DNA of 64,000 nucleotides from positions 8,203 through 72,202 of the forward strand of contig JAZOQB010000010.1 of assembly GCA_045655865.1 (NCBI GenBank). The letters run 5' to 3'. The stretch comes from Eubacteriales bacterium (GTDB lineage: Bacteria > Bacillota > Clostridia > Oscillospirales > SIG627). The position numbers and the translations under genes are program-made. Shown in pieces: positions 1-64,000 of this stretch (position 1 is the stretch's first letter; each line of letters opens with the position of its first letter). Under the pieces are notes generated by a model. That model was not told the origin of the DNA. It ran no database searches and saw only the letters and a list, made by a program, of their open reading frames with translations.

Positions 1-1651
1 CCCGTCGCTTTTCGGTCATGCCTTCCAGCTCTCCGATCTGGTCGGGGCTAAAAAACTCGTTGAGAGCGGAAAAGGAGAAGGGCTCTCCGCTCTCGGTGAG
101 CGATAACAGCTTCTCCAAGGCCTGACGGCAAAATTGACAGGGGAACGCTTCTGGGTGAAGCCTAGGACGGATGGCGCGGTCTAAAAGATACTCGGGCCGA
201 AGCAGAAGGATCCCCAAAATGTTTTCTTCTTTGGTGGCCTGAGAGAGAAATTTTGCCTTATCCGGGTTGACCCGGTTTCCAAGTCCGCTGGCTTTTTTCA
301 TTTCTTCTTCCAGGCGTCCGCGATCTTCCCGGCGGGCTTCTTTTTTTTCGGTTCGCTGGACTTGAAGCCGGATGATCTCCAAAGGAAGGCCCGTGACCTC
401 ACAGATCCGCTGAATGAAAAGGGCCTTTTCCAAGGGGTTTTGGCTGGCGGAAAGAAGCTTGGTGCAAGCTTCCACAAAGGCGTTTTTTCCGTCCATGGTA
501 ACGATTTCGTGGCCTTGCAGGGTTACGTCAAACAGGTACTCCATAGCTCCGCGGGCTTCCCGTTCGTACTTTTCAAAGCCGCCCCGACCAAAGGCGCGGA
601 TAAAGTCGTCCGGGTCTTTGATGGGCTTTCCTTCCCGGTCCGTTTCCGGCAGGGTGATGACCCGCACCTGAAGACCTGCTTCCTGGAGGAGACGAATGGC
701 TTTTTTTGTGTTTTCCCGGCCGGCTTTGTCCGAGTCGTAACAAATGCTCACCGTTTTGGCGTAGCGGGAGAGAAGGCGACACTGCTCGGCGGTGAGGGCC
801 GTTCCCAGAGAAGCTACGGCATGGGTGATGCCGTGGGCGTGCAAGGAAACCACGTCCATGTTTCCCTCGCACAGGACCAATTCTTTCTTTTCGCTGTTTT
901 TGGCAAAGTTTAAGGCAAATACGTTCCGGCCCTTTTTGAACACCGGGGTATCGTTGGTATTGATGTATTTGGGATCGTTTTCCCTCTGGGATGCTACCAG
1001 TCTGCCGCTGAAGGCGATGACGTTTCCCGCCGCGTCAATGACCGGGAACATGACCCGGCCGCGGAACAGATCGTAGAGACGGCCATTTTTTCCCATTCTG
1101 CCCAAAAAGGCCTCTTGGATCTCCTTTTCCCCATAGCCGTTTTTCTGAAGGAGCCGGCACAGCTCGTCCCAGGATTCCGGAGCGTACCCCAGACCGAAGT
1201 GCTTGATCATGGGAAGGGTCAGACCCCGGCCTATTAAATAATCCAGGCCTTTTTTTCCCTGGGGAGAAAGGATCGTTTGGTGCCAAAATCTGGCGGCCTG
1301 GGCATTCATTTCAAAGAAACGCTTTCGGTTCACCCGGGGACCGATCTCTCCGGTGACCGGCATGACAAGTCCAGCCCGGTTGGCCAAAAATTCAATGGCG
1401 GAAACGTAGTCCAGATTTTCCATCTGCCGGATAAAGGTGATCACGTCTCCCCCAACGCCGCAGCCGTAGCAGTGGTAATGGCTGGGGGTGGTGTTGGTAT
1501 AAACGGTAAAAGAGGGAGTTTTTTCGTGATGAAAGGGACAGCAGCAGACCTGGTTGCTTCCCGCCCGTTTCAAAACGGCGTACTGGGAAACGATCTCTTC
1601 CAAGGGGTTACGCAGAACCACTTCTTGAACAAAGCTTTCCGGAATTCGCAA
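1..1651 (-). CDS. dnaG: DNA primase DnaG (5-prime complete, 3-prime end runs off the window)
   Basis: Absent from the ORF track because there is no stop in the window. My reverse-strand translation from TTG at 1651 (GGAGGTG upstream) reads LRIPESFVQEVVLRNPLEEIVSQYAVLKRAGSNQVCCCPFHHEKTPSFTVY..HYHCYGCGVGGDVITF (CHC2 zinc finger). Further on it reads ..SICYDSDKAGRENTKKAIRLL.. (TOPRIM). The frame stays open to position 1. Confidence 0.9.
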   Translation of the reverse strand, partial: MRIPESFVQEVVLRNPLEEIVSQYAVLKRAGSNQVCCCPFHHEKTPSFTVYTNTTPSHYHCYGCGVGGDVITFIRQMENLDYVSAIEFLANRAGLVMPVTGEIGPRVNRKRFFEMNAQAARFWHQTILSPQGKKGLDYLIGRGLTLPMIKHFGLGYAPESWDELCRLLQKNGYGEKEIQEAFLGRMGKNGRLYDLFRGRVMFPVIDAAGNVIAFSGRLVASQRENDPKYINTNDTPVFKKGRNVFALNFAKNSEKKELVLCEGNMDVVSLHAHGITHAVASLGTALTAEQCRLLSRYAKTVSICYDSDKAGRENTKKAIRLLQEAGLQVRVITLPETDREGKPIKDPDDFIRAFGRGGFEKYEREARGAMEYLFDVTLQGHEIVTMDGKNAFVEACTKLLSASQNPLEKALFIQRICEVTGLPLEIIRLQVQRTEKKEARREDRGRLEEEMKKASGLGNRVNPDKAKFLSQATKEENILGILLLRPEYLLDRAIRPRLHPEAFPCQFCRQALEKLLSLTESGEPFSFSALNEFFSPDQIGELEGMTEKRR

Positions 1652-1797
1652 AAAAACACCTCCTTTGTTTTTTCTCACTATCTTTCTTATACGCGTGTTT
1701 TTTTCATTTCACTTTTTTTTGGAAAAAATTTTAAAAAAATCGGATTTTTTTCTTTTTTCCGCCAAACCACCGTGGCGAAAAAAACGGGAAGATTTTT

Positions 1798-1885
1798 GAG
1801 TTTTCCACAGGAAAAATGGAAAACGAGCCCAAAAAAACGCCGAAATCTCAAGGTTTTTCCCACAATCCACAGAGTTTTCCACAGG
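1798..1885. promoter_or_regulatory. Cluster of DnaA-box-like 9-mers upstream of dnaG, including an exact 14-nt direct repeat
   Basis: TTTTCCACA at 1801-1809 and 1875-1883 (1 mismatch to TTATCCACA). TTTCCCACA at 1856-1864 and CAATCCACA at 1863-1871 (2 mismatches each). GAGTTTTCCACAGG is repeated exactly at 1798-1811 and 1872-1885. Confidence 0.35.
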
Positions 1886-1926
1886 TTGCGGCTCGAGACC
1901 CTGTGAAAAACTTTTGTGCAAAAAAA

Positions 1927-2865
1927 TTATTGTTTAGGGCAAAACAGGGGGTCATCCGGCGCTAAGATCCGGACATTTTCCAGGTAGGAGAGGGGGGATG
2001 CGGGGGATGGATGAAAGGACAGAGAGACCGCCCGAAGTGCTTGATGGGAAAAGTCCGGGTCCTTTCGGTCTTTTCCGTATTTGGAATCTCCTACCAAGGG
2101 GTGCCCCAAAAAGGAGAGGGTGGCGCGGATCTGATGGGTGCGTCCGGTGTGCAGAACGATGGAAAACAGCGTCCGGTTTCGCTTCGGGTCAAATAGGCGT
2201 GGCCGGATCTCGGTGATGGATGTCAGATATCCGGGCGCGGGGACGGGGGATACCAGGACCCGGTTTTCCCGCTCGTCCTTTTTTAAATATACGGTAACGG
2301 TCTGATGCGCTTCCAGCTTTCCGTGGCACCAGGCCAGGTATTCTTTTTCCACTTGCCTCTCCCGGATCACCTCGTTCATTTCCCGGAGCGCGAGGGCGCT
2401 TTTGGCACAGATCACAAGGCCCGAGGTGTTTCGGTCCAGGCGATGGCACAGGGCGGGAGAGAAGGAATTTTCCGACTCCGGACAAAATTCGCCCTTTTGA
2501 GAGAGGTAGGCTTTGATATGATCGATGAGCGTCCCGGTTTTTTGAACGGCGTCGCTATGGCAGGACTGACCGCAGGGCTTATCCGCGACCAGGATGTTTT
2601 CATCCTCGTAGACCACAAAAACGCTGGGAGTCAGATTGCGAAAACTGTCCTCAGCTGCTCCGAAAAAGTCCGGAGATAAAAAGAGCTGGACCGTGTTTCC
2701 TTTTTCTAAAATCTGCCCCGGCTCGCAACGCTTCCGGTTTACTTTGATTTTTTTCGTGCGGATGGCCTTATACAACAGCGATTTGGGCAGGGCGACGGTT
2801 ACTTTCAGGACAAATTTGTCCAGGCGCTGGCCGGCGTCGTTCTCGTTGATGCAAAATTCTTTCAT
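1927..2865 (-). CDS. RluA-family 23S rRNA pseudouridine synthase with N-terminal S4-like domain
   Basis: 312 aa ORF with HRLDRNTSGLVICAK and HTGRTHQIR motifs. Its ATG overlaps the trmB stop (ATGA at 2862-2865). Confidence 0.85.
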   Translation of the reverse strand: MKEFCINENDAGQRLDKFVLKVTVALPKSLLYKAIRTKKIKVNRKRCEPGQILEKGNTVQLFLSPDFFGAAEDSFRNLTPSVFVVYEDENILVADKPCGQSCHSDAVQKTGTLIDHIKAYLSQKGEFCPESENSFSPALCHRLDRNTSGLVICAKSALALREMNEVIRERQVEKEYLAWCHGKLEAHQTVTVYLKKDERENRVLVSPVPAPGYLTSITEIRPRLFDPKRNRTLFSIVLHTGRTHQIRATLSFLGHPLVGDSKYGKDRKDPDFSHQALRAVSLSFHPSPASPLSYLENVRILAPDDPLFCPKQ

Positions 2866-3515
2866 GGGCGGCGTGCCGTGACGGCGAAAATGGGAAGACC
2901 CTGAGCGGATTTTGCCGTTTCGTATTCGGTGAGAATATTTCCTTGAGCCCAGGGGGAGTGGTGCAGATCCCGGGTCAGATCTTCCAAGGTCCAGCCGGCG
3001 GCCCTGTAGTTTTCCAAAGAGGATTCAAACAAGAGGGCATGGTCCGTTTTTTGGCGGATGGCGCCGCCCTCTTTCAAGATGTTCCGGTACACGGAAAGAA
3101 ACGAGGGGGCGGTGAGTCGGCGCTTGGCGTGACGGGACTTGGGCCAGGGATCGGAAAAATTCAGGTAGATCTTATCTACCTCTCCCGGAGAAAAGATCTC
3201 CGCCAGCTCTTTGGCGTCTCCGCTTAAAAAAAGAACGTTGGAAAGACCGGCCTCTGCCACTTTTTCTACTGCCAAAAGCAGAGCTTCCCGACAGGCTTCA
3301 ATGGCAACGTAGAGAGTTTTTGGGTTTTGTTTTGCCAATTCCAGAAGAAAAGCGCCTTTGCCGCAACCGATCTCCAGTTCCAGGGGAAGGGACTTGGCAT
3401 CGGGCACAGAAAAAAGGGTGCGCACACGGCCCTGATGGGATGCACCGTCGTGAATCAAAAAAGTGTCACAAAGCTGGAATCGCTCCTCGGTGTGCTTCTT
3501 TTTTCTCATTCTCAT
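2862..3515 (-). CDS. trmB: tRNA (guanine46-N7)-methyltransferase TrmB
   Basis: LELEIGCGKGAFLLELAKQNP (SAM-binding motif) and NFSDPWPKSRHAKRRL. The ORF opens at 3536, but the ATG at 3515 has a GGGGGA Shine-Dalgarno and gives about 217 aa, so it is preferred. Confidence 0.85.
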   Translation of the reverse strand: MRMRKKKHTEERFQLCDTFLIHDGASHQGRVRTLFSVPDAKSLPLELEIGCGKGAFLLELAKQNPKTLYVAIEACREALLLAVEKVAEAGLSNVLFLSGDAKELAEIFSPGEVDKIYLNFSDPWPKSRHAKRRLTAPSFLSVYRNILKEGGAIRQKTDHALLFESSLENYRAAGWTLEDLTRDLHHSPWAQGNILTEYETAKSAQGLPIFAVTARRP

Positions 3516-3666
3516 GGCTTTTCCCCCAAAAAACATTATGGTTATCTGCTATTATATCATTTTTTCAGGAAGAAAGCAAGAAAACCCGTCAAAAACCTTT
3601 GAAAAAAGAAGAAAAGGATGGGGCAAACGGGAAAATCGGCATTTTTTCATAAATTTTACAAAAAAA

Positions 3667-3745
3667 TTGACTTTCTTTGACCTTGACAAGAAGCAGGAGT
3701 CCGGGTATAATTTTACCAGAAAGTCAAAGAAAGTCAAAGTCAAAA
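3667..3745 (+). promoter_or_regulatory. ctsR operon sigma-A promoter flanked by two CtsR operators
   Basis: -35 TTGACA 3683-3688, 17-nt spacer, -10 TATAAT 3706-3711. One CtsR box lies on the reverse strand at 3667-3682 (GGTCAAAGAAAGTCAA). A second lies at 3722-3738 (AGTCAAAGAAAGTCAAA) followed by a third GTCAAAA. The known consensus is RGTCAAANANRGTCAAA. Confidence 0.8.
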
Positions 3746-3760
3746 ACGGAGGAAACGGAT

Positions 3761-4231
3761 ATGATCTTATCCCAACGGATCGCCCTACTTTTGGAGGAGA
3801 TGCTGGAGGCGGCGGGAGGGGAACTTTCCATCGTGCGCAATGAGTTTGCATCCCGGATGGGGTGCGTGCCCAGTCAGATCAATTACGTGATCACATCCCG
3901 CTTTACTCCCGAGCGCGGGTACGTAGTGGAGAGCCGACGTGGGGGCGGAGGATTTATTCGCATCCGCAAGGTAAAGATGGGGCGGAATGAATACCTGATG
4001 CATTTTTACCATGCCATCTCTTCCGCCATTAACTTTGAGAGCGCTCGGGTCTTTGTGGGAGAGCTGATCTCCCAGTCCATTCTGGAACCCCGGGAGGGAA
4101 AGCTGCTGTTGGCGCTTCTCTCCGATCGGGCTCTGGATCAGGTCCGCAGGGAGGATCGGGACCGCTTGCGGGCGCAGCTGTTTCAGACAGCCATTTTACA
4201 AATGATTGCAGAAAGCGAGGAAAAACGATGA
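3761..4231 (+). CDS. ctsR: Class III stress-gene repressor CtsR
   Basis: MILSQRIALLLEEML..CVPSQINYVITSRFTPERGYVVESRRGGGGFIRI. The ATG at 3761 has an ACGGAGGA Shine-Dalgarno. The ORF-track start at 3677 would overlap the promoter. Confidence 0.9.
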   Translation: MILSQRIALLLEEMLEAAGGELSIVRNEFASRMGCVPSQINYVITSRFTPERGYVVESRRGGGGFIRIRKVKMGRNEYLMHFYHAISSAINFESARVFVGELISQSILEPREGKLLLALLSDRALDQVRREDRDRLRAQLFQTAILQMIAESEEKR

Positions 4232-4740
4232 AACGTCAAATCTGTGAACGGTGTCGGGAAAAAGAGGCATCGGTATATTATAAAGAAAGTGTCAACGCCT
4301 CTTCCCGGGAAATTCGGCTGTGTGCCGATTGTGCTCGGGAAATGGGAATCGGCTTTGGCGGAAAAAGTGTTCTAGAGGAGGAGTTTTTTGCCGCTCTCCC
4401 CCTCTTTGCTAAGCCTTCTTCCCGTGAGCGTCGGGGGAGCGAGGGCGGAGTCTGTCCCACTTGCGGCAAGAGCCGGGAGGAGATTTGCCTGAGCGGGAGA
4501 TTCGGTTGTCCCCACTGTTACGACGCTTTTGCGCAGGGCCTTGATATGACGCCCTTTGTGGGTCGGGGCTATCGGGGAGGCAGGCTTGGCTCTGCATCCG
4601 GGGAAACCGGGGCGAGAGGCCCTATACAGGAGGATCCCGGAAAAACGTTGAAAAAACAGCTGCAGGAGGCCCTTGAGGTGGAAAATTATGAAAAAGCCGC
4701 CCAGATTCGGGATCAAATTCGGGCCTTGGAGGGAAAATAA
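4228..4740 (+). CDS. mcsA: McsA, activator of protein-arginine kinase (zinc fingers plus UVR domain)
   Basis: CxxC pairs (CERCREK, CADCAREM, CPTCGKS, CPHCYDAF) and a C-terminal UVR-like LKKQLQEALEVENYEKAAQIRDQIRALEG. Position between ctsR and mcsB fits. Confidence 0.85.
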   Translation: MKRQICERCREKEASVYYKESVNASSREIRLCADCAREMGIGFGGKSVLEEEFFAALPLFAKPSSRERRGSEGGVCPTCGKSREEICLSGRFGCPHCYDAFAQGLDMTPFVGRGYRGGRLGSASGETGARGPIQEDPGKTLKKQLQEALEVENYEKAAQIRDQIRALEGK

Positions 4741-5748
4741 ATGTATTGGTATGAAAAAGAAGCCCGGCAATTCGGCCCGGTCCTGTCCACCCGCGTGCGC
4801 TTTGCCCGGAACTTGGAAAAGACGCCCTTTCCCCAGAGATTGAAGGGAGAAGGGCGGGAAGAGGTCTTTGAAAAAGTAAAAAAGGCCTTTGAGGAAAAAG
4901 AGATCCTGGCGGTTCCCTTCGACGGCCTGGAGGATGTGGTAAAAGAGGCTTACGTGCAGACACACCTATCTTCCGCGCATCTTGCCAAGTCGGGAAAGGG
5001 AAGCGGACTGATCCTGTCCAAAGACGGAGACGTGGCGATCATGGTCAACGAGGAGGATCATTTGCGACTTCAGGTGATAAAGCCTGGCAAAGAGATCCGC
5101 TCTTCCTTTGACAAGGCCAGGAGCTGGGCAGAATTCGGGGAGGAAAAACTTCCCTTTGCGTTCCGGGAGGGGCTGGGGTATCTTACCTCCTGTCCCACCA
5201 ATTTGGGCGCCGCGATGCGCGTGTCCGTGATGATCCACTTGCCCGCGCTAACGGCCGTGGGAGGGATCGCTCCCTTGACCCGGAGTCTTAACGATGCGGG
5301 CTTTACCGTTCGAGGGCTCTTTGGAGAAGGCAGCCGGGAAAGCGGCGATATCTATCAGATCTCCAACCAGATGAGTCGGGAAGGGTTGCCGGAGGAGATC
5401 GTATCCTCCTTTGAAAAAGTGATCGCCCAGGTGGAAGAGAGAGAAGAGAAGGCCAGAGATGCGATCTTGTCCCGCGACCGCCTGGAGGCAGAAGATCGGG
5501 TCAGCCGGGCAATGGGCGCTATGAGATATGCAAAAAAAATGGACTATTCGGAATTTATCACTCTCTATTCCCGGGTAAGATTCGGAAAAGAAGCGGGTCT
5601 TTTGCCCGACTCGTCGGTACAGGGACTGGATCGGCTTTTGATCGAGTTGATGCCGGCGCCTATGATCCTTCGGGATCGGCTTCTTTTGGATGAAAGGGAT
5701 CGGGATATTCGGAGAAGCCAGATCTTACGGGAAAGAATGAAAGAATAA
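4741..5748 (+). CDS. mcsB: Protein-arginine kinase McsB (ATP:guanido phosphotransferase)
   Basis: 335 aa with NEEDHLRLQ and CPTNLGAAMR guanido-kinase motifs, in ctsR operon context. Confidence 0.9.
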   Translation: MYWYEKEARQFGPVLSTRVRFARNLEKTPFPQRLKGEGREEVFEKVKKAFEEKEILAVPFDGLEDVVKEAYVQTHLSSAHLAKSGKGSGLILSKDGDVAIMVNEEDHLRLQVIKPGKEIRSSFDKARSWAEFGEEKLPFAFREGLGYLTSCPTNLGAAMRVSVMIHLPALTAVGGIAPLTRSLNDAGFTVRGLFGEGSRESGDIYQISNQMSREGLPEEIVSSFEKVIAQVEEREEKARDAILSRDRLEAEDRVSRAMGAMRYAKKMDYSEFITLYSRVRFGKEAGLLPDSSVQGLDRLLIELMPAPMILRDRLLLDERDRDIRRSQILRERMKE

Positions 5749-5759
5749 GGAGAAAGAAT

Positions 5760-8189
5760 ATGCAAGCGAATTTTTCGGAACATGCCCAAAGGGCTCTGGA
5801 AAATGCCCAGAGCGCCGCGGCAGAATTGGGGCATCGATACGTGGGAAGCGAGCATCTGCTTTTGGGATTGATCTTAACTTCTGAGTGTGCCGCGGCAGAG
5901 ATCTTGAGCCAGGCAGGGGTTACCTTTGACGGGGCCCGAGAGAAGCTGATGGCGCTTTGCCAGACCGGCGAGCCGGTACAGTTTGATACGGCGGAGATCA
6001 CCCCGCGGGCTCAGAGAATGCTCCAGGCCGCGGTGTACGAAAGTGCAAAACACCACCGGGAGACGGGAACGGAATTCATTCTTTTGGCCTTAACTTCCGA
6101 TTCCGACAGCCTTGGGGTGAGGATCTTGTCTCTTCTGGGTGCGGACGTGGGTGCCATTTACAAGGCTTGCCGGGAGTACATCCGGGAGCTGGAGAAAATG
6201 GACGGAAAGGATGGCCAAAAAGCTCCGTCCCGAGGCAAGGGAAAGAACAAAAACCTTGCCAAATACGGACACGATCTCACGGAGGATGCCGCCGCAGGAC
6301 GGCTGGATCCCATCATCGGAAGAGAAACGGAGCTGGAGAGGGTGATCCAGATCCTTTCCCGGCGAACAAAAAATAACCCCTGTCTCATTGGAGAGCCCGG
6401 CGTGGGAAAGACCGCCATTGCCGAGGGACTGGCTCAGCGCATCGTTGCAGGAGACGTGCCGGAGACATTATCGGGGAAAAAAGTGGTGACCCTGGATCTT
6501 GCCGCCATGGTGGCGGGAAGCAAGTACCGGGGAGAATTTGAAGAGCGGATCAAAAACGTCATTGACGAGGTGACCGAAAGCGGAGATACCATCCTCTTTA
6601 TTGATGAGATTCACACCATCGTAGGTGCGGGGGCAAGCGAGGGAAGCATGGACGCTTCCAATATTTTAAAGCCTGCTCTGGCTCGTGGAAATCTTCAGGT
6701 GATCGGTGCGACCACCCTTTCGGAATACCGAACCATTGAAAAGGATGCCGCCCTGGAACGGCGCTTTCAGTCCGTGACGGTGGGAGAACCCAGTGAAGAA
6801 GAGGCCATTCTTATTTTGAAGGGGCTTCGACCCAAGTACGAGGAGCATCACAAATTGGCCATTACCGATGAAGCCATTGAGAGTGCCGTAAAGCTCTCGG
6901 GCCGCTATATTTCCGACCGTTATCTGCCGGATAAGGCCATCGATCTTGTGGACGAAGCCGCATCGCGCCGCCGCATCCAGAGCCTTTCCCCCTCTCCGGA
7001 GGAAAAGGAGATCCAGGGAGAAATTCTTCGTCTGGAGGAAGAAAAAAAGAAGGCGGTGGAAGAAGAGGCCTACGAGCGTGCCGGAGAGATACGCACCCAG
7101 ATCCAGGAGAAAAAGGCCCTTTTGGCAGAGAAAAAGAAAGCCGGGGACAAGGAGAAGTGCGGCGCCATCGGAGAAGAGGAGATCGCGCAGATCGTCACCC
7201 AGTGGACGGGGATCCCCGTGAGCCGTCTTTTGGAAGAGGAGGCTCGAAGGCTTACCGAGTTGGAAAAGATCCTGGGTGAGAGGGTCATGGGCCAGGCAGA
7301 GGCGGTGAGTGCGGTGAGCCGAGCCATTCGCCGGAGCCGCACGGGGCTGAAAGACCCCAAGCGCCCTGCGGGTTCTTTCCTCTTTACCGGACCTACGGGC
7401 GTGGGAAAAACCGAGCTTTCCCGGGCCATTGCCCAGGTGATGTTCGGTTCGGAGAACAAAATGATCCGGGTGGATATGTCGGAATTGATGGAGAAGCACG
7501 CCGTTTCCAAGCTCATTGGCTCTCCTCCCGGCTACGTGGGCTTTGACGACGGGGGACAGCTGACGGAGAAGATCCGTCGAAACCCCTATTCCGTGGTTTT
7601 GTTTGATGAGATCGAAAAGGCGCATCCGGATGTGTTCAATATCCTCCTTCAAATTCTGGAGGACGGAATCCTCACCGACTCCCACGGGCGACGGGTGGAC
7701 TTTAAGAACAGCATTATCATTATGACCTCCAACTGCGGAGCCAGCAGTCTGGCTGTGAAAAAATCTATGGGCTTTGCCACCGGTTCGGAGGACACAGCCC
7801 AGGATCGGGACGACGAGGAAAAGATCCGCCGGGCTCTAAAAGAGACCTTCCGCCCGGAATTTTTGAACCGATTGGACGAGATCATCATCTTCCATCGCCT
7901 GGCCCAGCCGGAGATTCTGGCCATTGCCCGAAAAATGCTCCGGGAGGTGTCTCGGCGACTTTGGGAAACCGGCGGCATTACCCTGGAGTTTGACGAGCCG
8001 GTGACGGAAAAACTTTCTCAAGAAGGATTCGACCCAGTTTACGGGGCTCGACCCTTGCGCCGTGCCATTCAGCGAACCGTGGAAGATTCCCTTTCCAACT
8101 TCCTTCTTTCCGGAGAATTTTGCGAGGGAGATCGGATCCATGCAAGTCTTTCTGAGGACGGTCAGATTCAGTATTCCAAGAAAGCCTAG
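5760..8189 (+). CDS. clpC: ATP-dependent Clp protease ATP-binding subunit ClpC
   Basis: 809 aa with N-terminal Clp repeats, two Walker A motifs (GEPGVGKTAIAEGLA, GPTGVGKTELSRA) and a UVR-like linker. Confidence 0.95.
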   Translation: MQANFSEHAQRALENAQSAAAELGHRYVGSEHLLLGLILTSECAAAEILSQAGVTFDGAREKLMALCQTGEPVQFDTAEITPRAQRMLQAAVYESAKHHRETGTEFILLALTSDSDSLGVRILSLLGADVGAIYKACREYIRELEKMDGKDGQKAPSRGKGKNKNLAKYGHDLTEDAAAGRLDPIIGRETELERVIQILSRRTKNNPCLIGEPGVGKTAIAEGLAQRIVAGDVPETLSGKKVVTLDLAAMVAGSKYRGEFEERIKNVIDEVTESGDTILFIDEIHTIVGAGASEGSMDASNILKPALARGNLQVIGATTLSEYRTIEKDAALERRFQSVTVGEPSEEEAILILKGLRPKYEEHHKLAITDEAIESAVKLSGRYISDRYLPDKAIDLVDEAASRRRIQSLSPSPEEKEIQGEILRLEEEKKKAVEEEAYERAGEIRTQIQEKKALLAEKKKAGDKEKCGAIGEEEIAQIVTQWTGIPVSRLLEEEARRLTELEKILGERVMGQAEAVSAVSRAIRRSRTGLKDPKRPAGSFLFTGPTGVGKTELSRAIAQVMFGSENKMIRVDMSELMEKHAVSKLIGSPPGYVGFDDGGQLTEKIRRNPYSVVLFDEIEKAHPDVFNILLQILEDGILTDSHGRRVDFKNSIIIMTSNCGASSLAVKKSMGFATGSEDTAQDRDDEEKIRRALKETFRPEFLNRLDEIIIFHRLAQPEILAIARKMLREVSRRLWETGGITLEFDEPVTEKLSQEGFDPVYGARPLRRAIQRTVEDSLSNFLLSGEFCEGDRIHASLSEDGQIQYSKKA

Positions 8190-8213
8190 CCACCTTGCCG
8201 GAAAAACCAATGA

Positions 8214-8252
8214 AAAAGAGCTGCCAAAGTGAAAAACGGGCAGCTCTTTTTT
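8214..8252 (+). terminator. Intrinsic terminator after clpC
   Basis: Stem AAAAGAGCTGCC / GGCAGCTCTTTT followed by a T-run. Confidence 0.8.
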
Positions 8253-8267
8253 CGATCTTTTGGGCAA

Positions 8268-8297
8268 TTGACAAAAGCTTATCCGGGATGGTACAAT
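8268..8297 (+). promoter_or_regulatory. Promoter of the acyltransferase gene
   Basis: TTGACA 8268-8273, 18-nt spacer, TGgTACAAT extended -10 (TACAAT 8292-8297). Confidence 0.6.
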
Positions 8298-8336
8298 TTG
8301 ATCGGACTTGGCAAAAAAACAATGCTGGAGGACGCC

Positions 8337-9617
8337 ATGAAAATCAAAACCAAACAGATTACTTGGGAAGAGCTTGGGAAAAAGCCACCCCTGGCTCGTT
8401 TAAAGCCGAAAAAGCCATGGTTTCTCCTGGGACTTGTGGTGCGCCTTCTTTCTATTCCCGATCTTTTGGCCACCCGTTTTTCTTTCACCCGAGAGGGGAT
8501 GGAGAGGGCGGGTGAGGGGCCGTATCTGATCTTAATGAACCATTCCAGCTTTTTGGATCTGAAAATGGCATCCCGGATCCTCTTTCCTATGAAATATCAT
8601 ATCGTAGCCACCACCGACGCCTTTGTGGGAAAGGCTTGGCTCCTTCGGCGGATCGGCTGTATCCCTACGCCGAAATTTGTCACCGACGTGGGGCTTGTCA
8701 TGGACCTTTTGCGCATCATCAAAAAGGAAAAGCGCAGCGTTCTCATGTACCCCGAGGCGGGGTACAGCCTGGACGGTACCGCAACGGCTCTACCCCCAAG
8801 ATTTGGCGGACTGTGTAAGCGCCTGGGGGTTCCGGTCCTCTTGATCCGTTCTGATGAGGGGGGATATCTCCGGGATCCTCTGTATAACGGTTTGCGCCTT
8901 AGGAAAGCGAAAGTTTCCGCAAAGCTCTCCTGCCTTTTGACCAAAGAGGAAATTCGGGAAAAGAGCCAGGAAGAACTGGACGAGATCTTAAATCGCGCCT
9001 TTACCTTTGACCACTTTCAGGATCAAAAGGAAAAGAAGATCCCTGTTACCGAGCCTTTCCGGGCTACGGGGCTGGAGAGGGTGCTGTACCGCTGTCCCGC
9101 TTGCCAGACAGAAGGAAAAATGCGGGGAGAGGGGGTTCGCGTCACCTGTCTTTGTTGCAAAAAAAGCTACGAAATGGATGAATACGGCGCTCTCCGGGCC
9201 ACGTCCGGGGAAACGGAGTTTTCTCAGGTGCCGGCGTGGTTTCGCTGGGAAAGAGAGTGCGTTCGCCGAGAGGTGGAGGATCCCGATTACGCTTGGGAGA
9301 TCCCGGTGAAGATCGGCGTTCTTTGCGATTTTAAACAATTATATCAAATGGGTGACGGCACGCTTCGCCACGATCGGAGCGGCTTTACCCTGCGGGACGG
9401 GGAAGGAAACGTGGTCCACACCCAGGACCCCTGGGCATCTTACAGCCTGAACGTGGACTATTTCTTCTATGAATTGGGAGACGTCATTGGCCTAGGTACG
9501 AAAGACCGCTTTTATTACTGCTTTCCCAAAGATAAGTTTCCCGTGGCAAAGGCTCGCCTTGCCGCCGAGGAAATGTATAAACTTCCCAAATTAGCGGCCA
9601 GCCGATCCGCCCGTTGA
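8337..9617 (+). CDS. PlsC-family (lysophospholipid) acyltransferase with C-terminal zinc-ribbon-containing domain
   Basis: NHSSFLD (HX4D acyltransferase motif), YPEAGYS, then CPACQTEG..CLCCKKSY. The start at 8337 has a GGAGG 6 nt upstream. Earlier track starts overlap the clpC terminator. Confidence 0.7.
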   Translation: MKIKTKQITWEELGKKPPLARLKPKKPWFLLGLVVRLLSIPDLLATRFSFTREGMERAGEGPYLILMNHSSFLDLKMASRILFPMKYHIVATTDAFVGKAWLLRRIGCIPTPKFVTDVGLVMDLLRIIKKEKRSVLMYPEAGYSLDGTATALPPRFGGLCKRLGVPVLLIRSDEGGYLRDPLYNGLRLRKAKVSAKLSCLLTKEEIREKSQEELDEILNRAFTFDHFQDQKEKKIPVTEPFRATGLERVLYRCPACQTEGKMRGEGVRVTCLCCKKSYEMDEYGALRATSGETEFSQVPAWFRWERECVRREVEDPDYAWEIPVKIGVLCDFKQLYQMGDGTLRHDRSGFTLRDGEGNVVHTQDPWASYSLNVDYFFYELGDVIGLGTKDRFYYCFPKDKFPVAKARLAAEEMYKLPKLAASRSAR

Positions 9618-9720
9618 CCCTTGAGAGAGGTTTGGGGAGGCCGAAAGCTTGAAACGGCTATGCGCAAAAAGAGGTAATTGAAGACAAAAAAAGATAAAAG
9701 GCTCGTTTTTTGCGCACATT

Positions 9721-9808
9721 TTGACTTTCCCGCCAAGGATTTTCTATAAAAAACCGATGGAAAACTTTTTGGAAACCACTTGATTTTGATTTTTTGCTAT
9801 GATATACT
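9721..9808 (+). promoter_or_regulatory. Two tandem sigma-A-like promoters ahead of the small surface-protein gene
   Basis: P1 is TTGACT 9721-9726 with TATAAA 9745-9750. P2 is TTGATT 9780-9785, 17 nt, TATACT 9803-9808. They leave a 5-prime UTR of about 110 nt. Confidence 0.5.
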
Positions 9809-9919
9809 AAGCACAGTGTTAATTGGCGTCTTTTGCCTATTTGCACATTTTAAGTGGTTCGCCCAAAGAGAAATCGGCGCGTTCCCGAAAAAACATATCG
9901 TTTTCAGGAGGTATTCCGC

Positions 9920-10468
9920 ATGAAAAAACTTATGACTCTCGTTCTCGCTGTGATGTTGGTCTTGGCTGTGCTTCCCTTCTGTGTTAGCGCAAGAACCCTC
10001 ACTGCCGAAGAAAAAGATTTGTTCGAGTCTCTCAAAGAGCAGATCGCTGTCAATGACGGCACTTTCGTTCTCCCGGCCGACGTAATTGCTCAGGCTGAGA
10101 ACTACATTGCTTCCCTCAGCACCGCTTTGACCCCCGCTCAGATCGCTGAGATCAAGGCCGAAGTGGAAGCCGCTAAGGCTGTTGTGAAGCAGACCGGAAC
10201 CGGCGTAGCTTCCAAGTGGAGCAAGCAAGTTAAGGACGCCATTCTCGAGCACGTGGATGCTGCTGCCGAAGCCATCAATTGCTCTGCTACCGTGAATGCC
10301 AAGGGCGGCATTGACGTGAAAGATGCTACCGGCGCTGTTATCGTTACCAACGATGAATTGATCAAGACCACCGGTTTCGGTGTAGAGACTGCCGTAATTG
10401 CAGGTGTCGCTGTTCTTTCCGTACTGCTGGCATGTGCTTTCGTTTCCAAGAAGGTTAAACTTTTCTAA
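9920..10468 (+). CDS. Small secreted Ala/Glu/Lys-rich protein with a C-terminal sortase-type sorting signal (non-LPXTG motif)
   Basis: Signal peptide MKKLMTLVLAVMLVLAVLPFCVSA. C-terminus is ELIKTTG, then FGVETAVIAGVAVLSVLLACAFV, then SKKVKLF (motif, hydrophobic span, basic tail). CAGGAGGT Shine-Dalgarno before the ATG at 9920. Confidence 0.65.
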   Translation: MKKLMTLVLAVMLVLAVLPFCVSARTLTAEEKDLFESLKEQIAVNDGTFVLPADVIAQAENYIASLSTALTPAQIAEIKAEVEAAKAVVKQTGTGVASKWSKQVKDAILEHVDAAAEAINCSATVNAKGGIDVKDATGAVIVTNDELIKTTGFGVETAVIAGVAVLSVLLACAFVSKKVKLF

Positions 10469-10483
10469 GATCCTTTAGAAAAA

Positions 10484-11173
10484 ATGAAGCGCTTATATCA
10501 AGCGATAAAAGGAGTGGCGTTAATCATATCGCCACTTCTTTTGTCTTTTACGATCATATTTTTTCTTTTTTTGGCTTTCGGAAAAAGCGTTTCCCCCTAC
10601 TTCAAAGCCATCGATCTTTTGTTGCAAGACAAAAATCAATCTGCCCCGACACAGGGATACGAAAACATTTTTCAAGGCTATGAAAAGAACGATGCCCCCG
10701 GAACCGTCGTTGACGGAGTCACGTTTATCGATGGAAACGACATTGTGTTTCCCAAACGCGGGGCTCTGTATGCCAAGCTTTCCCTTCCTTCCGTAGGAAT
10801 GGAGACCGACGTTTATTTTGACGATTCCGATGCCGCATTGAACCGTGGCGGTGTGGGGCAAAGCTACAGTTCCAAGATCCCCGGCTACGGAAAGCCCATT
10901 CTGATCAGCGGGCACAACAACGGAAAGTTCAACGCCCTCCAACACCTAAAGGTGGGGGATACGGTGGTCATCACCACCAACTACGGTATTTTTGAATATC
11001 GGGTTCGGGAATGCGTTGTGAAAGATCGATCGGATCCCACCGCCGCAAATCTTCAACAGGAGAAGGAGGAATTGATCCTTTATACCTGTTATCCTTTCTC
11101 TATGTTGGGTCTTACCCGTCAACGGTATTTTGTCTATGCCGATAAAATATCCGGGCCTGTGGTCCTTCATTGA
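10484..11173 (+). CDS. Sortase-family transpeptidase (class not assignable by eye)
   Basis: N-terminal TM segment, ILISGHNNG (catalytic His), ELILYTCYP (TLxTC-like catalytic Cys), RQRYFVYA (Arg). Confidence 0.8.
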   Translation: MKRLYQAIKGVALIISPLLLSFTIIFFLFLAFGKSVSPYFKAIDLLLQDKNQSAPTQGYENIFQGYEKNDAPGTVVDGVTFIDGNDIVFPKRGALYAKLSLPSVGMETDVYFDDSDAALNRGGVGQSYSSKIPGYGKPILISGHNNGKFNALQHLKVGDTVVITTNYGIFEYRVRECVVKDRSDPTAANLQQEKEELILYTCYPFSMLGLTRQRYFVYADKISGPVVLH

Positions 11174-11187
11174 AAGGAGGAAACGAA

Positions 11188-12093
11188 ATGAAAAAACAGT
11201 GGGATATGAAAAAAATCAGCCGTACCGTTATTTCTCTTTTTCTCCTTTTGATCTTCGCTTCCTCTTTGGTGCTGGTGATCCTTGCTCCTTTGGGGAAGAT
11301 CGCCGTGTCAGAGAAGAGCGTAATGAAAACGTTGGAAGCGGTCTGCTATCCTCAAAAAGTGCGGGAGGAAATTCGCGGCGCTTTTGAAAATCTGTGCGTC
11401 ACCAGCGGGATCCCCCAAGAGTTGACCGACTCCTTTCTGGAAGAGGTTGTGAGCGATGAGGCGCTGATCCAACCCATCCTGCAAATGTATACCGATGAAA
11501 CCCTTTCCCTGCCCACCCAAGCGTGGAAAGGGGAGTTTGTGGCGCGGGTGGAAGCTTACGCTGCAACTTTGCAAAAAAAAGAAGGAACGAAGATCACAGA
11601 CGAGGAATTGGAGGAGTTGAAAGCTTCTTTTCCCGAGACTGCAGATTATTTTATTTCGGAAATCAAATCTTCCATTCGTTTAAGCGGCCTGTTTTCGGTT
11701 TTGGGATCGGTCATCGGCATGATGGAGCGTTTCCTTCCGTACGTTATGACAGCGGGCCTGGTGTTCGCTCTGTTTTCCGCCAGCCTTCTCTTTTTAATCT
11801 GGAAAAAGAAGATTTTCTTTTTTTCTTATGCAAGTTTTGTTTCCGCCGGCATTCTTTTTCTGGTTCCCTCGCTCCTTTATCGCGCGGGAAATTACACGGA
11901 AAGGTTGAGCGTGGAACCGGTCTATTTAAAACAGTTGATCTGTACGATTTTGGACGGCTTTTTTCAAAACATGTTCATTGCCGGCATCGTGCTTTGCATC
12001 ATAGGAATCCTTTTTGGCTCGCGCCCCTTGTATTTGTTCGCAAAAAATTGGAAGGAAAAGGCGAAAAAAGAAAAACCCGAGGAGATATCTTAA
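11188..12093 (+). CDS. Multi-pass membrane protein of unknown function
   Basis: N-terminal TM segment, about 150 aa soluble helical region, 3-4 C-terminal TM segments and a Lys-rich tail. AGGAGG Shine-Dalgarno before the ATG at 11188. The 14-nt gap after the sortase stop holds only the AGGAGG Shine-Dalgarno. Confidence 0.6.
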   Translation: MKKQWDMKKISRTVISLFLLLIFASSLVLVILAPLGKIAVSEKSVMKTLEAVCYPQKVREEIRGAFENLCVTSGIPQELTDSFLEEVVSDEALIQPILQMYTDETLSLPTQAWKGEFVARVEAYAATLQKKEGTKITDEELEELKASFPETADYFISEIKSSIRLSGLFSVLGSVIGMMERFLPYVMTAGLVFALFSASLLFLIWKKKIFFFSYASFVSAGILFLVPSLLYRAGNYTERLSVEPVYLKQLICTILDGFFQNMFIAGIVLCIIGILFGSRPLYLFAKNWKEKAKKEKPEEIS

Positions 12094-12101
12094 GAAACCT
12101 T

Positions 12102-12137
12102 AAAAAAATACCACCGTACAACGGTGGTATTTTTTTG
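12102..12137. terminator. Bidirectional intrinsic terminator between convergent genes
   Basis: ATACCACCGT aca ACGGTGGTAT, flanked by an A-run and a T-run. Confidence 0.8.
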
Positions 12138-12169
12138 TTTTTTCAAATTTTTGGAGAAGGGCCCGGTTT

Positions 12170-13744
12170 TCAGAGTTCTTGAGGCTCAAGGGTGGCATCT
12201 CCTAAGATGGCGGCCAGCTCCTCCCGCACCTTTTCCGGTTCCGGGGAGGTGCAGCGCAAAAGAAGCCGATCCCCCTGTTCCAAGAGGGGGCTTGCCGGAT
12301 CTTTTCGGGTGACGGAGAGAATAAAGACGCCGTGTGGCCAGAAAATATCCCGTACTTCCTTTCCTACGGCAAAGGCGCCGGGGGCGACGGTAAGGGAAAA
12401 TTCCTCCTGAAGGGTGGTCTTATTCCGGAGAAGATCTTCTTCCCGGCGCTCCAGGATCAGATCGTTGGTGGATTTTGCTCCGAAGGCTTCCGATATGGAA
12501 AAGGCGAGGGTGGCCACCAGGACGACCGGCAAAAGATTGTCTCCCAGACCCAGGGCCTCCACGGAAAAGAGAATGGCGGTCAGGGGCATTTTCATGATCC
12601 CTGCGATGCCACCGCAGATCCCCAGTCCCAGAACCGCGGAAAACAGATCTTCGTTCATTCCAAAACGAAGAAAGATCTCGCCCAGAATTGCGGCAAGGGT
12701 GGCGCTGATGGCCAAAAGCGGTAAGAAGGTTCCGCCGGTGACGCCGCTCATATTGGCACAGAGTGTAAGAGAGGAGCGGATAAAAAGGATGAGAAGGAGC
12801 ATCCAAAGGGCGGGGCGGGATACAAAGAAAGAAAGGATCAACTCGTGCCCGGTGGAGATATAGGACAGAGAAAAGAGTCCAAAAAAGAGGGTGAGAGCGA
12901 GAATGGGGAAGAATCGGAACCGGGTCGGGATCCGATGTAACGTGCGATCGAAGACTTTGTCCAAACATTCATAAAAGCGGAGAAAAAGAACGGAAAAAAG
13001 GCCCAGGAGAAGCCCTACAAGAAGGGGGAGCCAAACGCTCTTCCAGGGAAGGGCGGAGATCTCGGTCAGGGCGAAAAGACCGGGCTGGATTCCCAAAACT
13101 GGGGAGAGCACGGAAGAGACGAGATTGGCGGTAAGAACCGATACCACGGAGGTGAGCACGATCAGGGGGGAGATGCGCTGATGCGCTTCTTCAATGGCAA
13201 ACAGGATCCCGGACATGGGCGCTCCCGTGGCCACGCTAAAGCCGGCGCAGGCTCCGCCGGTCATGGAAAAACGCTCCCACGCCCGCATCTTTTTGGGAGC
13301 CAGACGGACCATTCCGCCGCCCAGTGCGGTTCCCATTTGCACGGAAGGCCCTTCCGTTCCCAAGGGAACTCCCAACAAGAAGGAGAACAGGGAGAGGAAA
13401 AAGGCGCCTGCGGCGTTTTGCCACCAGTTCAAGGAAAAAAGTCCTCGGAGGGCTCCGATGGACACGGGGATCCCCCCACCCTTTAAGGAGGGGGCCTTTT
13501 TGTAAACGAAGGCGTAGAGAAGCCCCGAAAGGAAAAAGAGGCCAAGGACGGGGAGGACGAGGAAAAGATTTTCCCGTAACAAGGCGTAGCCGCTATGGGA
13601 TAAGAGAACTGTGTGCTTTGCACAGAACTTGTAAAGGCAAACCACCACCGAAACGCTGCCTCCGGACAGAGCGCCGAAAAGAATGGTGGGCGCAATGGAG
13701 GACAGAAAGTGCTCGGCGCGGATTCCGGTTCGTTTTTGGGACAT
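12170..13744 (-). CDS. ClC-family chloride channel/antiporter with C-terminal TrkA-C (RCK_C)-like domain
   Basis: GTEGPSVQMG and GVTGGTFLP ClC selectivity motifs, many TM segments and a soluble C-terminus. The ATG at 13744 (MSQKRTG) has a GGAG Shine-Dalgarno. The track start at 13792 is a GTG. Confidence 0.8.
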   Translation of the reverse strand: MSQKRTGIRAEHFLSSIAPTILFGALSGGSVSVVVCLYKFCAKHTVLLSHSGYALLRENLFLVLPVLGLFFLSGLLYAFVYKKAPSLKGGGIPVSIGALRGLFSLNWWQNAAGAFFLSLFSFLLGVPLGTEGPSVQMGTALGGGMVRLAPKKMRAWERFSMTGGACAGFSVATGAPMSGILFAIEEAHQRISPLIVLTSVVSVLTANLVSSVLSPVLGIQPGLFALTEISALPWKSVWLPLLVGLLLGLFSVLFLRFYECLDKVFDRTLHRIPTRFRFFPILALTLFFGLFSLSYISTGHELILSFFVSRPALWMLLLILFIRSSLTLCANMSGVTGGTFLPLLAISATLAAILGEIFLRFGMNEDLFSAVLGLGICGGIAGIMKMPLTAILFSVEALGLGDNLLPVVLVATLAFSISEAFGAKSTNDLILERREEDLLRNKTTLQEEFSLTVAPGAFAVGKEVRDIFWPHGVFILSVTRKDPASPLLEQGDRLLLRCTSPEPEKVREELAAILGDATLEPQEL

Positions 13745-13931
13745 ATCCGTTTCTCCGTTTTTTCTCTTTATTTTCTTCATTTTACCACACAAAAGAAAAA
13801 AAGCAAGGCACAGCCCTGCAAAAAAAATTCCTTACCGATTTGTTGCCGTCCGGAAAGAAAGAGCAAAGCCACAGGGCCAGCGGAAAGCGCAATTTGTAGC
13901 GAAGGGGGGAAGGATCGTTCATTTTTCAAAC

Positions 13932-13978
13932 AAAAAAGCACCCACGCCAAGAGATGCTTCCCTGTGGGGTGCTTTTTA
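13932..13978. terminator. Intrinsic terminator downstream of the FAD oxidoreductase gene
   Basis: AAAAAGCACCCAC ... GTGGGGTGCTTTTT hairpin with flanking A and T runs. Confidence 0.7.
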
Positions 13979-14003
13979 TATTTTTGTGAAAACAGGATCG
14001 GGG

Positions 14004-15287
14004 TTAAACGTGACCGCCGTCGATCTGCGCGGCATTCTTTCCGTGGATGATTACCGTCTTATCCTCAGGTACGTACTCGTCCGGGAAATGGATCATCACG
14101 TTCTGATCTTCAAGATTCTTTTGCAATGTGCCAATATCCACGCGCGAGACGGCGCGACCGGTTTTGATCGCCAGGGCCGCCGTTTCTCCTGCCGCCTGGC
14201 CCGTCAAGATTGCGGGAGGGATGACGCGCATCAGATCCCAAGCGTAGCCCGTGCCGTCGGCACTTCTGCCGGCGGTAATCATATTGGGAAAGTCGCTTCG
14301 GGTCAGGCATCGAAGTGGGATCTCAAAGAGATGATCTCTGTGTTCAAAATCATTGATGGCGCAAACGGAATCGTCAAAATGCCGATAAGCATCAGAAATC
14401 CGGAGAGAATAATCGCCTTTGATATGAGAGGTGGTTCGAAATTGCGGCATTCCGGGTGTGGATACGATCTCTCTGGACCACCGGTCTGTTTCCCGAAGTT
14501 TTTCCAGAATCAGAAGATGATTTTTGATAATGTACTGGCTGACCTCTTCTGCACAAAGACCCGACCAGCGCGGAACGTTTTGCGGTTGTCCGTCGCCGAA
14601 CAGGTTTACCGCGCCTCCCCAAAAATCCCGATACGCCAAGGAGATGTTTTGCTTTTCATAGGCCCGCTTACAGGAATCCAGGGTGATCATTTTCGTATAA
14701 AAGGTAAAGAAGTTTTCTCCCTTTACAAAAGGAATTCCGCCGCGGCGCAACACGTCGCAGTCGCCCGTGGTGTCTATCAGCATGCGGCAAGCGTAAAACT
14801 CGGTGCCGCCTTTGCTTTCCGTGACAATGCCGCGACAAAGGTTTCCCTCCATGATGGGATCGCACGACATACAGTCAAATAAGAGATCAACACCTGCCGC
14901 ACAAACCTCTTCGGTGAGCTGGTAAGCAAAAATAGCGGGGGAAAACCGTTGCACATATCTTTGCTCGGTATCATGAGAGGGCTCTTTGATCTTCCAATCT
15001 TCCGGAATGGTGTCAAAGCCAAGCTGGGCACTCATACGAAGCCATTTTTCGGCAAGTCCGAAAATGATCTGCTTTCCGCGCCCATTGCACATGGGAACGA
15101 ACAGATTGATCAGCCCAAGGGTGCTAAGACCGCCAAGGAGATTGCTTTTTTCAAGAAGCAGGGTTGAGCATCCCTTTTTCGCGGCACTGACGGCGGCCGC
15201 TACACCGGCCACGCCTCCACCGCACACGATCACATCGTATTCTTTTTTCACGGAAAGCTTTTTGGAATAAATAATTTCGCTTGCCAT
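14004..15287 (-). CDS. FAD-dependent oxidoreductase
   Basis: N-terminal dinucleotide-binding fold YDVIVCGGGVAGVAAAVSAAKKGCSTLLLEKSNLLGG. Substrate unknown. Confidence 0.7.
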   Translation of the reverse strand: MASEIIYSKKLSVKKEYDVIVCGGGVAGVAAAVSAAKKGCSTLLLEKSNLLGGLSTLGLINLFVPMCNGRGKQIIFGLAEKWLRMSAQLGFDTIPEDWKIKEPSHDTEQRYVQRFSPAIFAYQLTEEVCAAGVDLLFDCMSCDPIMEGNLCRGIVTESKGGTEFYACRMLIDTTGDCDVLRRGGIPFVKGENFFTFYTKMITLDSCKRAYEKQNISLAYRDFWGGAVNLFGDGQPQNVPRWSGLCAEEVSQYIIKNHLLILEKLRETDRWSREIVSTPGMPQFRTTSHIKGDYSLRISDAYRHFDDSVCAINDFEHRDHLFEIPLRCLTRSDFPNMITAGRSADGTGYAWDLMRVIPPAILTGQAAGETAALAIKTGRAVSRVDIGTLQKNLEDQNVMIHFPDEYVPEDKTVIIHGKNAAQIDGGHV

Positions 15288-15335
15288 ATCGCTCCCTTAC
15301 CTTTCTGCTGTAGTCTTTCGCGGGCAAAGCCCGGA

Positions 15336-16010
15336 TCAAAACTGATCCTGGCAAATTTCCGGAATCGGTGAAAAATCACGTTTTCTATAGGAAAGAAGCC
15401 GCTCGATCAGATCCGTTTGGCGGTATGCATAGTCAATACCGTCGCTATGACCTTTGTTTTCCAGAAGAGAAAGCTCTGCCGCACCGCCGTTACGGTTTGT
15501 AAAATCCACCATGATTTCAGATTGCGAAGGCGGAACCACAAAATCCTTCTCGCCGTGATAAGCAATCACGGGGGTCTTGACCAATCTGCCGGTACGCCAA
15601 ACAACACCGCCCCCTGCCACCGGAGCGATGGCAGCAAACATTTCCGGATAACACATCCCCATTTCCCAGGTTCCGTAACCGCCCATGCTGGAACCGGTTA
15701 AAACGATTCTGTCTTTTGGTATTTTATATTCCATCACCACAGAATCAATGAGACATTTTAGTTCTTTGACCATATTGTTCCAAATAAATTTGGCGGGGCA
15801 CTGGGGAAAAAGAACGATCGCGTTGATATGAATCCCCTCTTTTATAAGTTTTGGGATACCGTGGCGATAGATATGATCAAAATTTTTTCCTCTTTCTCCT
15901 GCGCCGTGAAGATAGATCAGCAAGGGCTTCTCTTTTAAGTCATCACCAAAAGATATCCCATAATTCATTTGATTGTCATCACACGACAGATGCGTTCTGA
16001 TGTTCATCAT
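15336..16010 (-). CDS. Alpha/beta-hydrolase esterase (carboxylesterase / prolyl-oligopeptidase-like)
   Basis: Nucleophile elbow LTGSSMGGYGTW, HGAGERG and HGEKDFVVP motifs. Confidence 0.7.
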   Translation of the reverse strand: MMNIRTHLSCDDNQMNYGISFGDDLKEKPLLIYLHGAGERGKNFDHIYRHGIPKLIKEGIHINAIVLFPQCPAKFIWNNMVKELKCLIDSVVMEYKIPKDRIVLTGSSMGGYGTWEMGMCYPEMFAAIAPVAGGGVVWRTGRLVKTPVIAYHGEKDFVVPPSQSEIMVDFTNRNGGAAELSLLENKGHSDGIDYAYRQTDLIERLLSYRKRDFSPIPEICQDQF

Positions 16011-16089
16011 AAAAAATCACCTCGTTATGGGTATGATGTCGGCGCCTGATCGACCCCGAAGGCACTCGCCGATTCCATTTGTCATGCTC

Positions 16090-16118
16090 ATTATAGCATG
16101 CTTTTGCACGAAGTGCAA
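16090..16118 (-). promoter_or_regulatory. Promoter of the esterase / FAD-oxidoreductase operon
   Basis: Reverse strand TTGCAC (16118-16113), 17 nt, TATAAT (16095-16090). Confidence 0.55.
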
Positions 16119-16137
16119 CATCCTTGAAAGTCAGCCC

Positions 16138-16258
16138 ACATCGTTTACACCGCAAGGTGTAACATCATTTTGTGTCCGCCAAGGCTAAACGATGTTAGCC
16201 TACGGCTAAATGATGTTGACCGCAAGCGGTCAGACGATGTTGTGTCCTTGCGGACACA
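16138..16258. repeat. Array of five copies of a 9-10 nt motif (AAYGATGTT), each followed by a short GC-rich hairpin
   Basis: Motif copies are at 16138-16146 (inverted), 16161-16170 (inverted), 16187-16196, 16208-16217 and 16232-16241, spaced 21-26 nt. Hairpins are ACACC-GCAA-GGTGT, GGCTAA-ACGATG-TTAGCC, GACCG-CAAG-CGGTC and GTGTCC-TTGC-GGACAC. Confidence 0.6.
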
Positions 16259-16263
16259 AACAC

Positions 16264-16300
16264 AAAAAGAAAGATACGATTTTCATCGTGTCTTTCTTTT
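16264..16300 (-). terminator. Intrinsic terminator immediately 3-prime of tRNA-Cys (also a hairpin plus T-run on the plus strand)
   Basis: 17-bp stem AAAAAGAAAGATACGAT / ATCGTGTCTTTCTTTTT with loop TTTC. Confidence 0.8.
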
Positions 16301-16374
16301 TGGAGGCGCCACCCGGAATCGGACCGGGGATAAAGGTTTTGCAGACCTCTGCCTTACCGCTTGGCTATGGCGCC
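16301..16374 (-). tRNA. tRNA-Cys (anticodon GCA), CCA encoded
   Basis: My fold of the reverse strand GGCGCCATAGCCAAGCGGTAAGGCAGAGGTCTGCAAAACCTTTATCCCCGGTCCGATTCCGGGTGGCGCCTCCA gives a 7-bp acceptor stem, anticodon loop CTGCAAA, discriminator U and a 5-bp T stem. The T-loop reads TCCGATT, so position 55 is C. Confidence 0.9.
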
Positions 16375-16396
16375 GTATTCTTTTTCGCGGACCTTC

Positions 16397-16425
16397 ATTA
16401 TAGCAAAGGGGATTTCATTTGTCAA
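16397..16425 (-). promoter_or_regulatory. Consensus promoter of tRNA-Cys
   Basis: Reverse strand TTGACA (16425-16420), 17 nt, TATAAT (16402-16397). Confidence 0.7.
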
Positions 16426-16453
16426 GGTGAATTTGAGAAAAAACATCTTTTTT

Positions 16454-16482
16454 CTTGACTTTTCTTTTTGGGTATGCTACAT
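16454..16482 (+). promoter_or_regulatory. ileS promoter
   Basis: TTGACT 16454-16459, 17 nt, TACATT 16477-16482. Confidence 0.55.
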
Positions 16483-16488
16483 TACTAA

Positions 16489-16724
16489 GGAAAAGGCGAT
16501 GAAGGAAAGAGTACCCCTGTGAGACGCGCAAAGCGAGCGGAGGACGGTGTGAGCTCCGTGGTAGCGGCAGGCGGGAAGATCACTCCCGAGCAGCGAACCG
16601 ATTTCTTTTTTTGAATGAGGCTTCGACGGAGTCCCCGTTATCGGACGGGCGCATGACGGTGCGTTTTGGAGCAACAGGTGGTAAGCGAAGTGGAATCTTC
16701 GTCCTTTGCGGACGAAGTTTTTTT
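16489..16724 (+). promoter_or_regulatory. T-box leader (Ile specifier) of ileS
   Basis: Candidate specifier GAAGATCAC with ATC at 16579-16581 followed by A. T-box-like AACAGGTGGTAAGCG at 16672-16686. Terminator CTTCGTCC tttgc GGACGAAG plus T7 at 16697-16724. Confidence 0.8.
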
Positions 16725-16749
16725 ATTTTTTTCGGAAAAAGGAGGAGCC

Positions 16750-19700
16750 ATGAGGTACAAAAAGGTAGAAACCGACATGAATTTCGTCCAGCGTGAAAAG
16801 AAGGTGGGCGAGTTCTGGAAGGAAAACAAAATTTTCGAAAAAAGCATTGAGGAAAGAAAAAAAGGGGAGCCCTACGTGTTTTACGACGGCCCTCCCACTG
16901 CCAACGGCAAGCCTCACATCGGTCACGTGTTGACCCGTGTTATCAAAGATATGATTCCTCGCTACCGCACCATGAAAGGATATATGGTGCCCCGTAAGGC
17001 GGGGTGGGACACCCACGGCCTTCCGGTAGAACTGGAAGTGGAAAAGCTCTTGGGCCTGGACGGCAAGGAGCAGATCGAGGAGTACGGCCTTGATCCTTTT
17101 ATCCAAAAGTGCAAGGAGAGCGTCTGGAAGTACAAGGGCATGTGGGAAGATTTCTCCGGCACCGTGGGCTTCTGGGCGGACATGGACAACCCTTACGTAA
17201 CCTATCACAACGATTTTATTGAATCTGAGTGGTGGGCGTTAAAAGAAATTTACGAAAAAGGCCTTCTCTACAAGGGCTTTAAGATCGTTCCTTACTGCCC
17301 CCGCTGCGGCACCCCTCTATCCTCCCACGAGGTCGCTCAGGGATATAAGGCTGTTAAGGAGCGCAGTGCGGTGGTGCGTTTTCGCGCCGTCGGGGAGGAC
17401 GCCTACTTTTTAGCTTGGACGACCACTCCCTGGACTCTCCCCTCCAACGTGGCTCTTTGTGTCAATCCCCAGGAGAAGTACTGCAAGGTCAAGGCTGCAG
17501 ACGGAAAGGTCTATTACCTGGCTGAAAAGCTGCTTTCCGCCATTCTTTCTCCCCTGGCCCAAGAGGGCCAGCAGGCTTATGAAGTGCTGGAGACCTATGA
17601 GGGACAGGAACTAGAGGGCAGAGAATACGAGCCCCTTTATGAGATTGCCGGTAACTTGGCCCGTCAGCAAGGCAAAAAGGGCCACTATATCGTTTGCGAC
17701 GGGTACGTTACCATGTCTGACGGTACCGGTATCGTGCATATCGCTCCCGCCTTCGGTGAGGACGATGCCCGGGTGGGAAGAAAGTATGATCTTCCCTTCG
17801 TCCAGTTGGTGGACGGCAAGGGCTGTATGACCGAGAATACCCCCTTTGCAGGACTGTTTGTGAAAGACGCGGATCCGGAGGTCTTAAAGGATCTTTCCGC
17901 CCGTTCTCTGCTTTTTGACGCTCCCAAATTCGAGCACGATTACCCCTTCTGCTGGAGATGCGATACTCCTTTGATCTATTATGCCAGAGAGTCCTGGTTT
18001 ATTCGTATGACCCAGGTTCGGGACAGACTCATTGCAAACAACAACACCATCAACTGGATTCCCGAGAGCATTGGCAAGGGAAGATTCGGCGACTGGCTGG
18101 AGAACGTGCAGGATTGGGGTATTTCCCGAAACCGTTACTGGGGAACGCCTCTTAATATCTGGCAGTGCGAATGTGGGCATTGCCACGCCATCGGCTCCAT
18201 TGAGGAATTAAAGTCCCTGAGCCGGAATTGCCCGGAAAACATCGAGCTTCACCGGCCTTATATTGATGCGGTGACCATCCCCTGCCCCCATTGCGGCAAG
18301 GAAATGCACCGAGTGCCCGAGGTGATCGACTGCTGGTTCGACTCCGGGGCCATGCCCTTTGCTCAGCATCACTATCCTTTTGAAAACAAGGATCTTTTTG
18401 AAAGTCAGTTCCCCGCCGACTTCATTTCCGAGGCGGTGGATCAGACCCGGGGCTGGTTCTATTCTCTGCTTGCCATCTCCACCCTGATCTTTGACAGGGC
18501 GCCCTATAAAAACGTGATCGTTTTGGGACACGTCCAAGACGAAAACGGTCAGAAAATGAGCAAGTCTAAAGGTAACGCCGTCGATCCCTTTGAAGCGCTG
18601 GAAAGCTACGGCGCGGACGCCATCCGTTGGTATTTCTACACCAACTCCGCCCCCTGGCTTCCTAACCGTTTCCACGGAAAAGCCGTGGTGGAGGGACAGA
18701 GAAAGTTTATGGGTACTCTTTGGAATACCTACGCCTTCTACGTTCTCTACGCCAACATTGACGATTTTGATCCCACGGAGCATACCCTGGAATACGAAAA
18801 ACTGTCCGTGATGGACAAGTGGCTCCTTTCCCGTCTGCAGACCACGGTGCAAAGCGTGGACGAAAATCTGGAGAACTACCGCATCCCCGAGGCTTGCCGC
18901 GCGCTTCAGAGTTTTGTAGACGAGCTTTCCAACTGGTACGTGCGCCGAGGCAGAGAAAGATATTGGGCAAACGGTATGCCCGAGGATAAGGTCAACGCCT
19001 ATATGACCCTTTATACCGCGCTGGTCACCACGGCAAAGATCTCTGCCCCCATGATTCCCTTTATGGCAGAGGATATTTACCGAAACCTTGTGTGCTCGGT
19101 GGAAAAATCCGCTCCGGAATCCGTGCATCTGTGCGACTTCCCCGAGGTAAACGCGGCGTGGATCCGACCGGAATTGGAAAAAGAGATGGAAGCGGTCCTT
19201 CAGATCGTGGTCAGCGGCCGTGCGGCTCGCGCCGGCAGCGGCAGAAAGAACCGCCAGCCCCTTGGAAGAATGTTCGTTAAGTGCCAGACGCCTTTGGATG
19301 AGGACTGCCAGGCCATTGTCCGGGAAGAGTTGAACGTAAAGGAACTGATCTTTACCGATGCCGTAGACGAGTATCTTTCCTACTCTTTCAAGCCCCAACT
19401 GAAAACCTGCGGTCCGAAATTTGGAAAGCAGCTTGGAGAGTTGCGCGCGGCCCTGCCGGAGCTTGACGGAGCAAAGGCAAAAAAAGAATTGGATTCCGAT
19501 GGGACCCTGGCCCTGGATCTGCCTTCCGGAAGGGTCGTTCTCAGTCCGGAGGATCTGATCATTGAGAACCGGCAGAAGGAAGGATATTTTGCCGTTTCCG
19601 ACTCAGATCTTGTGGTGGTACTGGACATTCAGCTCACAGAAGAACTCATCGTAGAGGGATATCTTCGGGAGATCATCAGCAAGGTGCAGACCATGCGAAA

Positions 19701-19902
19701 GGATGCGGATTTCAACGTGACCGACCGGATCCGGATCGGATGCGCCGGAAATGAAAAGCTTGTGGCCCTTATGGAGGAACACCGGGACCAGATCTGCCAG
19801 GATACCCTGGCCTTGGAGATCGTGCCGGAGCTTTCCGAGATTCAAAAGGAGTGGGACATCAACGGCGAGAAGTTGACGCTGTCTGTCAAAGTGGTAGGAT
19901 AG
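16750..19902 (+). CDS. ileS: Isoleucine--tRNA ligase (long type-2-like form, about 1050 aa)
   Basis: PPTANGKPHIGHVLTR (HIGH) and KMSKSKGN (KMSKS). The ATG at 16750 has an AAAGGAGGA Shine-Dalgarno. The track start at 16666 lies inside the T-box terminator. Confidence 0.95.
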   Translation: MRYKKVETDMNFVQREKKVGEFWKENKIFEKSIEERKKGEPYVFYDGPPTANGKPHIGHVLTRVIKDMIPRYRTMKGYMVPRKAGWDTHGLPVELEVEKLLGLDGKEQIEEYGLDPFIQKCKESVWKYKGMWEDFSGTVGFWADMDNPYVTYHNDFIESEWWALKEIYEKGLLYKGFKIVPYCPRCGTPLSSHEVAQGYKAVKERSAVVRFRAVGEDAYFLAWTTTPWTLPSNVALCVNPQEKYCKVKAADGKVYYLAEKLLSAILSPLAQEGQQAYEVLETYEGQELEGREYEPLYEIAGNLARQQGKKGHYIVCDGYVTMSDGTGIVHIAPAFGEDDARVGRKYDLPFVQLVDGKGCMTENTPFAGLFVKDADPEVLKDLSARSLLFDAPKFEHDYPFCWRCDTPLIYYARESWFIRMTQVRDRLIANNNTINWIPESIGKGRFGDWLENVQDWGISRNRYWGTPLNIWQCECGHCHAIGSIEELKSLSRNCPENIELHRPYIDAVTIPCPHCGKEMHRVPEVIDCWFDSGAMPFAQHHYPFENKDLFESQFPADFISEAVDQTRGWFYSLLAISTLIFDRAPYKNVIVLGHVQDENGQKMSKSKGNAVDPFEALESYGADAIRWYFYTNSAPWLPNRFHGKAVVEGQRKFMGTLWNTYAFYVLYANIDDFDPTEHTLEYEKLSVMDKWLLSRLQTTVQSVDENLENYRIPEACRALQSFVDELSNWYVRRGRERYWANGMPEDKVNAYMTLYTALVTTAKISAPMIPFMAEDIYRNLVCSVEKSAPESVHLCDFPEVNAAWIRPELEKEMEAVLQIVVSGRAARAGSGRKNRQPLGRMFVKCQTPLDEDCQAIVREELNVKELIFTDAVDEYLSYSFKPQLKTCGPKFGKQLGELRAALPELDGAKAKKELDSDGTLALDLPSGRVVLSPEDLIIENRQKEGYFAVSDSDLVVVLDIQLTEELIVEGYLREIISKVQTMRKDADFNVTDRIRIGCAGNEKLVALMEEHRDQICQDTLALEIVPELSEIQKEWDINGEKLTLSVKVVG

Positions 19903-19940
19903 TGCCGAAGATCGCTATGAGCGATCCAAAGTAAAAATCG

Positions 19941-19979
19941 GGTCGAGGAAATGAGAATTTCCTCGACCTTTTCTTTTTT
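19941..19979. terminator. Bidirectional terminator between ileS and dinB
   Basis: GGTCGAGGAAA tgagaa TTTCCTCGACC followed by a T-rich run. Confidence 0.8.
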
Positions 19980-19982
19980 CCG

Positions 19983-21209
19983 TTACGGCCGTTTTGGGCC
20001 TTGGAAGGGCACGTAGCCGGTTTCGTCCGGAAGGCACGTGTCCAGCAGTGTTGCCGGCTTGAGGGCGTTTTGCCCAAAGCGGCTTCGAATTTGATCCGTC
20101 ACCCGGTCAAGGATCTGGTTTCTCCGTTGTGTTTCCTGGGAGAAAAGAGAAAGCTGCCGGTCCGATTTCGGCCGAAGGGAGATGGCACGTACCGTAACCG
20201 AGCGCAGAGGCTCCCGGAATAAATAGCGCTCCCGGAACAGGGAAAAGGCCTCTTTTGCCAGGGTCATGGTGCAGTCCGTGGGCTGCGGGAGCTGTTTTTG
20301 GAGGGTTTTGGTAAAAAAATTCCGGTCTTTGCACTCCAACGCCACGCCTTCGGCTTCAAGCCGGTGAAAACGAAGCTTTTCTCCGATGCTTTGGGACAGA
20401 CCGAGGATCAAGGTCCAAACTTCTTCCGGCTCTGTTAAGTCTTGTGGGGTGGTCAGTCCGTGACCGACACTTTTCATGGGGCTTTCAAAATCGCAGGGGA
20501 GCACCGGAGAAAGATCCTCTCCGCGGGCAAAGGATTTCAGCATGGCTCCCGTTTTTCCGAATTTCATCTGGAGAAGGCGGTCGTTGGCCTGGGCCAGGGC
20601 GCCCACCGTATTTAGTCCGAAGCGGTGCAGAGTACGGGCGCTTTTCCTTCCAACCCCAAGAAGGCTCTCCACGGGAAGTGGCCAGACCAGTTCCGGAACG
20701 CTCTGGCGAGAGATCACCGTCATGGCGTCCGGCTTTTTTAGGTCGCTGCCAAGTTTTGCAAAGACCTTATTAAAGGAGACCCCCACGGAGATGGTAAGCC
20801 CTGTTTCCCGGCGAATCCGCCGGCGGATCTGATCCCCGATCTTCTCCCCGGGCCCAAAGGCCATCCGGGAGGCGGTAACGTCCAGCCAACATTCATCCAG
20901 ACCCATGGACTCCACCAGGTCCGTGTACTGACAGTAGATCTCTCGGGCGATGCGAGAGTACAACACGTAGCGGTCAAAGTGGGGTTCTACAACAATCAGT
21001 TCCGGACATTTTTCCCGGGCAAGCCAGATGGCCTCTCCCGTTTTCACCCCGCACTTTTTTGCCGCCTCGCTTTTTGCCAGAACGATTCCGTGACGCATTT
21101 CCCGATCTCCGCACACCGCCACCGCTTTTCCCTCCAGCCGGGAATCGTACAGCCGCTCTACCGAGGCATAGAAGTTGTTCATGTCGCAATGCAAAATGGC
21201 ACGATCCAT
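19983..21209 (-). CDS. dinB: DNA polymerase IV (Y-family)
   Basis: MDRAILHCDMNNFYASVE.., SLDEcW-like GLDECWLDVT, 408 aa. Confidence 0.9.
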   Translation of the reverse strand: MDRAILHCDMNNFYASVERLYDSRLEGKAVAVCGDREMRHGIVLAKSEAAKKCGVKTGEAIWLAREKCPELIVVEPHFDRYVLYSRIAREIYCQYTDLVESMGLDECWLDVTASRMAFGPGEKIGDQIRRRIRRETGLTISVGVSFNKVFAKLGSDLKKPDAMTVISRQSVPELVWPLPVESLLGVGRKSARTLHRFGLNTVGALAQANDRLLQMKFGKTGAMLKSFARGEDLSPVLPCDFESPMKSVGHGLTTPQDLTEPEEVWTLILGLSQSIGEKLRFHRLEAEGVALECKDRNFFTKTLQKQLPQPTDCTMTLAKEAFSLFRERYLFREPLRSVTVRAISLRPKSDRQLSLFSQETQRRNQILDRVTDQIRSRFGQNALKPATLLDTCLPDETGYVPFQGPKRP

Positions 21210-21225
21210 TTTTTTCTCTTTTCTC

Positions 21226-21254
21226 TTGACAAATTTCGTTCGTGTTGCTATGAT
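21226..21254 (+). promoter_or_regulatory. Promoter of the XRE/ImmA-like pair, bracketed by CGTTCG/CGAACG half-sites
   Basis: TTGACA 21226-21231, 17 nt, TATGAT 21249-21254. CGTTCG at 21237-21242 lies in the spacer and CGAACG at 21260-21265 lies just downstream. Further CGTTCG copies are at 21295-21300 and 21326-21331. Confidence 0.55.
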
Positions 21255-21278
21255 GAATACGAACGATATTTCATGTAT

Positions 21279-21307
21279 AGAATATACGAATAATCGTTCG
21301 TTGTCAA
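21279..21307 (-). promoter_or_regulatory. dinB promoter with a LexA/Cheo-box-like palindrome in the spacer
   Basis: Reverse strand TTGACA (21307-21302), 17 nt, TATTCT (21284-21279). CGAATAATCGTTCG at 21287-21300 has 1 mismatch to CGAAC-N4-GTTCG. A weaker CGAACGATATTTCA lies at 21260-21273. Confidence 0.55.
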
Positions 21308-21345
21308 TGGTAAATTATGTAAAATCGTTCGTTTCGGAGGAAGAG

Positions 21346-21744
21346 ATGAAGTTTGCAGAGAGACTAAAAAAGGCCCGGAAACAGGCGGGACTTTCCCAGG
21401 AGGCATTGGCGCAACAGGCGCAGATCTCTCCCAGAACCTTACAAAATTACGAAATGGGGAAGCGATATCCTTCCAGCATTGAGATCACCCTACGCCTGGC
21501 CTCGGCTCTTGGCACCAGCGCCGAAGCTCTGCTTTCCGCCGGGGAGGAGAGCCTTGTGTCTGCTCCTGTATCGGCCAAGGCACAACTGCGGGAATTGGTT
21601 CAGGCGGTATCGGGACTTTTTTCCGGAGGGCAATTGGAGGAAGAGGATCGGGATGCAGCCATGGAAGCGATCATTGCCGCTTACTGGGCGGCAAAAAAAG
21701 AAACGCGCAAAGTGGGCGGAAAGGGTTGGAAGGAAGAGCGTTGA
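21346..21744 (+). CDS. XRE-family helix-turn-helix transcriptional regulator
   Basis: MKFAERLKKARKQAGLSQEALAQQAQISPRTLQNYEMGKRYPS (HTH_3-like). GGAGG Shine-Dalgarno before the ATG at 21346. Confidence 0.8.
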   Translation: MKFAERLKKARKQAGLSQEALAQQAQISPRTLQNYEMGKRYPSSIEITLRLASALGTSAEALLSAGEESLVSAPVSAKAQLRELVQAVSGLFSGGQLEEEDRDAAMEAIIAAYWAAKKETRKVGGKGWKEER

Positions 21745-22220
21745 CAGAACTTTTGCGGATCGCCCGTTTGGGGGAAGAAGCGGTGGAACGCTACGGCACC
21801 CGAAATCCCTTTTCCCTGGCAGAGAAGATGGGAGTGAACGTCTTGGTGCGCCAGGATTTTCAAAAGCTTAAGGGAATGTACAAGGTGATTTTGGGTCAGA
21901 GATTTGTCTTTCTCAACGGAAAGATGCGCCGCCGGGAAGCCCGGGAGGTCTTGGCCCACGAATTGGGACACGACGCGCTTCATCGGGATATGGCAAAAGA
22001 CAGCGTGGTTCAGGATCACTTCATTTTGGATATGACCCTCAAGCCCGAATACGAGGCCAATCTTTTTGCGTCAAGTCTCCTGTTTTCCGATGAACAGATC
22101 CTGGAGCTTTTGCAAGAAGGAAACACGGTGGATCAGGTTGCCCGGATCCTGGGGCAGAGCGAAAAGCTTCTGGAATTAAAAATACGGATCTTGCAAGAAA
22201 AGGGACTTCTTTCGCGTTGA
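21726..22220 (+). CDS. ImmA/IrrE-family zinc metallopeptidase (COG2856-like)
   Basis: HEXXH motif LAHELGHDALH. Overlaps the end of the XRE gene, which is the typical XRE plus ImmA pairing. Exact start is uncertain (21726 or the TTG near 21741). Confidence 0.7.
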   Translation: MEGRALTELLRIARLGEEAVERYGTRNPFSLAEKMGVNVLVRQDFQKLKGMYKVILGQRFVFLNGKMRRREAREVLAHELGHDALHRDMAKDSVVQDHFILDMTLKPEYEANLFASSLLFSDEQILELLQEGNTVDQVARILGQSEKLLELKIRILQEKGLLSR

Positions 22221-22312
22221 CCCGGTAGAAAGAAAAACAAAGAATACCCTTGCAAAGAAATGAGAATTGTGGTAAAATCGCTCCAGATCATGGACGAAAG
22301 GAATATGAAAAT

Positions 22313-23512
22313 ATGAAAGTTTTGGTAATCAACGCAGGTTCTTCTTCTGTTAAGTATCAGCTGATCGATATGACCCGGGAGACGCTCTTGGCCAAAGGCC
22401 TTTGCGAGAGAATTGGTATTGCCGGCGGTGCTTTCAAGCACCAGGTTCCCGGGAAGGACGCGTACAAGATCGAAGTGGATATGAAAAATCACGGAGAGGC
22501 AATTTCTCTGGTGGTGAAGACTCTGACCGATCCCCAGCACGGCGTGATCTCATCTCTTTCTGAGATCGGTGCGGTGGGCCACCGCGTTCTCCACGGTGGA
22601 GAGAAATTCTCCGGATCCGTGGTGGTAAACGCGAAAGTCATCGAGGCCATTGAAGAGTGCTGTGAGCTGGGGCCGCTTCACAATCCCCACAACCTCACCG
22701 GTATTCGTGCATGCGAAGAGATCATGCCCGGCGTGCCTCAGGTAGCGGTGTTTGACACCGGTTTCCATCAGACCATGCCCCCTTATGCTTATATGTACGC
22801 CCTGCCCTATGAATATTACGAGAAATACAAGATCCGCCGCTACGGTTTCCACGGTACTTCTCACCGCTACGTTTCTCTCCGTGCCGCCCAGCTTTTGGGC
22901 AAAAAGCCGGAAGAGGTCAACGTGGTCACCTGCCACTTGGGCAACGGTTCTTCCATTGCTGCCGTGCAGAACGGTAAGTGCCTGGATACCACCATGGGCA
23001 CCACGCCTTTGGAGGGAATCATAATGGGAACTCGTTGCGGTTCTATTGATCCCGCTATCGTTCCCCTTTTGATGAAAAAAGAGGGGCTTTCTCCCGATGA
23101 AGTAGACGCCATTATGAACAAAAAGTCCGGTATTCTCGGTATCACCGGAACCACCTCCGACAACCGTGACGTGGAAGCGGGCTCCAAGGCCGGCGATCCC
23201 AGATGCAAGCTGGTAGAGGATATGCTTACCCATCAGCTTACCAAGTACGTGGGTGCTTTCTCTGCTGCGATGGGCGGCGTGGACGCTATCGTTTTCACCG
23301 GCGGTATCGGAGAAAACAACACCTCTTACCGCCAGAGAGTAGCAGATAAGCTTGGCTTTATGGGCGTTGAGATGGACAAAGAAAAGAACAACGAGGCAAA
23401 GCTTGGCAAGGAAATGGACGTGGCTACCGCTCAGTCTCGTGTGAGAATTCTCGTGATCCCGACCAACGAAGAATTGATGATCGCCAAGGATACCTTCGAA
23501 CTTTGCAAATAA
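22313..23512 (+). CDS. ackA: Acetate kinase
   Basis: MKVLVINAGSSSVKYQL.., GHRVLHGG, GFHGTSH, FTGGIGEN. Confidence 0.95.
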   Translation: MKVLVINAGSSSVKYQLIDMTRETLLAKGLCERIGIAGGAFKHQVPGKDAYKIEVDMKNHGEAISLVVKTLTDPQHGVISSLSEIGAVGHRVLHGGEKFSGSVVVNAKVIEAIEECCELGPLHNPHNLTGIRACEEIMPGVPQVAVFDTGFHQTMPPYAYMYALPYEYYEKYKIRRYGFHGTSHRYVSLRAAQLLGKKPEEVNVVTCHLGNGSSIAAVQNGKCLDTTMGTTPLEGIIMGTRCGSIDPAIVPLLMKKEGLSPDEVDAIMNKKSGILGITGTTSDNRDVEAGSKAGDPRCKLVEDMLTHQLTKYVGAFSAAMGGVDAIVFTGGIGENNTSYRQRVADKLGFMGVEMDKEKNNEAKLGKEMDVATAQSRVRILVIPTNEELMIAKDTFELCK

Positions 23513-23545
23513 CCGGAAGGCGTTTTTTGGCAGAAAAAAACAAAC

Positions 23546-23586
23546 AAGAGTGTGCAAGGATAAAAGCCTTGCACACTCTTTTTTCT
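23546..23586 (+). terminator. ackA terminator
   Basis: AAGAGTGTGCAAGG ataaaag CCTTGCACACTCTT plus T-run. Confidence 0.85.
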
Positions 23587-23620
23587 TCCGAAAGTTTTTG
23601 ATTAGATTTTGCAGTCAAAG

Positions 23621-23651
23621 AAAAAAAGTGCATGGATGTGGCACTTTTTTA
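23621..23651 (-). terminator. Terminator of the xth / membrane-protein operon
   Basis: AAAAAAGTGC ... GCACTTTTTT hairpin starting at the stop codon of the minus-strand gene. Confidence 0.65.
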
Positions 23652-25019
23652 TTTTTGCAGTCTCTCCTCCCCGGTTCGAAGAAGCGCTTTTTTTATAAGA
23701 AGGAGGAAAAGAGCGAAAAGGGCTGCAAAGAGGAACAGAGAAAGAAAAGGAGACGGGGTTCGGGGCAGGGCCTGGGGAAAGGTGGGAAAAAAGGCGTCGT
23801 CCAGGTCCAGGTACAGAGAGGGCAACAAAAAGATCAGGGGGGAAGAGTGGCAGAAAAGACGCAGGAAAAAGGAGATGGGCGGATCGAAGACAAGAAGCAG
23901 CAAAGGGATTGCTGTGCAGATCCAGCCCCGTTTTCCCAGTGCGGAAAAGGTGGCTCCCAAAAGCAGGGGAAGAAGGCCGGGCAAGGCGCGGCAGAGAAGG
24001 CGGAGAAAAAGAGATGGGAAAAAGGGAAGAGCCAGAGGGCGCCCAAAGAGGGAAGTGTACCTTGGCAGACAACTTTGTGGGGCAAACAGGGCCGTTACCC
24101 CCCAAAGGGAGAGGGAGAGAAGCAAGAGAAGCGTAGACCAAAGCAAAAGAAGAGAAAGAAGTGTCGGGAAAAGCCGGGGAGAGATCTGGTTTTGTTTTTT
24201 GGAAAATGCTTTGGTGAAAAACGGAAGAAGGGAGAGGGTGAGAAGCCAGGAAAAAAGCTCCTCCCCAAAAAAGAGCGTTTCCGTATTACCGGGAATGGGA
24301 TCGTAGCGCCCGTCTTTCAAAGCGCGCACTTTTTGCGCCAGGATCTCTTCCAGATCCTTTTTTTCGGACAAGGTCAGGCTCTTTCCCTCTGAGACCGGGT
24401 TGTAGCGGTCCACTCCTGTATCCAGACTTTCTCGGAGCTGACGGATCTCCTGCAAGAGAAATTTTCCTCCGGGGGAGAGAGGGGACCCGTCCAGGGTAGC
24501 AAACAGGCGTAGGGCGTCATCCTCCAGTTGCCTGGAAATCTGGTCTTTTTCAAGAGAACCTTTCGAAACAAGACGCTCTTTTAAAAAAGAAAGGTAGCCG
24601 TCAAGATCCCTTTGCTCCAGAATGTGGGCAAGGGCGTCTTTTTCTGTGTTCAATTCCTGAGCGCGAGGGGATAGGGGGTCACATTGCTCCAGTTCCCAAA
24701 GGATCAGAGCATAATAACCGGCGCCCTCACTTGCAAAATCACTACCCCAAACGGGGAGAGAAAAGGCAAGGGCTGTTTCAAAAAAGAGAACTTTTTGGCG
24801 GGAAACATAGTCGTTCTCCCCGGTTGCCTGTGAATCCCATTCCGCCCGGGCCTCTGCCAGCGCTTTTTCCAGATCCGGCCGCTCCCCTTCAAATCCAGAT
24901 TGAGTCGGCGGTGTGTAGGGGGTAAAGAAAAAGCCGAGGATCAAGGGAAGCAAAAGGGCGGCAAGGCAGAGAAAAAGGGATGCCGGCGATCGAAAAGGGC
25001 GGAAAATGTTCGCGATCAT
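23649..25019 (-). CDS. Membrane protein of unknown function
   Basis: 456 aa with an N-terminal TM segment, about 230 aa soluble domain and a Leu/Phe/Pro/Ser-rich multi-pass C-terminal half. Its ATG overlaps the xth stop (ATGA at 25016-25019). This frame is chosen over four other overlapping ORFs because of that coupling and its TM pattern. Confidence 0.55.
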   Translation of the reverse strand: MIANIFRPFRSPASLFLCLAALLLPLILGFFFTPYTPPTQSGFEGERPDLEKALAEARAEWDSQATGENDYVSRQKVLFFETALAFSLPVWGSDFASEGAGYYALILWELEQCDPLSPRAQELNTEKDALAHILEQRDLDGYLSFLKERLVSKGSLEKDQISRQLEDDALRLFATLDGSPLSPGGKFLLQEIRQLRESLDTGVDRYNPVSEGKSLTLSEKKDLEEILAQKVRALKDGRYDPIPGNTETLFFGEELFSWLLTLSLLPFFTKAFSKKQNQISPRLFPTLLSLLLLWSTLLLLLSLSLWGVTALFAPQSCLPRYTSLFGRPLALPFFPSLFLRLLCRALPGLLPLLLGATFSALGKRGWICTAIPLLLLVFDPPISFFLRLFCHSSPLIFLLPSLYLDLDDAFFPTFPQALPRTPSPFLSLFLFAALFALFLLLIKKALLRTGEERLQK

Positions 25020-25768
25020 AGATCCAGAGTCAATTCCACCGGGCAGTGATCACTGCCGTGGATCTCGGTTAAGATCCGGCTGTCCCGGATCTTGTCATTT
25101 AAATTGCGGGAGACCACGAAATAATCAATGCGCCAACCCACGTTTCGTTCTCTTGCCCGCATCCGGTAGCTCCACCAGGAATAGGCGTCTTTTCGGTCCG
25201 GATAAAGGTAGCGGAAGGAATCGGTAAAGCCGGCTTGAAGAAGAAGAGAAAATTTTTCCCTCTCTTCATTGGAAAAACCGGGGTTTCCCACGTTGGCTTT
25301 CGGGTGGGCAAGGTCGATCTCTTGGTGGGCAACGTTTAAGTCACCGCAGAGGATCACGCTCTTTTTTTCGGCAAGAGAAGAAAGGTAGGAGCGAAGATCG
25401 TCTTCATAGGCCATGCGGTAAGACAGGCGCTTGAGTTCCGGCTGAGCGTTGGGGGTGTAGGAATTGACCAGGAAAAAGGAGTCAAATTCCAGGGTGACAA
25501 GTCTCCCCTCGTCGCTGTATTTTCCGTCGATCCCATAAAGGGCGCGCAAGGGCTCTTTTTTGGAAAAGATCACGGTGCCGGAATAGCCCTTTTTTTCCGC
25601 ACTGCTCCAAAACTGCAGATAACCGGGGGTGAGAATTTCGGCCTGATCTTGCTGCATTTTGCTTTCCTGAACACAGAAAAGATCTGCATCGCTATCTTTG
25701 AAAAAATCCAAAAAGCCTTTTTGCATACAGGCCCGAAGACCGTTCACGTTCCAGGAAATCAGTTTCAT
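25016..25768 (-). CDS. xth: Exodeoxyribonuclease III
   Basis: MKLISWNVNGLRA.., LFCVQESK, GSDHCPV. The start at 25768 is preferred over the track start at 25858. Confidence 0.9.
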   Translation of the reverse strand: MKLISWNVNGLRACMQKGFLDFFKDSDADLFCVQESKMQQDQAEILTPGYLQFWSSAEKKGYSGTVIFSKKEPLRALYGIDGKYSDEGRLVTLEFDSFFLVNSYTPNAQPELKRLSYRMAYEDDLRSYLSSLAEKKSVILCGDLNVAHQEIDLAHPKANVGNPGFSNEEREKFSLLLQAGFTDSFRYLYPDRKDAYSWWSYRMRARERNVGWRIDYFVVSRNLNDKIRDSRILTEIHGSDHCPVELTLDL

Positions 25769-25917
25769 GTTCTCTTTGTCCTTTGTTGATTCTTTTTTTT
25801 CATTATATCGGCGGTGAGAAAAAAAGTCAATTCCGGGCTTTGGCGCAAAAGATGACAAAAAAACCGATTCTCTTTTGATATGATGGGAAAAAGGCCAACG
25901 GAAAGGAAAAGGAAAGA

Positions 25918-26229
25918 ATGAAACTGGAAACGAGTACCAAGGACGGAGAGTATATCGTTCGGATCTCGGGGGACATCGACCACCACAGAGCCCCGGGGAT
26001 CCGGGAGGAGATCGACCGGGTTTTGGAAAAAACCCGACCCCGGCGCCTGGTTTTGGATCTGGGACAGACCGATTTTATGGATTCCTCCGGTCTGGGTCTG
26101 ATCTTGGGGCGGTTGAGAAAAACCGGAGAAATGGAAATTGCCATGACGCTGATCAACCCCAACCCCGCCGTGCAAAAGATCTTGCGCCTGGCGGGAGTGG
26201 AAAATATGCTGGATATTCGATATTTGTGA
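25918..26229 (+). CDS. spoIIAA: Anti-sigma-F factor antagonist SpoIIAA (STAS domain)
   Basis: 103 aa with DFMDSSGLGLILG, directly upstream of spoIIAB and sigF. Confidence 0.9.
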   Translation: MKLETSTKDGEYIVRISGDIDHHRAPGIREEIDRVLEKTRPRRLVLDLGQTDFMDSSGLGLILGRLRKTGEMEIAMTLINPNPAVQKILRLAGVENMLDIRYL

Positions 26230-26238
26230 GGAAGAGAC

Positions 26239-26673
26239 ATGAAGGAAATATTAAACTCTGCCCGGGTGCGGTTTCCCGCCTTGGGTGAAAACGAAAGCTT
26301 TGCCCGAATCTTGACCGCGGGCTTTTTGATGCATCTGGGGGTGACACCGGCGCTTCTTGCGGACTTAAAAACCGTGGTCAGCGAGGCTGTGACCAACGCC
26401 ATCGTTCACGGCTACCGGGGTCGGGACGGAAAAAATTCTTACATACTCCTGGAGCTGCGTTATTACAGCGATCGAACCTTGGTCATTGCCGTCACCGACC
26501 GAGGACAGGGGATCGAAAACGTGGATGAGGCCATGCAGCCCTTCTTTACCACCGACAAGGAAGGGGAGCGCAGCGGAATGGGACTTCCCATCATGCAGGC
26601 CTTTTCCGATTCCTTGCGTATCACGTCCCGCCCCGGATGCACCAAGGTGGTCATGCGAAAAAAGCTTCCATGA
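26239..26673 (+). CDS. spoIIAB: Anti-sigma-F factor SpoIIAB (serine kinase)
   Basis: 144 aa with EAVTNAIVHGY and DRGQGIENV..ERSGMGL HATPase motifs. Confidence 0.9.
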   Translation: MKEILNSARVRFPALGENESFARILTAGFLMHLGVTPALLADLKTVVSEAVTNAIVHGYRGRDGKNSYILLELRYYSDRTLVIAVTDRGQGIENVDEAMQPFFTTDKEGERSGMGLPIMQAFSDSLRITSRPGCTKVVMRKKLP

Positions 26674-27386
26674 GTTCCTACGTCAACGATCCCCAGACCC
26701 TTCTTTTGGCCAAGGGGGGCGATCGGGTTGCCATGGAAAGCGTGGTTACCACCAATCTTGGACTGGTGAAAAGCATTGCGCTGCGATTTGTTGGACGGGG
26801 AGCGGAACTGGAGGATCTGATTCAGATCGGAACCATCGGGATGATCAAGGCGATCCTAGGCTTTGATCCGGAAAGAGAATGCCGCTTTACCACCTACGCC
26901 GTGCCTCTCATTATGGGAGAGATCAAACGCTTTCTGCGAGACGACGGATGGATCAAGATAGGCCGGGAAACCAAACAAAACGCGGCCCAGATCTTCCGTT
27001 TTGCGGAAGAGTTTGAAAAGATGAGCGGTCAGGCACCCACCATGGAGACCATTTGCGAAAAGCTTGGGCTGGAAGAGGAAAAGGTAGTTCTGGCCATGGA
27101 ATCCGCCCGACCGGCGCTGTCCCTTTACGAAGAAGATGAGAACACCGGCTTTTCTCCGGAAAAGATGATCGGGGAGGACAACATTGAAAAGAGCGTTGGA
27201 ACCATCGCTCTGCAAGAGGCGGTGGACGTTTTGCCCCAGGAGGAGAAAAAGCTGATCGTTCTACGGTATTTCAAAGGGTTGACCCAGTCGCAGACCGCTC
27301 GGATCCTGGGGATCACTCAGGTAAAGGTTTCCCGGGAGGAGAAGCGGATCTTAAAGAAAATGAAGCAATTTTTGACCGAATCTTGA
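26670..27386 (+). CDS. sigF: Sporulation sigma factor SigF
   Basis: Sigma-70 regions 2-4 (DLIQIGTIGMIKAI.., YAVPLIMGEIKRFLRDD, LTQSQTARILGITQVKVSREEKR). The ATG overlaps the spoIIAB stop. Confidence 0.9.
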   Translation: MSSYVNDPQTLLLAKGGDRVAMESVVTTNLGLVKSIALRFVGRGAELEDLIQIGTIGMIKAILGFDPERECRFTTYAVPLIMGEIKRFLRDDGWIKIGRETKQNAAQIFRFAEEFEKMSGQAPTMETICEKLGLEEEKVVLAMESARPALSLYEEDENTGFSPEKMIGEDNIEKSVGTIALQEAVDVLPQEEKKLIVLRYFKGLTQSQTARILGITQVKVSREEKRILKKMKQFLTES

Positions 27387-27425
27387 TCCTGTGGCCGACG
27401 GCGTCCGTCTTTTTTTTGACGGGGC

Positions 27426-27454
27426 TTGACTTTTTATAAAAACTTTACTATAAT
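27426..27454 (+). promoter_or_regulatory. Consensus sigma-A promoter of the aromatic operon leader
   Basis: TTGACT 27426-27431, 17 nt, TATAAT 27449-27454. Confidence 0.7.
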
Positions 27455-27484
27455 AAAGAAAATTTCCCGGAAAGGAGAGGCGGT

Positions 27485-27565
27485 ATGCTGAAGAATTTTT
27501 TTGGTCTTTATACTCGATTTTATTACTTTACTGAGGCGGACTGCCTGGGTCACCGGAAAAAATAA
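27485..27565 (+). CDS. Candidate 26-aa Phe/Tyr-rich leader peptide MLKNFFGLYTRFYYFTEADCLGHRKK
   Basis: My own translation; the ORF is below the track cutoff. AAAGGAGAGG Shine-Dalgarno 5 nt before the ATG. 7 of 26 codons are Phe or Tyr, including F-Y-Y-F. It sits between the promoter and an intrinsic terminator. Confidence 0.55.
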   Translation: MLKNFFGLYTRFYYFTEADCLGHRKK

Positions 27566-27582
27566 GTTTTTTCCTACGGTTC

Positions 27583-27638
27583 AGAAGTCCGCAATTTGTG
27601 TATTCTCCGAAAGAATGCAAGGTTGCGGATTTTTTTTT
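27583..27638 (+). terminator. Attenuator terminator upstream of the aromatic operon
   Basis: TCCGCAA (27588-27594) pairs with TTGCGGA (27623-27629), with an inner ATTCT/AGAAT helix, followed by nine T (27630-27638). An alternative GCGGACT (27536-27542) : AGTCCGC (27586-27592) pairing would sequester the 5-prime arm. Confidence 0.75.
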
Positions 27639-27669
27639 GAATTTTAACGAAGATTTTGGAGGATTTTGT

Positions 27670-28857
27670 ATGATCTCACAGGAAATGCTCCGTTTGGGGC
27701 GTCAGAGCTCGGTGATTCGCGCCATTTCTGAATACGGTGCGCAAAGGAAAAAAGAGATCGGAGCGGAAAACGTATTTGACTTTTCTCTGGGGAATCCCAG
27801 TATCCCTGCACCGGATGCCATTGAAAAGACCATGATAGATCTGGTGGAGAATACGCCTGCGGCCCTCCTTCACGGTTACACCTCTTCTGCGGGGGATATG
27901 GGCGTGCGGGAGAAGATTGCCGCTTTTCTCCAGGAAAGATTTCACTTTCCTGCCCAAGCCGGTCTGATCTACATGACCTGCGGTGCTGCGGCCAGTCTCA
28001 CCGTGGCTCTTCACGCTCTTTTAAATCCCGGAGACCAGGTGGTGGTTCCCACTCCCTTTTTCCCCGAATATCGGGTCTTTATTGAAAAGGCCGGGGGAAA
28101 ACTGGTGGAAGCTCTCTGTCATCAACCCTCTTTCCAGCTCAACCTTGATGAAATGGAAAAGGCCATTACAGAGAAGACCAAGGTGGTTATGCTCAACTCC
28201 CCCAACAACCCCACCGGCGCGGTATACAGCCGTGAGAGTCTGGAGGCGCTTTCTGCCCTCTTAAAGAAAAAAGAGGAAGAATACGGCACGCAGATCTTCC
28301 TTCTTACCGACGAGCCCTACCGGGAACTCTACTACGGTACCGAGCCTTTGCCTTGGATCCCCAGCCTTTACCACCGGACTTTGGTGGCCTACTCTTACAG
28401 CAAATCTCTCTCTCTGCCCGGGGAGCGGATCGGGTACCTTTTGGTCTCCCCTGAGTGCCCCGACGCCGGGGACGTTTTCGCCGCCGTTTGCGGTGCAGGC
28501 CGAAGCCTTGGCTTTGTGTGTGCGCCCTCTCTTTGGCAGAGAGTGGTGGGAAAAAATCAGGGACTGGTCGGTGACGTGGAAGCTTACCGAAAGAACCGGG
28601 ATCTTCTCTCTGCGGCCCTACAGGAAATGGGTTATGTGGTCACCCCTCCCGCCGGCGCCTTTTACCTTTTTGTCAAGGCTCTGGAGGAGGACGCGAACGA
28701 GTTTTCCCAGCGGGCGAAAAAGCACGAGCTTCTTCTGGTTCCCAGCGATTCCTTCGGGGTCCGGGGCTTTGTGCGTATCTCCTACTGCGTGGCGCGGGAG
28801 ACCATTGAACGGTCCTTGCCGGCGTTCCGAGCGCTTATGGAGGAATACAAAAAATGA
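27670..28857 (+). CDS. Class I/II PLP-dependent aminotransferase (aspartate/aromatic type)
   Basis: NSPNNPTG and YSYSKSLSLPGERIGY (PLP lysine). GGAGG Shine-Dalgarno before the ATG at 27670. The earlier track start overlaps the terminator. Confidence 0.85.
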   Translation: MISQEMLRLGRQSSVIRAISEYGAQRKKEIGAENVFDFSLGNPSIPAPDAIEKTMIDLVENTPAALLHGYTSSAGDMGVREKIAAFLQERFHFPAQAGLIYMTCGAAASLTVALHALLNPGDQVVVPTPFFPEYRVFIEKAGGKLVEALCHQPSFQLNLDEMEKAITEKTKVVMLNSPNNPTGAVYSRESLEALSALLKKKEEEYGTQIFLLTDEPYRELYYGTEPLPWIPSLYHRTLVAYSYSKSLSLPGERIGYLLVSPECPDAGDVFAAVCGAGRSLGFVCAPSLWQRVVGKNQGLVGDVEAYRKNRDLLSAALQEMGYVVTPPAGAFYLFVKALEEDANEFSQRAKKHELLLVPSDSFGVRGFVRISYCVARETIERSLPAFRALMEEYKK

Positions 28858-29948
28858 AAAACAATCTCTTGGAAGAAGCCCGGGGGGATATTGACCGTAT
28901 TGACCGGGCTATGGCGACCCTTTTTGAAGAAAGAATGGAAGCTGCAGGCAAGGTTGCCTTATATAAAAAAGAGACGGGCATGCCCATTTTTGACCCTGCC
29001 CGGGAGGAAGAGATCATCAATCGGGGCGCACAGCGGATCCAAAACGAGACGGTTCGTGGGTATTACGTGAACTTTCTTCGCACGCAGATGGATCTTTCCA
29101 AGGCTTATCAGTCCCGACTGCTCTATGGAATGCACGTGGCCTTTTCCGGAGTGCCGGGGGCGTTTGCGGAAATTGCCGCAAAGCGTATTTTCCCTCACGG
29201 CGTGACCATGGGCTTCCCGGATTTTGAAGAGGCGTACCGCGCCGTGGAAGACGGCCGGTGTGACGTGGCGGTGCTACCTTTGGAAAACAGTACCAACGGC
29301 GACGTGGGGACGGTGATGGATCTGGCCTTTTTCGGCTCTCTTTCCGTTAACGGCATTTACGACGTGGAAGTCAAACAGAATCTTTTGGCAAAACTTGGAG
29401 CGCATCTTTCGGATATCAAAACTGTGATCAGTCATCCTCAGGCCCTTGGACAGTGCGCTCCCTTTTTGAAAAAGGGCGGGTTTGAAACCGTGGAGGCGGC
29501 AAACACCGCCGTAGCGGCGAAAATGGTAGCAAATTCACAGGAAATGTCCCTGGCGGCCATTGGAAGCCAGGAGGCCGCCGAGGAGTACGGGCTTCAGGTT
29601 CTAAGATCTAACATTCACGAAAAAGGGGGGAACACCACCCGCTTTGCCGTGTTCTCTCGGACGAAAAAGGACCCGTCCCCCACCGATCGCCAGTTTTTGA
29701 TGGTCTTTACGGTGAAAAACGAGGCCGGGGCTTTGGCCAAGGCTGTTTCCGCCATCGGAACGCACGGCTTTAATCTTCGGGCGATCAAGAGCAGACCCAC
29801 AAAGAAGCTCTCCTGGGAGTACTACTTCTTCTGTGAGGGCGAGGGGGATCTGAATTCACCCCAGGGCGAGGAAATGCTCTCCCGACTGAACGGGGTGTGT
29901 AGCGATCTGAAGGTTCTGGGCTCTTTTGAAAAAGAAAGTGTTTTGTAG
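28854..29948 (+). CDS. pheA: Bifunctional chorismate mutase / prephenate dehydratase with ACT domain
   Basis: N-terminal CM helices (IDRIDRAMATLFEERMEAAGKVALYK), a PDT domain (LPLENSTNGDV, TRFAVF) and an ACT region with IKSRPTKK. ATGA overlap with the aminotransferase gene. Confidence 0.85.
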   Translation: MKNNLLEEARGDIDRIDRAMATLFEERMEAAGKVALYKKETGMPIFDPAREEEIINRGAQRIQNETVRGYYVNFLRTQMDLSKAYQSRLLYGMHVAFSGVPGAFAEIAAKRIFPHGVTMGFPDFEEAYRAVEDGRCDVAVLPLENSTNGDVGTVMDLAFFGSLSVNGIYDVEVKQNLLAKLGAHLSDIKTVISHPQALGQCAPFLKKGGFETVEAANTAVAAKMVANSQEMSLAAIGSQEAAEEYGLQVLRSNIHEKGGNTTRFAVFSRTKKDPSPTDRQFLMVFTVKNEAGALAKAVSAIGTHGFNLRAIKSRPTKKLSWEYYFFCEGEGDLNSPQGEEMLSRLNGVCSDLKVLGSFEKESVL

Positions 29949-29955
29949 GTAAGGT

Positions 29956-30972
29956 ATGATTCTTTCTGTTAATACACGGGACAAAAGTTATCCCATCTAT
30001 CTGGAGAGGGGCGTGCTGGATCGGGCAGGAACCCTGTTCTCCTTTGCACGCAGATGCATGATCATAACAGACGATAACATTCCAAAAGAATATCTGGACG
30101 CCCTTTCCCGGCAATGCGGCGAGCCCCATATTTTTGTGATCCGGGCGGGGGAGGAATCCAAGTCCCTTTCCACCTTTGAGGAAATTTTAGGTGAAATGCT
30201 CACTTTCGGCTTTACTCGTTCTGACTGCGTGATCGCCCTGGGGGGCGGTGTGGTGGGAGACCTGGCAGGATTTGTCGCCTCCGCTTTTCAAAGGGGCGTG
30301 GATTTTTACAATATTCCTACCACCATTCTTTCCCAGGTGGATTCCTCCATTGGCGGAAAGGTGGCGGTCAATTTCCGTGGCTTGAAAAACATGGTGGGCG
30401 CTTTCTACCCTCCCAAAGGGGTGCTCATTGATCCGGACACCTTAAAGACCCTTCCCCAAAGGCAAATTGCAAACGGTCTGGCGGAAGCGGTGAAAATGGC
30501 TTTGACTTTTGACCGGGAGCTTTTTTCCCTCTTTGAAACCGCATCTCCCATGGAAAATCTGGATCTTATCATCGAAAAAAGCCTTTTGGCCAAGAAGACG
30601 GTGGTGGAGGAGGACGAGAGGGAGACCGGTCTGAGAAGAGTTCTCAATTTCGGGCACACCGTAGCCCACGCGCTGGAAAGCGAGAGCCATAAGACGGACA
30701 GACCCTTGTATCACGGCGAGGCTGTGGCCCTGGGTATGATCCCCATGTGCAGTGAACCGGTAAAAGAGCGCTTGCTTTCCGTTTTAACAAAGCTCGGTCT
30801 TCCCACCGTTTGGGGAGGAGACGTGGAAAAGCTGATAGAGGCCATGGGACATGACAAGAAAATGAGCGGAAAACAGATCTGTCTGATCCGAGTGGATCAG
30901 GTGGGTTCTTTCCGGATGGAAACGCTGTCTTTTGCCGCATTTTCAGAAGAAGTGAAAGGCTATAAATTATGA
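29956..30972 (+). CDS. aroB: 3-dehydroquinate synthase
   Basis: GGGVVGDLAGFVAS, DSSIGGKVAVN, NFGHTVAHALE. Confidence 0.9.
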   Translation: MILSVNTRDKSYPIYLERGVLDRAGTLFSFARRCMIITDDNIPKEYLDALSRQCGEPHIFVIRAGEESKSLSTFEEILGEMLTFGFTRSDCVIALGGGVVGDLAGFVASAFQRGVDFYNIPTTILSQVDSSIGGKVAVNFRGLKNMVGAFYPPKGVLIDPDTLKTLPQRQIANGLAEAVKMALTFDRELFSLFETASPMENLDLIIEKSLLAKKTVVEEDERETGLRRVLNFGHTVAHALESESHKTDRPLYHGEAVALGMIPMCSEPVKERLLSVLTKLGLPTVWGGDVEKLIEAMGHDKKMSGKQICLIRVDQVGSFRMETLSFAAFSEEVKGYKL

Positions 30973-32066
30973 AAAACACCTTTGGATGCGCCATTACCCT
31001 CACTCTTTTCGGAGAGAGCCACGGAGAGGAGATCGGCTGCGTGCTGGACGGGCTTGCGCCTGGGATCGCCGTTTCGGAAGAAGAGATCGCCCGTCTTCTT
31101 TCTTTGCGCCGACCTCAGGGCGCCGTTTCTACTGCCCGTCAGGAGCCCGACCCTTTCCGAATCGTCAGTGGCGTGTATCAGGGACGGACTACGGGAACGC
31201 CCCTTGCCATTCTGATTCCCAATCTTACCCAGAGATCCTCGGATTATGAAAGACAAACCAAACTTCGTCCCGGCCATGCGGATTTTACGGCGGAAATGAA
31301 GTATCACGGTTTTCAGGACCCCAGAGGAGGGGGCCATTTTAGCGGAAGGATCACCGCGCCCCTGGTGGCCGCAGGTGCCATCCTCCTATCTGCCCTTCGG
31401 GAAAAGGGCATTGTCATTGGCACTCATATGGCTTCTTGCGGCCAGGTTTCCGACCGGCCTTTTGCCGATCTGGGCTCTGACATCGCCTCGCTTTCTACCC
31501 GAGCCTTCCCCGTTTTGGATCACAATGCGGCAAAGGCCATGGAAGAGGAAATTTTGACGGCAAAAAAAGAGGGAGACAGCGTGGGCGGCGTTTTGGAGAC
31601 TGCCGTTCTCGGTCTGCCTGCCGGGGTGGGAGAGCCTTGGTTTGACACCCTGGAGAGTCTTCTCTCCCACGCGCTCTTTGCCATTCCCGCCGTCAAGGGA
31701 GTGGAATTCGGGAAAGGATTTGCTCTGGCAGGACTGCGCGGCAGTCAGGCCAACGACGCCTTTTGTGTTGAAAACGGTAACATACAGACCCGAACCAATC
31801 ACAACGGCGGCATCAACGGCGGCATTTCCAACGGAATGCCACTGATCTTTCGCTGTGCCGTCAAGCCCACCCCCACCCTTTCCCGGGAGCAGGATACGGT
31901 GGATCTTCTCACCGGAGAAGAATGTACCATAGCTTCCCGAGGCAGGCACGACCCTTGTATCGTTCACCGAGCCCGGGTCGTGGTGGACAGTATGACGGCG
32001 CTTACGTTGGCCGATGCCCTCACGCTTCGCTTTGGTACGGATTATCTTTCCGGAGGAACGCGATGA
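30969..32066 (+). CDS. aroC: Chorismate synthase
   Basis: FGESHG, RPGHADF, GRHDPCIV motifs. ATGA overlap with aroB. Confidence 0.9.
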   Translation: MKNTFGCAITLTLFGESHGEEIGCVLDGLAPGIAVSEEEIARLLSLRRPQGAVSTARQEPDPFRIVSGVYQGRTTGTPLAILIPNLTQRSSDYERQTKLRPGHADFTAEMKYHGFQDPRGGGHFSGRITAPLVAAGAILLSALREKGIVIGTHMASCGQVSDRPFADLGSDIASLSTRAFPVLDHNAAKAMEEEILTAKKEGDSVGGVLETAVLGLPAGVGEPWFDTLESLLSHALFAIPAVKGVEFGKGFALAGLRGSQANDAFCVENGNIQTRTNHNGGINGGISNGMPLIFRCAVKPTPTLSREQDTVDLLTGEECTIASRGRHDPCIVHRARVVVDSMTALTLADALTLRFGTDYLSGGTR

Positions 32067-33295
32067 AGTACGGCTTGCTTGGAGAAAAACTGGGGCATAG
32101 TTTTTCCGCACTCATTCACGCAAGGCTGGGGCTTTACCAATACCAGCTTTACCCTGTGGCAAAAGAAGATTTTTCCCTTTTTATGGAGCGCCGGGATTTT
32201 TCCGGGATCAACGTTACCATTCCCTATAAAAAAGACGTGATCGCCTACTTGAAAGAAATCAGCCCCGAGGCATCTGTTTGCGGTGCAGTAAATACTATTG
32301 TCAACCGGAACGGGGAGCTGTTTGGTTTTAATACGGATATTCTGGGATTACAGGCCCTGCTGAACAAGACGGGGGTCAGCCTTTCCGGGAAAAACGTTCT
32401 GATTCTGGGATCCGGCGGCACTTCCGGTACTGCCTTGGCGCTTTGCCAAAAGCTGGGAGCCCGATCGGCAGAGAGGCTCTCCCGCACCGGAAAAGAGGGG
32501 AGCCTGACCTATCGGGAGGCCGCGACCCGTGGGGATACCCAGGTCATCATCAACACCACCCCTTGCGGAATGTATCCGCAGATCGACGCGTGCCCCATCT
32601 CTCTGTCCTCCTTTCCCCATCTTGAGGCGGTGGCGGACGCGGTGTACAATCCGCTGAAAAGCCAGCTGGTTGTGGAGGGAGAAAAACGCGGGGTCCCCAG
32701 TGTGGGGGGCTTGTTTATGCTGGTGGCCCAGGCGGTTTACGCCGCTGGGATCTTCACCGAAAGAAAAGATCTGGAAGACCGGATCTGTCCTATTTATGAA
32801 GAACTTTTAAAAGAAAAACAAAACATCGTTCTCATCGGTATGCCGGGATCCGGAAAAAGCACCATTGGCCGGGCTTTGGCGAAGAGATTGGGAAAAGAAT
32901 TTGTAGACAGCGACGAGCAGATCGTAAAGATGGCGGAAGAGTCGATCCCGGAGATCTTTGCAAAAGAGGGAGAGGCATCTTTCCGGGACCGGGAGAGCCG
33001 GGCTATCCGGGAGTTATCTGCCCGACAGGGGGTAGTCATTGCCACCGGTGGCGGCGCCGTTCTTCGGGAAAAGAATCTGGATTTGCTTCGGCAAAATGGG
33101 ATCCTGGTCTTTCTGGACGCGCCTCTGGAGAGTCTTCGCGCCACCGCGGATCGGCCGCTTTCCTCTGATTTTGAGTCCCTAAAACAGCGCTACGAAGAAC
33201 GCTATGAGATCTATTGCCGGGCGGCAGATTACCGAATCCCGGTGAGTAGGAACGTGGAAGAAAATGTTTGTGCCATCATAAAGGAGCTTTCATGA
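32063..33295 (+). CDS. aroE/aroK: Fused shikimate dehydrogenase (N-terminal) / shikimate kinase (C-terminal)
   Basis: MKYGLLGEKLGHSFSALIH.., NVTIPYK, GSGGTSG (AroE part), then IVLIGMPGSGKSTIGRALAKRLGKEFVDSD (AroK Walker A). The ATG at 32063 overlaps the aroC stop. Confidence 0.85.
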   Translation: MKYGLLGEKLGHSFSALIHARLGLYQYQLYPVAKEDFSLFMERRDFSGINVTIPYKKDVIAYLKEISPEASVCGAVNTIVNRNGELFGFNTDILGLQALLNKTGVSLSGKNVLILGSGGTSGTALALCQKLGARSAERLSRTGKEGSLTYREAATRGDTQVIINTTPCGMYPQIDACPISLSSFPHLEAVADAVYNPLKSQLVVEGEKRGVPSVGGLFMLVAQAVYAAGIFTERKDLEDRICPIYEELLKEKQNIVLIGMPGSGKSTIGRALAKRLGKEFVDSDEQIVKMAEESIPEIFAKEGEASFRDRESRAIRELSARQGVVIATGGGAVLREKNLDLLRQNGILVFLDAPLESLRATADRPLSSDFESLKQRYEERYEIYCRAADYRIPVSRNVEENVCAIIKELS

Positions 33296-33732
33296 AGATA
33301 CTGATCATCAACGGCCCGAACCTGAATTTTTTGGGGATTCGGGAGCCCGAGCATTACGGAAAAGAAAGCTATGAAGATCTTTGCCGAGATATTCGTGACC
33401 ACGCCCGGAAACGGGGCGTGGAGGTGGAGATCTTCCAGTCCAACCACGAGGGGGATTTGGTAGAAGCCATCCAGGGAGCATACAAAAAAGCGGATGGGAT
33501 CGTCATCAACCCCGCCGCTTACACACACACCAGCGTGGCGATCCTGGATGCGGTAAAAGCCGTGGGCGTGCCCACCGTGGAGGTTCACATTTCCGATCTT
33601 TCTCAAAGGGAAGCGTTTCGGCAGGTCAGCTACGTTCGCCGGGCTTGCATTGCTACTATTGCAGGACACGGTTTTGCGGGGTATTTGGAGGCGATGGACC
33701 TTTTGATCTCCCCGCCGGAGAAGAGGGCATGA
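33292..33732 (+). CDS. aroQ: Type II 3-dehydroquinate dehydratase
   Basis: MKILIINGPNLNFLGIREPEHYG.., NPAAYTHTSVA, EVHISD. Confidence 0.9.
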   Translation: MKILIINGPNLNFLGIREPEHYGKESYEDLCRDIRDHARKRGVEVEIFQSNHEGDLVEAIQGAYKKADGIVINPAAYTHTSVAILDAVKAVGVPTVEVHISDLSQREAFRQVSYVRRACIATIAGHGFAGYLEAMDLLISPPEKRA

Positions 33733-34940
33733 CCGTTCGCTTTTCGCCCTCTTTTGCCCGGGGAGAAGTTTGGGCGCCTCCGTCGAAAAGCATGGCTCAC
33801 CGGGGACTGATCGCCGCCGCCATGGCGGATGGGGAGAGTTTTTTGTCACCCATCGCACCGTCTCAGGATATGCTCGCTACCATGGATGCACTGAATGCTT
33901 TGGGAGCGCGTTTTTCCCGAGAAAAAGATGGGATTTTGGTCCGGGGCATCCCTTTTCCTGAAAATACGGGGAAGGCGCTTTGCTGTCGGGAGAGCGGAAG
34001 TACCCTGCGCTTTCTTTTGCCCCTTTGCCTTTTAACGGGAGAAAAAATGACCTTTCTGGGCGCACCGCGCCTGATGGAAAGACCTCTTTTTGTATATGAA
34101 GATCTTTGCCGGTCCAGGGGCTTTCTTTACGAAAAAAGGGAAGAGAGCCTTACCGTTCAGGGGAAACTTACACCGGGAAGATACTGCGTGCCGGGAGACG
34201 TTTCCAGCCAGTTTATCACAGGCCTTCTCTTTGCTCTTTCCCTTCTTCCTCAGGACAGCTGTCTTGTAGTGACAGGGAAGATGGAAAGCGAGTCCTACGT
34301 GTCAATGACCCTTTTTGCCATGGAAGAGTTTGGAGTGAAGATCCATCGCCGGGGACAGGAATTTTACATTCCCGGAGGGCAACGGTACACGCCCAGGCAA
34401 TGGCGCGTGGAGGGAGATTTTTCCAATGCGGCCTTTTTGGATGGATTCAATCTTTTGGGGGGAGACGTGAAGGTCTTGGGGCTGAGGGACACTTCTCTGC
34501 AAGGAGACCGGGTCTACCGGGAGCATTTTGCCGCCATCCGTTCCGGGTGTCCTACCATTGATCTTCGGGATTGTCCGGATCTGGCGCCGGTTCTTTTCGC
34601 ACTGGCATCCTATTTTTACGGGGCAAGGTTTACCGGCACCGCACGCCTTCGCTTAAAGGAGAGTGACCGGGCTTTGGCGATGAAAGAGGAGCTGGCCAAA
34701 TGTGGCGTGGAGATCACGGTTATGGAAAATGAAGTTTTGGTGCCGGGAGGAGCTCTTCGAGCGCCCACAGAGCCGATCTTCTCTCACAACGATCATCGGA
34801 TCGCAATGGCCATGGCTCTTCTTCTCAGCAGACTTGGCGGAGAAATTTGCGGGGCTGGGGCCGTAAGCAAAAGCTACCCGGAGTTTTTTGAAACCATTTG
34901 GAAACTTGGAATCGAAGGAATCGAAGATGAAACTGAATAA
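33729..34940 (+). CDS. aroA: 3-phosphoshikimate 1-carboxyvinyltransferase (EPSP synthase)
   Basis: PPSKSMAHR, LRLKESDR, NDHRIAMA motifs. ATGA overlap with aroQ. Confidence 0.9.
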   Translation: MTVRFSPSFARGEVWAPPSKSMAHRGLIAAAMADGESFLSPIAPSQDMLATMDALNALGARFSREKDGILVRGIPFPENTGKALCCRESGSTLRFLLPLCLLTGEKMTFLGAPRLMERPLFVYEDLCRSRGFLYEKREESLTVQGKLTPGRYCVPGDVSSQFITGLLFALSLLPQDSCLVVTGKMESESYVSMTLFAMEEFGVKIHRRGQEFYIPGGQRYTPRQWRVEGDFSNAAFLDGFNLLGGDVKVLGLRDTSLQGDRVYREHFAAIRSGCPTIDLRDCPDLAPVLFALASYFYGARFTGTARLRLKESDRALAMKEELAKCGVEITVMENEVLVPGGALRAPTEPIFSHNDHRIAMAMALLLSRLGGEICGAGAVSKSYPEFFETIWKLGIEGIEDETE

Positions 34941-35802
34941 AAATGCGGATACCACCATTCTGATCGTGGGATTGGGACTTTTGGGTGGCAGTTACGCCAG
35001 AGCGTTGAAGAAAAAAGGATACACTGTTTTTGCCATTGAAAAAAAGAACGCTTCGGTGGAGTATGCTCTGGAACACGGCTTGATCGATCGGGGAAGCACC
35101 CGGGTGGAGGAGAGCTTTTTGCAGGAGGCGAGCCTTGTGATCTTCGCCTTGTACCCTCATGTATTTCTGGATTGGATCGAAGAATACGGTCACCTTTTGA
35201 AAAAGGGAACCGTGCTCACCGACGTGACCGGTGTAAAGGGGAGCGTGGTGCGGCGTGTTCAGGATCAGCTTCCCCCGGGAGTGGAATACATTGCCGCGCA
35301 CCCCATGGCAGGGCGCGAGGTGGGTGGTGTGGAAAACAGCGATGACGCCATTTTCCAAGGTGCCAACTACATTGTGGTTCCCACGGAGAAGAATACCCAC
35401 GAGGGTGTGGAGATCTGCAAGGAGCTGGGACGGGAATTGGGCTTTGCAACCGTTTCCGTTTTAACGCCCGAGAAGCACGATGAGATGATCGCCTTTCTAT
35501 CTCAGCTCACTCACTGTATTGCCATCAGCCTGATGTGTGCCGGGGACGATACGGGTCTTGTCAATTACACCGGCGACTCCTTCCGGGATTTGACTCGGAT
35601 CGCTCGGATCCAGGAAGATCTCTGGAGCGAGCTGTTTTTGTTAAACAAAGACGCTCTTGTTCGGCAAATGGACAATTTTGAAAAAGTCTTTCACGCCCTT
35701 TCCCAGGCGGTTCGGGAGGAGAGAGTGGATGTGATGAAGGACATGATGCGTCTTTCTACGGCCCGCCGGGCTCTGTTTGATCGAAAAGGAGAGAAACAAT
35801 GA
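34927..35802 (+). CDS. tyrA: Prephenate dehydrogenase
   Basis: ILIVGLGLLGGSYARAL (NAD fold), AAHPMAG, TRIA.. motifs. 14-nt overlap with aroA. Confidence 0.85.
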   Translation: MKLNKNADTTILIVGLGLLGGSYARALKKKGYTVFAIEKKNASVEYALEHGLIDRGSTRVEESFLQEASLVIFALYPHVFLDWIEEYGHLLKKGTVLTDVTGVKGSVVRRVQDQLPPGVEYIAAHPMAGREVGGVENSDDAIFQGANYIVVPTEKNTHEGVEICKELGRELGFATVSVLTPEKHDEMIAFLSQLTHCIAISLMCAGDDTGLVNYTGDSFRDLTRIARIQEDLWSELFLLNKDALVRQMDNFEKVFHALSQAVREERVDVMKDMMRLSTARRALFDRKGEKQ

Positions 35803-36824
35803 AATTCATCCGAAAATTGCCCGTTCCCCAGGAGATCAAGAAGCTTTTCCCTTTGAAATCGGAGTGGGAAGCGGTGCGGGATGCGAAAATTCAGGAACTG
35901 CGGGACATTTTTGAAGGCAAGAGCCAGAAGTTTGTGCTTGTCATCGGTCCTTGCTCTGCGGATAACCGGGACGCGGTATTTTCTTATATGGAAAAATTGG
36001 CCCGAGCCCAGGAGGAGACAAAAGACAAGCTTCTTATCATCCCCAGGGTCTATACCAATAAGCCCCGTACCACCGGAGAGGGCTACAAAGGCATGCTCCA
36101 CCAGCCGGATCCCACAGCCCGCCCGGACATGCTCAAAGGGATCATTGCCATTCGGGAGCTGCATCGCACCGCCCTTTCTGACTACGGCTTTTCCTGCGCA
36201 GATGAAATGCTATATCCGGAAAACCACCGCTACCTCTCGGACCTTTTGGCGTACATTGCCGTGGGTGCCAGGAGCGTGGAAAATCAGCAGCATCGCCTTA
36301 CCGCCAGCGGACTGGACGTTCCCGTGGGCATGAAGAATCCCACCGGAGGGGACCTGACGGTTTTGATGAACTCCATCCACGCCGCTCAGGGGGGGCACAC
36401 CTTCCTATACCGAGGATGGGAGGTTCACAGCGACGGCAACCCCTACGCTCACGCCATCATGCGGGGATATGTGGACATAACGGGAAAATACGTTTCCAAT
36501 TATCACTATGAAGACCTGGCACGACTCTATGAGACCTATCAGCAGTCGTGTTTGAAAAATCCTGCCGTGATCGTGGATACCAACCACGCCAATTCCGGTA
36601 AGCAGTACTTAGAGCAGATCCGGATTGCCAAAGACGTGGTCTATAGCTGCAACCACAACGAGCAGATCCGTAAAATGGTCAAGGGGCTTATGATCGAAAG
36701 TTATCTGGAGGACGGAGCCCAGAGCATTGGAGAGAATGTTTTCGGAAAATCCATTACCGATCCGTGCCTTGGCTGGGAAAAGAGCCACGATCTGATCTTG
36801 CACATTGCGGATACGATCCGGTAA
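35799..36824 (+). CDS. 3-deoxy-7-phosphoheptulonate (DAHP) synthase, class I
   Basis: VIGPCSADN, KPRTT, GMKNPTGG motifs, 341 aa. ATGA overlap with tyrA. Confidence 0.8.
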   Translation: MKFIRKLPVPQEIKKLFPLKSEWEAVRDAKIQELRDIFEGKSQKFVLVIGPCSADNRDAVFSYMEKLARAQEETKDKLLIIPRVYTNKPRTTGEGYKGMLHQPDPTARPDMLKGIIAIRELHRTALSDYGFSCADEMLYPENHRYLSDLLAYIAVGARSVENQQHRLTASGLDVPVGMKNPTGGDLTVLMNSIHAAQGGHTFLYRGWEVHSDGNPYAHAIMRGYVDITGKYVSNYHYEDLARLYETYQQSCLKNPAVIVDTNHANSGKQYLEQIRIAKDVVYSCNHNEQIRKMVKGLMIESYLEDGAQSIGENVFGKSITDPCLGWEKSHDLILHIADTIR

Positions 36825-36860
36825 CTTGTAAAAATGGGATATGCATCACTGAGAGGGACT

Positions 36861-36911
36861 ATGAAGATTGATTTTCACACCCATACGTTTCCGGAGAAGA
36901 TCGCCGGTGCG
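36861..36911 (+). pseudogene. Possible remnant of the 5-prime end of an amidohydrolase/PHP-type gene
   Basis: GAGAGGGA Shine-Dalgarno plus ATG. The first 15 codons, MKIDFHTHTFPEKIA, look like the start of metal-dependent hydrolases. The rest of that frame is only antisense to the nuclease gene and runs through a terminator. Confidence 0.3.
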
Positions 36912-36979
36912 GCGCTTTTCCGGAAGAGATGCTCAGTTCGGAAGATTTTTTCAAAAAAATTATCTTTCAAAGCAAAAGA

Positions 36980-37011
36980 CCTATTCCAACAGGATGGAAT
37001 AGGCCTTTTTT
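36980..37011 (+). terminator. Terminator at the end of the aromatic operon
   Basis: CCTATTCCA acagga TGGAATAGG followed by CC and T6. Confidence 0.75.
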
Positions 37012-37073
37012 CTTTTATATTGTTTGTGGCGCCAAAATTGCGCCGCCGGGCTTTCCCGAAAGGATCGGGGAGG

Positions 37074-37988
37074 TCAATCCTGAAAACAGCTTTGGCAAAC
37101 AGAGTAGCCCTGGGCCACCAGGTCCTCGGGAGAACCCACATGGTCTTTCCGGTTTTTGGGGGATATGGAGGAAACGGACGAGCAGTGGGGGCGATGGATC
37201 TTTTTGGAATTGGTGTTGAGAACAAGGTGCTCGCCGGTCTCTTTGGGATCGGATTCTGTGGGGTAGTTTTCCGGCCCCTGGGCGGCCAGCGTGCTTTCTC
37301 CCGTGGCGTAATCAATGGTGATTCCGGGCTGGACGTTGTAGCAGAAAACGTGGAAACAGATGCCTTCCCCGCCATCCTCAACGGACCATCCTTCCATGAC
37401 CACGCCCCGGGCCAGAAGATCGTTGCCCTCAAACACGGGGGTGACTCGGTACATGACATGGTTTCCCGTTTCCTTGACGTAGTCTGCCACCATGTTTTCA
37501 AAGGGAAGCTGGCCTTCTACGTTGAGATAGCGAGTTCCCGTGATGAGATTTTTGGGATTGGCGTTTTCCCCGGTGAGCTGAAACCCGATGAGGTGACAGC
37601 GGTTGTAAAGATATTTTCCGTCTACAATGTCATACCTTACCGTTTGCCAACCGGAGGGCTTTACCTGCCCGATGCTCCCTCGTTCCTGGGTGGGCATCAG
37701 GTCCCGGCCAATGCTGGCAACGCTGACTCCGCACCGGCCAAGCGCGTCCAATTCCGAATAGAACTCAAAGGACTCTTCGCTGATCTCTTCCGGGGTAAAA
37801 TCGGGTTGATTGTTCTTTAAAATAACAAAAGGAGAGCCGGAAAATGAGGGGAGATGTGCCAAAGTGGCATTTTCTCCGCTGCTTTCCAAAGAAGGCGGCT
37901 CGGTTGCGGGAGAAGAAGGAAAGGTGCAGCCCGAAAAAAGAATGACCAGGGTCAAAAAGAGGGGAGCGAGGCGGAAAAGGTTTTTCAT
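37074..37988 (-). CDS. Secreted lipoprotein DNA/RNA non-specific endonuclease (EndA/NucM-like) with C-terminal Cys-rich metal-binding tail
   Basis: Lipobox LFSGC. Core is LDALGRCG..YNRCHLIGFQLTGENANPKNLITGTRYLN. Tail is HRPHCSS..GYSVCQSCF. Confidence 0.75.
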   Translation of the reverse strand: MKNLFRLAPLFLTLVILFSGCTFPSSPATEPPSLESSGENATLAHLPSFSGSPFVILKNNQPDFTPEEISEESFEFYSELDALGRCGVSVASIGRDLMPTQERGSIGQVKPSGWQTVRYDIVDGKYLYNRCHLIGFQLTGENANPKNLITGTRYLNVEGQLPFENMVADYVKETGNHVMYRVTPVFEGNDLLARGVVMEGWSVEDGGEGICFHVFCYNVQPGITIDYATGESTLAAQGPENYPTESDPKETGEHLVLNTNSKKIHRPHCSSVSSISPKNRKDHVGSPEDLVAQGYSVCQSCFQD

Positions 37989-38401
37989 AGGGACTCCTTA
38001 TTCAGAGAGAAGATCTCTTCGGTAATCACATCATGCGAGGACCCGGGAAATTCTTCCCGGGAAAGCCGGGTGAGACCTAGAGCTGCGGGAGAGAGTGTGA
38101 AATATCGGTCTGCCGGGTAGAGGCGGTTCCAGTGATACAGAAACAGACCCTCCACGCCGCTTTTCGGTAAAGGCCCGTCTTCCACAAAGACATAGTCTCC
38201 CGGGCCTATCTTTTCCAAATAGTTTTCTGTGGCGATAACGTTTTGCGCTTCTTGAAAAAGCTTTGCGGAGTATGGACTCATAAAAAGATGCGACGTGCCG
38301 ACCCGATCCAGGAGACGCTTCTGAAGGATCCGATCCCGGCTTTGACGGCGGCCGCCGAAGGACATGCCGCCGCGGCTATCGATGCAAACGATCAAAAACA
38401 T
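37985..38401 (-). CDS. Hypothetical 138-aa cytoplasmic protein (possibly DHFR/RibD_C-like fold)
   Basis: MFLIVCIDSRGGMSFGGRRQSRDRIL.. with an AGGAGAAAAG Shine-Dalgarno. Its stop overlaps the nuclease ATG (ATGA at 37985-37988). The family assignment is from memory only. Confidence 0.45.
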   Translation of the reverse strand: MFLIVCIDSRGGMSFGGRRQSRDRILQKRLLDRVGTSHLFMSPYSAKLFQEAQNVIATENYLEKIGPGDYVFVEDGPLPKSGVEGLFLYHWNRLYPADRYFTLSPAALGLTRLSREEFPGSSHDVITEEIFSLNKESL

Positions 38402-38421
38402 GACTTTTCTCCTAAAAAAAC

Positions 38422-38452
38422 AAAGGCGCGGCCACGGGCCGCGCCTTTTGTT
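38422..38452. terminator. GC-rich hairpin terminator after the zinc-ribbon gene
   Basis: GGCGCGGCC acg GGCCGCGCC flanked by A and T runs. Confidence 0.75.
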
Positions 38453-38460
38453 TTGCTAAA

Positions 38461-38739
38461 TTAGCCGTTTTCCTTCATAGCGGCGAAGCAATCGCTGCAA
38501 TAAACAGGGCGATCGCTGGTGGGCTGGAAGGGAACCTTAGCTTCCTTGCCGCAGTTGGCACAGGTGGTAGTGAAATACTCTCTTGCCTGTCTGGAAGCGT
38601 TTTTCTTTGCGTCTCTGCAGGGCTTGCATCTCTGGGGTTCGTTCTGGAAACCTTTCTCGGCGTAGAATTCCTGCTCACCTGCGGTGAAAACGAATTCGTT
38701 GCCACAATCCTTGCATACCAGTGTCTTGTCTTCGTACAT
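38461..38739 (-). CDS. Zinc-ribbon domain protein
   Basis: 92 aa with two CxxC...CxxC units (CKDCGNEF..CKPCRDA and CANCGKEA..CSDCF). Confidence 0.75.
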   Translation of the reverse strand: MYEDKTLVCKDCGNEFVFTAGEQEFYAEKGFQNEPQRCKPCRDAKKNASRQAREYFTTTCANCGKEAKVPFQPTSDRPVYCSDCFAAMKENG

Positions 38740-38846
38740 TTGCCATACCTCGTAAAATTTTTCAAAATTGCCCAGAACGGACTTGCACCGTCACCCTTTT
38801 CGATCCGCTTGCGATCAAAACGCTCTCTTTAAGCTACACGGGCATA

Positions 38847-39440
38847 TTAAACATGATAAATTTGTGCAGAAAGCTTTTTTCTTCCGCGAAACAAAGCGTT
38901 TTCTACACTTTTGTGGGACAAGGAGAGGGCCTTGGCGATCTCCTGAGTCCGTTTCCCTTCTAAACGCAGACCGAATACCCGCCGTTCCAAAGGGCTCAAA
39001 CTCCGACTTGCCTTTTCCAGAAGGGAGGAAAGGCGCTCTTTTCCCATCAGGATCTCCTGGGGATCGGAGCCGGGAGACGGCAAGGACAGTTCCTCACTTA
39101 AAGCCAGTTCCGCCGCACCGCCGGATCTCCGGTACCGACGCAACCCGTCCAAAATGGCGGAGCGCATACAGATGCGAGCAAAATTGGAAAAAGAGGAAAC
39201 GGCCGGGTCAAAGAGAAGCACTGCCTTATAAAGACCGATGAGTCCTTCCTGCCGCAGATCCTCCTTTTCCTCCGCCGGAACGGAAAGACCGGAGATCATG
39301 CGGGAAAGGGTGGGGGAAAAACCCCGGGAAAGCTGGGAAAAACAATCTTCTTTCCCTTGGGCGGCATCTTGTGCCAACTCCTCCAGGGAACGGTCGCACA
39401 AAGGGCTTTTTTTCACTTTGCCTTCCTTTGCCATGGGCAT
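38847..39440 (-). CDS. Sigma-70 family RNA polymerase sigma factor (SigH-like by eye)
   Basis: Region 2 is DLRQEGLIGLYKAVLLFDP..FSNFARICMRSAILDGLRR. Region 4 is LSPLERRVFGLRLEGKRTQEIAKALSLSHKSVENALFRGRKKL. Confidence 0.7.
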   Translation of the reverse strand: MPMAKEGKVKKSPLCDRSLEELAQDAAQGKEDCFSQLSRGFSPTLSRMISGLSVPAEEKEDLRQEGLIGLYKAVLLFDPAVSSFSNFARICMRSAILDGLRRYRRSGGAAELALSEELSLPSPGSDPQEILMGKERLSSLLEKASRSLSPLERRVFGLRLEGKRTQEIAKALSLSHKSVENALFRGRKKLSAQIYHV

Positions 39441-39602
39441 ACTTTCTCCTCTACCTGGTAGCGATTATAGCATCCGAAAAAAAATATGTCAAGCTTTTTA
39501 ATAAAAAATAAATGATTTGAAACATTTTTTCTCAAAAATTCTTTCCTTTCGTCAAAAAAAACGAAAAGATAGGAAAATAAGATCCGATTTTTATCCCCGG
39601 AC

Positions 39603-39632
39603 TTGTGAGGTGGGGGAGAGATGTGATACAAT
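39603..39632 (+). promoter_or_regulatory. Promoter of the Dabb gene
   Basis: TTGTGA 39603-39608, 18 nt, TGaTACAAT extended -10 (TACAAT 39627-39632). Confidence 0.45.
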
Positions 39633-39659
39633 GAGAAAAAACAAAAGGGAGACAGACTT

Positions 39660-39965
39660 ATGATCCGTCACGTTGTATTGTTTCGATTTAAAGACCGGGC
39701 CGAAGGCAGGAGCCGAGAAGAGAACGTGGCCATGACACGTGCCATGCTGGATGCTCTTCCCGAAAAGATCGACTGGATCTGCCGATCTGAGACGAGAGTG
39801 AACGAAGATGGCGCCGATCCGGAAAATGCCCACTTGATCCTCATTTCCGATTTTCAGTCTCTGGAGGATCTGGAGCGATACCAGGTACACCCCGATCACA
39901 AGGCCGTGGGTGCTTTTATGCGGCCGCTTCGGGAGAGCCGCGCCGCTATAGACTTTACCCTGTGA
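39660..39965 (+). CDS. Dabb-family stress-responsive alpha/beta-barrel protein
   Basis: MIRHVVLFRFKD.., LEDLERYQVHPDHKAV. Confidence 0.8.
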   Translation: MIRHVVLFRFKDRAEGRSREENVAMTRAMLDALPEKIDWICRSETRVNEDGADPENAHLILISDFQSLEDLERYQVHPDHKAVGAFMRPLRESRAAIDFTL

Positions 39966-39968
39966 CCG

Positions 39969-41501
39969 TTATCGGATCACTTGCACCAGGATCGCGTGAA
40001 CGGCAAAGCGGCCGTCGGTGGCGGTAGTGTTGTCCATGCAGGTGGACAGGGTGATGATCTGGCTGTTGGCGTCAAAGGTGTAGTCCGTCTGGAAGTATGA
40101 GATAAAGGCCATGACCTCGCAGAAATCCACAAAGTCCGAATCGGAAACGAAATTGGTTTCAAAATAGTTATCGTAAGCGTTGGACTCGTGAACGGAGAAC
40201 GGCTTGTAGATGAAGATACCGTCCTGGGTGGCGATCTGAATGGTTGCTCCGTAAAATACCGTGGCATTTTTAAAGTCGTGAATGGAAGAGAACATACTGC
40301 CGTCGGCCATGTTGTGCCCGTAAATGACGGTGTTCCGGTTTTCCGTGATGTTGGGAGAATTGCGCTCATCCATATAGATGCTGCCGCCGGAGAGGTTTTT
40401 TCCGTAAAAGTCCCGGTGAAGGTAGTAGTTTCTCGCCGGAGACCACACGATAGGATAGTTTACCACGGTCCCCTCAATGGTGATCCAGCCGGCGGTATCG
40501 CCGTTGATCTTTTTCAGCTGAGCGATCTTGGAGACCAGAGTTTGCTGTTCCTCGGAAAACGGCATGCTGCCTTGGGGAGAATTCAGAGTTTTTCCGTTGA
40601 AAATATCCTGAGGCGTCAGGGAAGGGACGGAGGCGGCGCTTTTTTTCAAATAATCGTCGGAAAAGCGATCCTTGACGCTGACCATGTCTTGCAGACCGGA
40701 ATAGATAAGATAGGAGCGGTAATAGCCGTAGAGCTTATCCAAGACAAAGTACCCGGCTACCAAAAATCCGAAAATACAAACAAAGAGAACGGCATAGCGA
40801 AGCCAATCCCCGAAAGTCAGCTTTCGGGGTGTTTTTTTTGCCCTGTCCCGATAGACACCGTACATTCCGTCCAAAGAAGAGCGCACCGCCTCTTCCTCCT
40901 TGGGATGCAAAGAGGGGTGGTCCTGGATGGGGACGGTTCTTTTTTCGGGTATCTCCAGGGCACGGGTGGGATCCTGTTTTTTGGGGCGAAGCTTCTTTTC
41001 AAGAGCGCCCCTCGCGCCGGTGACGGCCTGGCGAAAAATGGCAAAGAGGGAGGGGCGTTGGCGGACGGAGGCCTTTTTCTCAGGCGCTTTTTCTACGGGT
41101 TTGACGGCGTGGCGAGGGGAGGGCCCGCTTTTGTTTGCTCCTGCCGATTCGGGGATCGGGACGGGCTTTTCCACTTTTTGAGACAAGGTCTCTTTTTCTT
41201 TTTCCGGGGCGCCGGACTTGGGCAACTCCCGGCGTGCGTGAAGGGGACGGTGTCCCTTTGGCTTTGGGGTCAGGGGAGGGACCGCGCTTTTTTGTGCAGG
41301 CTCTGTTTTCGGTTTTGGCTCTGTAGACCCCACGTTTTTGTCCGAGAAAGAAAGCGGGAGAGGGGATGGGGGAGTGTCGTGGCTCTTCCCGTCCTCTTTT
41401 TTTATCTCTGTTTCTTTTGGGTTCCATTCCCACATCTCTTCCAGATCACCCAGAAAAAAATCTTGAGATCGGCGGGATTGGTCTTTGTTTTTTTCGAACA
41501 T
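39969..41501 (-). CDS. Class B sortase with a roughly 230-aa Pro/Lys/Glu-rich N-terminal cytoplasmic extension
   Basis: The C-terminal half matches SrtB landmarks (GWITIEGTVVNYPIV, NYYLHRDF, NTVIYGHNMADGSMF, IITLSTC). A TM segment WLRYAVLFVCIFGFLVAGYFVL lies at about residue 235. The N-terminus is low complexity. Confidence 0.8.
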   Translation of the reverse strand: MFEKNKDQSRRSQDFFLGDLEEMWEWNPKETEIKKEDGKSHDTPPSPLPLSFSDKNVGSTEPKPKTEPAQKSAVPPLTPKPKGHRPLHARRELPKSGAPEKEKETLSQKVEKPVPIPESAGANKSGPSPRHAVKPVEKAPEKKASVRQRPSLFAIFRQAVTGARGALEKKLRPKKQDPTRALEIPEKRTVPIQDHPSLHPKEEEAVRSSLDGMYGVYRDRAKKTPRKLTFGDWLRYAVLFVCIFGFLVAGYFVLDKLYGYYRSYLIYSGLQDMVSVKDRFSDDYLKKSAASVPSLTPQDIFNGKTLNSPQGSMPFSEEQQTLVSKIAQLKKINGDTAGWITIEGTVVNYPIVWSPARNYYLHRDFYGKNLSGGSIYMDERNSPNITENRNTVIYGHNMADGSMFSSIHDFKNATVFYGATIQIATQDGIFIYKPFSVHESNAYDNYFETNFVSDSDFVDFCEVMAFISYFQTDYTFDANSQIITLSTCMDNTTATDGRFAVHAILVQVIR

Positions 41502-41557
41502 AGAAAACTCCTTGGTGGCACGGCGGCCGTGGGATCGTATCTGCTCCTGTTCGGAGC

Positions 41558-43813
41558 TTATTTCCAGAACTGAGTCAGTTTTTCTTTCAACTGCGCTTCT
41601 CTTTCCAGGATCTCAAAGCGATCCCAGCTTTCGGGAAAGAGCGTTTGCATATCTTCCCCCAGATACCGGGCGTCGCACAGGATGAGAAATCCCCGGTCCT
41701 CTTCCCCTCGGATGACTCTGCCGGCCGCCTGAAGGACCCGGCTCCACCCGGGGAGAGTGTAGGCAAAGCTCTTGCCGTCCATGTCTCTTCGATAGTAGCC
41801 GGCGCACTCTGCTTCTCCCTCGGGGCTGGGCGGAGGAAATCCGGTTCCCACGATGATCTCTCCCAAAAGAGATTCGCCTTTCAGATCGATTCCCTCGGAA
41901 AACACGCCGCCCATGACACAAAAGCCGATGAGGGTTCCTTTTCGGTTGGTTTGGAACGCTTCCAAAAATTCCCGGCGTGCTTTTGCGCTCATCACCTTTT
42001 CCTGTACCAGGACCTTGTGGTCAAAGAAGCGTTCTTTGTAGGCCTGAGAGACCAGGCGAAGATATTCAAAAGAGGGGAGAAATACCATGTAATTCCCCGG
42101 CTTTACCGATACGGCGGCGCGAATGATGCCGCAGATCTTGGGGGCTGTGGCAAATCTTTGAGAAAAGGATACGTCGATCTGGCAGAGACCTACGAAAAGA
42201 TTCTCTCTGGGAAAGGGGGAGGGGAGGGTCAGAAAGCGATCTTCCTCCTGTCCGCCAAGCAGATCAAAATAATAGTTTTCGGGAAGGAGGGTGGCGGAGA
42301 AAAACAGGACGCTTCGCCACCGCCGGCATCCATCCAGAATTTTTTCCCGGGGGTCTACCAGGTAAATTTTGACCCCGCCTTCCAAAGGGAAGAGCGTGGA
42401 AAATTCTTCGTTGAAAAGTTTGGAGAGCCGGGCAAAGTTTTTAAGTTTTTGATAGAGTTCTTTGACTCTCCTCTCTGAGTCCTCCGCAAGATGCCCAAAG
42501 CCTTCCTGGAGGGCAAAGCCCACTTTGGGAAGAAGGCTTGAAACCAGAGCGGACAGCTTTTCCGGACTTTGGACAGAGAAAAATTCTTTGGCGTCCCGGC
42601 GGGCTTTGCGCAGCTTGGCAAACTCTCCCAAAAGGTCGGAAAAATGTTCTCGAAGCATGACGGCCGGAGGAGTGGGATCCCGGAAAATGGGGTCAAAGTC
42701 TTCCGGGGAGAGGGACTGAGTAAAGCTCTCCCGGATCCGGCTGGGGAGGTTGTGGGCTTCATCCACCAAAAGCACGCTCCCCGGTTTGGGGGCGAACACT
42801 GCCCGGCCCGGGTCGAAAACGTGATTATAGTCTCCGATGATGACCTGACAGTGCTTTTGCAGTTGGAGAGCTAGATCAAAGGGACAGATGTGAAAGTGAA
42901 AGGCTGCGGCAGACAGCTCTTTTTCGGTGATACAGGAAAAGGAAGCCAGAAAACTTAAGGCCTCGGGAAGTTTTTCCCAAAATCCCAGGGCGTATTCGCA
43001 ATCGCGCTTTTGACATTCCTCCCGCCCTTCCGGGCAAAGGCTCGTTTTGCTGCTGAGAACCAGGGTTCGAAGCCCCTTTTCTTTCTGCAAAGCCTCGACC
43101 GCGGCGGCGGCCTGAAGTTTTAGGGTGTTTTTGGGAGAGGCGTAAAAGACCTGAGGGACTTTTCCTTTTTCCAGAGCTTTCAGAGCAGGATACAGTACCG
43201 CCAAGGTCTTGCCGATGCCGGTGGGAGCGCAGGCGTAAAGTTTTGTGGAAAAGCGGATGGCGTCCCAGGCGGCCTGAATCAGTTCCCGTTGCCCTTGACG
43301 CAGAGAGGAATAGGGAAAGGCAATGAGCCCTGCCCCCTTTTTCCACAGAGGAGCCAGGGAAAAAATCTTGGAGATGTGGGAGGAAAGCGTTGCGGAGAGG
43401 GCCTCTTTTTCCAGGGGGACGGTTTGCGTTTTTACAGTTCCTTCCGAAAAGATGACAAAGCGAAGGAGTACCCGGGAAAGCTTTTTGGTATTAGAGAGAG
43501 CCAGAGCCAAAAGCTGTCCCCGCAAAAGAAGGCGATCTCGGTAAAGGGAAAAATCGCTTTCCCTCTTCAGTTCCACCGGTTCTTCGATTATGTAATCCTC
43601 TCCCACTTTGCAAAGAGCCATGGCTTTGCCGCGGATGCGGATTTCATCCTTGCCACAAAGCAAAACCAGAGACAGGGAAACGTTTTCAGCCCGCCCTTCT
43701 TCAGCAGGATCCGGCGCGGAAAAGTCTTTGGGCCCACGCACAGGCTCATGGGAGGAGGGGACTAGGTAAGGGATCAATTCGTCCAGTTCAATGAGAAGGC
43801 AATCGTCTTTCAT
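41558..43813 (-). CDS. XPD/DinG (Rad3)-family ATP-dependent DNA helicase with Fe-S cluster cysteines and an uncharacterised N-terminal region of about 170 aa
   Basis: Walker A CAPTGIGKTLA and DEAH box LLVDEAHNL. Cys pattern LCPEGREECQKRDCEY..HICPFD. C-terminal motifs SATL and GVFSEGIDL. Confidence 0.8.
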   Translation of the reverse strand: MKDDCLLIELDELIPYLVPSSHEPVRGPKDFSAPDPAEEGRAENVSLSLVLLCGKDEIRIRGKAMALCKVGEDYIIEEPVELKRESDFSLYRDRLLLRGQLLALALSNTKKLSRVLLRFVIFSEGTVKTQTVPLEKEALSATLSSHISKIFSLAPLWKKGAGLIAFPYSSLRQGQRELIQAAWDAIRFSTKLYACAPTGIGKTLAVLYPALKALEKGKVPQVFYASPKNTLKLQAAAAVEALQKEKGLRTLVLSSKTSLCPEGREECQKRDCEYALGFWEKLPEALSFLASFSCITEKELSAAAFHFHICPFDLALQLQKHCQVIIGDYNHVFDPGRAVFAPKPGSVLLVDEAHNLPSRIRESFTQSLSPEDFDPIFRDPTPPAVMLREHFSDLLGEFAKLRKARRDAKEFFSVQSPEKLSALVSSLLPKVGFALQEGFGHLAEDSERRVKELYQKLKNFARLSKLFNEEFSTLFPLEGGVKIYLVDPREKILDGCRRWRSVLFFSATLLPENYYFDLLGGQEEDRFLTLPSPFPRENLFVGLCQIDVSFSQRFATAPKICGIIRAAVSVKPGNYMVFLPSFEYLRLVSQAYKERFFDHKVLVQEKVMSAKARREFLEAFQTNRKGTLIGFCVMGGVFSEGIDLKGESLLGEIIVGTGFPPPSPEGEAECAGYYRRDMDGKSFAYTLPGWSRVLQAAGRVIRGEEDRGFLILCDARYLGEDMQTLFPESWDRFEILEREAQLKEKLTQFWK

Positions 43814-44268
43814 ACATCCTCTCCGAAAATTTGTTCCGCCAGAGAAAGGGCAAAGCCCACGGCGAGATTTTTGTAAAGACTGAAGCTTCGATCAAAGGGA
43901 AAGGGTTTTTCAAAGGGGTACACACTTTTTCCCAATAGGTTTAACTCCTGCTGGAGACAGAGCAGAGCCCGGTCTTCCCGGATGCTGGACAGGGTCACGG
44001 GGTCTGCCTGATTCATACCCCCGGTCAGAAGCTGGCCGGCCAACGGCGGTGCGATCACGTGGGCGTAGCTGGGAACCAGGATCAGGGAACCGGAAGCAAA
44101 GCCCCGGGGAGAATACCAGGACAGATCCGATAGGATCAGATCGTACGTTTCGCCCACAACGGCTTTTTCAACGGTCATCTTTTCTTTAAACGGGCATTTT
44201 TTCGCCGCGTTTTGCAAAAAGGACTCCAAAATGGGAAGGTGCTCCATCAACGCAATTTTCACGCTCAT
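43810..44268 (-). CDS. Hypothetical protein, translationally coupled to the helicase
   Basis: About 150 aa (MSVKIALMEHLPILESF..). Its stop overlaps the helicase ATG (ATGA at 43810-43813). The start is ambiguous: ATG at 44268 or GTG at 44262, both after GGAGGG. Confidence 0.5.
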   Translation of the reverse strand: MSVKIALMEHLPILESFLQNAAKKCPFKEKMTVEKAVVGETYDLILSDLSWYSPRGFASGSLILVPSYAHVIAPPLAGQLLTGGMNQADPVTLSSIREDRALLCLQQELNLLGKSVYPFEKPFPFDRSFSLYKNLAVGFALSLAEQIFGEDV

Positions 44269-44336
44269 CCCTCCGCTTTTTTTCGTTAGTATGGGTAAAA
44301 AAAGGGAAAAGCATACAACAAATGCGTTTTTGCAGA

Positions 44337-44930
44337 TCAAAGGCCTTTTTCAAAAACCTCTACGGTTTTTTCGATCAGGCTCCATACTCGATCCACTCCG
44401 TCTCCGTTGAGAGAGGAGATGGGAAAGACCGGCGTGGGAAACAGGAATTCTTCCAATTCTGCCAGATTCTTCTTTTGATTGGTTTTGTTCAATTTGTCCA
44501 TTTTTGTGGCCACTACCACAAAGGGGATGCCTACTTCCTGTAAAAAGGCGATCATGGTCTCATCGTCGCGGCTGGGACCGGTTTTTAAATCAATGAGCTG
44601 GAGAACCAGGGCCAGATCTTCGTGACTTTGAAAATAGGCGTCTGTCAGAGCGGACCAGACCCGTTTTTCTTTTTCACTTCGCCGGGCAAAGCCGTAGCCG
44701 GGCAGGTCTACCAAATAGCAACGGGAATCCAGATCGTAAAAATTGACGGTGACGGTCTTTCCCGGAGAGGAGGACACTCTTGCCAGGCTCTTGCGCCCCA
44801 AAAGGCGGTTGAGCGCCGAGCTTTTTCCCACGTTGCTTCGGCCGGAGAAGGCGATCTGACACTTTCCGTCCCGGATGAGCTGGTCGCGCCGTCCGGCGGA
44901 GATTTTTAAAGATACGTTGTTTCGATTCAT
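44337..44930 (-). CDS. engB: Ribosome-biogenesis GTPase YsxC/EngB
   Basis: GRSNVGKSSALN (G1), DLPGYG (G3), TKMDK (G4). Immediately follows lon. Confidence 0.9.
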   Translation of the reverse strand: MNRNNVSLKISAGRRDQLIRDGKCQIAFSGRSNVGKSSALNRLLGRKSLARVSSSPGKTVTVNFYDLDSRCYLVDLPGYGFARRSEKEKRVWSALTDAYFQSHEDLALVLQLIDLKTGPSRDDETMIAFLQEVGIPFVVVATKMDKLNKTNQKKNLAELEEFLFPTPVFPISSLNGDGVDRVWSLIEKTVEVFEKGL

Positions 44931-47276
44931 TTAATCTACAAGGGCCGCCTTCAAAACGTCGTCGATCTTGCGGCAGGGGATGAAGGTGATCTTCTCTAAC
45001 GCTTTGGGGTCCACTTCCTCCAGATCTTTTTCGTTGTCTGCAGGGATCAGAACGGTCTTCATGCCGGCGCGGAGTGCCGCACCGACCTTTTCCCTCAGGC
45101 CTCCGATGGCGAGAACCTGACCTTGCAAGGTGATCTCGCCCGTCATGGCAACGTCCCCCCGTACTTTTCTGCCGGAGAGAAGAGAGACCAGACAGGTCAC
45201 AAGAGTAACCCCTGCGCTGGGGCCGTCCTTGGGAATGGCACCTTCCGGAAGGTGGATGTGCAGATCCCGGTTCTGATAAAAATCCGGTGTGGTGATCTTC
45301 CATTCCTCGGTGCGGGAACGGATCAGAGAGATGGCTGCCCGGGCGGATTCTTTCATGACATCTCCCAGAGAGCCTGTCAATTCCACCTTGCCCGTGCCGG
45401 GAAGGCTCAAGGCTTCCACTTTCAGCATTTCTCCGCCGCTCATGGTCCAGGCAAGACCGTTGACCACACCCAATTTGGGAGAGAGCTCTGCCTTTTCCGG
45501 AAGGATCTTTTCTTTGCCCAAAAAGTCGGTCAGATTCTTTTCCGTGACGCTGACCGCTTCGGCCCCGTCGATCACAAGTTTTGCTGCTTTGCGGCAGATC
45601 CGGGCCAGCTGGCGTTCCATTTTTCTAACGCCCTGTTCCCGGGTATAGGAACGGATGATCTTTCTCAGTGCGCCGTCGGTGATTCGAAGATTTGCTTTTT
45701 TCAGGCCGTGTTCCTTCTCCTGCTTGGGGAGAAGGTGATTTTTTGCGATGGCCACTTTCTCGCTTTCGGTGTAGCCGCAAATCTCGATCACCTCCATTCG
45801 GTCCAGAAGGGCCGGAGGAATGTCGGAGACATCGTTGGCAGTGGCCAGGAACATGCAGGCGGACAGGTCCACAGGCAATTCCACAAAGTGATCCCGGAAG
45901 GAGTGGTTCTGTTCGGAATCCAGAACCTCCAGAAGGGCGGAGGCTGGGTCGCCGTGGGCGTCCCGGGTGAGTTTGTCGATTTCATCCAAGGTGATCAGGG
46001 GGTTCATGGAACCGGCCTGAGAGAGGGCGGCGATGATTCGTCCGGGCATGGCGCCGATGTAAGTTTTCCGGTGACCTCTTATGTCCGCTTCGTCCCGAAC
46101 GCCACCCAGGGAGACCCGGACGTATTTTCTTCCCAGGGCTTGAGCGATGGAAGAGGCGATGCTGGTCTTGCCCACGCCGGGTGCGCCCACCAGACAAAGG
46201 ATCTGCCCCTGAACCTTCCCTCGCAGAAGACCTGCGGCTAAAAACTCCAGGATCCTCTCCTTTACTTTTTCCAGGCCGCTGTGATCCCGGTCAAGGATCT
46301 TTCGGGCAAGGGAGAGGGAAACGGTGTCTTCGGTGTAGCTTTGCCACGGGATCTCAAGGCAAGTTTCCACATAATTGCGCAGAAGGGCGGATTCCGAGGA
46401 GCCAAAAGGCATGTTGTGCAGTTTTTTTGCCTGTGCCGTCAGTTTTTCCCGCACGTCATCGGGAAGTCCGGCAGCCTGGATCCGTTGCAAAAGATCTGCC
46501 TCGTCTGAGTCGTAGCCCCCTTCCATGCCACCGGCAGAGGCGCCCAATTCACTTTGGATGACTCTCATCTGCTCTCTTAGATACGCCTCGCGCTGTTGCT
46601 CTTCCATGTGGCTCTGGACCTTGCGGGCCAGCTGATTTTCCAGTTTGGTGACCTCGATCTCCCTCTCCAGGATCTCCTTGAGGCGAAGAACTCGCCGGGT
46701 GGGATCGAAAAGACTTAAGATCTCCTGCTTGTCCTCCGGACGTCGGAGAATGTTGGCGGCAACAAAATCCGAGAGAAAACCGGGGTCCTTTATGCTCTGA
46801 AGGGCCGCAGTTACATCTCCCGAAAGCTTGGGCATAAACACCGAGAGGTCTTCCACGCTGTGGAGAACGCTTCTTCGGTAGGCGTCGGCGGTGATGTCAT
46901 CCAGCACCGAGATCTCCTTTTGAAAGACCTCGGCGGTAAGGGCACCGGATTCCAGACGGAAGACGTTTTGGGTCTCTCCGCGGGCGACACCCTCGGTGAT
47001 GATCCGATAGCTCTTATCCGGAAGTTTGATGGATTGCTTGATTCGGGAGATCACCCCTACCGGGTGCAGATCTCCCGGCTCCGGCGTTTCCACGCCGCTG
47101 TCCTTTTGGGTCACAAGATAAACCATGCCATCGGCTTTGAGAGCCATTTCGGTGGCTTTTACGGTTTGGGGACGGGCCACCTCAAAGCTTGTGTCGATTC
47201 CGGGGAAGACCACAAGACCTCTCAGGGCAATGACAGGAAGTGCGATGCGATGAAGTTTTTCGGTATAATACGGCAT
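44931..47276 (-). CDS. lon: ATP-dependent Lon protease
   Basis: Lon N-terminal domain, GAPGVGKTSIASSIA (Walker A) and the protease motif DGPSAGV. The ATG at 47276 (MPYYTEKL..) is preferred over the track start at 47372. Confidence 0.95.
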   Translation of the reverse strand: MPYYTEKLHRIALPVIALRGLVVFPGIDTSFEVARPQTVKATEMALKADGMVYLVTQKDSGVETPEPGDLHPVGVISRIKQSIKLPDKSYRIITEGVARGETQNVFRLESGALTAEVFQKEISVLDDITADAYRRSVLHSVEDLSVFMPKLSGDVTAALQSIKDPGFLSDFVAANILRRPEDKQEILSLFDPTRRVLRLKEILEREIEVTKLENQLARKVQSHMEEQQREAYLREQMRVIQSELGASAGGMEGGYDSDEADLLQRIQAAGLPDDVREKLTAQAKKLHNMPFGSSESALLRNYVETCLEIPWQSYTEDTVSLSLARKILDRDHSGLEKVKERILEFLAAGLLRGKVQGQILCLVGAPGVGKTSIASSIAQALGRKYVRVSLGGVRDEADIRGHRKTYIGAMPGRIIAALSQAGSMNPLITLDEIDKLTRDAHGDPASALLEVLDSEQNHSFRDHFVELPVDLSACMFLATANDVSDIPPALLDRMEVIEICGYTESEKVAIAKNHLLPKQEKEHGLKKANLRITDGALRKIIRSYTREQGVRKMERQLARICRKAAKLVIDGAEAVSVTEKNLTDFLGKEKILPEKAELSPKLGVVNGLAWTMSGGEMLKVEALSLPGTGKVELTGSLGDVMKESARAAISLIRSRTEEWKITTPDFYQNRDLHIHLPEGAIPKDGPSAGVTLVTCLVSLLSGRKVRGDVAMTGEITLQGQVLAIGGLREKVGAALRAGMKTVLIPADNEKDLEEVDPKALEKITFIPCRKIDDVLKAALVD

Positions 47277-47485
47277 TTGTTTTGGACGTTCCTTTCCGGG
47301 TTGGATTACGGTTTGAGTATAAAAATCCAGTATGAAGTCATTATACCATGCTCTTGAAAAAAAGAAAATCATTTTTATAAAATTTCAAAAAAATTTCCAA
47401 AATTCCTCACTTCATGATAAAATGACGTAAAATGGAAAAGAAGAACGGCGCTTGATTTTGCACGGTTTGAGAGGGAGGGCTGATT

Positions 47486-48571
47486 GTGGAAGAGATCAAA
47501 GAGGTGCGGTCAAAGGATGTGGGGAGACCGAAAACGGAAAGAATGGAAGAGCGTTTGGAGACGCTGCCCTTTCCCGTCGTGGCCCTTTCCGAAGAAGGGC
47601 GCCCGGTGTTTCGGAATCGTCTGGCCAAAAAGCTTCTTCCGCCGCCTTCCCGTCTGGGGCGTTTTCTGGAGTGGGCGTGGGAGGGAGCAAAAGAAAAGGT
47701 GATCCTGACTGCAACTTTGGAGGGCGTGTCTTATTTTGTGGGGTTGACTCGGTGGTCAGAGTACACCGTTCTCTCCTTTTTGGAGACGCTCCTTCCCTTG
47801 CATCCGGTATTTTCCCGCGCTCTTTTGGAGCGGGCTCGGGAATTGTTTCCCGAATTTGACAGGGCGGCAGCCCGCCTTTTGGAGAAAAGGACGGGTGGAA
47901 AGGAAGAGAAGGAGCACCTGGATCGGATCTCCGCCCGGATTCGGCGGCTGAGGGAGGAAGAAGGATCCTATCTTCGCCTGATGCGACTTTCCGAGCGAAG
48001 CTGGGACGAGCCTACCTCTTGCAGCCTTGACGGATTTTTGCGCGTTTTGACCGGGGCGATGCAAAAGGCTCGAGTTACGCTCTTTGTGTCCTGCCCTTCT
48101 TCGGCCGGCGTTTGGGTCTCGCCTGCTGTTTTGGGATTTGTTATGGTGAATCTGTTGCATTTTATCGTCCTGTTTGAAGGAGAGGACAGGATTGATGTTT
48201 CGGTGGAAGCGGGAGAAAAGGAGAGTGTGATCGAATTGTGTTTTCCCGACCGGGAAGGACTCTTTTCTCTGTACGGAACGCTCACCCGCACAGGGGGAGA
48301 GACAGTCTTTCCTCAGGCCTTGGCTTTTGCACCTCTTTTCTGTGCTATGACCGTGTGCCGTGAGTGCGGCCTTTCCCTTTATCTTTTCAGACGGGAGGAA
48401 AAAGGGATCCTTCGGTTGACCCTCCCGGGTTCCTTCCGGATGCCCGAGGCGTTTTTGGGTGCAAGAGATGCCCGGGACGATGCGGCAATGGCGCAGTGGG
48501 TTCGGGAGATCTTTCTGGATTTTGTTGACACCGACCCTGACATCAAGGGCATTTCTCCGGAAAAAAAGTGA
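47486..48571 (+). CDS. Hypothetical protein, possibly a degenerate histidine-kinase-like ATPase
   Basis: GTG start with a GAGGGAGGG Shine-Dalgarno. It has only weak N-box-like (MVNLLHFIV) and G-box-like remnants, and I saw no clear H-box. Confidence 0.4.
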   Translation: MEEIKEVRSKDVGRPKTERMEERLETLPFPVVALSEEGRPVFRNRLAKKLLPPPSRLGRFLEWAWEGAKEKVILTATLEGVSYFVGLTRWSEYTVLSFLETLLPLHPVFSRALLERARELFPEFDRAAARLLEKRTGGKEEKEHLDRISARIRRLREEEGSYLRLMRLSERSWDEPTSCSLDGFLRVLTGAMQKARVTLFVSCPSSAGVWVSPAVLGFVMVNLLHFIVLFEGEDRIDVSVEAGEKESVIELCFPDREGLFSLYGTLTRTGGETVFPQALAFAPLFCAMTVCRECGLSLYLFRREEKGILRLTLPGSFRMPEAFLGARDARDDAAMAQWVREIFLDFVDTDPDIKGISPEKK

Positions 48572-48687
48572 ACTTTTGCTCGTATTTTCCCCAATTACCC
48601 TTGCATATTTTGGGGAAACTGATATACTGGAGACAGAGAATATCGGCAAGTTAAAAATAGCGAAACAAAACGATTAGGAGACTTTTT

Positions 48688-49668
48688 ATGGATAGCAAAA
48701 AGATCAAACGCATCGGCGTTTTGACCTCCGGCGGCGACGCCCCCGGAATGAACGCGGCCCTGCGGGCAGTGGTCCGGTCCGGACTGTATTACGGATTTCA
48801 GGTTTTTGGTATCCAAAGGGGCTATGAGGGCCTTTTGGACGGCTCGATCACGGAGATGAACAACCACTCCGTTTCCAACATCATCAGTCGCGGCGGTACG
48901 GTTCTGCTCACCGCTCGCAGTAAGGAATTTTCTACGCCCGAAGGGGTGCAGAGGGGAAAGGCCATGGCGGATATCTTTCGCCTGGATGCTTTGGTGGTCA
49001 TTGGCGGCGACGGCTCGTTCCGGGGTGCTCGGGACCTGGCTCGTTTGGGCCTTCCGGTGATTGGGATCCCGGCTACCATTGATAACGACATTGCCTGCAG
49101 CGATTACACCATCGGTTACGACACCGCGATGAACACGGTCAAGGAGGCCATCGACCGGATCAAGGATACCGCCTACTCTCACGAGCGTTGCAGCGTTGTG
49201 GAGGTCATGGGGCGCAATGCCGGATATATTGCCATCAACTGCGGTATTGCGGGAGGCGCAGAGGCTTGTATTATTCCCGAGAAAAGTTTCGATGTGAACG
49301 AGGATATCATCAAGCCCATTCTTTCCTGTCGCAACGCGGGCAAGCATCACTACATCGTGATTAACGCCGAGGGCGTAGGTGGGACGATGCAGATCGCCGA
49401 GGAGATCAGGAGCAAAACCGGGATCTCTACCACCACCACCATTTTGGGTCACCAGCAACGGGGCGGAAGCCCCACGGTCCGGGATCGGGTGGCCGCATCT
49501 CTCATGGGTGCCAGGGCTACTCAGCTTCTCTCCCAGGGTGTTTTCGGCCGGATCGTTGCCATGAAGGGAGATTCGGTGGTGGATTATCCCATTGAAGAGG
49601 CCCTTTCCATGAAAAAAGAATTGGATGAGAGCCTGATCGGCACCAGCAAGATCCTCTCTCTGTACTGA
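48688..49668 (+). CDS. pfkA: ATP-dependent 6-phosphofructokinase
   Basis: IGVLTSGGDAPGMNAA, IGGDGS, PATIDND, MGR motifs. Confidence 0.95.
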   Translation: MDSKKIKRIGVLTSGGDAPGMNAALRAVVRSGLYYGFQVFGIQRGYEGLLDGSITEMNNHSVSNIISRGGTVLLTARSKEFSTPEGVQRGKAMADIFRLDALVVIGGDGSFRGARDLARLGLPVIGIPATIDNDIACSDYTIGYDTAMNTVKEAIDRIKDTAYSHERCSVVEVMGRNAGYIAINCGIAGGAEACIIPEKSFDVNEDIIKPILSCRNAGKHHYIVINAEGVGGTMQIAEEIRSKTGISTTTTILGHQQRGGSPTVRDRVAASLMGARATQLLSQGVFGRIVAMKGDSVVDYPIEEALSMKKELDESLIGTSKILSLY

Positions 49669-49695
49669 TCTTTCCTGTATTTGAAAGAAAAAAGT

Positions 49696-49740
49696 TTCCC
49701 CGGCATCGGGCCTGTTCCCGTTGCCGGGGAATTCTTGCAT
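49696..49740 (+). terminator. Probable pfkA terminator
   Basis: TTCCCCGGCA ... TGCCGGGGAA with a 16-nt loop and only a weak T-rich tail. Confidence 0.45.
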
Positions 49741-49772
49741 TTTCCCGCTTTTTTCAAACGCAGAAAAAGGAC

Positions 49773-49801
49773 TTGACTCTTTTTCATTTGTTGGCTATAA
49801 T
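49773..49801 (+). promoter_or_regulatory. Promoter of the kinase / cps-regulator unit
   Basis: TTGACT 49773-49778, 17 nt, TATAAT 49796-49801. Confidence 0.6.
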
Positions 49802-49885
49802 AGAAGGGACGCCATCTCGTTTCTTTTTTCGCCTTGCCGGCAAAGATGGCGAATTCTTATTGAATTGATAAAAGAAAGTTGAACT

Positions 49886-50998
49886 ATGGACTACGATAAG
49901 CAGAAAATTTCTGAGGTTTTGGACCGGTTTGGAATTTGTCACGACTCTTTTCAAGTAGAAACATTGCGCAGCGGCCATATCAATTCCACGCATAAGATTG
50001 ACACGGTCTATCAGGGCAAAAAGGGTTCCTATATTCTTCAAAGGGTGAACACCTACGTGTTTTCCAATCCCATAGGGATCATGAACAACATTGATAAGGT
50101 TACCGGACATATCCGGAACAAGCTGATCCAGGAAGGGGTGGACCCCAACGGAAGAGTCTTGAACTTTATCAAGAGAGAAGACGGCACCAATTATTACATG
50201 GAAGAAGACGGTAGCTTTTGGCGGATCTACGTTTACGTTTCCGACACCGTTACCTATAACAAGGCGGAAGATCTCGCAGTTTTGAGAAATGCCGGACGTT
50301 CCTTCGGTCTCTTCCAAAAGCAGCTCAGCGATTTCCCCATGGATCAGCTGATCGATACCTTGCCCAACTTCCACAACACCCCCGTAAGAATGGAAAATTT
50401 CTTCCGGGCGTGCGAGCGGGACGTGATGGGCAGAAGAAAAGAAGTGGAAAAAGAGCTTGCGCTTTTCCGGGAGAACGAGGAACTTTGGTCGTCTCTGGAA
50501 AAGGACCGTCAGGCGGGACGTTTGCCTTTGCGCGTGACCCACAACGACACCAAGTACAACAACATTTTGATCCATAAAGAAACCGGCGAGGCGGTGTGTG
50601 TCATCGATCTGGACACGGTCACTCCCGGCCTTTGCGCCTACGACTTCGGAGATGCCATCCGCTTCTCTGCCAATAAGACGCTGGAGGACGATCCGGATTT
50701 GAGCAAGGTGGGACTGGATCTGGGCCTTTACGAGGCGTTTGCTTCCGGCTTTATTCCCGTGGTGCGCGATTTCTGCGGAGAAAGAGAGCTGGAGAGCCTG
50801 GCTTTGGGCGCGGTTACCATGACCTTTGAGGTTGGCGTGCGCTTCCTGGAGGATTACGTCAACGGAGATAAGTACTTTAAGATCGGCCATCCTCTGCACA
50901 ATCTGGAACGGGGAAGAAACCAGCTGGCCCTGGCCCTGGATATGAAAAAACACCTGTCCGAGATGCAGGAGATCAACCGGGCGCTGGCTTCGAAATAA
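49886..50998 (+). CDS. APH-family phosphotransferase resembling N-acetylhexosamine 1-kinase (NahK-like)
   Basis: LRSGHINSTHKI, YILQRVNTYVF, VTHNDTKYNNIL, VIDLDTV. Confidence 0.65.
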   Translation: MDYDKQKISEVLDRFGICHDSFQVETLRSGHINSTHKIDTVYQGKKGSYILQRVNTYVFSNPIGIMNNIDKVTGHIRNKLIQEGVDPNGRVLNFIKREDGTNYYMEEDGSFWRIYVYVSDTVTYNKAEDLAVLRNAGRSFGLFQKQLSDFPMDQLIDTLPNFHNTPVRMENFFRACERDVMGRRKEVEKELALFRENEELWSSLEKDRQAGRLPLRVTHNDTKYNNILIHKETGEAVCVIDLDTVTPGLCAYDFGDAIRFSANKTLEDDPDLSKVGLDLGLYEAFASGFIPVVRDFCGERELESLALGAVTMTFEVGVRFLEDYVNGDKYFKIGHPLHNLERGRNQLALALDMKKHLSEMQEINRALASK

Positions 50999-51043
50999 CA
51001 TCCCTTTCAGGGAAAGTCAAATCAAGGAAAGGAAACCAAAAAC

Positions 51044-51739
51044 GTGGCAGTTACCTCAATTACGTTTCGCAATTTGATGGAGTGGCTCCGAAAGAGCCTG
51101 GCCTTTCTTTTGATCGTGACCGTTCTCTTTGGCGTCGGTTCTTTTATCGTTACCAAATATCTGATGGAACCGATCTACCGATCCAGCGTTAAATTTTACG
51201 CCGGCGGCGAGGAGAATAGCACTCAAGGGTTCAACTACGCTCTGTCGGTGGCGCCTCAATATATTGAATTTTTGAACGTTACCGAATTTTATGAGGACGT
51301 ATCCAAAGATATCCTGGAAAGCACCGGGCAAGAGGTTTCCCCTCGGAAGATCGCCGCGTCTCTCAGCTTTTCCTCGATTATTGAAGAGACTTCTTCCTTT
51401 TTCGTTACCGTTTCCGCCGAGGATCCCAACCTTTCTTACAACATTGCTCTTTCTGTGGCGAAAACGGCACCTGCGCGGATCGCCGGCTTTGAACACATCG
51501 GCTCGCTCCAGATTTTGAGCAATCCCTCACTGCCCACCGCTCCTGCCGGGCCGGACGTGACCAGAAACACTCTGATGGGTCTGCTTTTAGGCTTTGTTCT
51601 TTCCGCTGCCATCGTGATCGCAAGGGAACTTTTGGACAATCGAATTCAATCCTCCGAGGAGATTTCAGAGCTGTTTGGGCTTCCCATTTTCGGAACGGTT
51701 CCTGACTTTTCCACCGGCGACAAGAAGGGAGGAAGATAA
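51044..51739 (+). CDS. Wzz/CpsC-type polysaccharide chain-length determinant (tyrosine-kinase modulator)
   Basis: GTG start and two TM segments flanking a soluble loop. Adjacent to a CpsD-type kinase. Confidence 0.7.
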   Translation: MAVTSITFRNLMEWLRKSLAFLLIVTVLFGVGSFIVTKYLMEPIYRSSVKFYAGGEENSTQGFNYALSVAPQYIEFLNVTEFYEDVSKDILESTGQEVSPRKIAASLSFSSIIEETSSFFVTVSAEDPNLSYNIALSVAKTAPARIAGFEHIGSLQILSNPSLPTAPAGPDVTRNTLMGLLLGFVLSAAIVIARELLDNRIQSSEEISELFGLPIFGTVPDFSTGDKKGGR

Positions 51740-52555
51740 ATGGCTAGAACTTCGGGCACACCCGAATCCCTGAGAGAAGGGACCCTTTTTGCTGCCAAGG
51801 AAGCCTATCGCACCATTCGCACCAACTTGATGTTTTCCATGGCAAAGCCGGGGTGCAAGACCATTGTTTTCACCAGCTCCATTCAAGGAGAGGGAAAGAC
51901 GACCTCTGCGGCCAACGTGGCCTTTTCTATGGCAAGAGGACAGCAGAAAGTCCTTTTGATGGACCTGGATCTTCGCAGTCCCCGCATTGACCGTTTGGTA
52001 AAACTGCCCACTTCCCCGGGCTTGACCAATCTCCTTAGTGGATTTTCTTCCCTGGAGGAGATCCTTCACAAAAACGTTTTCCCGAATCTGGATGTCATCT
52101 GTGCCGGCACCGCTTCCCCCAATCCGGCGGAAATGGTTGCCAGCGAAGGTATGGCGCAACTGATTCGGAACATGCAAAAGAACTACGACTTTATCATTAT
52201 TGATACACCCCCTGTTCGCGTGGTGTCCGACGCGCTACCGCTGGCTCGACTGGCGGACGGCGTGGTGTTGGTGGTTCGTCCTAAGTACACCGCCAGAAAA
52301 GACGTAAAGGAGACCATTTCTCAGATCGAGCTTGTCGGCGGAAAGATTTTGGGCGTGATCGCAAATGGCGTCCAGGAAGAGAAGCGAAGCTACGGCCGGT
52401 ATCAACACTATGGCCACTACGTTTCCGAAACCCCTGCCCCCTCATCTTCTGCACGGGAAGCAGAGAAGCATGCACCCCGCTTTCAGGCAAAGGATGGCGC
52501 AGCTTCGGAAAGAAAAGAGCCGGACTTCCAAACGGAAGACCAGCAAGACCGCTGA
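51740..52555 (+). CDS. CpsD/CapB-family tyrosine-protein kinase
   Basis: Walker A SSIQGEGKTTSAANVA, DLDLR, IIIDTPP, and a C-terminal Tyr cluster YGRYQHYGHY. Confidence 0.8.
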   Translation: MARTSGTPESLREGTLFAAKEAYRTIRTNLMFSMAKPGCKTIVFTSSIQGEGKTTSAANVAFSMARGQQKVLLMDLDLRSPRIDRLVKLPTSPGLTNLLSGFSSLEEILHKNVFPNLDVICAGTASPNPAEMVASEGMAQLIRNMQKNYDFIIIDTPPVRVVSDALPLARLADGVVLVVRPKYTARKDVKETISQIELVGGKILGVIANGVQEEKRSYGRYQHYGHYVSETPAPSSSAREAEKHAPRFQAKDGAASERKEPDFQTEDQQDR

Positions 52556-52559
52556 TCCC

Positions 52560-53267
52560 ATGAAGGCCGATATTCATTCCCATATTCTTCCCGGGATTGA
52601 TGATGGCGCAGTGTCTGAGGCTATGACGGCCCATCTTCTTCAACGCCTTTCCCGGGCGGGAGTCACTCATCTGGCGCTCACCCCTCACCTTTACCCGGCT
52701 CAGATCTCCCGGGAGAGGTTTTGTGCCCAACGGGAGGCGGCGTTTCAAAGGCTTTTATCTTTGCCCCAGGCCAAAGGCTTTTGCTTTTCCTTGGCTGCGG
52801 AGGTGTATCTTACCGAAACGCTGTTTAATTGGCAGGATCTTTCGCCGCTTTGCTTTTCGGGAACCGATCTTATGCTTACCGAGCTGGAATATACCGATGA
52901 ATTGACCTTGTCCACTTTGCGGCGTTTGGAACGTTTGATCTGGGAATATGACGTTACCCCGGTGTTGGCTCACGTGGACCGATACCCCTTTTTGCGCTCT
53001 GCCAAAAAGGTGGCGCAACTTCGGGAAATGGGATGCTTGATCTCCTTGAATTTTTCTGCATTCGCGACCTGTGTTCAGCGCTGGAGAGCTTGTAACTTTT
53101 TTGCGCAAGGTCTGGTGGATTTTCTCGGAGAGGACGTTCATCGGTACGTACTGGGGGAAGATGAGAGAAAAAAGATCGTGGAAAAGGTGGAAAAGAAAGA
53201 AAAAGATTTGTTCCGGGTTCTGGATGAAAACGCCTTGTCTCTGATCTTTTCCAAAACAATTTTATAA
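52560..53267 (+). CDS. CpsB/YwqE-type PHP-family tyrosine-protein phosphatase
   Basis: MKADIHSHILPGIDDGA.. with TPH and AHVDRY motifs. The start at 52560 is preferred over the track start at 52365. Confidence 0.8.
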   Translation: MKADIHSHILPGIDDGAVSEAMTAHLLQRLSRAGVTHLALTPHLYPAQISRERFCAQREAAFQRLLSLPQAKGFCFSLAAEVYLTETLFNWQDLSPLCFSGTDLMLTELEYTDELTLSTLRRLERLIWEYDVTPVLAHVDRYPFLRSAKKVAQLREMGCLISLNFSAFATCVQRWRACNFFAQGLVDFLGEDVHRYVLGEDERKKIVEKVEKKEKDLFRVLDENALSLIFSKTIL

Positions 53268-53280
53268 ATCAGAGTCTTAT

Positions 53281-53310
53281 GCGGCGTGACGGATCACGCC
53301 GCGATTTTTT
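53281..53310 (+). terminator. Terminator after the phosphatase gene
   Basis: GCGGCGTGA cgga TCACGCCGC, then GA and T6. Confidence 0.8.
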
Positions 53311-53352
53311 ATCTTTGTCCCGGCTTAAAAAAAGAGAAACAAGGAGAAAACG

Positions 53353-53859
53353 ATGATCTACACCTATGGAAACAAAACCCCGCAGATCGGGGAGGAAGTC
53401 TTTTTGGCGGATAATGCCGCTGTGGTAGGCGATGTCAAACTGGAAAGAGGCGCCAGCGTCTGGTTTGGAGCGGTGATTCGGGGAGACGAGTCCGGCATTG
53501 AGGTGGGAGAGAACACCAATATACAGGATAACGCCACCCTTCACGGTGGGAAAAATTTTCCGGTGAAGCTTGGAAAGAACATTACCGTGGGGCACAACGC
53601 GGTGGTCCACGGCTGCACCGTGGGAGACAATTGCATCATTGGCATGGGTTCGGTGATCCTCAACGGCGCGGTGATCGGAGAAGGGTGTCTGATCGGCGCC
53701 GGGGCGCTTATCAAAGAGGGTATGGTGGTGCCGCCCCGGTCTCTTTGCGTGGGGGTTCCTGCCAAAGTGGTGCGCACTCTGGATGAGGCGGGCCTGAAAA
53801 AGATTCTGGACAACGCCGCACTTTACACCCATCTTGCCCGGGAGTATCAGGATAGGTGA
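53353..53859 (+). CDS. Gamma-carbonic-anhydrase-like / hexapeptide-repeat (LbH) protein
   Basis: ADNAAVVGDVKLERGASVWFGAVIRGD..GHNAVVHGCTVGDNCIIGMG. Confidence 0.8.
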   Translation: MIYTYGNKTPQIGEEVFLADNAAVVGDVKLERGASVWFGAVIRGDESGIEVGENTNIQDNATLHGGKNFPVKLGKNITVGHNAVVHGCTVGDNCIIGMGSVILNGAVIGEGCLIGAGALIKEGMVVPPRSLCVGVPAKVVRTLDEAGLKKILDNAALYTHLAREYQDR

Positions 53860-53917
53860 GGTGAGATTTGCGCCCCGGAAACTTATTTTGGGGATTTCGT
53901 AAAATTTCCCGAATCCC

Positions 53918-53946
53918 TTGCAAAGAGAGGGAACATCCGATATAAT
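53918..53946 (+). promoter_or_regulatory. Promoter of the LCP gene
   Basis: TTGCAA 53918-53923, 17 nt, TATAAT 53941-53946. Confidence 0.6.
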
Positions 53947-53979
53947 TGAAACAGAGATGACAGAGAAGGAGGAACGTTA

Positions 53980-54897
53980 ATGAAGCGTTCTTTGCGGGAT
54001 TATTTGCTGACGCTTTGTATTGCGATTCTGATTTTTACCGTAACGGCGTTTTTTTTGATCCAGGCCGCGGAAGGGCTCATGGGCGACGTGATCGGTAAGA
54101 TCGGCTCTCAAGGGGAAACGGTTACCACGGAGGAACCCAGTACTTTGCCCAGCCAGCCCAGCGCCACACCGGATGCGGGACAGCAAAAAGACGTGGTGGC
54201 TACCTTTCTTTTGATAGGAGTCGATCAAAACAAGCGCCAGGCTGACGCCATTTTCCTGGTTGGGATCAACCAAACAAAAAAAGAGGCTACGGTGGTGCTC
54301 ATTCCCTCCAACACCGTGGTGCCGGAAGGAACCGGTCGCTACGCGCTGGGGGATCTGTACGCCACGAAAAGTGTGAATTATTTTCAGGAATTCATTGCCC
54401 GGGAGACGGGAGTAAAGCCTGATTATTACGCGGTGATGTCCATGTCTGCTCTGTCCAATCTCATTGATTTTTTGGGTGGGATCCGGTATAACGTTCCTGA
54501 GAATATGTACGTTTTTGACCCCAATAACAATTTTAAGATCAATCTGCAGGCCGGAGCTCGGACCCTCAGCGGAGACCAGGTTCTTCAGCTGGTTTCTTAC
54601 ATGGGTTACAAAAACGGAAAGACCGGACGGGAAGACACTCAGATCACCTTTGCCAGAGCCTTTTGCAATACCTTTCTTACGCCGGAGAACCTGACTCGGT
54701 TCAAGAGCATTATGTACAACATCTATTACAACGTGGAGACCAATTTTGGCGAGGCGGATTTTAACGCTTTGAGCGATTTGATCTTCCATTTCGCTGAGTA
54801 CACGCAAAACTTCTCTCGCATCCCCGGCGGAAACAGCGGAGGGTTTTACACCATTACCAGTTCTCGGGCAAAGGCGTTGTTCGAGTCATATCAATAA
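53980..54897 (+). CDS. LytR-CpsA-Psr (LCP) family glycopolymer transferase
   Basis: N-terminal TM segment, FLLIGVDQNKRQADAIFLVGIN and VVLIPSNT. Confidence 0.8.
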   Translation: MKRSLRDYLLTLCIAILIFTVTAFFLIQAAEGLMGDVIGKIGSQGETVTTEEPSTLPSQPSATPDAGQQKDVVATFLLIGVDQNKRQADAIFLVGINQTKKEATVVLIPSNTVVPEGTGRYALGDLYATKSVNYFQEFIARETGVKPDYYAVMSMSALSNLIDFLGGIRYNVPENMYVFDPNNNFKINLQAGARTLSGDQVLQLVSYMGYKNGKTGREDTQITFARAFCNTFLTPENLTRFKSIMYNIYYNVETNFGEADFNALSDLIFHFAEYTQNFSRIPGGNSGGFYTITSSRAKALFESYQ

Positions 54898-54955
54898 ATA
54901 CGGGGAAGAAGGAGGGGCTCACCTCCTTTTTCTGTTTGGATCACCGGAGGAATCC

Positions 54956-57742
54956 ATGGACAAAACAAGAGAGCAGACCGCCCGGCCAAAAGAGGGCGCC
55001 GGGAGCGGGATCGCCCGGGCATGGACAAAGAGCATGTGTTTTTTAGAGAAGAAGCGGAAGGGACCTCTTCCCCTGGTTCTCTCCTTTCTGCTACCCTTTT
55101 TGATCTTTGCTTTGTGCCTTATCTTTCAAGGAGTCTACCCTTTTGGAGACCGGCAGATCATCAATTACGATGGCTGGCACCAGTATTACCCCTTTCTCCT
55201 CAAGCTTTGGGACCATTTCCACGAAGGAACCGGTCTTCTCTACGATTGGTCTATGGGCATGGGAACCAATTTTCTCTCCATGCTCTCCTATTACGGCTCC
55301 AGCCCCTTAAATCTCCTTTTGGTACTGGTTCCTGTAAGGGAATTCCGGGTGCTGTTCACCTTGCTTGTTTGTTTGCGCATTGGCGCGGCCGGGCTATTTA
55401 CCGGGCTTTTTTTGAAAAGAATTTTTAAAAACCCCGGTTGGTCGATCGCCTTTTTTGCCGCCGGCTACGCTCTTTCCGGTTATTTTTTGGGCTACTACTG
55501 GAATAATATGTGGTTGGATACCGTGGCCCTTTATCCCCTTTTGTGTCTGGCTACCGTCAAGCTTTTTCGGGAGGGGAAAAGTTGGCTTTACGTTCTGGTT
55601 TTGGCTTTGAGCCTGTTTTCCAATTACTACATTGGCTACATGAGCGCTCTGTTTACCGTTTTGGTGTTTTTCGCTTTGTGTATTCTGGACCGGGTGGGCT
55701 TTTTGGATTTTTTAAAAAAAGGCTTCCGATTGCTCATAGCTACCCTTTTGGGTGCGGGTCTTACCGCCGTTTTGCTCTTACCCGCTTTTTTTGGACTTCT
55801 CAATACCGTCTCGACCACCGACCCTGCGCCGGTGTACGTCAGCTTTTATGAATCGGTGCGTGATCTGATCACCCCACTCTCTTCCTTCCATGCTCCCACG
55901 GTCATGGAGGGCTTGCCCAATCTTTCCACGGCAGCGCTTCTTTCTCTGTTTGCTTTCGGCTTTTTTTGGGCAAAGAAGATCGCCTTGCGGGAAAAGCTGG
56001 TGTTTTTTGCAGTACTTTTGTTCCTTCTTTTCTCGATGAATTTTAGCGTGCTCAATTATATTTGGCACGGTATGCACTTTACCAATATGATCCCCTACCG
56101 ATTTGCGTTTCTCTTTTCTTTTGTGGTGGTGGTCATGGCCTATCGGTATTACAAAACGGCTCTGCCTCACTTCGACTGGATCGATGCGGTGGGAATGCTC
56201 CTTTTTGCCGCGCTTCTTATGATTTGCGCTTTTGGCTTTTATCCCAACGGAAGCGTTTTGGGGACGGTGGCGGTGGTGGCGCTTGCCGTGGTGGCGTTGG
56301 TGTTTTGTTCGGTGGGGATCATCTCCCGCAGGACGCTGACCCTTTTTGTCTGCGGCACCCTGACGGTGGAACTTTGCGTGAACGCGGCGCTGGGAACCGG
56401 GGCTGTGGGAAATACCAGCTACTCCGAGTACTTTGATACCAAGCGGGGAGAGGAAATGGAGACCCTGGTGGAGAAAGTGAAAGAAATGGAGGCACAAAGC
56501 CAGGATTTTTACAGAATGGAGAGCACCGAGTGGCGGAGCTTGAACGATTCTTGCTTTTACAATTACAACGGGATCTCTCAGTTTGCATCTTCTGCCAACG
56601 TGAACGTATCTACGTTTCTCCAAGCTCTGGGAATGCCTGCGGATCCGGGGAGCAACCGTTTTGTTTACGTTCACGGAACGCCCCTGGCAGATACCCTTTT
56701 GGGCGTAAAATATCTGGTACAGAAAAGCGGATATTTGTCTGACACGGGAATGACTTTGCTTTCCGCTCCCAAAAACGGCTCCACTTCCGCTCTCTACCAA
56801 ACCTCCTCCTTTGCCGGACTTGGCTTTCTTTTGGAAGAGGAGGCGGGAGACTTCCAATTCGATTCGACTCAGAAGCCCTATGAAAAACAAAACGCTCTGT
56901 TTCGTGCTCTGACGGGACTCAAGGGAGATCTGTTTTCCGTAGTTGCCCCGTCCGGGGGAGAGCATATGGGCCTTTCCGTTCAAGACGAAGGGGAAGGGAA
57001 ATACCGCTTTTCCTGGCAGGAGGGTGAGGAGTCGTCCCCACGGGTGCTTCGCTTTTCCTATACCTTGCCCCAAACGGGGATGGTCTACATTTATGCCGAC
57101 GTTCCTCTGGCAAATTTTACGCAAGTCAATAACGCTTGGCATTGCATTGAGGACTATCCCAATTTCTTCTCTGCCGGATACTTTCGGGAGGGAGAGGAAT
57201 TTTCTTTGCGTACCGTAATTCAGGAGGAGACCCAAGAGGCGTTTTCCGATACCGCTACCTTCTACGTTTGCACCATGGACCAGGCCCTTTGGGAAGAGGG
57301 ACTGGAAAAGATCAAAGATGAGAAGCTTGTCATTACCTCTTTTGAGGATACTGAAGTGGAAGGGAAGATCACGGCCGGCGCCGACGGGTATCTTTACACC
57401 TCGATCCCCTGGGAACCGGGCGCCTGGCGGGTATGGGTAGATGGAAAAGAGGTGCAAGCGGTGCCCTTTGCCGGATCCTTTGTGGGGCTATACCTGACAC
57501 AAGGGGAGCACACCGTCACCTTTTCCTACTCACCCAAGGGCTTTGCTATCGGGGCGTACATCACGGCGGGATCGGTTTTGCTCTTCGTGCTCCTTTGTAT
57601 CTTTGAGGCGCGCGGAAAGGGGCTGTTTCCGGAAAAGCCCCGGGCGCTACCCCCGGAGACCGAAGAAAAGCCGGGAGAAGAAAATCCAGGAGAAGAAAAT
57701 GACCGTTCAGAAGTTGATGAGTCTTACCCGGAAGGGGATTGA
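54956..57742 (+). CDS. YfhO-family polytopic membrane glycosyltransferase
   Basis: 928 aa with about 13 TM segments followed by a large extracytoplasmic C-terminal domain and an acidic tail. The start is not refined. Confidence 0.7.
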   Translation: MDKTREQTARPKEGAGSGIARAWTKSMCFLEKKRKGPLPLVLSFLLPFLIFALCLIFQGVYPFGDRQIINYDGWHQYYPFLLKLWDHFHEGTGLLYDWSMGMGTNFLSMLSYYGSSPLNLLLVLVPVREFRVLFTLLVCLRIGAAGLFTGLFLKRIFKNPGWSIAFFAAGYALSGYFLGYYWNNMWLDTVALYPLLCLATVKLFREGKSWLYVLVLALSLFSNYYIGYMSALFTVLVFFALCILDRVGFLDFLKKGFRLLIATLLGAGLTAVLLLPAFFGLLNTVSTTDPAPVYVSFYESVRDLITPLSSFHAPTVMEGLPNLSTAALLSLFAFGFFWAKKIALREKLVFFAVLLFLLFSMNFSVLNYIWHGMHFTNMIPYRFAFLFSFVVVVMAYRYYKTALPHFDWIDAVGMLLFAALLMICAFGFYPNGSVLGTVAVVALAVVALVFCSVGIISRRTLTLFVCGTLTVELCVNAALGTGAVGNTSYSEYFDTKRGEEMETLVEKVKEMEAQSQDFYRMESTEWRSLNDSCFYNYNGISQFASSANVNVSTFLQALGMPADPGSNRFVYVHGTPLADTLLGVKYLVQKSGYLSDTGMTLLSAPKNGSTSALYQTSSFAGLGFLLEEEAGDFQFDSTQKPYEKQNALFRALTGLKGDLFSVVAPSGGEHMGLSVQDEGEGKYRFSWQEGEESSPRVLRFSYTLPQTGMVYIYADVPLANFTQVNNAWHCIEDYPNFFSAGYFREGEEFSLRTVIQEETQEAFSDTATFYVCTMDQALWEEGLEKIKDEKLVITSFEDTEVEGKITAGADGYLYTSIPWEPGAWRVWVDGKEVQAVPFAGSFVGLYLTQGEHTVTFSYSPKGFAIGAYITAGSVLLFVLLCIFEARGKGLFPEKPRALPPETEEKPGEENPGEENDRSEVDESYPEGD

Positions 57743-58433
57743 CGATTTTTCCATGGTAGAAGAGGGGGATCGGATCGCCGTGGGCGTGTCCGGGGGGAAG
57801 GATTCCTTGGCCCTTGTCACGGCCCTTGCCCATCTTTCCCGCTTTTACCCGAAAAAATTTACCGTGGTGGGAATCACCGTGGACCTGGGATTTCCCGGGG
57901 CGGATTTTTCTCCCATCGCCCGGTATCTGGAAGGGCTTGGCGTGGAGTATCACGTGGAGAAGACCGACATTGGCAAGGTCGTGTTCGATATGCGAAAAGA
58001 AAAGAATCCCTGTTCCCTTTGTTCGAAAATGAAGCGGGGGGTTCTGTGCAGCACCGCCCGGGAGCTGGGTTGCAATAAGTTGGCCCTGGCCCATCACCGG
58101 GATGACGTGATCGACACGTTTCTCTTAAATCTTTTTTACGCCGGAAGGATCGACACCTTTTTGCCGGTGACCGATCTTGACAAGACCGGCGTTGTGGTGA
58201 TCCGCCCCTTTCTTTACGTGGAAGAAAAGGAGCTGGTCTATTTTGCCGGTCGCAATCCCATGCCGGTCTGCTCCTCTCTTTGTCCGGCAGACAAACACAC
58301 GTCCCGGGAGGATGTGAAGGTTCTCCTTCGCACCCTGGCGCGGGAGAATCCCGACATTAAGGCAAAGATCTTCGGCGCCATTCAACGGGCCGGACTTCTG
58401 AACCGGGAGAAAAATAATACCATTCGCCTCTAG
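57699..58433 (+). CDS. PP-loop ATPase of the TtcA (tRNA 2-thiocytidine) family
   Basis: VGVSGGKDSLAL (PP-loop), CSLCSKMKRG, HHRDD. The ATG at 57699 overlaps the yfhO 3-prime end. Confidence 0.75.
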   Translation: MTVQKLMSLTRKGIDDFSMVEEGDRIAVGVSGGKDSLALVTALAHLSRFYPKKFTVVGITVDLGFPGADFSPIARYLEGLGVEYHVEKTDIGKVVFDMRKEKNPCSLCSKMKRGVLCSTARELGCNKLALAHHRDDVIDTFLLNLFYAGRIDTFLPVTDLDKTGVVVIRPFLYVEEKELVYFAGRNPMPVCSSLCPADKHTSREDVKVLLRTLARENPDIKAKIFGAIQRAGLLNREKNNTIRL

Positions 58434-58478
58434 CTTCTCCCAGAATGTGAAAAAATTGTTAACAATAGAAGCAACTGC

Positions 58479-58506
58479 TTGAAATTTACCCGGGTTGGGG
58501 TATAAT
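58479..58506 (+). promoter_or_regulatory. groESL promoter
   Basis: TTGAAA 58479-58484, 16 nt, TATAAT 58501-58506. Confidence 0.65.
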
Positions 58507-58517
58507 AATATTGGAAT

Positions 58518-58544
58518 TTAGCACTCGAGATAGAAGAGTGCTAA
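58518..58544 (+). promoter_or_regulatory. CIRCE operator (HrcA binding site)
   Basis: Perfect TTAGCACTC-N9-GAGTGCTAA. Confidence 0.95.
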
Positions 58545-58862
<318 letters not shown>

Positions 58863-58875
58863 GGAGGTTTTCATT

Positions 58876-60510
58876 ATGGCAAAAGATATTCTTTACGGCA
58901 TTGAAGCCAGAACCAAACTCATGCAGGGCATCGACCAGCTTGCCAATGCGGTGAAGTCCACCATCGGCCCCAAAGGCAGAAACGTAGTTTTGGACAAGAA
59001 ATTCGGTTCTCCTCTGATCACCAACGACGGTGTGACCATCGCCAAGGAGATCGAACTTCCCGATCCCTTTGAAAATATGGGTGCGCAGCTTGTGAGAGAG
59101 GTTGCCGTTAAGACCAACGACGCCGCCGGCGACGGTACTACCACCGCCACTGTTTTGGCGCAGGCCTTCGTTCGCGAGGGAATGAAGAACGTTACCGCGG
59201 GCGCCAATCCCATGGTGATCAAAAAAGGTATCTCCAAGGCAGTTGACTGTGCCATCGCTCAGCTCAAGGCCAACTCCAAGCCTGTTTCCGGTAAGGAAGA
59301 CATCATCCGCGTCGGTACCATTTCCGGCGGGGATCAGATTTTGGGAAATCTCATTGCCGACGCCATGGAAAAGGTTTCCGCTGACGGGGTCATTACCGTG
59401 GAAGAGAGCAAGTCTGCCGAGACCTATTGCGAAGTGGTAGAGGGTATGCAGTTTGACCGCGGATACCTCTCCCCCTATATGGTTACCGATACCGATAAGA
59501 TGGAGGCCGTGTTTGACGATGCCATCCTTCTGATCACCGATAAGAAGATCTCCAACATTCAGGAGATCCTGCCCTTGCTGGAGCAGGTTATGCAGTCCGG
59601 CAAGAAGCTGGTGATCATTGCCGAGGACGTGGAGGGCGAAGCTCTTTCCACTCTGCTTGTAAACAAGCTCCGCGGCACCTTTACCTGCGCTGCTGTGAAG
59701 GCACCCGGTTTCGGTGATCGCAGAAAAGATATGCTTCAGGACATTGCCATTCTCACCGGAGGAACCGTGATCTCTTCCGATCTGGGTCTGGAACTGAAAG
59801 AGACCACCCTGGCTATGCTCGGTAAGGCCAAACAGGTCAAGATCACCAAGGAGAACACCATCATCGTAGGCGGTCAGGGCGACGCTCAGGCCATCCGCGA
59901 TCGCATCGCTTCCATTCGCTCCAACATTGAGACCACCACCAGCGATTTCGACCGTGAAAAGCTCCAGGAGAGACTGGCAAAGCTGGCTGGCGGCGTTGCG
60001 GTGATCAAGGTGGGTGCTGCCACTGAGGCAGAAATGAAAGATAAGAAACTTCGCGTGGAAGATGCGCTCAACGCCACTCGTGCCGCTGTGGAAGAGGGCA
60101 TTGTGCCCGGTGGCGGCGTTGCTCTGCTCAACACCGTTTCCGCTGTTCGCGCTCTCTTGGATCAGACCGAAGGGGAAGAGAAGATCGGTGTTCAGATCGT
60201 TCTGCGCGCGCTGGAAGATCCTTGCCGTCAGATCGCTGCCAACGCCGGCTTTGAGGAGAGCGTGATTGTGGATAAGATCCTCTCTTCCGGAAAGGTAGCT
60301 TACGGCTTTAACGCTTACACCGAGGAGTATGTGGACATGTACGAGGCCGGGATCATCGATCCTACCAAGGTGACCCGTTCCGCTCTGGCCAACGCCTCCA
60401 GCGTTGCCGCTATGGTTCTCACCACGGAAGTTCTGGTAGCAGAGAAGAAAGAAGACGCTCAGGCTGCTATGGCCGCTCAGGCTGCTGCCGCCGGCGGCGG
60501 AATGTATTAA
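58876..60510 (+). CDS. groEL: Chaperonin GroEL
   Basis: [13 protein letters not shown], and a C-terminal GGM-type tail AAAGGGMY. Confidence 0.97.
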
Positions 60511-60530
60511 GCGCCAAAAATTTCCAAACA

Positions 60531-60563
60531 AAAAAGGTCGAGGGAAAAAGCCTCGACCTTTTT
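60531..60563. terminator. Bidirectional terminator between groEL and uppP
   Basis: AAAAAGGTCGAGG gaaaaag CCTCGACCTTTTT. Confidence 0.85.
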
Positions 60564-60604
60564 CTTCGTTTTTTCTATTGCCGGGATCGGTCTGGGTAAC
60601 GGTT

Positions 60605-61441
60605 TCAAGCCAAAAGGCCAAAATACAAGAGTACCAGGGCACCCAGGGCGATGCGGTACCATCCGAAAGCGGCAAAGCTGTGCTTTTTGATAAAGTCCAT
60701 AAGAAAACGGATCACAAACAGAGAGGTCAAGAAGGCTACCAGACAGCCCACAAGGAGAATCGTGGCTTGACCTAGGGTAAAGGCAAATCCGAACTTTAAA
60801 AGCTTTAAGCCGGAATAGCCCAGCATCACCGGAACCGCCAAAAAGAAGGTGAATTCCGCGGCGGCAACACGGCTGACTCCGCACAGGAGCGCGCCCACGA
60901 TGGTAGAGCCCGAGCGGGAAGTGCCGGGAATGATGGAAAGCACCTGGAACAGCCCGATGCAAAGGGCATCTTTGTAGGTAATTTCCGAGAGGGAATTGAC
61001 CCGCATTGTTTTGCCCTTGTTCTTCTTTTCAATAAAGAGGAAGGCGATGCCGTACAGGACCAGCGCCAGAGCAATGACGGTGGGGGTATGAAGGTGGGCG
61101 TCGATAAAGTCGTCAAAAAGCAGGGTTACAACGGCGCCGGGCACGCAGGCCACCACCACCTTAAACCATAGGGAGAACACATCCTTGCGTACAACGCTCC
61201 GGGTCTTGTCCTTGAACTGAAAGGGGAACATTTTTTCCCAAAAGAGAAGAACCACAGCGAAAATTGCCCCCAATTGGATGACGATGAAGAACATTTCTTT
61301 GAAAGCCACGTTTTGATTTAAGGTGAAAAATTCATCCACCAAGAGCATATGCCCGGTACTGGAGATGGGAAGCCACTCGGTGATCCCTTCCACAAGGCCC
61401 AGAATGATGACCTTCAACAGTTCGAAAATCTGATCCAGCAT
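60605..61441 (-). CDS. uppP: Undecaprenyl-diphosphate phosphatase
   Basis: LVEGITEWLPISSTGHM and PGTSRSGSTI motifs. The ATG at 61441 has an AAAGGAGAG Shine-Dalgarno. Confidence 0.9.
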   Translation of the reverse strand: MLDQIFELLKVIILGLVEGITEWLPISSTGHMLLVDEFFTLNQNVAFKEMFFIVIQLGAIFAVVLLFWEKMFPFQFKDKTRSVVRKDVFSLWFKVVVACVPGAVVTLLFDDFIDAHLHTPTVIALALVLYGIAFLFIEKKNKGKTMRVNSLSEITYKDALCIGLFQVLSIIPGTSRSGSTIVGALLCGVSRVAAAEFTFFLAVPVMLGYSGLKLLKFGFAFTLGQATILLVGCLVAFLTSLFVIRFLMDFIKKHSFAAFGWYRIALGALVLLYFGLLA

Positions 61442-61535
61442 GATCTCTCCTTTTGCACGTTCATTTGATAGATTGTATGTGGAAAACTTACGGTTATTGT
61501 ACCATAAACTTTCCCCCTTGTAAAGAAAAATAGGC

Positions 61536-61564
61536 TTGACAAGGCCCGGGTTTGGCTTTATAAT
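61536..61564 (+). promoter_or_regulatory. thrS promoter
   Basis: TTGACA 61536-61541, 17 nt, TATAAT 61559-61564. Confidence 0.7.
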
Positions 61565-61570
61565 CGTTCT

Positions 61571-61791
61571 CAAGGAACAAGCGGAAAGAAAAAGCGCTCA
61601 CAAGAGAGGCAGGCAAGGTGAAAGCTGCCGGGCGACCTTCTTTTTGTACCATCCTTCTCAGGTCCCGCAGGAAATGGCGGCGCCCCCCGGCGAAACAGGG
61701 GAAAACGAAGAGCAGACGTTATCGTCTGAATTCGGGTGGAACCGTGGGAATATTCTCACCCCGAAAGCCAGAGCTTTCGGGGTATTTTTTT
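61571..61791 (+). promoter_or_regulatory. T-box leader (probable Thr ACC specifier) of thrS
   Basis: AGAGA and GGTGAAAG stem-I elements. Candidate specifier ACC at 61648-61650 followed by A. T-box AATTCGGGTGGAACCGTGGG at 61729-61748. Terminator ACCCCGAAAGC caga GCTTTCGGGGT plus T-run at 61758-61791. Confidence 0.8.
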
Positions 61792-61819
61792 ATCCCAAAA
61801 CAAGATTCAGGAGGAAACC

Positions 61820-63586
61820 ATGAAAGTAATTTACAGCGACGGCAAGGTCCGGGACGATCTTTCTTTGGAGGAAGAGCTGCACGTCATCCGCCACACGGCG
61901 GCCCACGTCTGCGCCCAGGCGATCAAAAGGCTTTATCCCCAGGCAGACTTTGCCTTTGGTCCGGCTACGGAGAAGGGCTTTTATTACGACGTGGATCTGG
62001 GCGAGGAAAAGCTTTCGGATGAAGATCTTTTGCGCATCGAGAATGAAATGCGCAAGATCGTGAAGGAAAATCTTCCCATTAAGCCCTTTATCTTGCCAAG
62101 AGAAGAGGCCATCGCTCTCATGGAAGAGCGCCAGGAAAAATACAAGGTGGAGCACATTGGAGATCTGGATGTAAACGAGCCCATCAGCTTCTATCAGCAG
62201 GGTGAGTACATCGATATGTGTGTGGGTCCTCACCTGACCTATACCAAAGCGCTGAAGGCCTTTAAGATCACCCAGCAGTCCGGCGCTTACTGGAAAAACG
62301 ACAAGAACAATAAGATGCTCACTCGCATTGGCGGAATCGCTTTCCGTTCTCAAGAGGAGATGGATGAGTATCTGCGCCTGATGGAAGAAGCGGAGAAACG
62401 GGATCACCGCCGCATCGGAAAAGAGATGGGACTTTTTATGATCTGTGAGGAAGGCCCGGGATTTCCCTTTTTCTTGCCCAAGGGCACTGCTTTGAAAAAT
62501 GCTCTTATCGATTATTGGCGTCAGATCCATTACCGGGATCATTACGTGGAAGTTGCCACGCCCATGATCATGAACCGCGCGCTTTGGGAAACCAGCGGTC
62601 ACTGGGATCACTACAAGGACAATATGTATTCCACCACCATTGACGAGGAAACCTATTGCATTAAGCCCATGAACTGTCCCGGCGGGGTGATGGTATACCG
62701 TTCTTCCCCCCACTCGTATCGGGATCTTCCCATTCGAATGGGAGAGCTTGGCCTTGTGCATCGCCATGAACTGCGTGGCGCGCTCCACGGACTTTTCCGG
62801 GTTCGTTGCTTTACCCAGGATGACGCTCATATCTTCATGCGCCCGGACCAGATCACCGATGAGATCATGGGAGTGGTGGGTCTGATCAACGAGGTTTATA
62901 CCAAATTTGGATTTAAGTACTTTATTGAGCTTTCCACCCGTCCCGAGGACTCTATGGGCAGCGACGAGGATTGGGAAGCGGCTACCCAGGGACTGAAGAA
63001 CGCTCTGGAAAAACTGGGCTTGGATTACATTATCAACGAAGGGGACGGCGCATTTTACGGCCCCAAGATCGACTTCCACCTGGAGGACAGCCTGGGCAGA
63101 AGCTGGCAGTGCGGAACCATTCAGCTGGACTTCCAGATGCCCATTAACTTCGGTTTGGAATACGTGGATGAGACGGGCGCCAAGAAAAAGCCCATTATGA
63201 TTCACCGGGTTTGCTTTGGCTCCATTGAGCGTTTCATTGGAATCTTGACTGAGCACTTTGCAGGAAAATTCCCTGCTTGGCTGGCTCCTGTGCAAGTGAA
63301 GGTGTTGCCGGTTTCCGAAAAGAGCGCTGAGTATTCCGCTCAGGTTTATGAGGCGATTCGCGCCGCGGGAATTCGCTGCGAGCTGGATGAGAGAAACGAG
63401 AAGATCGGTTATAAGATCCGGGAAGCTCAGGCGGTGGACCGGGTTCCCTATATGCTGATTTTGGGAGGCAAGGAAGTGGAGGAGGGAACGGTATCTGTGA
63501 GAAATCGCGATACGGCTCAAACCGAGACCATGACCCTCGAGGCGTTCCTGGAAAAAATCAAGAAAGAGATCCAAGATCGGGTATAA
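61820..63586 (+). CDS. thrS: Threonine--tRNA ligase lacking most of the N-terminal TGS domain
   Basis: The editing-domain motif IRHTAAHV occurs at residue 22-29. Class II core motifs are present (HRHELRG, FTQDDAHIF, GSIERF). AGGAGGAAACC Shine-Dalgarno before the ATG at 61820. The upstream track extension overlaps the T-box terminator. Confidence 0.93.
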   Translation: MKVIYSDGKVRDDLSLEEELHVIRHTAAHVCAQAIKRLYPQADFAFGPATEKGFYYDVDLGEEKLSDEDLLRIENEMRKIVKENLPIKPFILPREEAIALMEERQEKYKVEHIGDLDVNEPISFYQQGEYIDMCVGPHLTYTKALKAFKITQQSGAYWKNDKNNKMLTRIGGIAFRSQEEMDEYLRLMEEAEKRDHRRIGKEMGLFMICEEGPGFPFFLPKGTALKNALIDYWRQIHYRDHYVEVATPMIMNRALWETSGHWDHYKDNMYSTTIDEETYCIKPMNCPGGVMVYRSSPHSYRDLPIRMGELGLVHRHELRGALHGLFRVRCFTQDDAHIFMRPDQITDEIMGVVGLINEVYTKFGFKYFIELSTRPEDSMGSDEDWEAATQGLKNALEKLGLDYIINEGDGAFYGPKIDFHLEDSLGRSWQCGTIQLDFQMPINFGLEYVDETGAKKKPIMIHRVCFGSIERFIGILTEHFAGKFPAWLAPVQVKVLPVSEKSAEYSAQVYEAIRAAGIRCELDERNEKIGYKIREAQAVDRVPYMLILGGKEVEEGTVSVRNRDTAQTETMTLEAFLEKIKKEIQDRV

Positions 63587-63596
63587 AAAGAGACCC

Positions 63597-63632
63597 AAGG
63601 GAGATGCGCCGTTTGGCCATCTCCCTTTTTCT
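63597..63632 (+). terminator. thrS terminator
   Basis: GGGAGATG..GCC gttt GGC..CATCTCCC plus T-run. Confidence 0.8.
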
Positions 63633-63705
63633 TTCTAAAAAAGCTCTCGCTTGCGAGTGTCGGCGTGGGTCAGATGGTTTGAAAATAAAATACTTGACGA
63701 ATATA

Positions 63706-63741
63706 AAAGAGGCGCTTTCCCGGGGGAAAGTGCCTCTTTTT
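63706..63741. terminator. Bidirectional terminator downstream of the symporter gene
   Basis: AAAGAGGCGCTTTCC cggg GGAAAGTGCCTCTTT. Confidence 0.75.
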
Positions 63742-63780
63742 GTGATAATAATTGACTTGGATGTGTTTTGCCGTTTGGGT

Positions 63781-64000
63781 TTATTCTTCCTCCAATTTTG
63801 ATGCCATTTCTTCTTGAATCTGTGCATCGTAGGAGAGAATGGGAGCTTCGTCTTTCCCTTTGATTTTACGGTTGACGTAATTGCGGGTGATTTTGATTAC
63901 AAGGGGGAACAGAACCAAAACGCCGATCAGGTTGGGGATCATCATCAGTCCGTTGAAGGTGTCGGAAATATCCCAGGCCAGAGAAGAGGTCATCACTGCA
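63781..64000 (-). CDS. Alanine/sodium symporter (AGCS family), C-terminal fragment; the 5-prime end lies beyond the window
   Basis: ..AWDISDTFNGLMMIPNLIGVLVLFPLVIKITRNYV.. is typical of the AGCS C-terminus. The frame is open to position 64000. Confidence 0.6.
   Translation of the reverse strand, partial: AVMTSSLAWDISDTFNGLMMIPNLIGVLVLFPLVIKITRNYVNRKIKGKDEAPILSYDAQIQEEMASKLEEE

Follow-up and report, generated by a model that had tools for sequence, protein, structure and literature searches.

How is the operon for aromatic amino-acid synthesis in this clostridial locus controlled, and what part does the short Phe/Tyr-rich ORF ahead of it play? Leader-peptide attenuation is textbook knowledge in proteobacteria, but reports of it from Firmicutes are patchy; the mechanisms that prevail in that group are T-boxes, riboswitches and RNA-binding proteins. 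An initial annotation of the window (the whole 64-kb stretch of DNA that was analysed) had read the region as a ribosome-mediated attenuator. Conserved ORFs, covariation of the helices and the lack of a match to any rival family searched for all support this reading, while its detail of how the ribosome occupies the antiterminator loop had to be refined. We consider it very likely that the region is a ribosome-mediated leader-peptide transcription attenuator, in which readthrough into the operon would depend on the availability of charged tRNA-Phe and tRNA-Tyr.

Elements of the leader and the operon downstream

All features of the leader and the operon lie on the plus strand. A sigma-70-type promoter is located at 27426-27454, with the -35 element TTGACT (27426-31), a 17-nt spacer and the -10 element TATAAT (27449-54). 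It scores 11/12 against the consensus and is the top promoter-like site across 12 kb. The -35 TTGAC and the -10 element are kept among 7 aligned leaders. Transcription probably starts near 27461. The Shine-Dalgarno (SD) sequence AAAGGAGAGG was found at 27471-80, with its GGAG (27474-77) 7 nt 5' of an ATG at 27485. This ATG opens the leader ORF (27485-27565), which has 26 codons plus TAA and would encode MLKNFFGLYTRFYYFTEADCLGHRKK. Seven of the 26 codons specify Phe or Tyr: the putative regulatory run UUU UAU UAC UUU (F-Y-Y-F) at 27518-29, FF at 27497-27502 and a single Y at 27509-11. The Arg codon CGA (27515-17) lies directly 5' of the run. Scanning both strands of the window, we found no other short SD-preceded ORF with at least four consecutive Phe/Tyr codons.

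The ORF is followed by an intrinsic terminator (27585-27638), in which a 22-bp hairpin (27585-27632, -23.1 kcal/mol) runs into nine U residues at 27630-38. The initial annotation had described the same promoter, a strong Shine-Dalgarno, the ORF with 4 Phe and 3 Tyr including F-Y-Y-F, and a terminator pairing TCCGCAA with TTGCGGA before nine T. All of these are present, and the terminator stem is the core of the longer hairpin given here. The elements of the window sequence stand in the right order for an attenuator, and the whole leader folds more stably than shuffled sequences (z = -2.65).

The ATG of the aminotransferase gene at 27670 begins an eight-gene operon (27670-36824) that encodes a class I/II aminotransferase, chorismate mutase-prephenate dehydratase, aroB, aroC, an aroE-aroK fusion, aroA, prephenate dehydrogenase and DAHP synthase. 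A promoter scan revealed no promoter-like site from the terminator to the start of the aminotransferase gene. The gene order matches that of the other lineages with downstream sequence, (aminotransferase)-pheA-aroB-aroC-aroE/K-aroA-tyrA-DAHP synthase. Both pheA and tyrA belong to the operon wherever the sequence suffices, and the operon in the window has no trp genes. Nine downstream genes had been counted before. No family matches the ninth candidate (36834-37820, plus strand), and an ORF on the minus strand that overlaps it contains an endonuclease domain; we therefore rejected the candidate as a gene and place eight in the operon.

The leader is exclusive to the aromatic operon

To find homologous leaders, we used a protein-anchored search and a DNA pattern scan of metagenomes. 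The protein-anchored search, which started only from aminotransferase homologues of 59-79% identity, found a homologous leader in 10 further lineages. The pattern scan gave 44 matches, 25 intergenic and 19 inside long ORFs, and 100% (25/25) of the intergenic matches are leaders. The 24 of them with downstream sequence all precede AT-pheA-aroB... or pheA-aroB..., and the contig of the other (L052) ends before the downstream genes. The collection comprises 29 distinct leaders, which represent at least 12 uncultured clostridial lineages. All of them have a promoter, an SD, an ORF with a Phe/Tyr run, the segment termed R2 below, a stop codon at a hairpin tip and then an intrinsic terminator.

Among the protein-anchored loci and the window, the leader is present in 11 of the 15 loci where the aminotransferase heads the aro operon, and in 0 of the 26 where it does not. 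It is absent ahead of four related operons (L001, L008, L011 and L015). A covariance model that we trained on 20 leaders, leaving out that of the window, matches the window at 27515-27594 with 59.2 bits (E = 4e-9) and gave no other significant match there. In 401 kb of control loci, this leave-one-out model found nothing except a truncated true leader. Thus, the leader is associated exclusively with the aromatic operon.

The initial annotation had also proposed that orthologous leaders be examined for a short ORF enriched in Phe/Tyr codons. We found that all of them keep such an ORF with an SD-like site ahead of its start codon (29/29 distinct leaders). The homologous ORFs have 19-28 codons, and each contains a run of 3-7 Phe/Tyr codons, so that runs are found in every lineage. 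Their N- and C-terminal parts are variable, and the frame stays open despite indels. Phe and Tyr together make up 30.5% of the 669 leader codons compared to 7.7% in the neighbouring proteins, and there are zero Trp codons among the 669. The runs use TTT (46), TTC (1), TAT (54) and TAC (17), and substitutions in them stay Phe/Tyr except in one lineage, where three closely related leaders have Ser at the fourth position. Run length shifts by whole codons, from FYY up to YYFYYYF, with FFYY, YYYF and FFYYYF also seen.

The core R-F-Y-Y is strongly conserved among the lineages, and an Arg codon precedes the run in most of them. These observations would fit a ribosome-mediated switch in which the nascent R-F-Y-Y-F acts as an arrest peptide and, in the manner of TnaC with Trp, responds to free Phe/Tyr within the exit tunnel, so that tRNA charging is not the signal. 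We regard this as very improbable. The length of the run and the order of F and Y vary, two lineages have no Arg ahead of the run, and arrest induced at these codons by abundant Phe/Tyr would cause readthrough, the opposite of what a biosynthetic operon calls for. Moreover, a single Arg codon is used, which points to a constraint at the nucleotide or codon level rather than on the peptide: CGA stands before the run in 9 of the 11 protein-anchored lineages. It accounts for only 3-11% of Arg codons in the genomes concerned, yet it is near-constant at this position.

Two mutually exclusive structures and their proposed use

The nascent RNA from 27534 to 27594 folds, unconstrained, into a single 57-nt hairpin at 27536-27592 (-24.4 kcal/mol), the antiterminator. 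Its 5' strand (27536-51) lies inside the ORF and consists of the R2 core GCGGACU (27536-42) and the strand of a second helix, CUGGGUC (27545-51). The 3' strand (27578-92) consists of GGUUCAG (27578-84) and the R3 core AGUCCGC (27586-92). At the apex, GGAAAAAA and UUUUUUCC form a small hairpin (27555-74) with the stop codon UAA (27563-65) in its loop. The R3 core doubles as the base of the terminator 5' arm. A comparison of the energies of the two conformers, for which the initial annotation had called, shows that the antiterminator (-24.4 kcal/mol) and the terminator (-23.1 kcal/mol) share 27585-92, and the two are mutually exclusive.

The pairing of GCGGACT with AGTCCGC and the position of TAA in the loop of GGAAAAAA/TTTTTTCC had been noticed before. 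Their complementarity and the place of the stop codon were borne out, but the pairing does not end at 7 bp, and the stop-codon hairpin is the tip of the 57-nt antiterminator. This changes the earlier idea that a ribosome at the stop simply occupies the loop. Since the antiterminator 5' strand is within the ORF, a ribosome that passes the Phe/Tyr codons would have to unwind the antiterminator, not merely sit in its loop.

The R2 segment, CGGACUGYCUG, is near-invariant across the leaders. Relative to the start codon, it lies in one frame in 26 of the 29 leaders and in a second frame in L036, L087 and L089, which indicates that it is constrained as RNA. We considered -ADCL- after the run as a peptide feature and rejected it, as these three leaders keep the nucleotides CGGACUG in another frame. 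R2 starts 4-8 nt 3' of the Phe/Tyr run. The distance from the R2 core to the stop codon is 12-39 nt in every leader, and a further 14-48 nt separate the stop codon from the R3 core. A small hairpin with the stop codon in or beside it follows the coding part in nearly all folded leaders, and its sequence differs by lineage. The hairpin closed by R2:R3 is the unconstrained minimum free energy (MFE) fold of the nascent RNA in 29/29 distinct leaders.

An anchored alignment without gaps has 75.9% of its antiterminator cells paired, compared to 28-38% with the partner slid, and double changes are seen at 8 of the 16 antiterminator pairs. In 28 of the 29 leaders, the 2:3 duplex is more stable than with shuffled R2 (p <= 0.03), and 0 of 500 shuffles reach the antiterminator covariation score of 0.203 (0.140 in the shuffles); such shuffle statistics overstate independence because many of the leaders are close relatives. 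RNAalifold recovered the antiterminator helix unsupervised in both subgroups. With all lineages pooled, MAFFT and RNAalifold did not recover it, because the interior of the hairpin is variable and misaligns; its sequence is not conserved. The terminator base helix is 88.5% paired over 19 leaders, with C-G/U-A covariation. Both helices, for which the initial annotation had proposed a covariation analysis, therefore carry compensatory changes.

These data also bear on the possibility of no conditional control, in which the hairpin and U tract would terminate part of the transcripts constitutively or mark where a small independent transcript ends, and the Phe/Tyr richness would be a by-product of A/T-rich sequence. 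TTT and TAT triplets are indeed frequent in A/T-rich leaders. However, the frame, the SD and the run are kept across at least 12 lineages in which the flanking leader sequence has fully diverged, and the antiterminator covaries. No separate promoter for the operon follows the terminator, and the element occurs solely ahead of the aromatic operon. We consider an absence of control highly unlikely.

R2 is far more conserved than its pairing partners. It does not track the terminator change from U-A to C-G, and 15 of 22 antiterminators have an A.C mismatch. This excess conservation and the constancy of CGA are constraints that a simple attenuator model leaves unexplained.

To follow the attenuation reading along the leader, we masked the RNA with a ribosome placed at successive codons, using a footprint of about 30 nt, a size assumed from general knowledge. 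With the ribosome at aromatic codon 1, 2 or 3, the RNA to 27594 is predicted to fold as the antiterminator, unconstrained. At the fourth aromatic codon R2 would be masked, and masking at the stop codon yields the terminator fold.

Under the attenuation reading, the RNA would begin near 27461 and a ribosome would load on the leader ORF. When Phe-tRNA or Tyr-tRNA is scarce, the ribosome would stall at 27518-29 or at the earlier FF/Y codons, leaving R2 (27536-51) free. R2 could then pair with 27578-92 once this segment is made, forming the 57-nt antiterminator. With the lower part of the terminator 5' arm sequestered in the antiterminator, the polymerase would read past the U tract into the eight genes. 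When both tRNAs are plentiful, the ribosome would reach the stop codon at the hairpin tip, unwinding the hairpin and covering its 5' strand. R3 would be freed to pair with 27623-32, the terminator would form, and transcription would end near 27638.

A further segment may act when the ribosome is released or has never loaded. This candidate region 1, AGGCGGUAUGCU (27478-89), comprises the SD-AUG spacer and the start codon and can pair with GGCGGACUGCCU (27535-46), which overlaps R2. By holding R2, it would favour termination. The 1:2 hairpin (-17.0 kcal/mol) is part of the MFE fold of the whole leader, which combines it with the stop-codon hairpin and the terminator (-53 kcal/mol). The complementarity is found in most lineages, with a register that moves and p values of 0.004-0.74 against shuffled R1. 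A role for region 1 as an anti-antiterminator is thus moderately supported.

Comparison with known regulators

The initial annotation had suggested a search of Rfam, and no known family was found to match the leader. Over the window (gathering threshold), over 27300-27800 (E <= 10) and in five other leaders of the family, only chance-level matches were obtained (CopA-like at 20.9 bits, snoRNAs). The Phe_leader model (RF01859) gave no match in either search, and the Leu/phe leader model (RF01743) gave none in the window or in five other leaders. As previously noted from its letters, the leader has no T-box sequence: the UGGNACC core is missing, and the T-box model (RF00230) matches neither the window nor the other leaders tested. 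TRAP-type (G/U)AG repeats are limited to three triplets in the whole leader, none in a spaced run. In the searchable literature, with subscription-only papers outside its scope, we found no published Phe/Tyr leader in Clostridia or Firmicutes. The comparative genomics of Panina, Vitreschak, Gelfand and co-workers (2003-2004) reportedly covers Gram-positive aromatic regulons and attenuators. The leader family is uncatalogued, in that it is not in Rfam 15 and no description was found in the searchable literature.

These searches argue against a trans-acting factor (an RNA-binding protein, uncharged tRNA or small ligand) that sets the same switch through UUUUAUUAYU and/or CGGACUGYCUG with the ORF incidental, since no T-box, TRAP-type repeats or Rfam family were matched. 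Such a factor would account for the conservation of R2 and CGA beyond the needs of pairing or coding, and T-box, TRAP or protein-mediated attenuation is common for Firmicute amino-acid operons. However, none of the 29 distinct leaders has lost the ORF, its SD or its start codon. The length of the U-rich segment changes by whole codons, and its variants, apart from the Ser exception, preserve Phe/Tyr. The antiterminator interior, where a ligand pocket would be expected, is not conserved in sequence. A trans-acting factor is therefore improbable in our view, and we retain attenuation by the ribosome.

In trpL of E. coli, regions 1:2 and 3:4 pair when translation is completed or absent, and regions 2:3 pair on stalling. 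The clostridial leader shares this four-segment logic and has two alternative hairpins of similar stability. In contrast to trpL, where region 1 is the distal coding region and contains the regulatory codons, the moderately supported region 1 here is the SD-AUG spacer, and the regulatory codons lie upstream of region 2. No pause site like that of trpL was found in the clostridial leader. The Leu/phe leader motif of Lactococcus (RF01743) is a Firmicute attenuator of the leader-peptide type with runs of Leu or Phe codons. The clostridial leader differs from it in taxon, downstream genes and sequence, and does not match its model.

The pheL-pheA leader of E. coli and other gamma-proteobacteria (RF01859; PMC3082878) likewise has a short ORF with aromatic codons, an intrinsic terminator and an antiterminator that depends on ribosome position. 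The leader in uncultured Clostridia does not match the Rfam model even at E <= 10, and its codons are a mix of Phe and Tyr, whereas those of pheL are Phe only. It would control eight genes of the shikimate pathway and of both the Phe and Tyr branches, compared to pheA alone. Its stop codon lies at the antiterminator tip, and the ribosome-binding site of the leader ORF falls partly within candidate region 1. A precedent for leader-peptide attenuators of amino-acid operons that arise patchily among Firmicutes, Clostridia included, is given by His-leaders, predicted in the Bacillus cereus group, Peptostreptococcaceae, other Eubacteriales and Erysipelotrichales by comparative genomics only (PMC9413887). 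They have 3-5 tandem cognate codons with terminator and antiterminator hairpins and replace HisR or T-box control (PMC9413887). The amino acid, the operon and the sequences differ from those described here.

The polymerase has been reported to outrun ribosomes in Bacillus subtilis and other species (PMC13323073), so that an attenuator timed by the ribosome would need pausing or local coupling. The NusG-type pause motif TTNTTT (PMC12288461) occurs in the window within T7 (27496-502) and T6 (27567-72). We rejected it as a candidate, as by eye it is conserved at neither place in the other leaders. R2 agrees with the elemental pause consensus (PMC12288461) at G-10 and Y-1. A more tentative idea, which we think rather unlikely, is that R2 (CGGACUGYCUG-Y-R) serves as a pause signal and CGA slows the ribosome, together forming a built-in timing device for a ribosome-sensed switch in a lineage whose polymerases are expected to run ahead of ribosomes. 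If this were true, the leader would offer a natural and compact means of probing how transcription and translation are coupled in Clostridia. The attenuation mechanism itself would need the lead ribosome to stay abreast of the polymerase over about 100 nt, and would thus offer a natural test of coupling or pausing.

With its mixed Phe and Tyr codons, the leader would place the synthesis of both amino acids from central metabolites, encoded in a single operon, under one control. This would fill a gap in the regulation of aromatic amino-acid synthesis in the carriers, and knowledge of the leader improves the annotation of metagenome-assembled genomes. The carriers include many Clostridia of the gut and rumen, and at least one homologue is labelled Oscillospiraceae/Ruminococcaceae by its source.

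The Phe/Tyr leader and the aro operon

We re-read the sequence at 27426-27669 and found that it exactly matches the leader features described in the initial annotation. The near-consensus promoter (TTGACT-17-TATAAT, 27426-54, plus strand, 11/12 match) was the top-scoring of four promoter-like sites in the 12 kb scanned, and it comes after a terminator (GACGGCGTCCGTC followed by T8, 27397-27417) that belongs to the sigF-like gene upstream. A plus-strand Shine-Dalgarno (SD) site, AAAGGAGAGG, is located between the promoter and the ATG at 27485, where a leader ORF of 26 codons begins on the same strand. This ORF ends at TAA (27563-65) and encodes MLKNFFGLYTRFYYFTEADCLGHRKK. It was the only short SD-preceded ORF with at least four consecutive Phe/Tyr codons (F-Y-Y-F, 27518-29) on either strand of the whole window. 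In the MFE fold of 27461-27640 (-53 kcal/mol, z = -2.65), the SD-AUG spacer pairs with 27535-46, the stop codon occupies the loop of a small A/U hairpin, and 27585-27632 forms a 22-bp hairpin leading into nine U.

The Rfam 15 search proposed in the initial annotation returned no family at gathering score in the leader, and only chance-level matches at E <= 10, with no Phe_leader, Leu/phe leader or T-box among them. Neither TRAP-type triplet repeats nor a T-box core occurs in the leader, in agreement with the earlier statement that a T-box is absent. Across the window as a whole, only a tRNA gene at 16304-16374 (minus strand) reaches an Rfam gathering score.

The aminotransferase gene starts at 27670, not at 27671. 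The plus-strand operon (27670-36824) encodes, in order, a class I/II aminotransferase, a chorismate mutase-prephenate dehydratase, aroB, aroC, an aroE-aroK fusion, aroA, prephenate dehydrogenase and DAHP synthase. On the route that starts with DAHP synthase and leads to Phe and Tyr, 3-dehydroquinate dehydratase is the one step the operon does not cover: neither an aroD nor an aroQ domain was detected in it, and this gene may be located elsewhere in the genome. Nine genes had been counted. However, no Pfam or NCBIfam family matches the plus-strand ORF at 36834-37820 (328 aa), and an ORF on the minus strand (37074-37988) that encodes an Endonuclea_NS_2 domain (DNA/RNA non-specific endonuclease, PF13930, E = 4.6e-21) overlaps it. 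Thus, the operon comprises eight genes and probably ends at 36824. A terminator-like hairpin is found at 36980-37003.

A single ORF (31922-33295) encodes shikimate dehydrogenase and shikimate kinase as a fusion. As listed, this ORF begins about 145 nt before aroC ends; its true start therefore probably lies near 32060. Directly upstream of the leader (25918-27386) is an operon of spoIIAA-like (STAS), spoIIAB-like (HATPase) and SigF-family sigma factor genes. The same neighbourhood is present in three related loci (L036, L037, L040), indicating a spore-former-type Clostridium relative as the host.

Distribution and conservation of the leader

Relatives were gathered in two independent ways, with the aminotransferase protein as an anchor and with a degenerate DNA pattern alone. 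For the anchor, a one-genome-per-species scan gave 35 loci, and nine homologues at 59-79% identity then added more. The leader was carried by 11 protein-anchored lineages (the window and loci L002, L007, L036, L037, L039, L040, L085, L086, L087, L089). Among the protein-anchored loci and the window, it was present in 11/15 loci where the aminotransferase heads an aro operon, and in 0/26 where the aminotransferase stands alone. The pattern scan of metagenomes yielded 44 matches. All 25 intergenic matches were leaders, and 24 of them precede aminotransferase-pheA-aroB-aroC... or pheA-aroB directly (L051, L074); in the remaining one, L052, the contig end cuts off the downstream sequence. Where enough sequence was available, the operon runs on via aroE/K, aroA, tyrA and DAHP synthase. 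By source names, the carriers are uncultured Clostridia (Candidatus Avispirillum, 'Ruminococcaceae/Oscillospiraceae bacterium').

The other 19 pattern matches sit within long open reading frames and were rejected as chance matches. One recurring protein-coding sequence (…GCCGATATTTTTATTCCGCTTGACGGACTGCTTGCATC…) on human-gut contigs, unrelated to the leader, accounts for L055, L058, L060, L062, L064, L065 and L076.

A leave-one-out covariance model, built from 20 other leaders with the window excluded, matched the window at 27515-27594 (59.2 bits, E = 4e-9) and gave no other significant match in the 64 kb. In 401 kb of control loci (leaderless aminotransferase loci and chance pattern matches), the only significant match was L052, a truncated true leader.

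Each of the 29 distinct leaders has a promoter, an SD site, a start codon (ATG or GTG), an ORF of 19-28 codons with a run of 3-7 Phe/Tyr codons, and a stop codon followed by a terminator. Phe and Tyr make up 30.5% of the 669 leader codons, compared with 7.7% in neighbouring proteins, and none of the 669 encodes Trp. The short Phe/Tyr-enriched ORF that the initial annotation had suggested looking for in relatives is therefore kept in every distinct leader (29/29). The run consists of TTT (46), TTC (1), TAT (54) and TAC (17), with one exception: in a single human-gut lineage (L044, L046, L050), the fourth codon is TCT (Ser). Differences between lineages are TAT/TAC or TTT/TAT, and the run length varies by whole codons (FYY, FYYF, FFYY, YYYF, FFYYYF, YYFYYYF). 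On this comparison, the aromatic run behaves as a codon-constrained element.

The segment after the run, R2 (CGGACUGYCUG), is near-invariant in the leader alignment and behaves as if constrained as RNA. Its reading frame in L036, L087 and L089 differs from that in the other 26 leaders, so it is not the '-ADCL-' peptide that is conserved.

Four related operons (L001, L008, L011, L015) have no leader. L001 and L015 show a bare promoter upstream. L011 (aminotransferase-pheA-aroB-aroC, aminotransferase start 4001) has no terminator-type leader at about 3760-3990; three direct repeats of TCGTCATA(T/C) are located beside its promoter and read as a Phe/Tyr-rich ORF-like stretch (MYFFSYSSYFSSY...). 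These repeats may be a protein-binding site or reflect another control mode. Ahead of aminotransferase-pheA-aroC-aroE/K, L008 has a long structured 5' region (about 1760-2020) along with a GUCCGC...GCGGAUUUGUUUU hairpin. This region contains neither a Phe/Tyr ORF nor a match to Rfam, and may be a different, uncatalogued leader.

Alternative folds and the proposed mechanism

In the window, RNA 27534-27594 folds unconstrained into a single hairpin (-24.4 kcal/mol) with the helices GCGGACU/AGUCCGC and CUGGGUC/GGUUCAG and an apical GGAAAAAA/UUUUUUCC helix bearing the stop codon. The 7-bp GCGGACT/AGTCCGC antiterminator proposed earlier (27536-42 with 27586-92) is thus present, but it is the base of a much larger hairpin; likewise, the A/U stop-codon hairpin exists as the tip of this structure rather than inside an antiterminator loop. 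The terminator hairpin (-23.1 kcal/mol) shares 27585-92 with the antiterminator.

For each leader, we placed a stalled ribosome on the second aromatic codon and computed the fold of the nascent RNA to the end of the antiterminator 3' strand (R3). The antiterminator architecture was the MFE in 29/29 distinct leaders, and the R2:R3 duplex outdid shuffled R2 in 28/29 (p <= 0.03). Many of the sequences are related, so these figures and the pairing and covariation numbers that follow show consistency and not independent events. With CGGAC and CCG as the anchors of a gapless alignment, 75.9% of antiterminator cells were paired, compared with 28-38% when the partner was slid 1-3 columns; 8/16 pairs changed on both sides; and the covariation score was 0.203 against 0.140 +/- 0.013 in shuffles (reached by 0/500). 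Double changes include the seventh pair (U-A in the window, A-U in L086), A-U in the human-gut group against U-A in L002, and U-A against C-G in L087. The antiterminator helix was also recovered unsupervised when RNAalifold was run on separate MAFFT alignments of two subgroups; in the window-like group, 16 pairs were predicted, with double changes in 8. The terminator base helix was 88.5% paired, compared with 27-46% when slid, and shows a C-G/U-A switch. Both helices show compensatory changes of the kind that the initial annotation had suggested testing for.

Anatomy, alternative folds and family conservation support the initial interpretation, and ribosome-mediated (leader-peptide) attenuation is very likely on this sequence evidence. 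The steps are inferred from the anatomy and the established trpL/pheL model. The antiterminator 5' strand lies inside the ORF, 3' of the Phe/Tyr codons, and in every lineage the stop codon is 12-39 nt past the R2 core and 14-48 nt ahead of the R3 core. A ribosome stalled at run codons 1-3, or at earlier FF/Y codons, would leave R2 free, and the antiterminator would form before the terminator 3' arm (R4) is transcribed. With a stall at the fourth run codon, R2 is already masked in the window fold model. With the antiterminator formed in the window leader, the terminator hairpin is limited to its upper part, which GCGGA keeps apart from the U tract. A ribosome reaching the stop codon would have to open R2 together with the second helix and the apical hairpin, after which R3 would pair with R4 and transcription would end at the U tract.

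Without translation, or after ribosome release, the SD-AUG spacer (region 1, 27478-89) could pair with 27535-46, overlapping R2. This pairing is present in the full-length MFE fold of the window leader, and complementarity is comparable in most lineages. Since the register shifts and shuffle p values range from 0.004 to 0.74, we regard region 1 only as a probable R2-pairing element.

Relation to known attenuators and further conserved features

We propose that the element shares its mode of action with the pheL and trpL attenuators of proteobacteria, but it belongs to neither the Rfam Phe_leader nor the Leu/phe leader family. For histidine, there are earlier predictions of classical leader-peptide attenuators within Firmicutes, covering the B. 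cereus group, Peptostreptococcaceae and Erysipelotrichales (PMC9413887). Within the openly searchable literature, which excludes subscription-only comparative-genomics papers, no account of a Phe/Tyr leader from Clostridia turned up. The family is uncatalogued and well conserved, and the regulatory mechanism itself is classical. The family is of note for the unusual phylum, for mixed Phe/Tyr codons that would govern a whole-pathway operon, and for two unexplained conserved features. Runaway transcription has been reported for B. subtilis and other species (PMC13323073), which would make a ribosome-timed switch a useful test case in this phylum.

The first feature is that R2 (27536-27548; columns 3-15 of alignment A4) is conserved much more than R3 or region 1. 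It remained unchanged despite a U-A to C-G change in the terminator, resulting in an A.C mismatch in 15/22 antiterminators. The second is the codon before the run (27515-27517), which is CGA in 9/11 protein-anchored lineages (the window, L002, L007, L036, L037, L039, L040, L086, L089). CGA is a minor Arg codon, accounting for only 3-11% of Arg codons in the carrier genomes. Judged by this recurrence, the position is under codon- or nucleotide-specific constraint. The simple attenuator model leaves both features unexplained.

The position of a NusG-type TTNTTT motif is not conserved across the leaders. At G-10 and Y-1, R2 agrees with the elemental pause consensus for polymerase (quoted in PMC12288461), although the window itself has G at -1. 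R2 may therefore be a built-in polymerase pause site, which, if true, would suit an attenuator in need of synchronisation.
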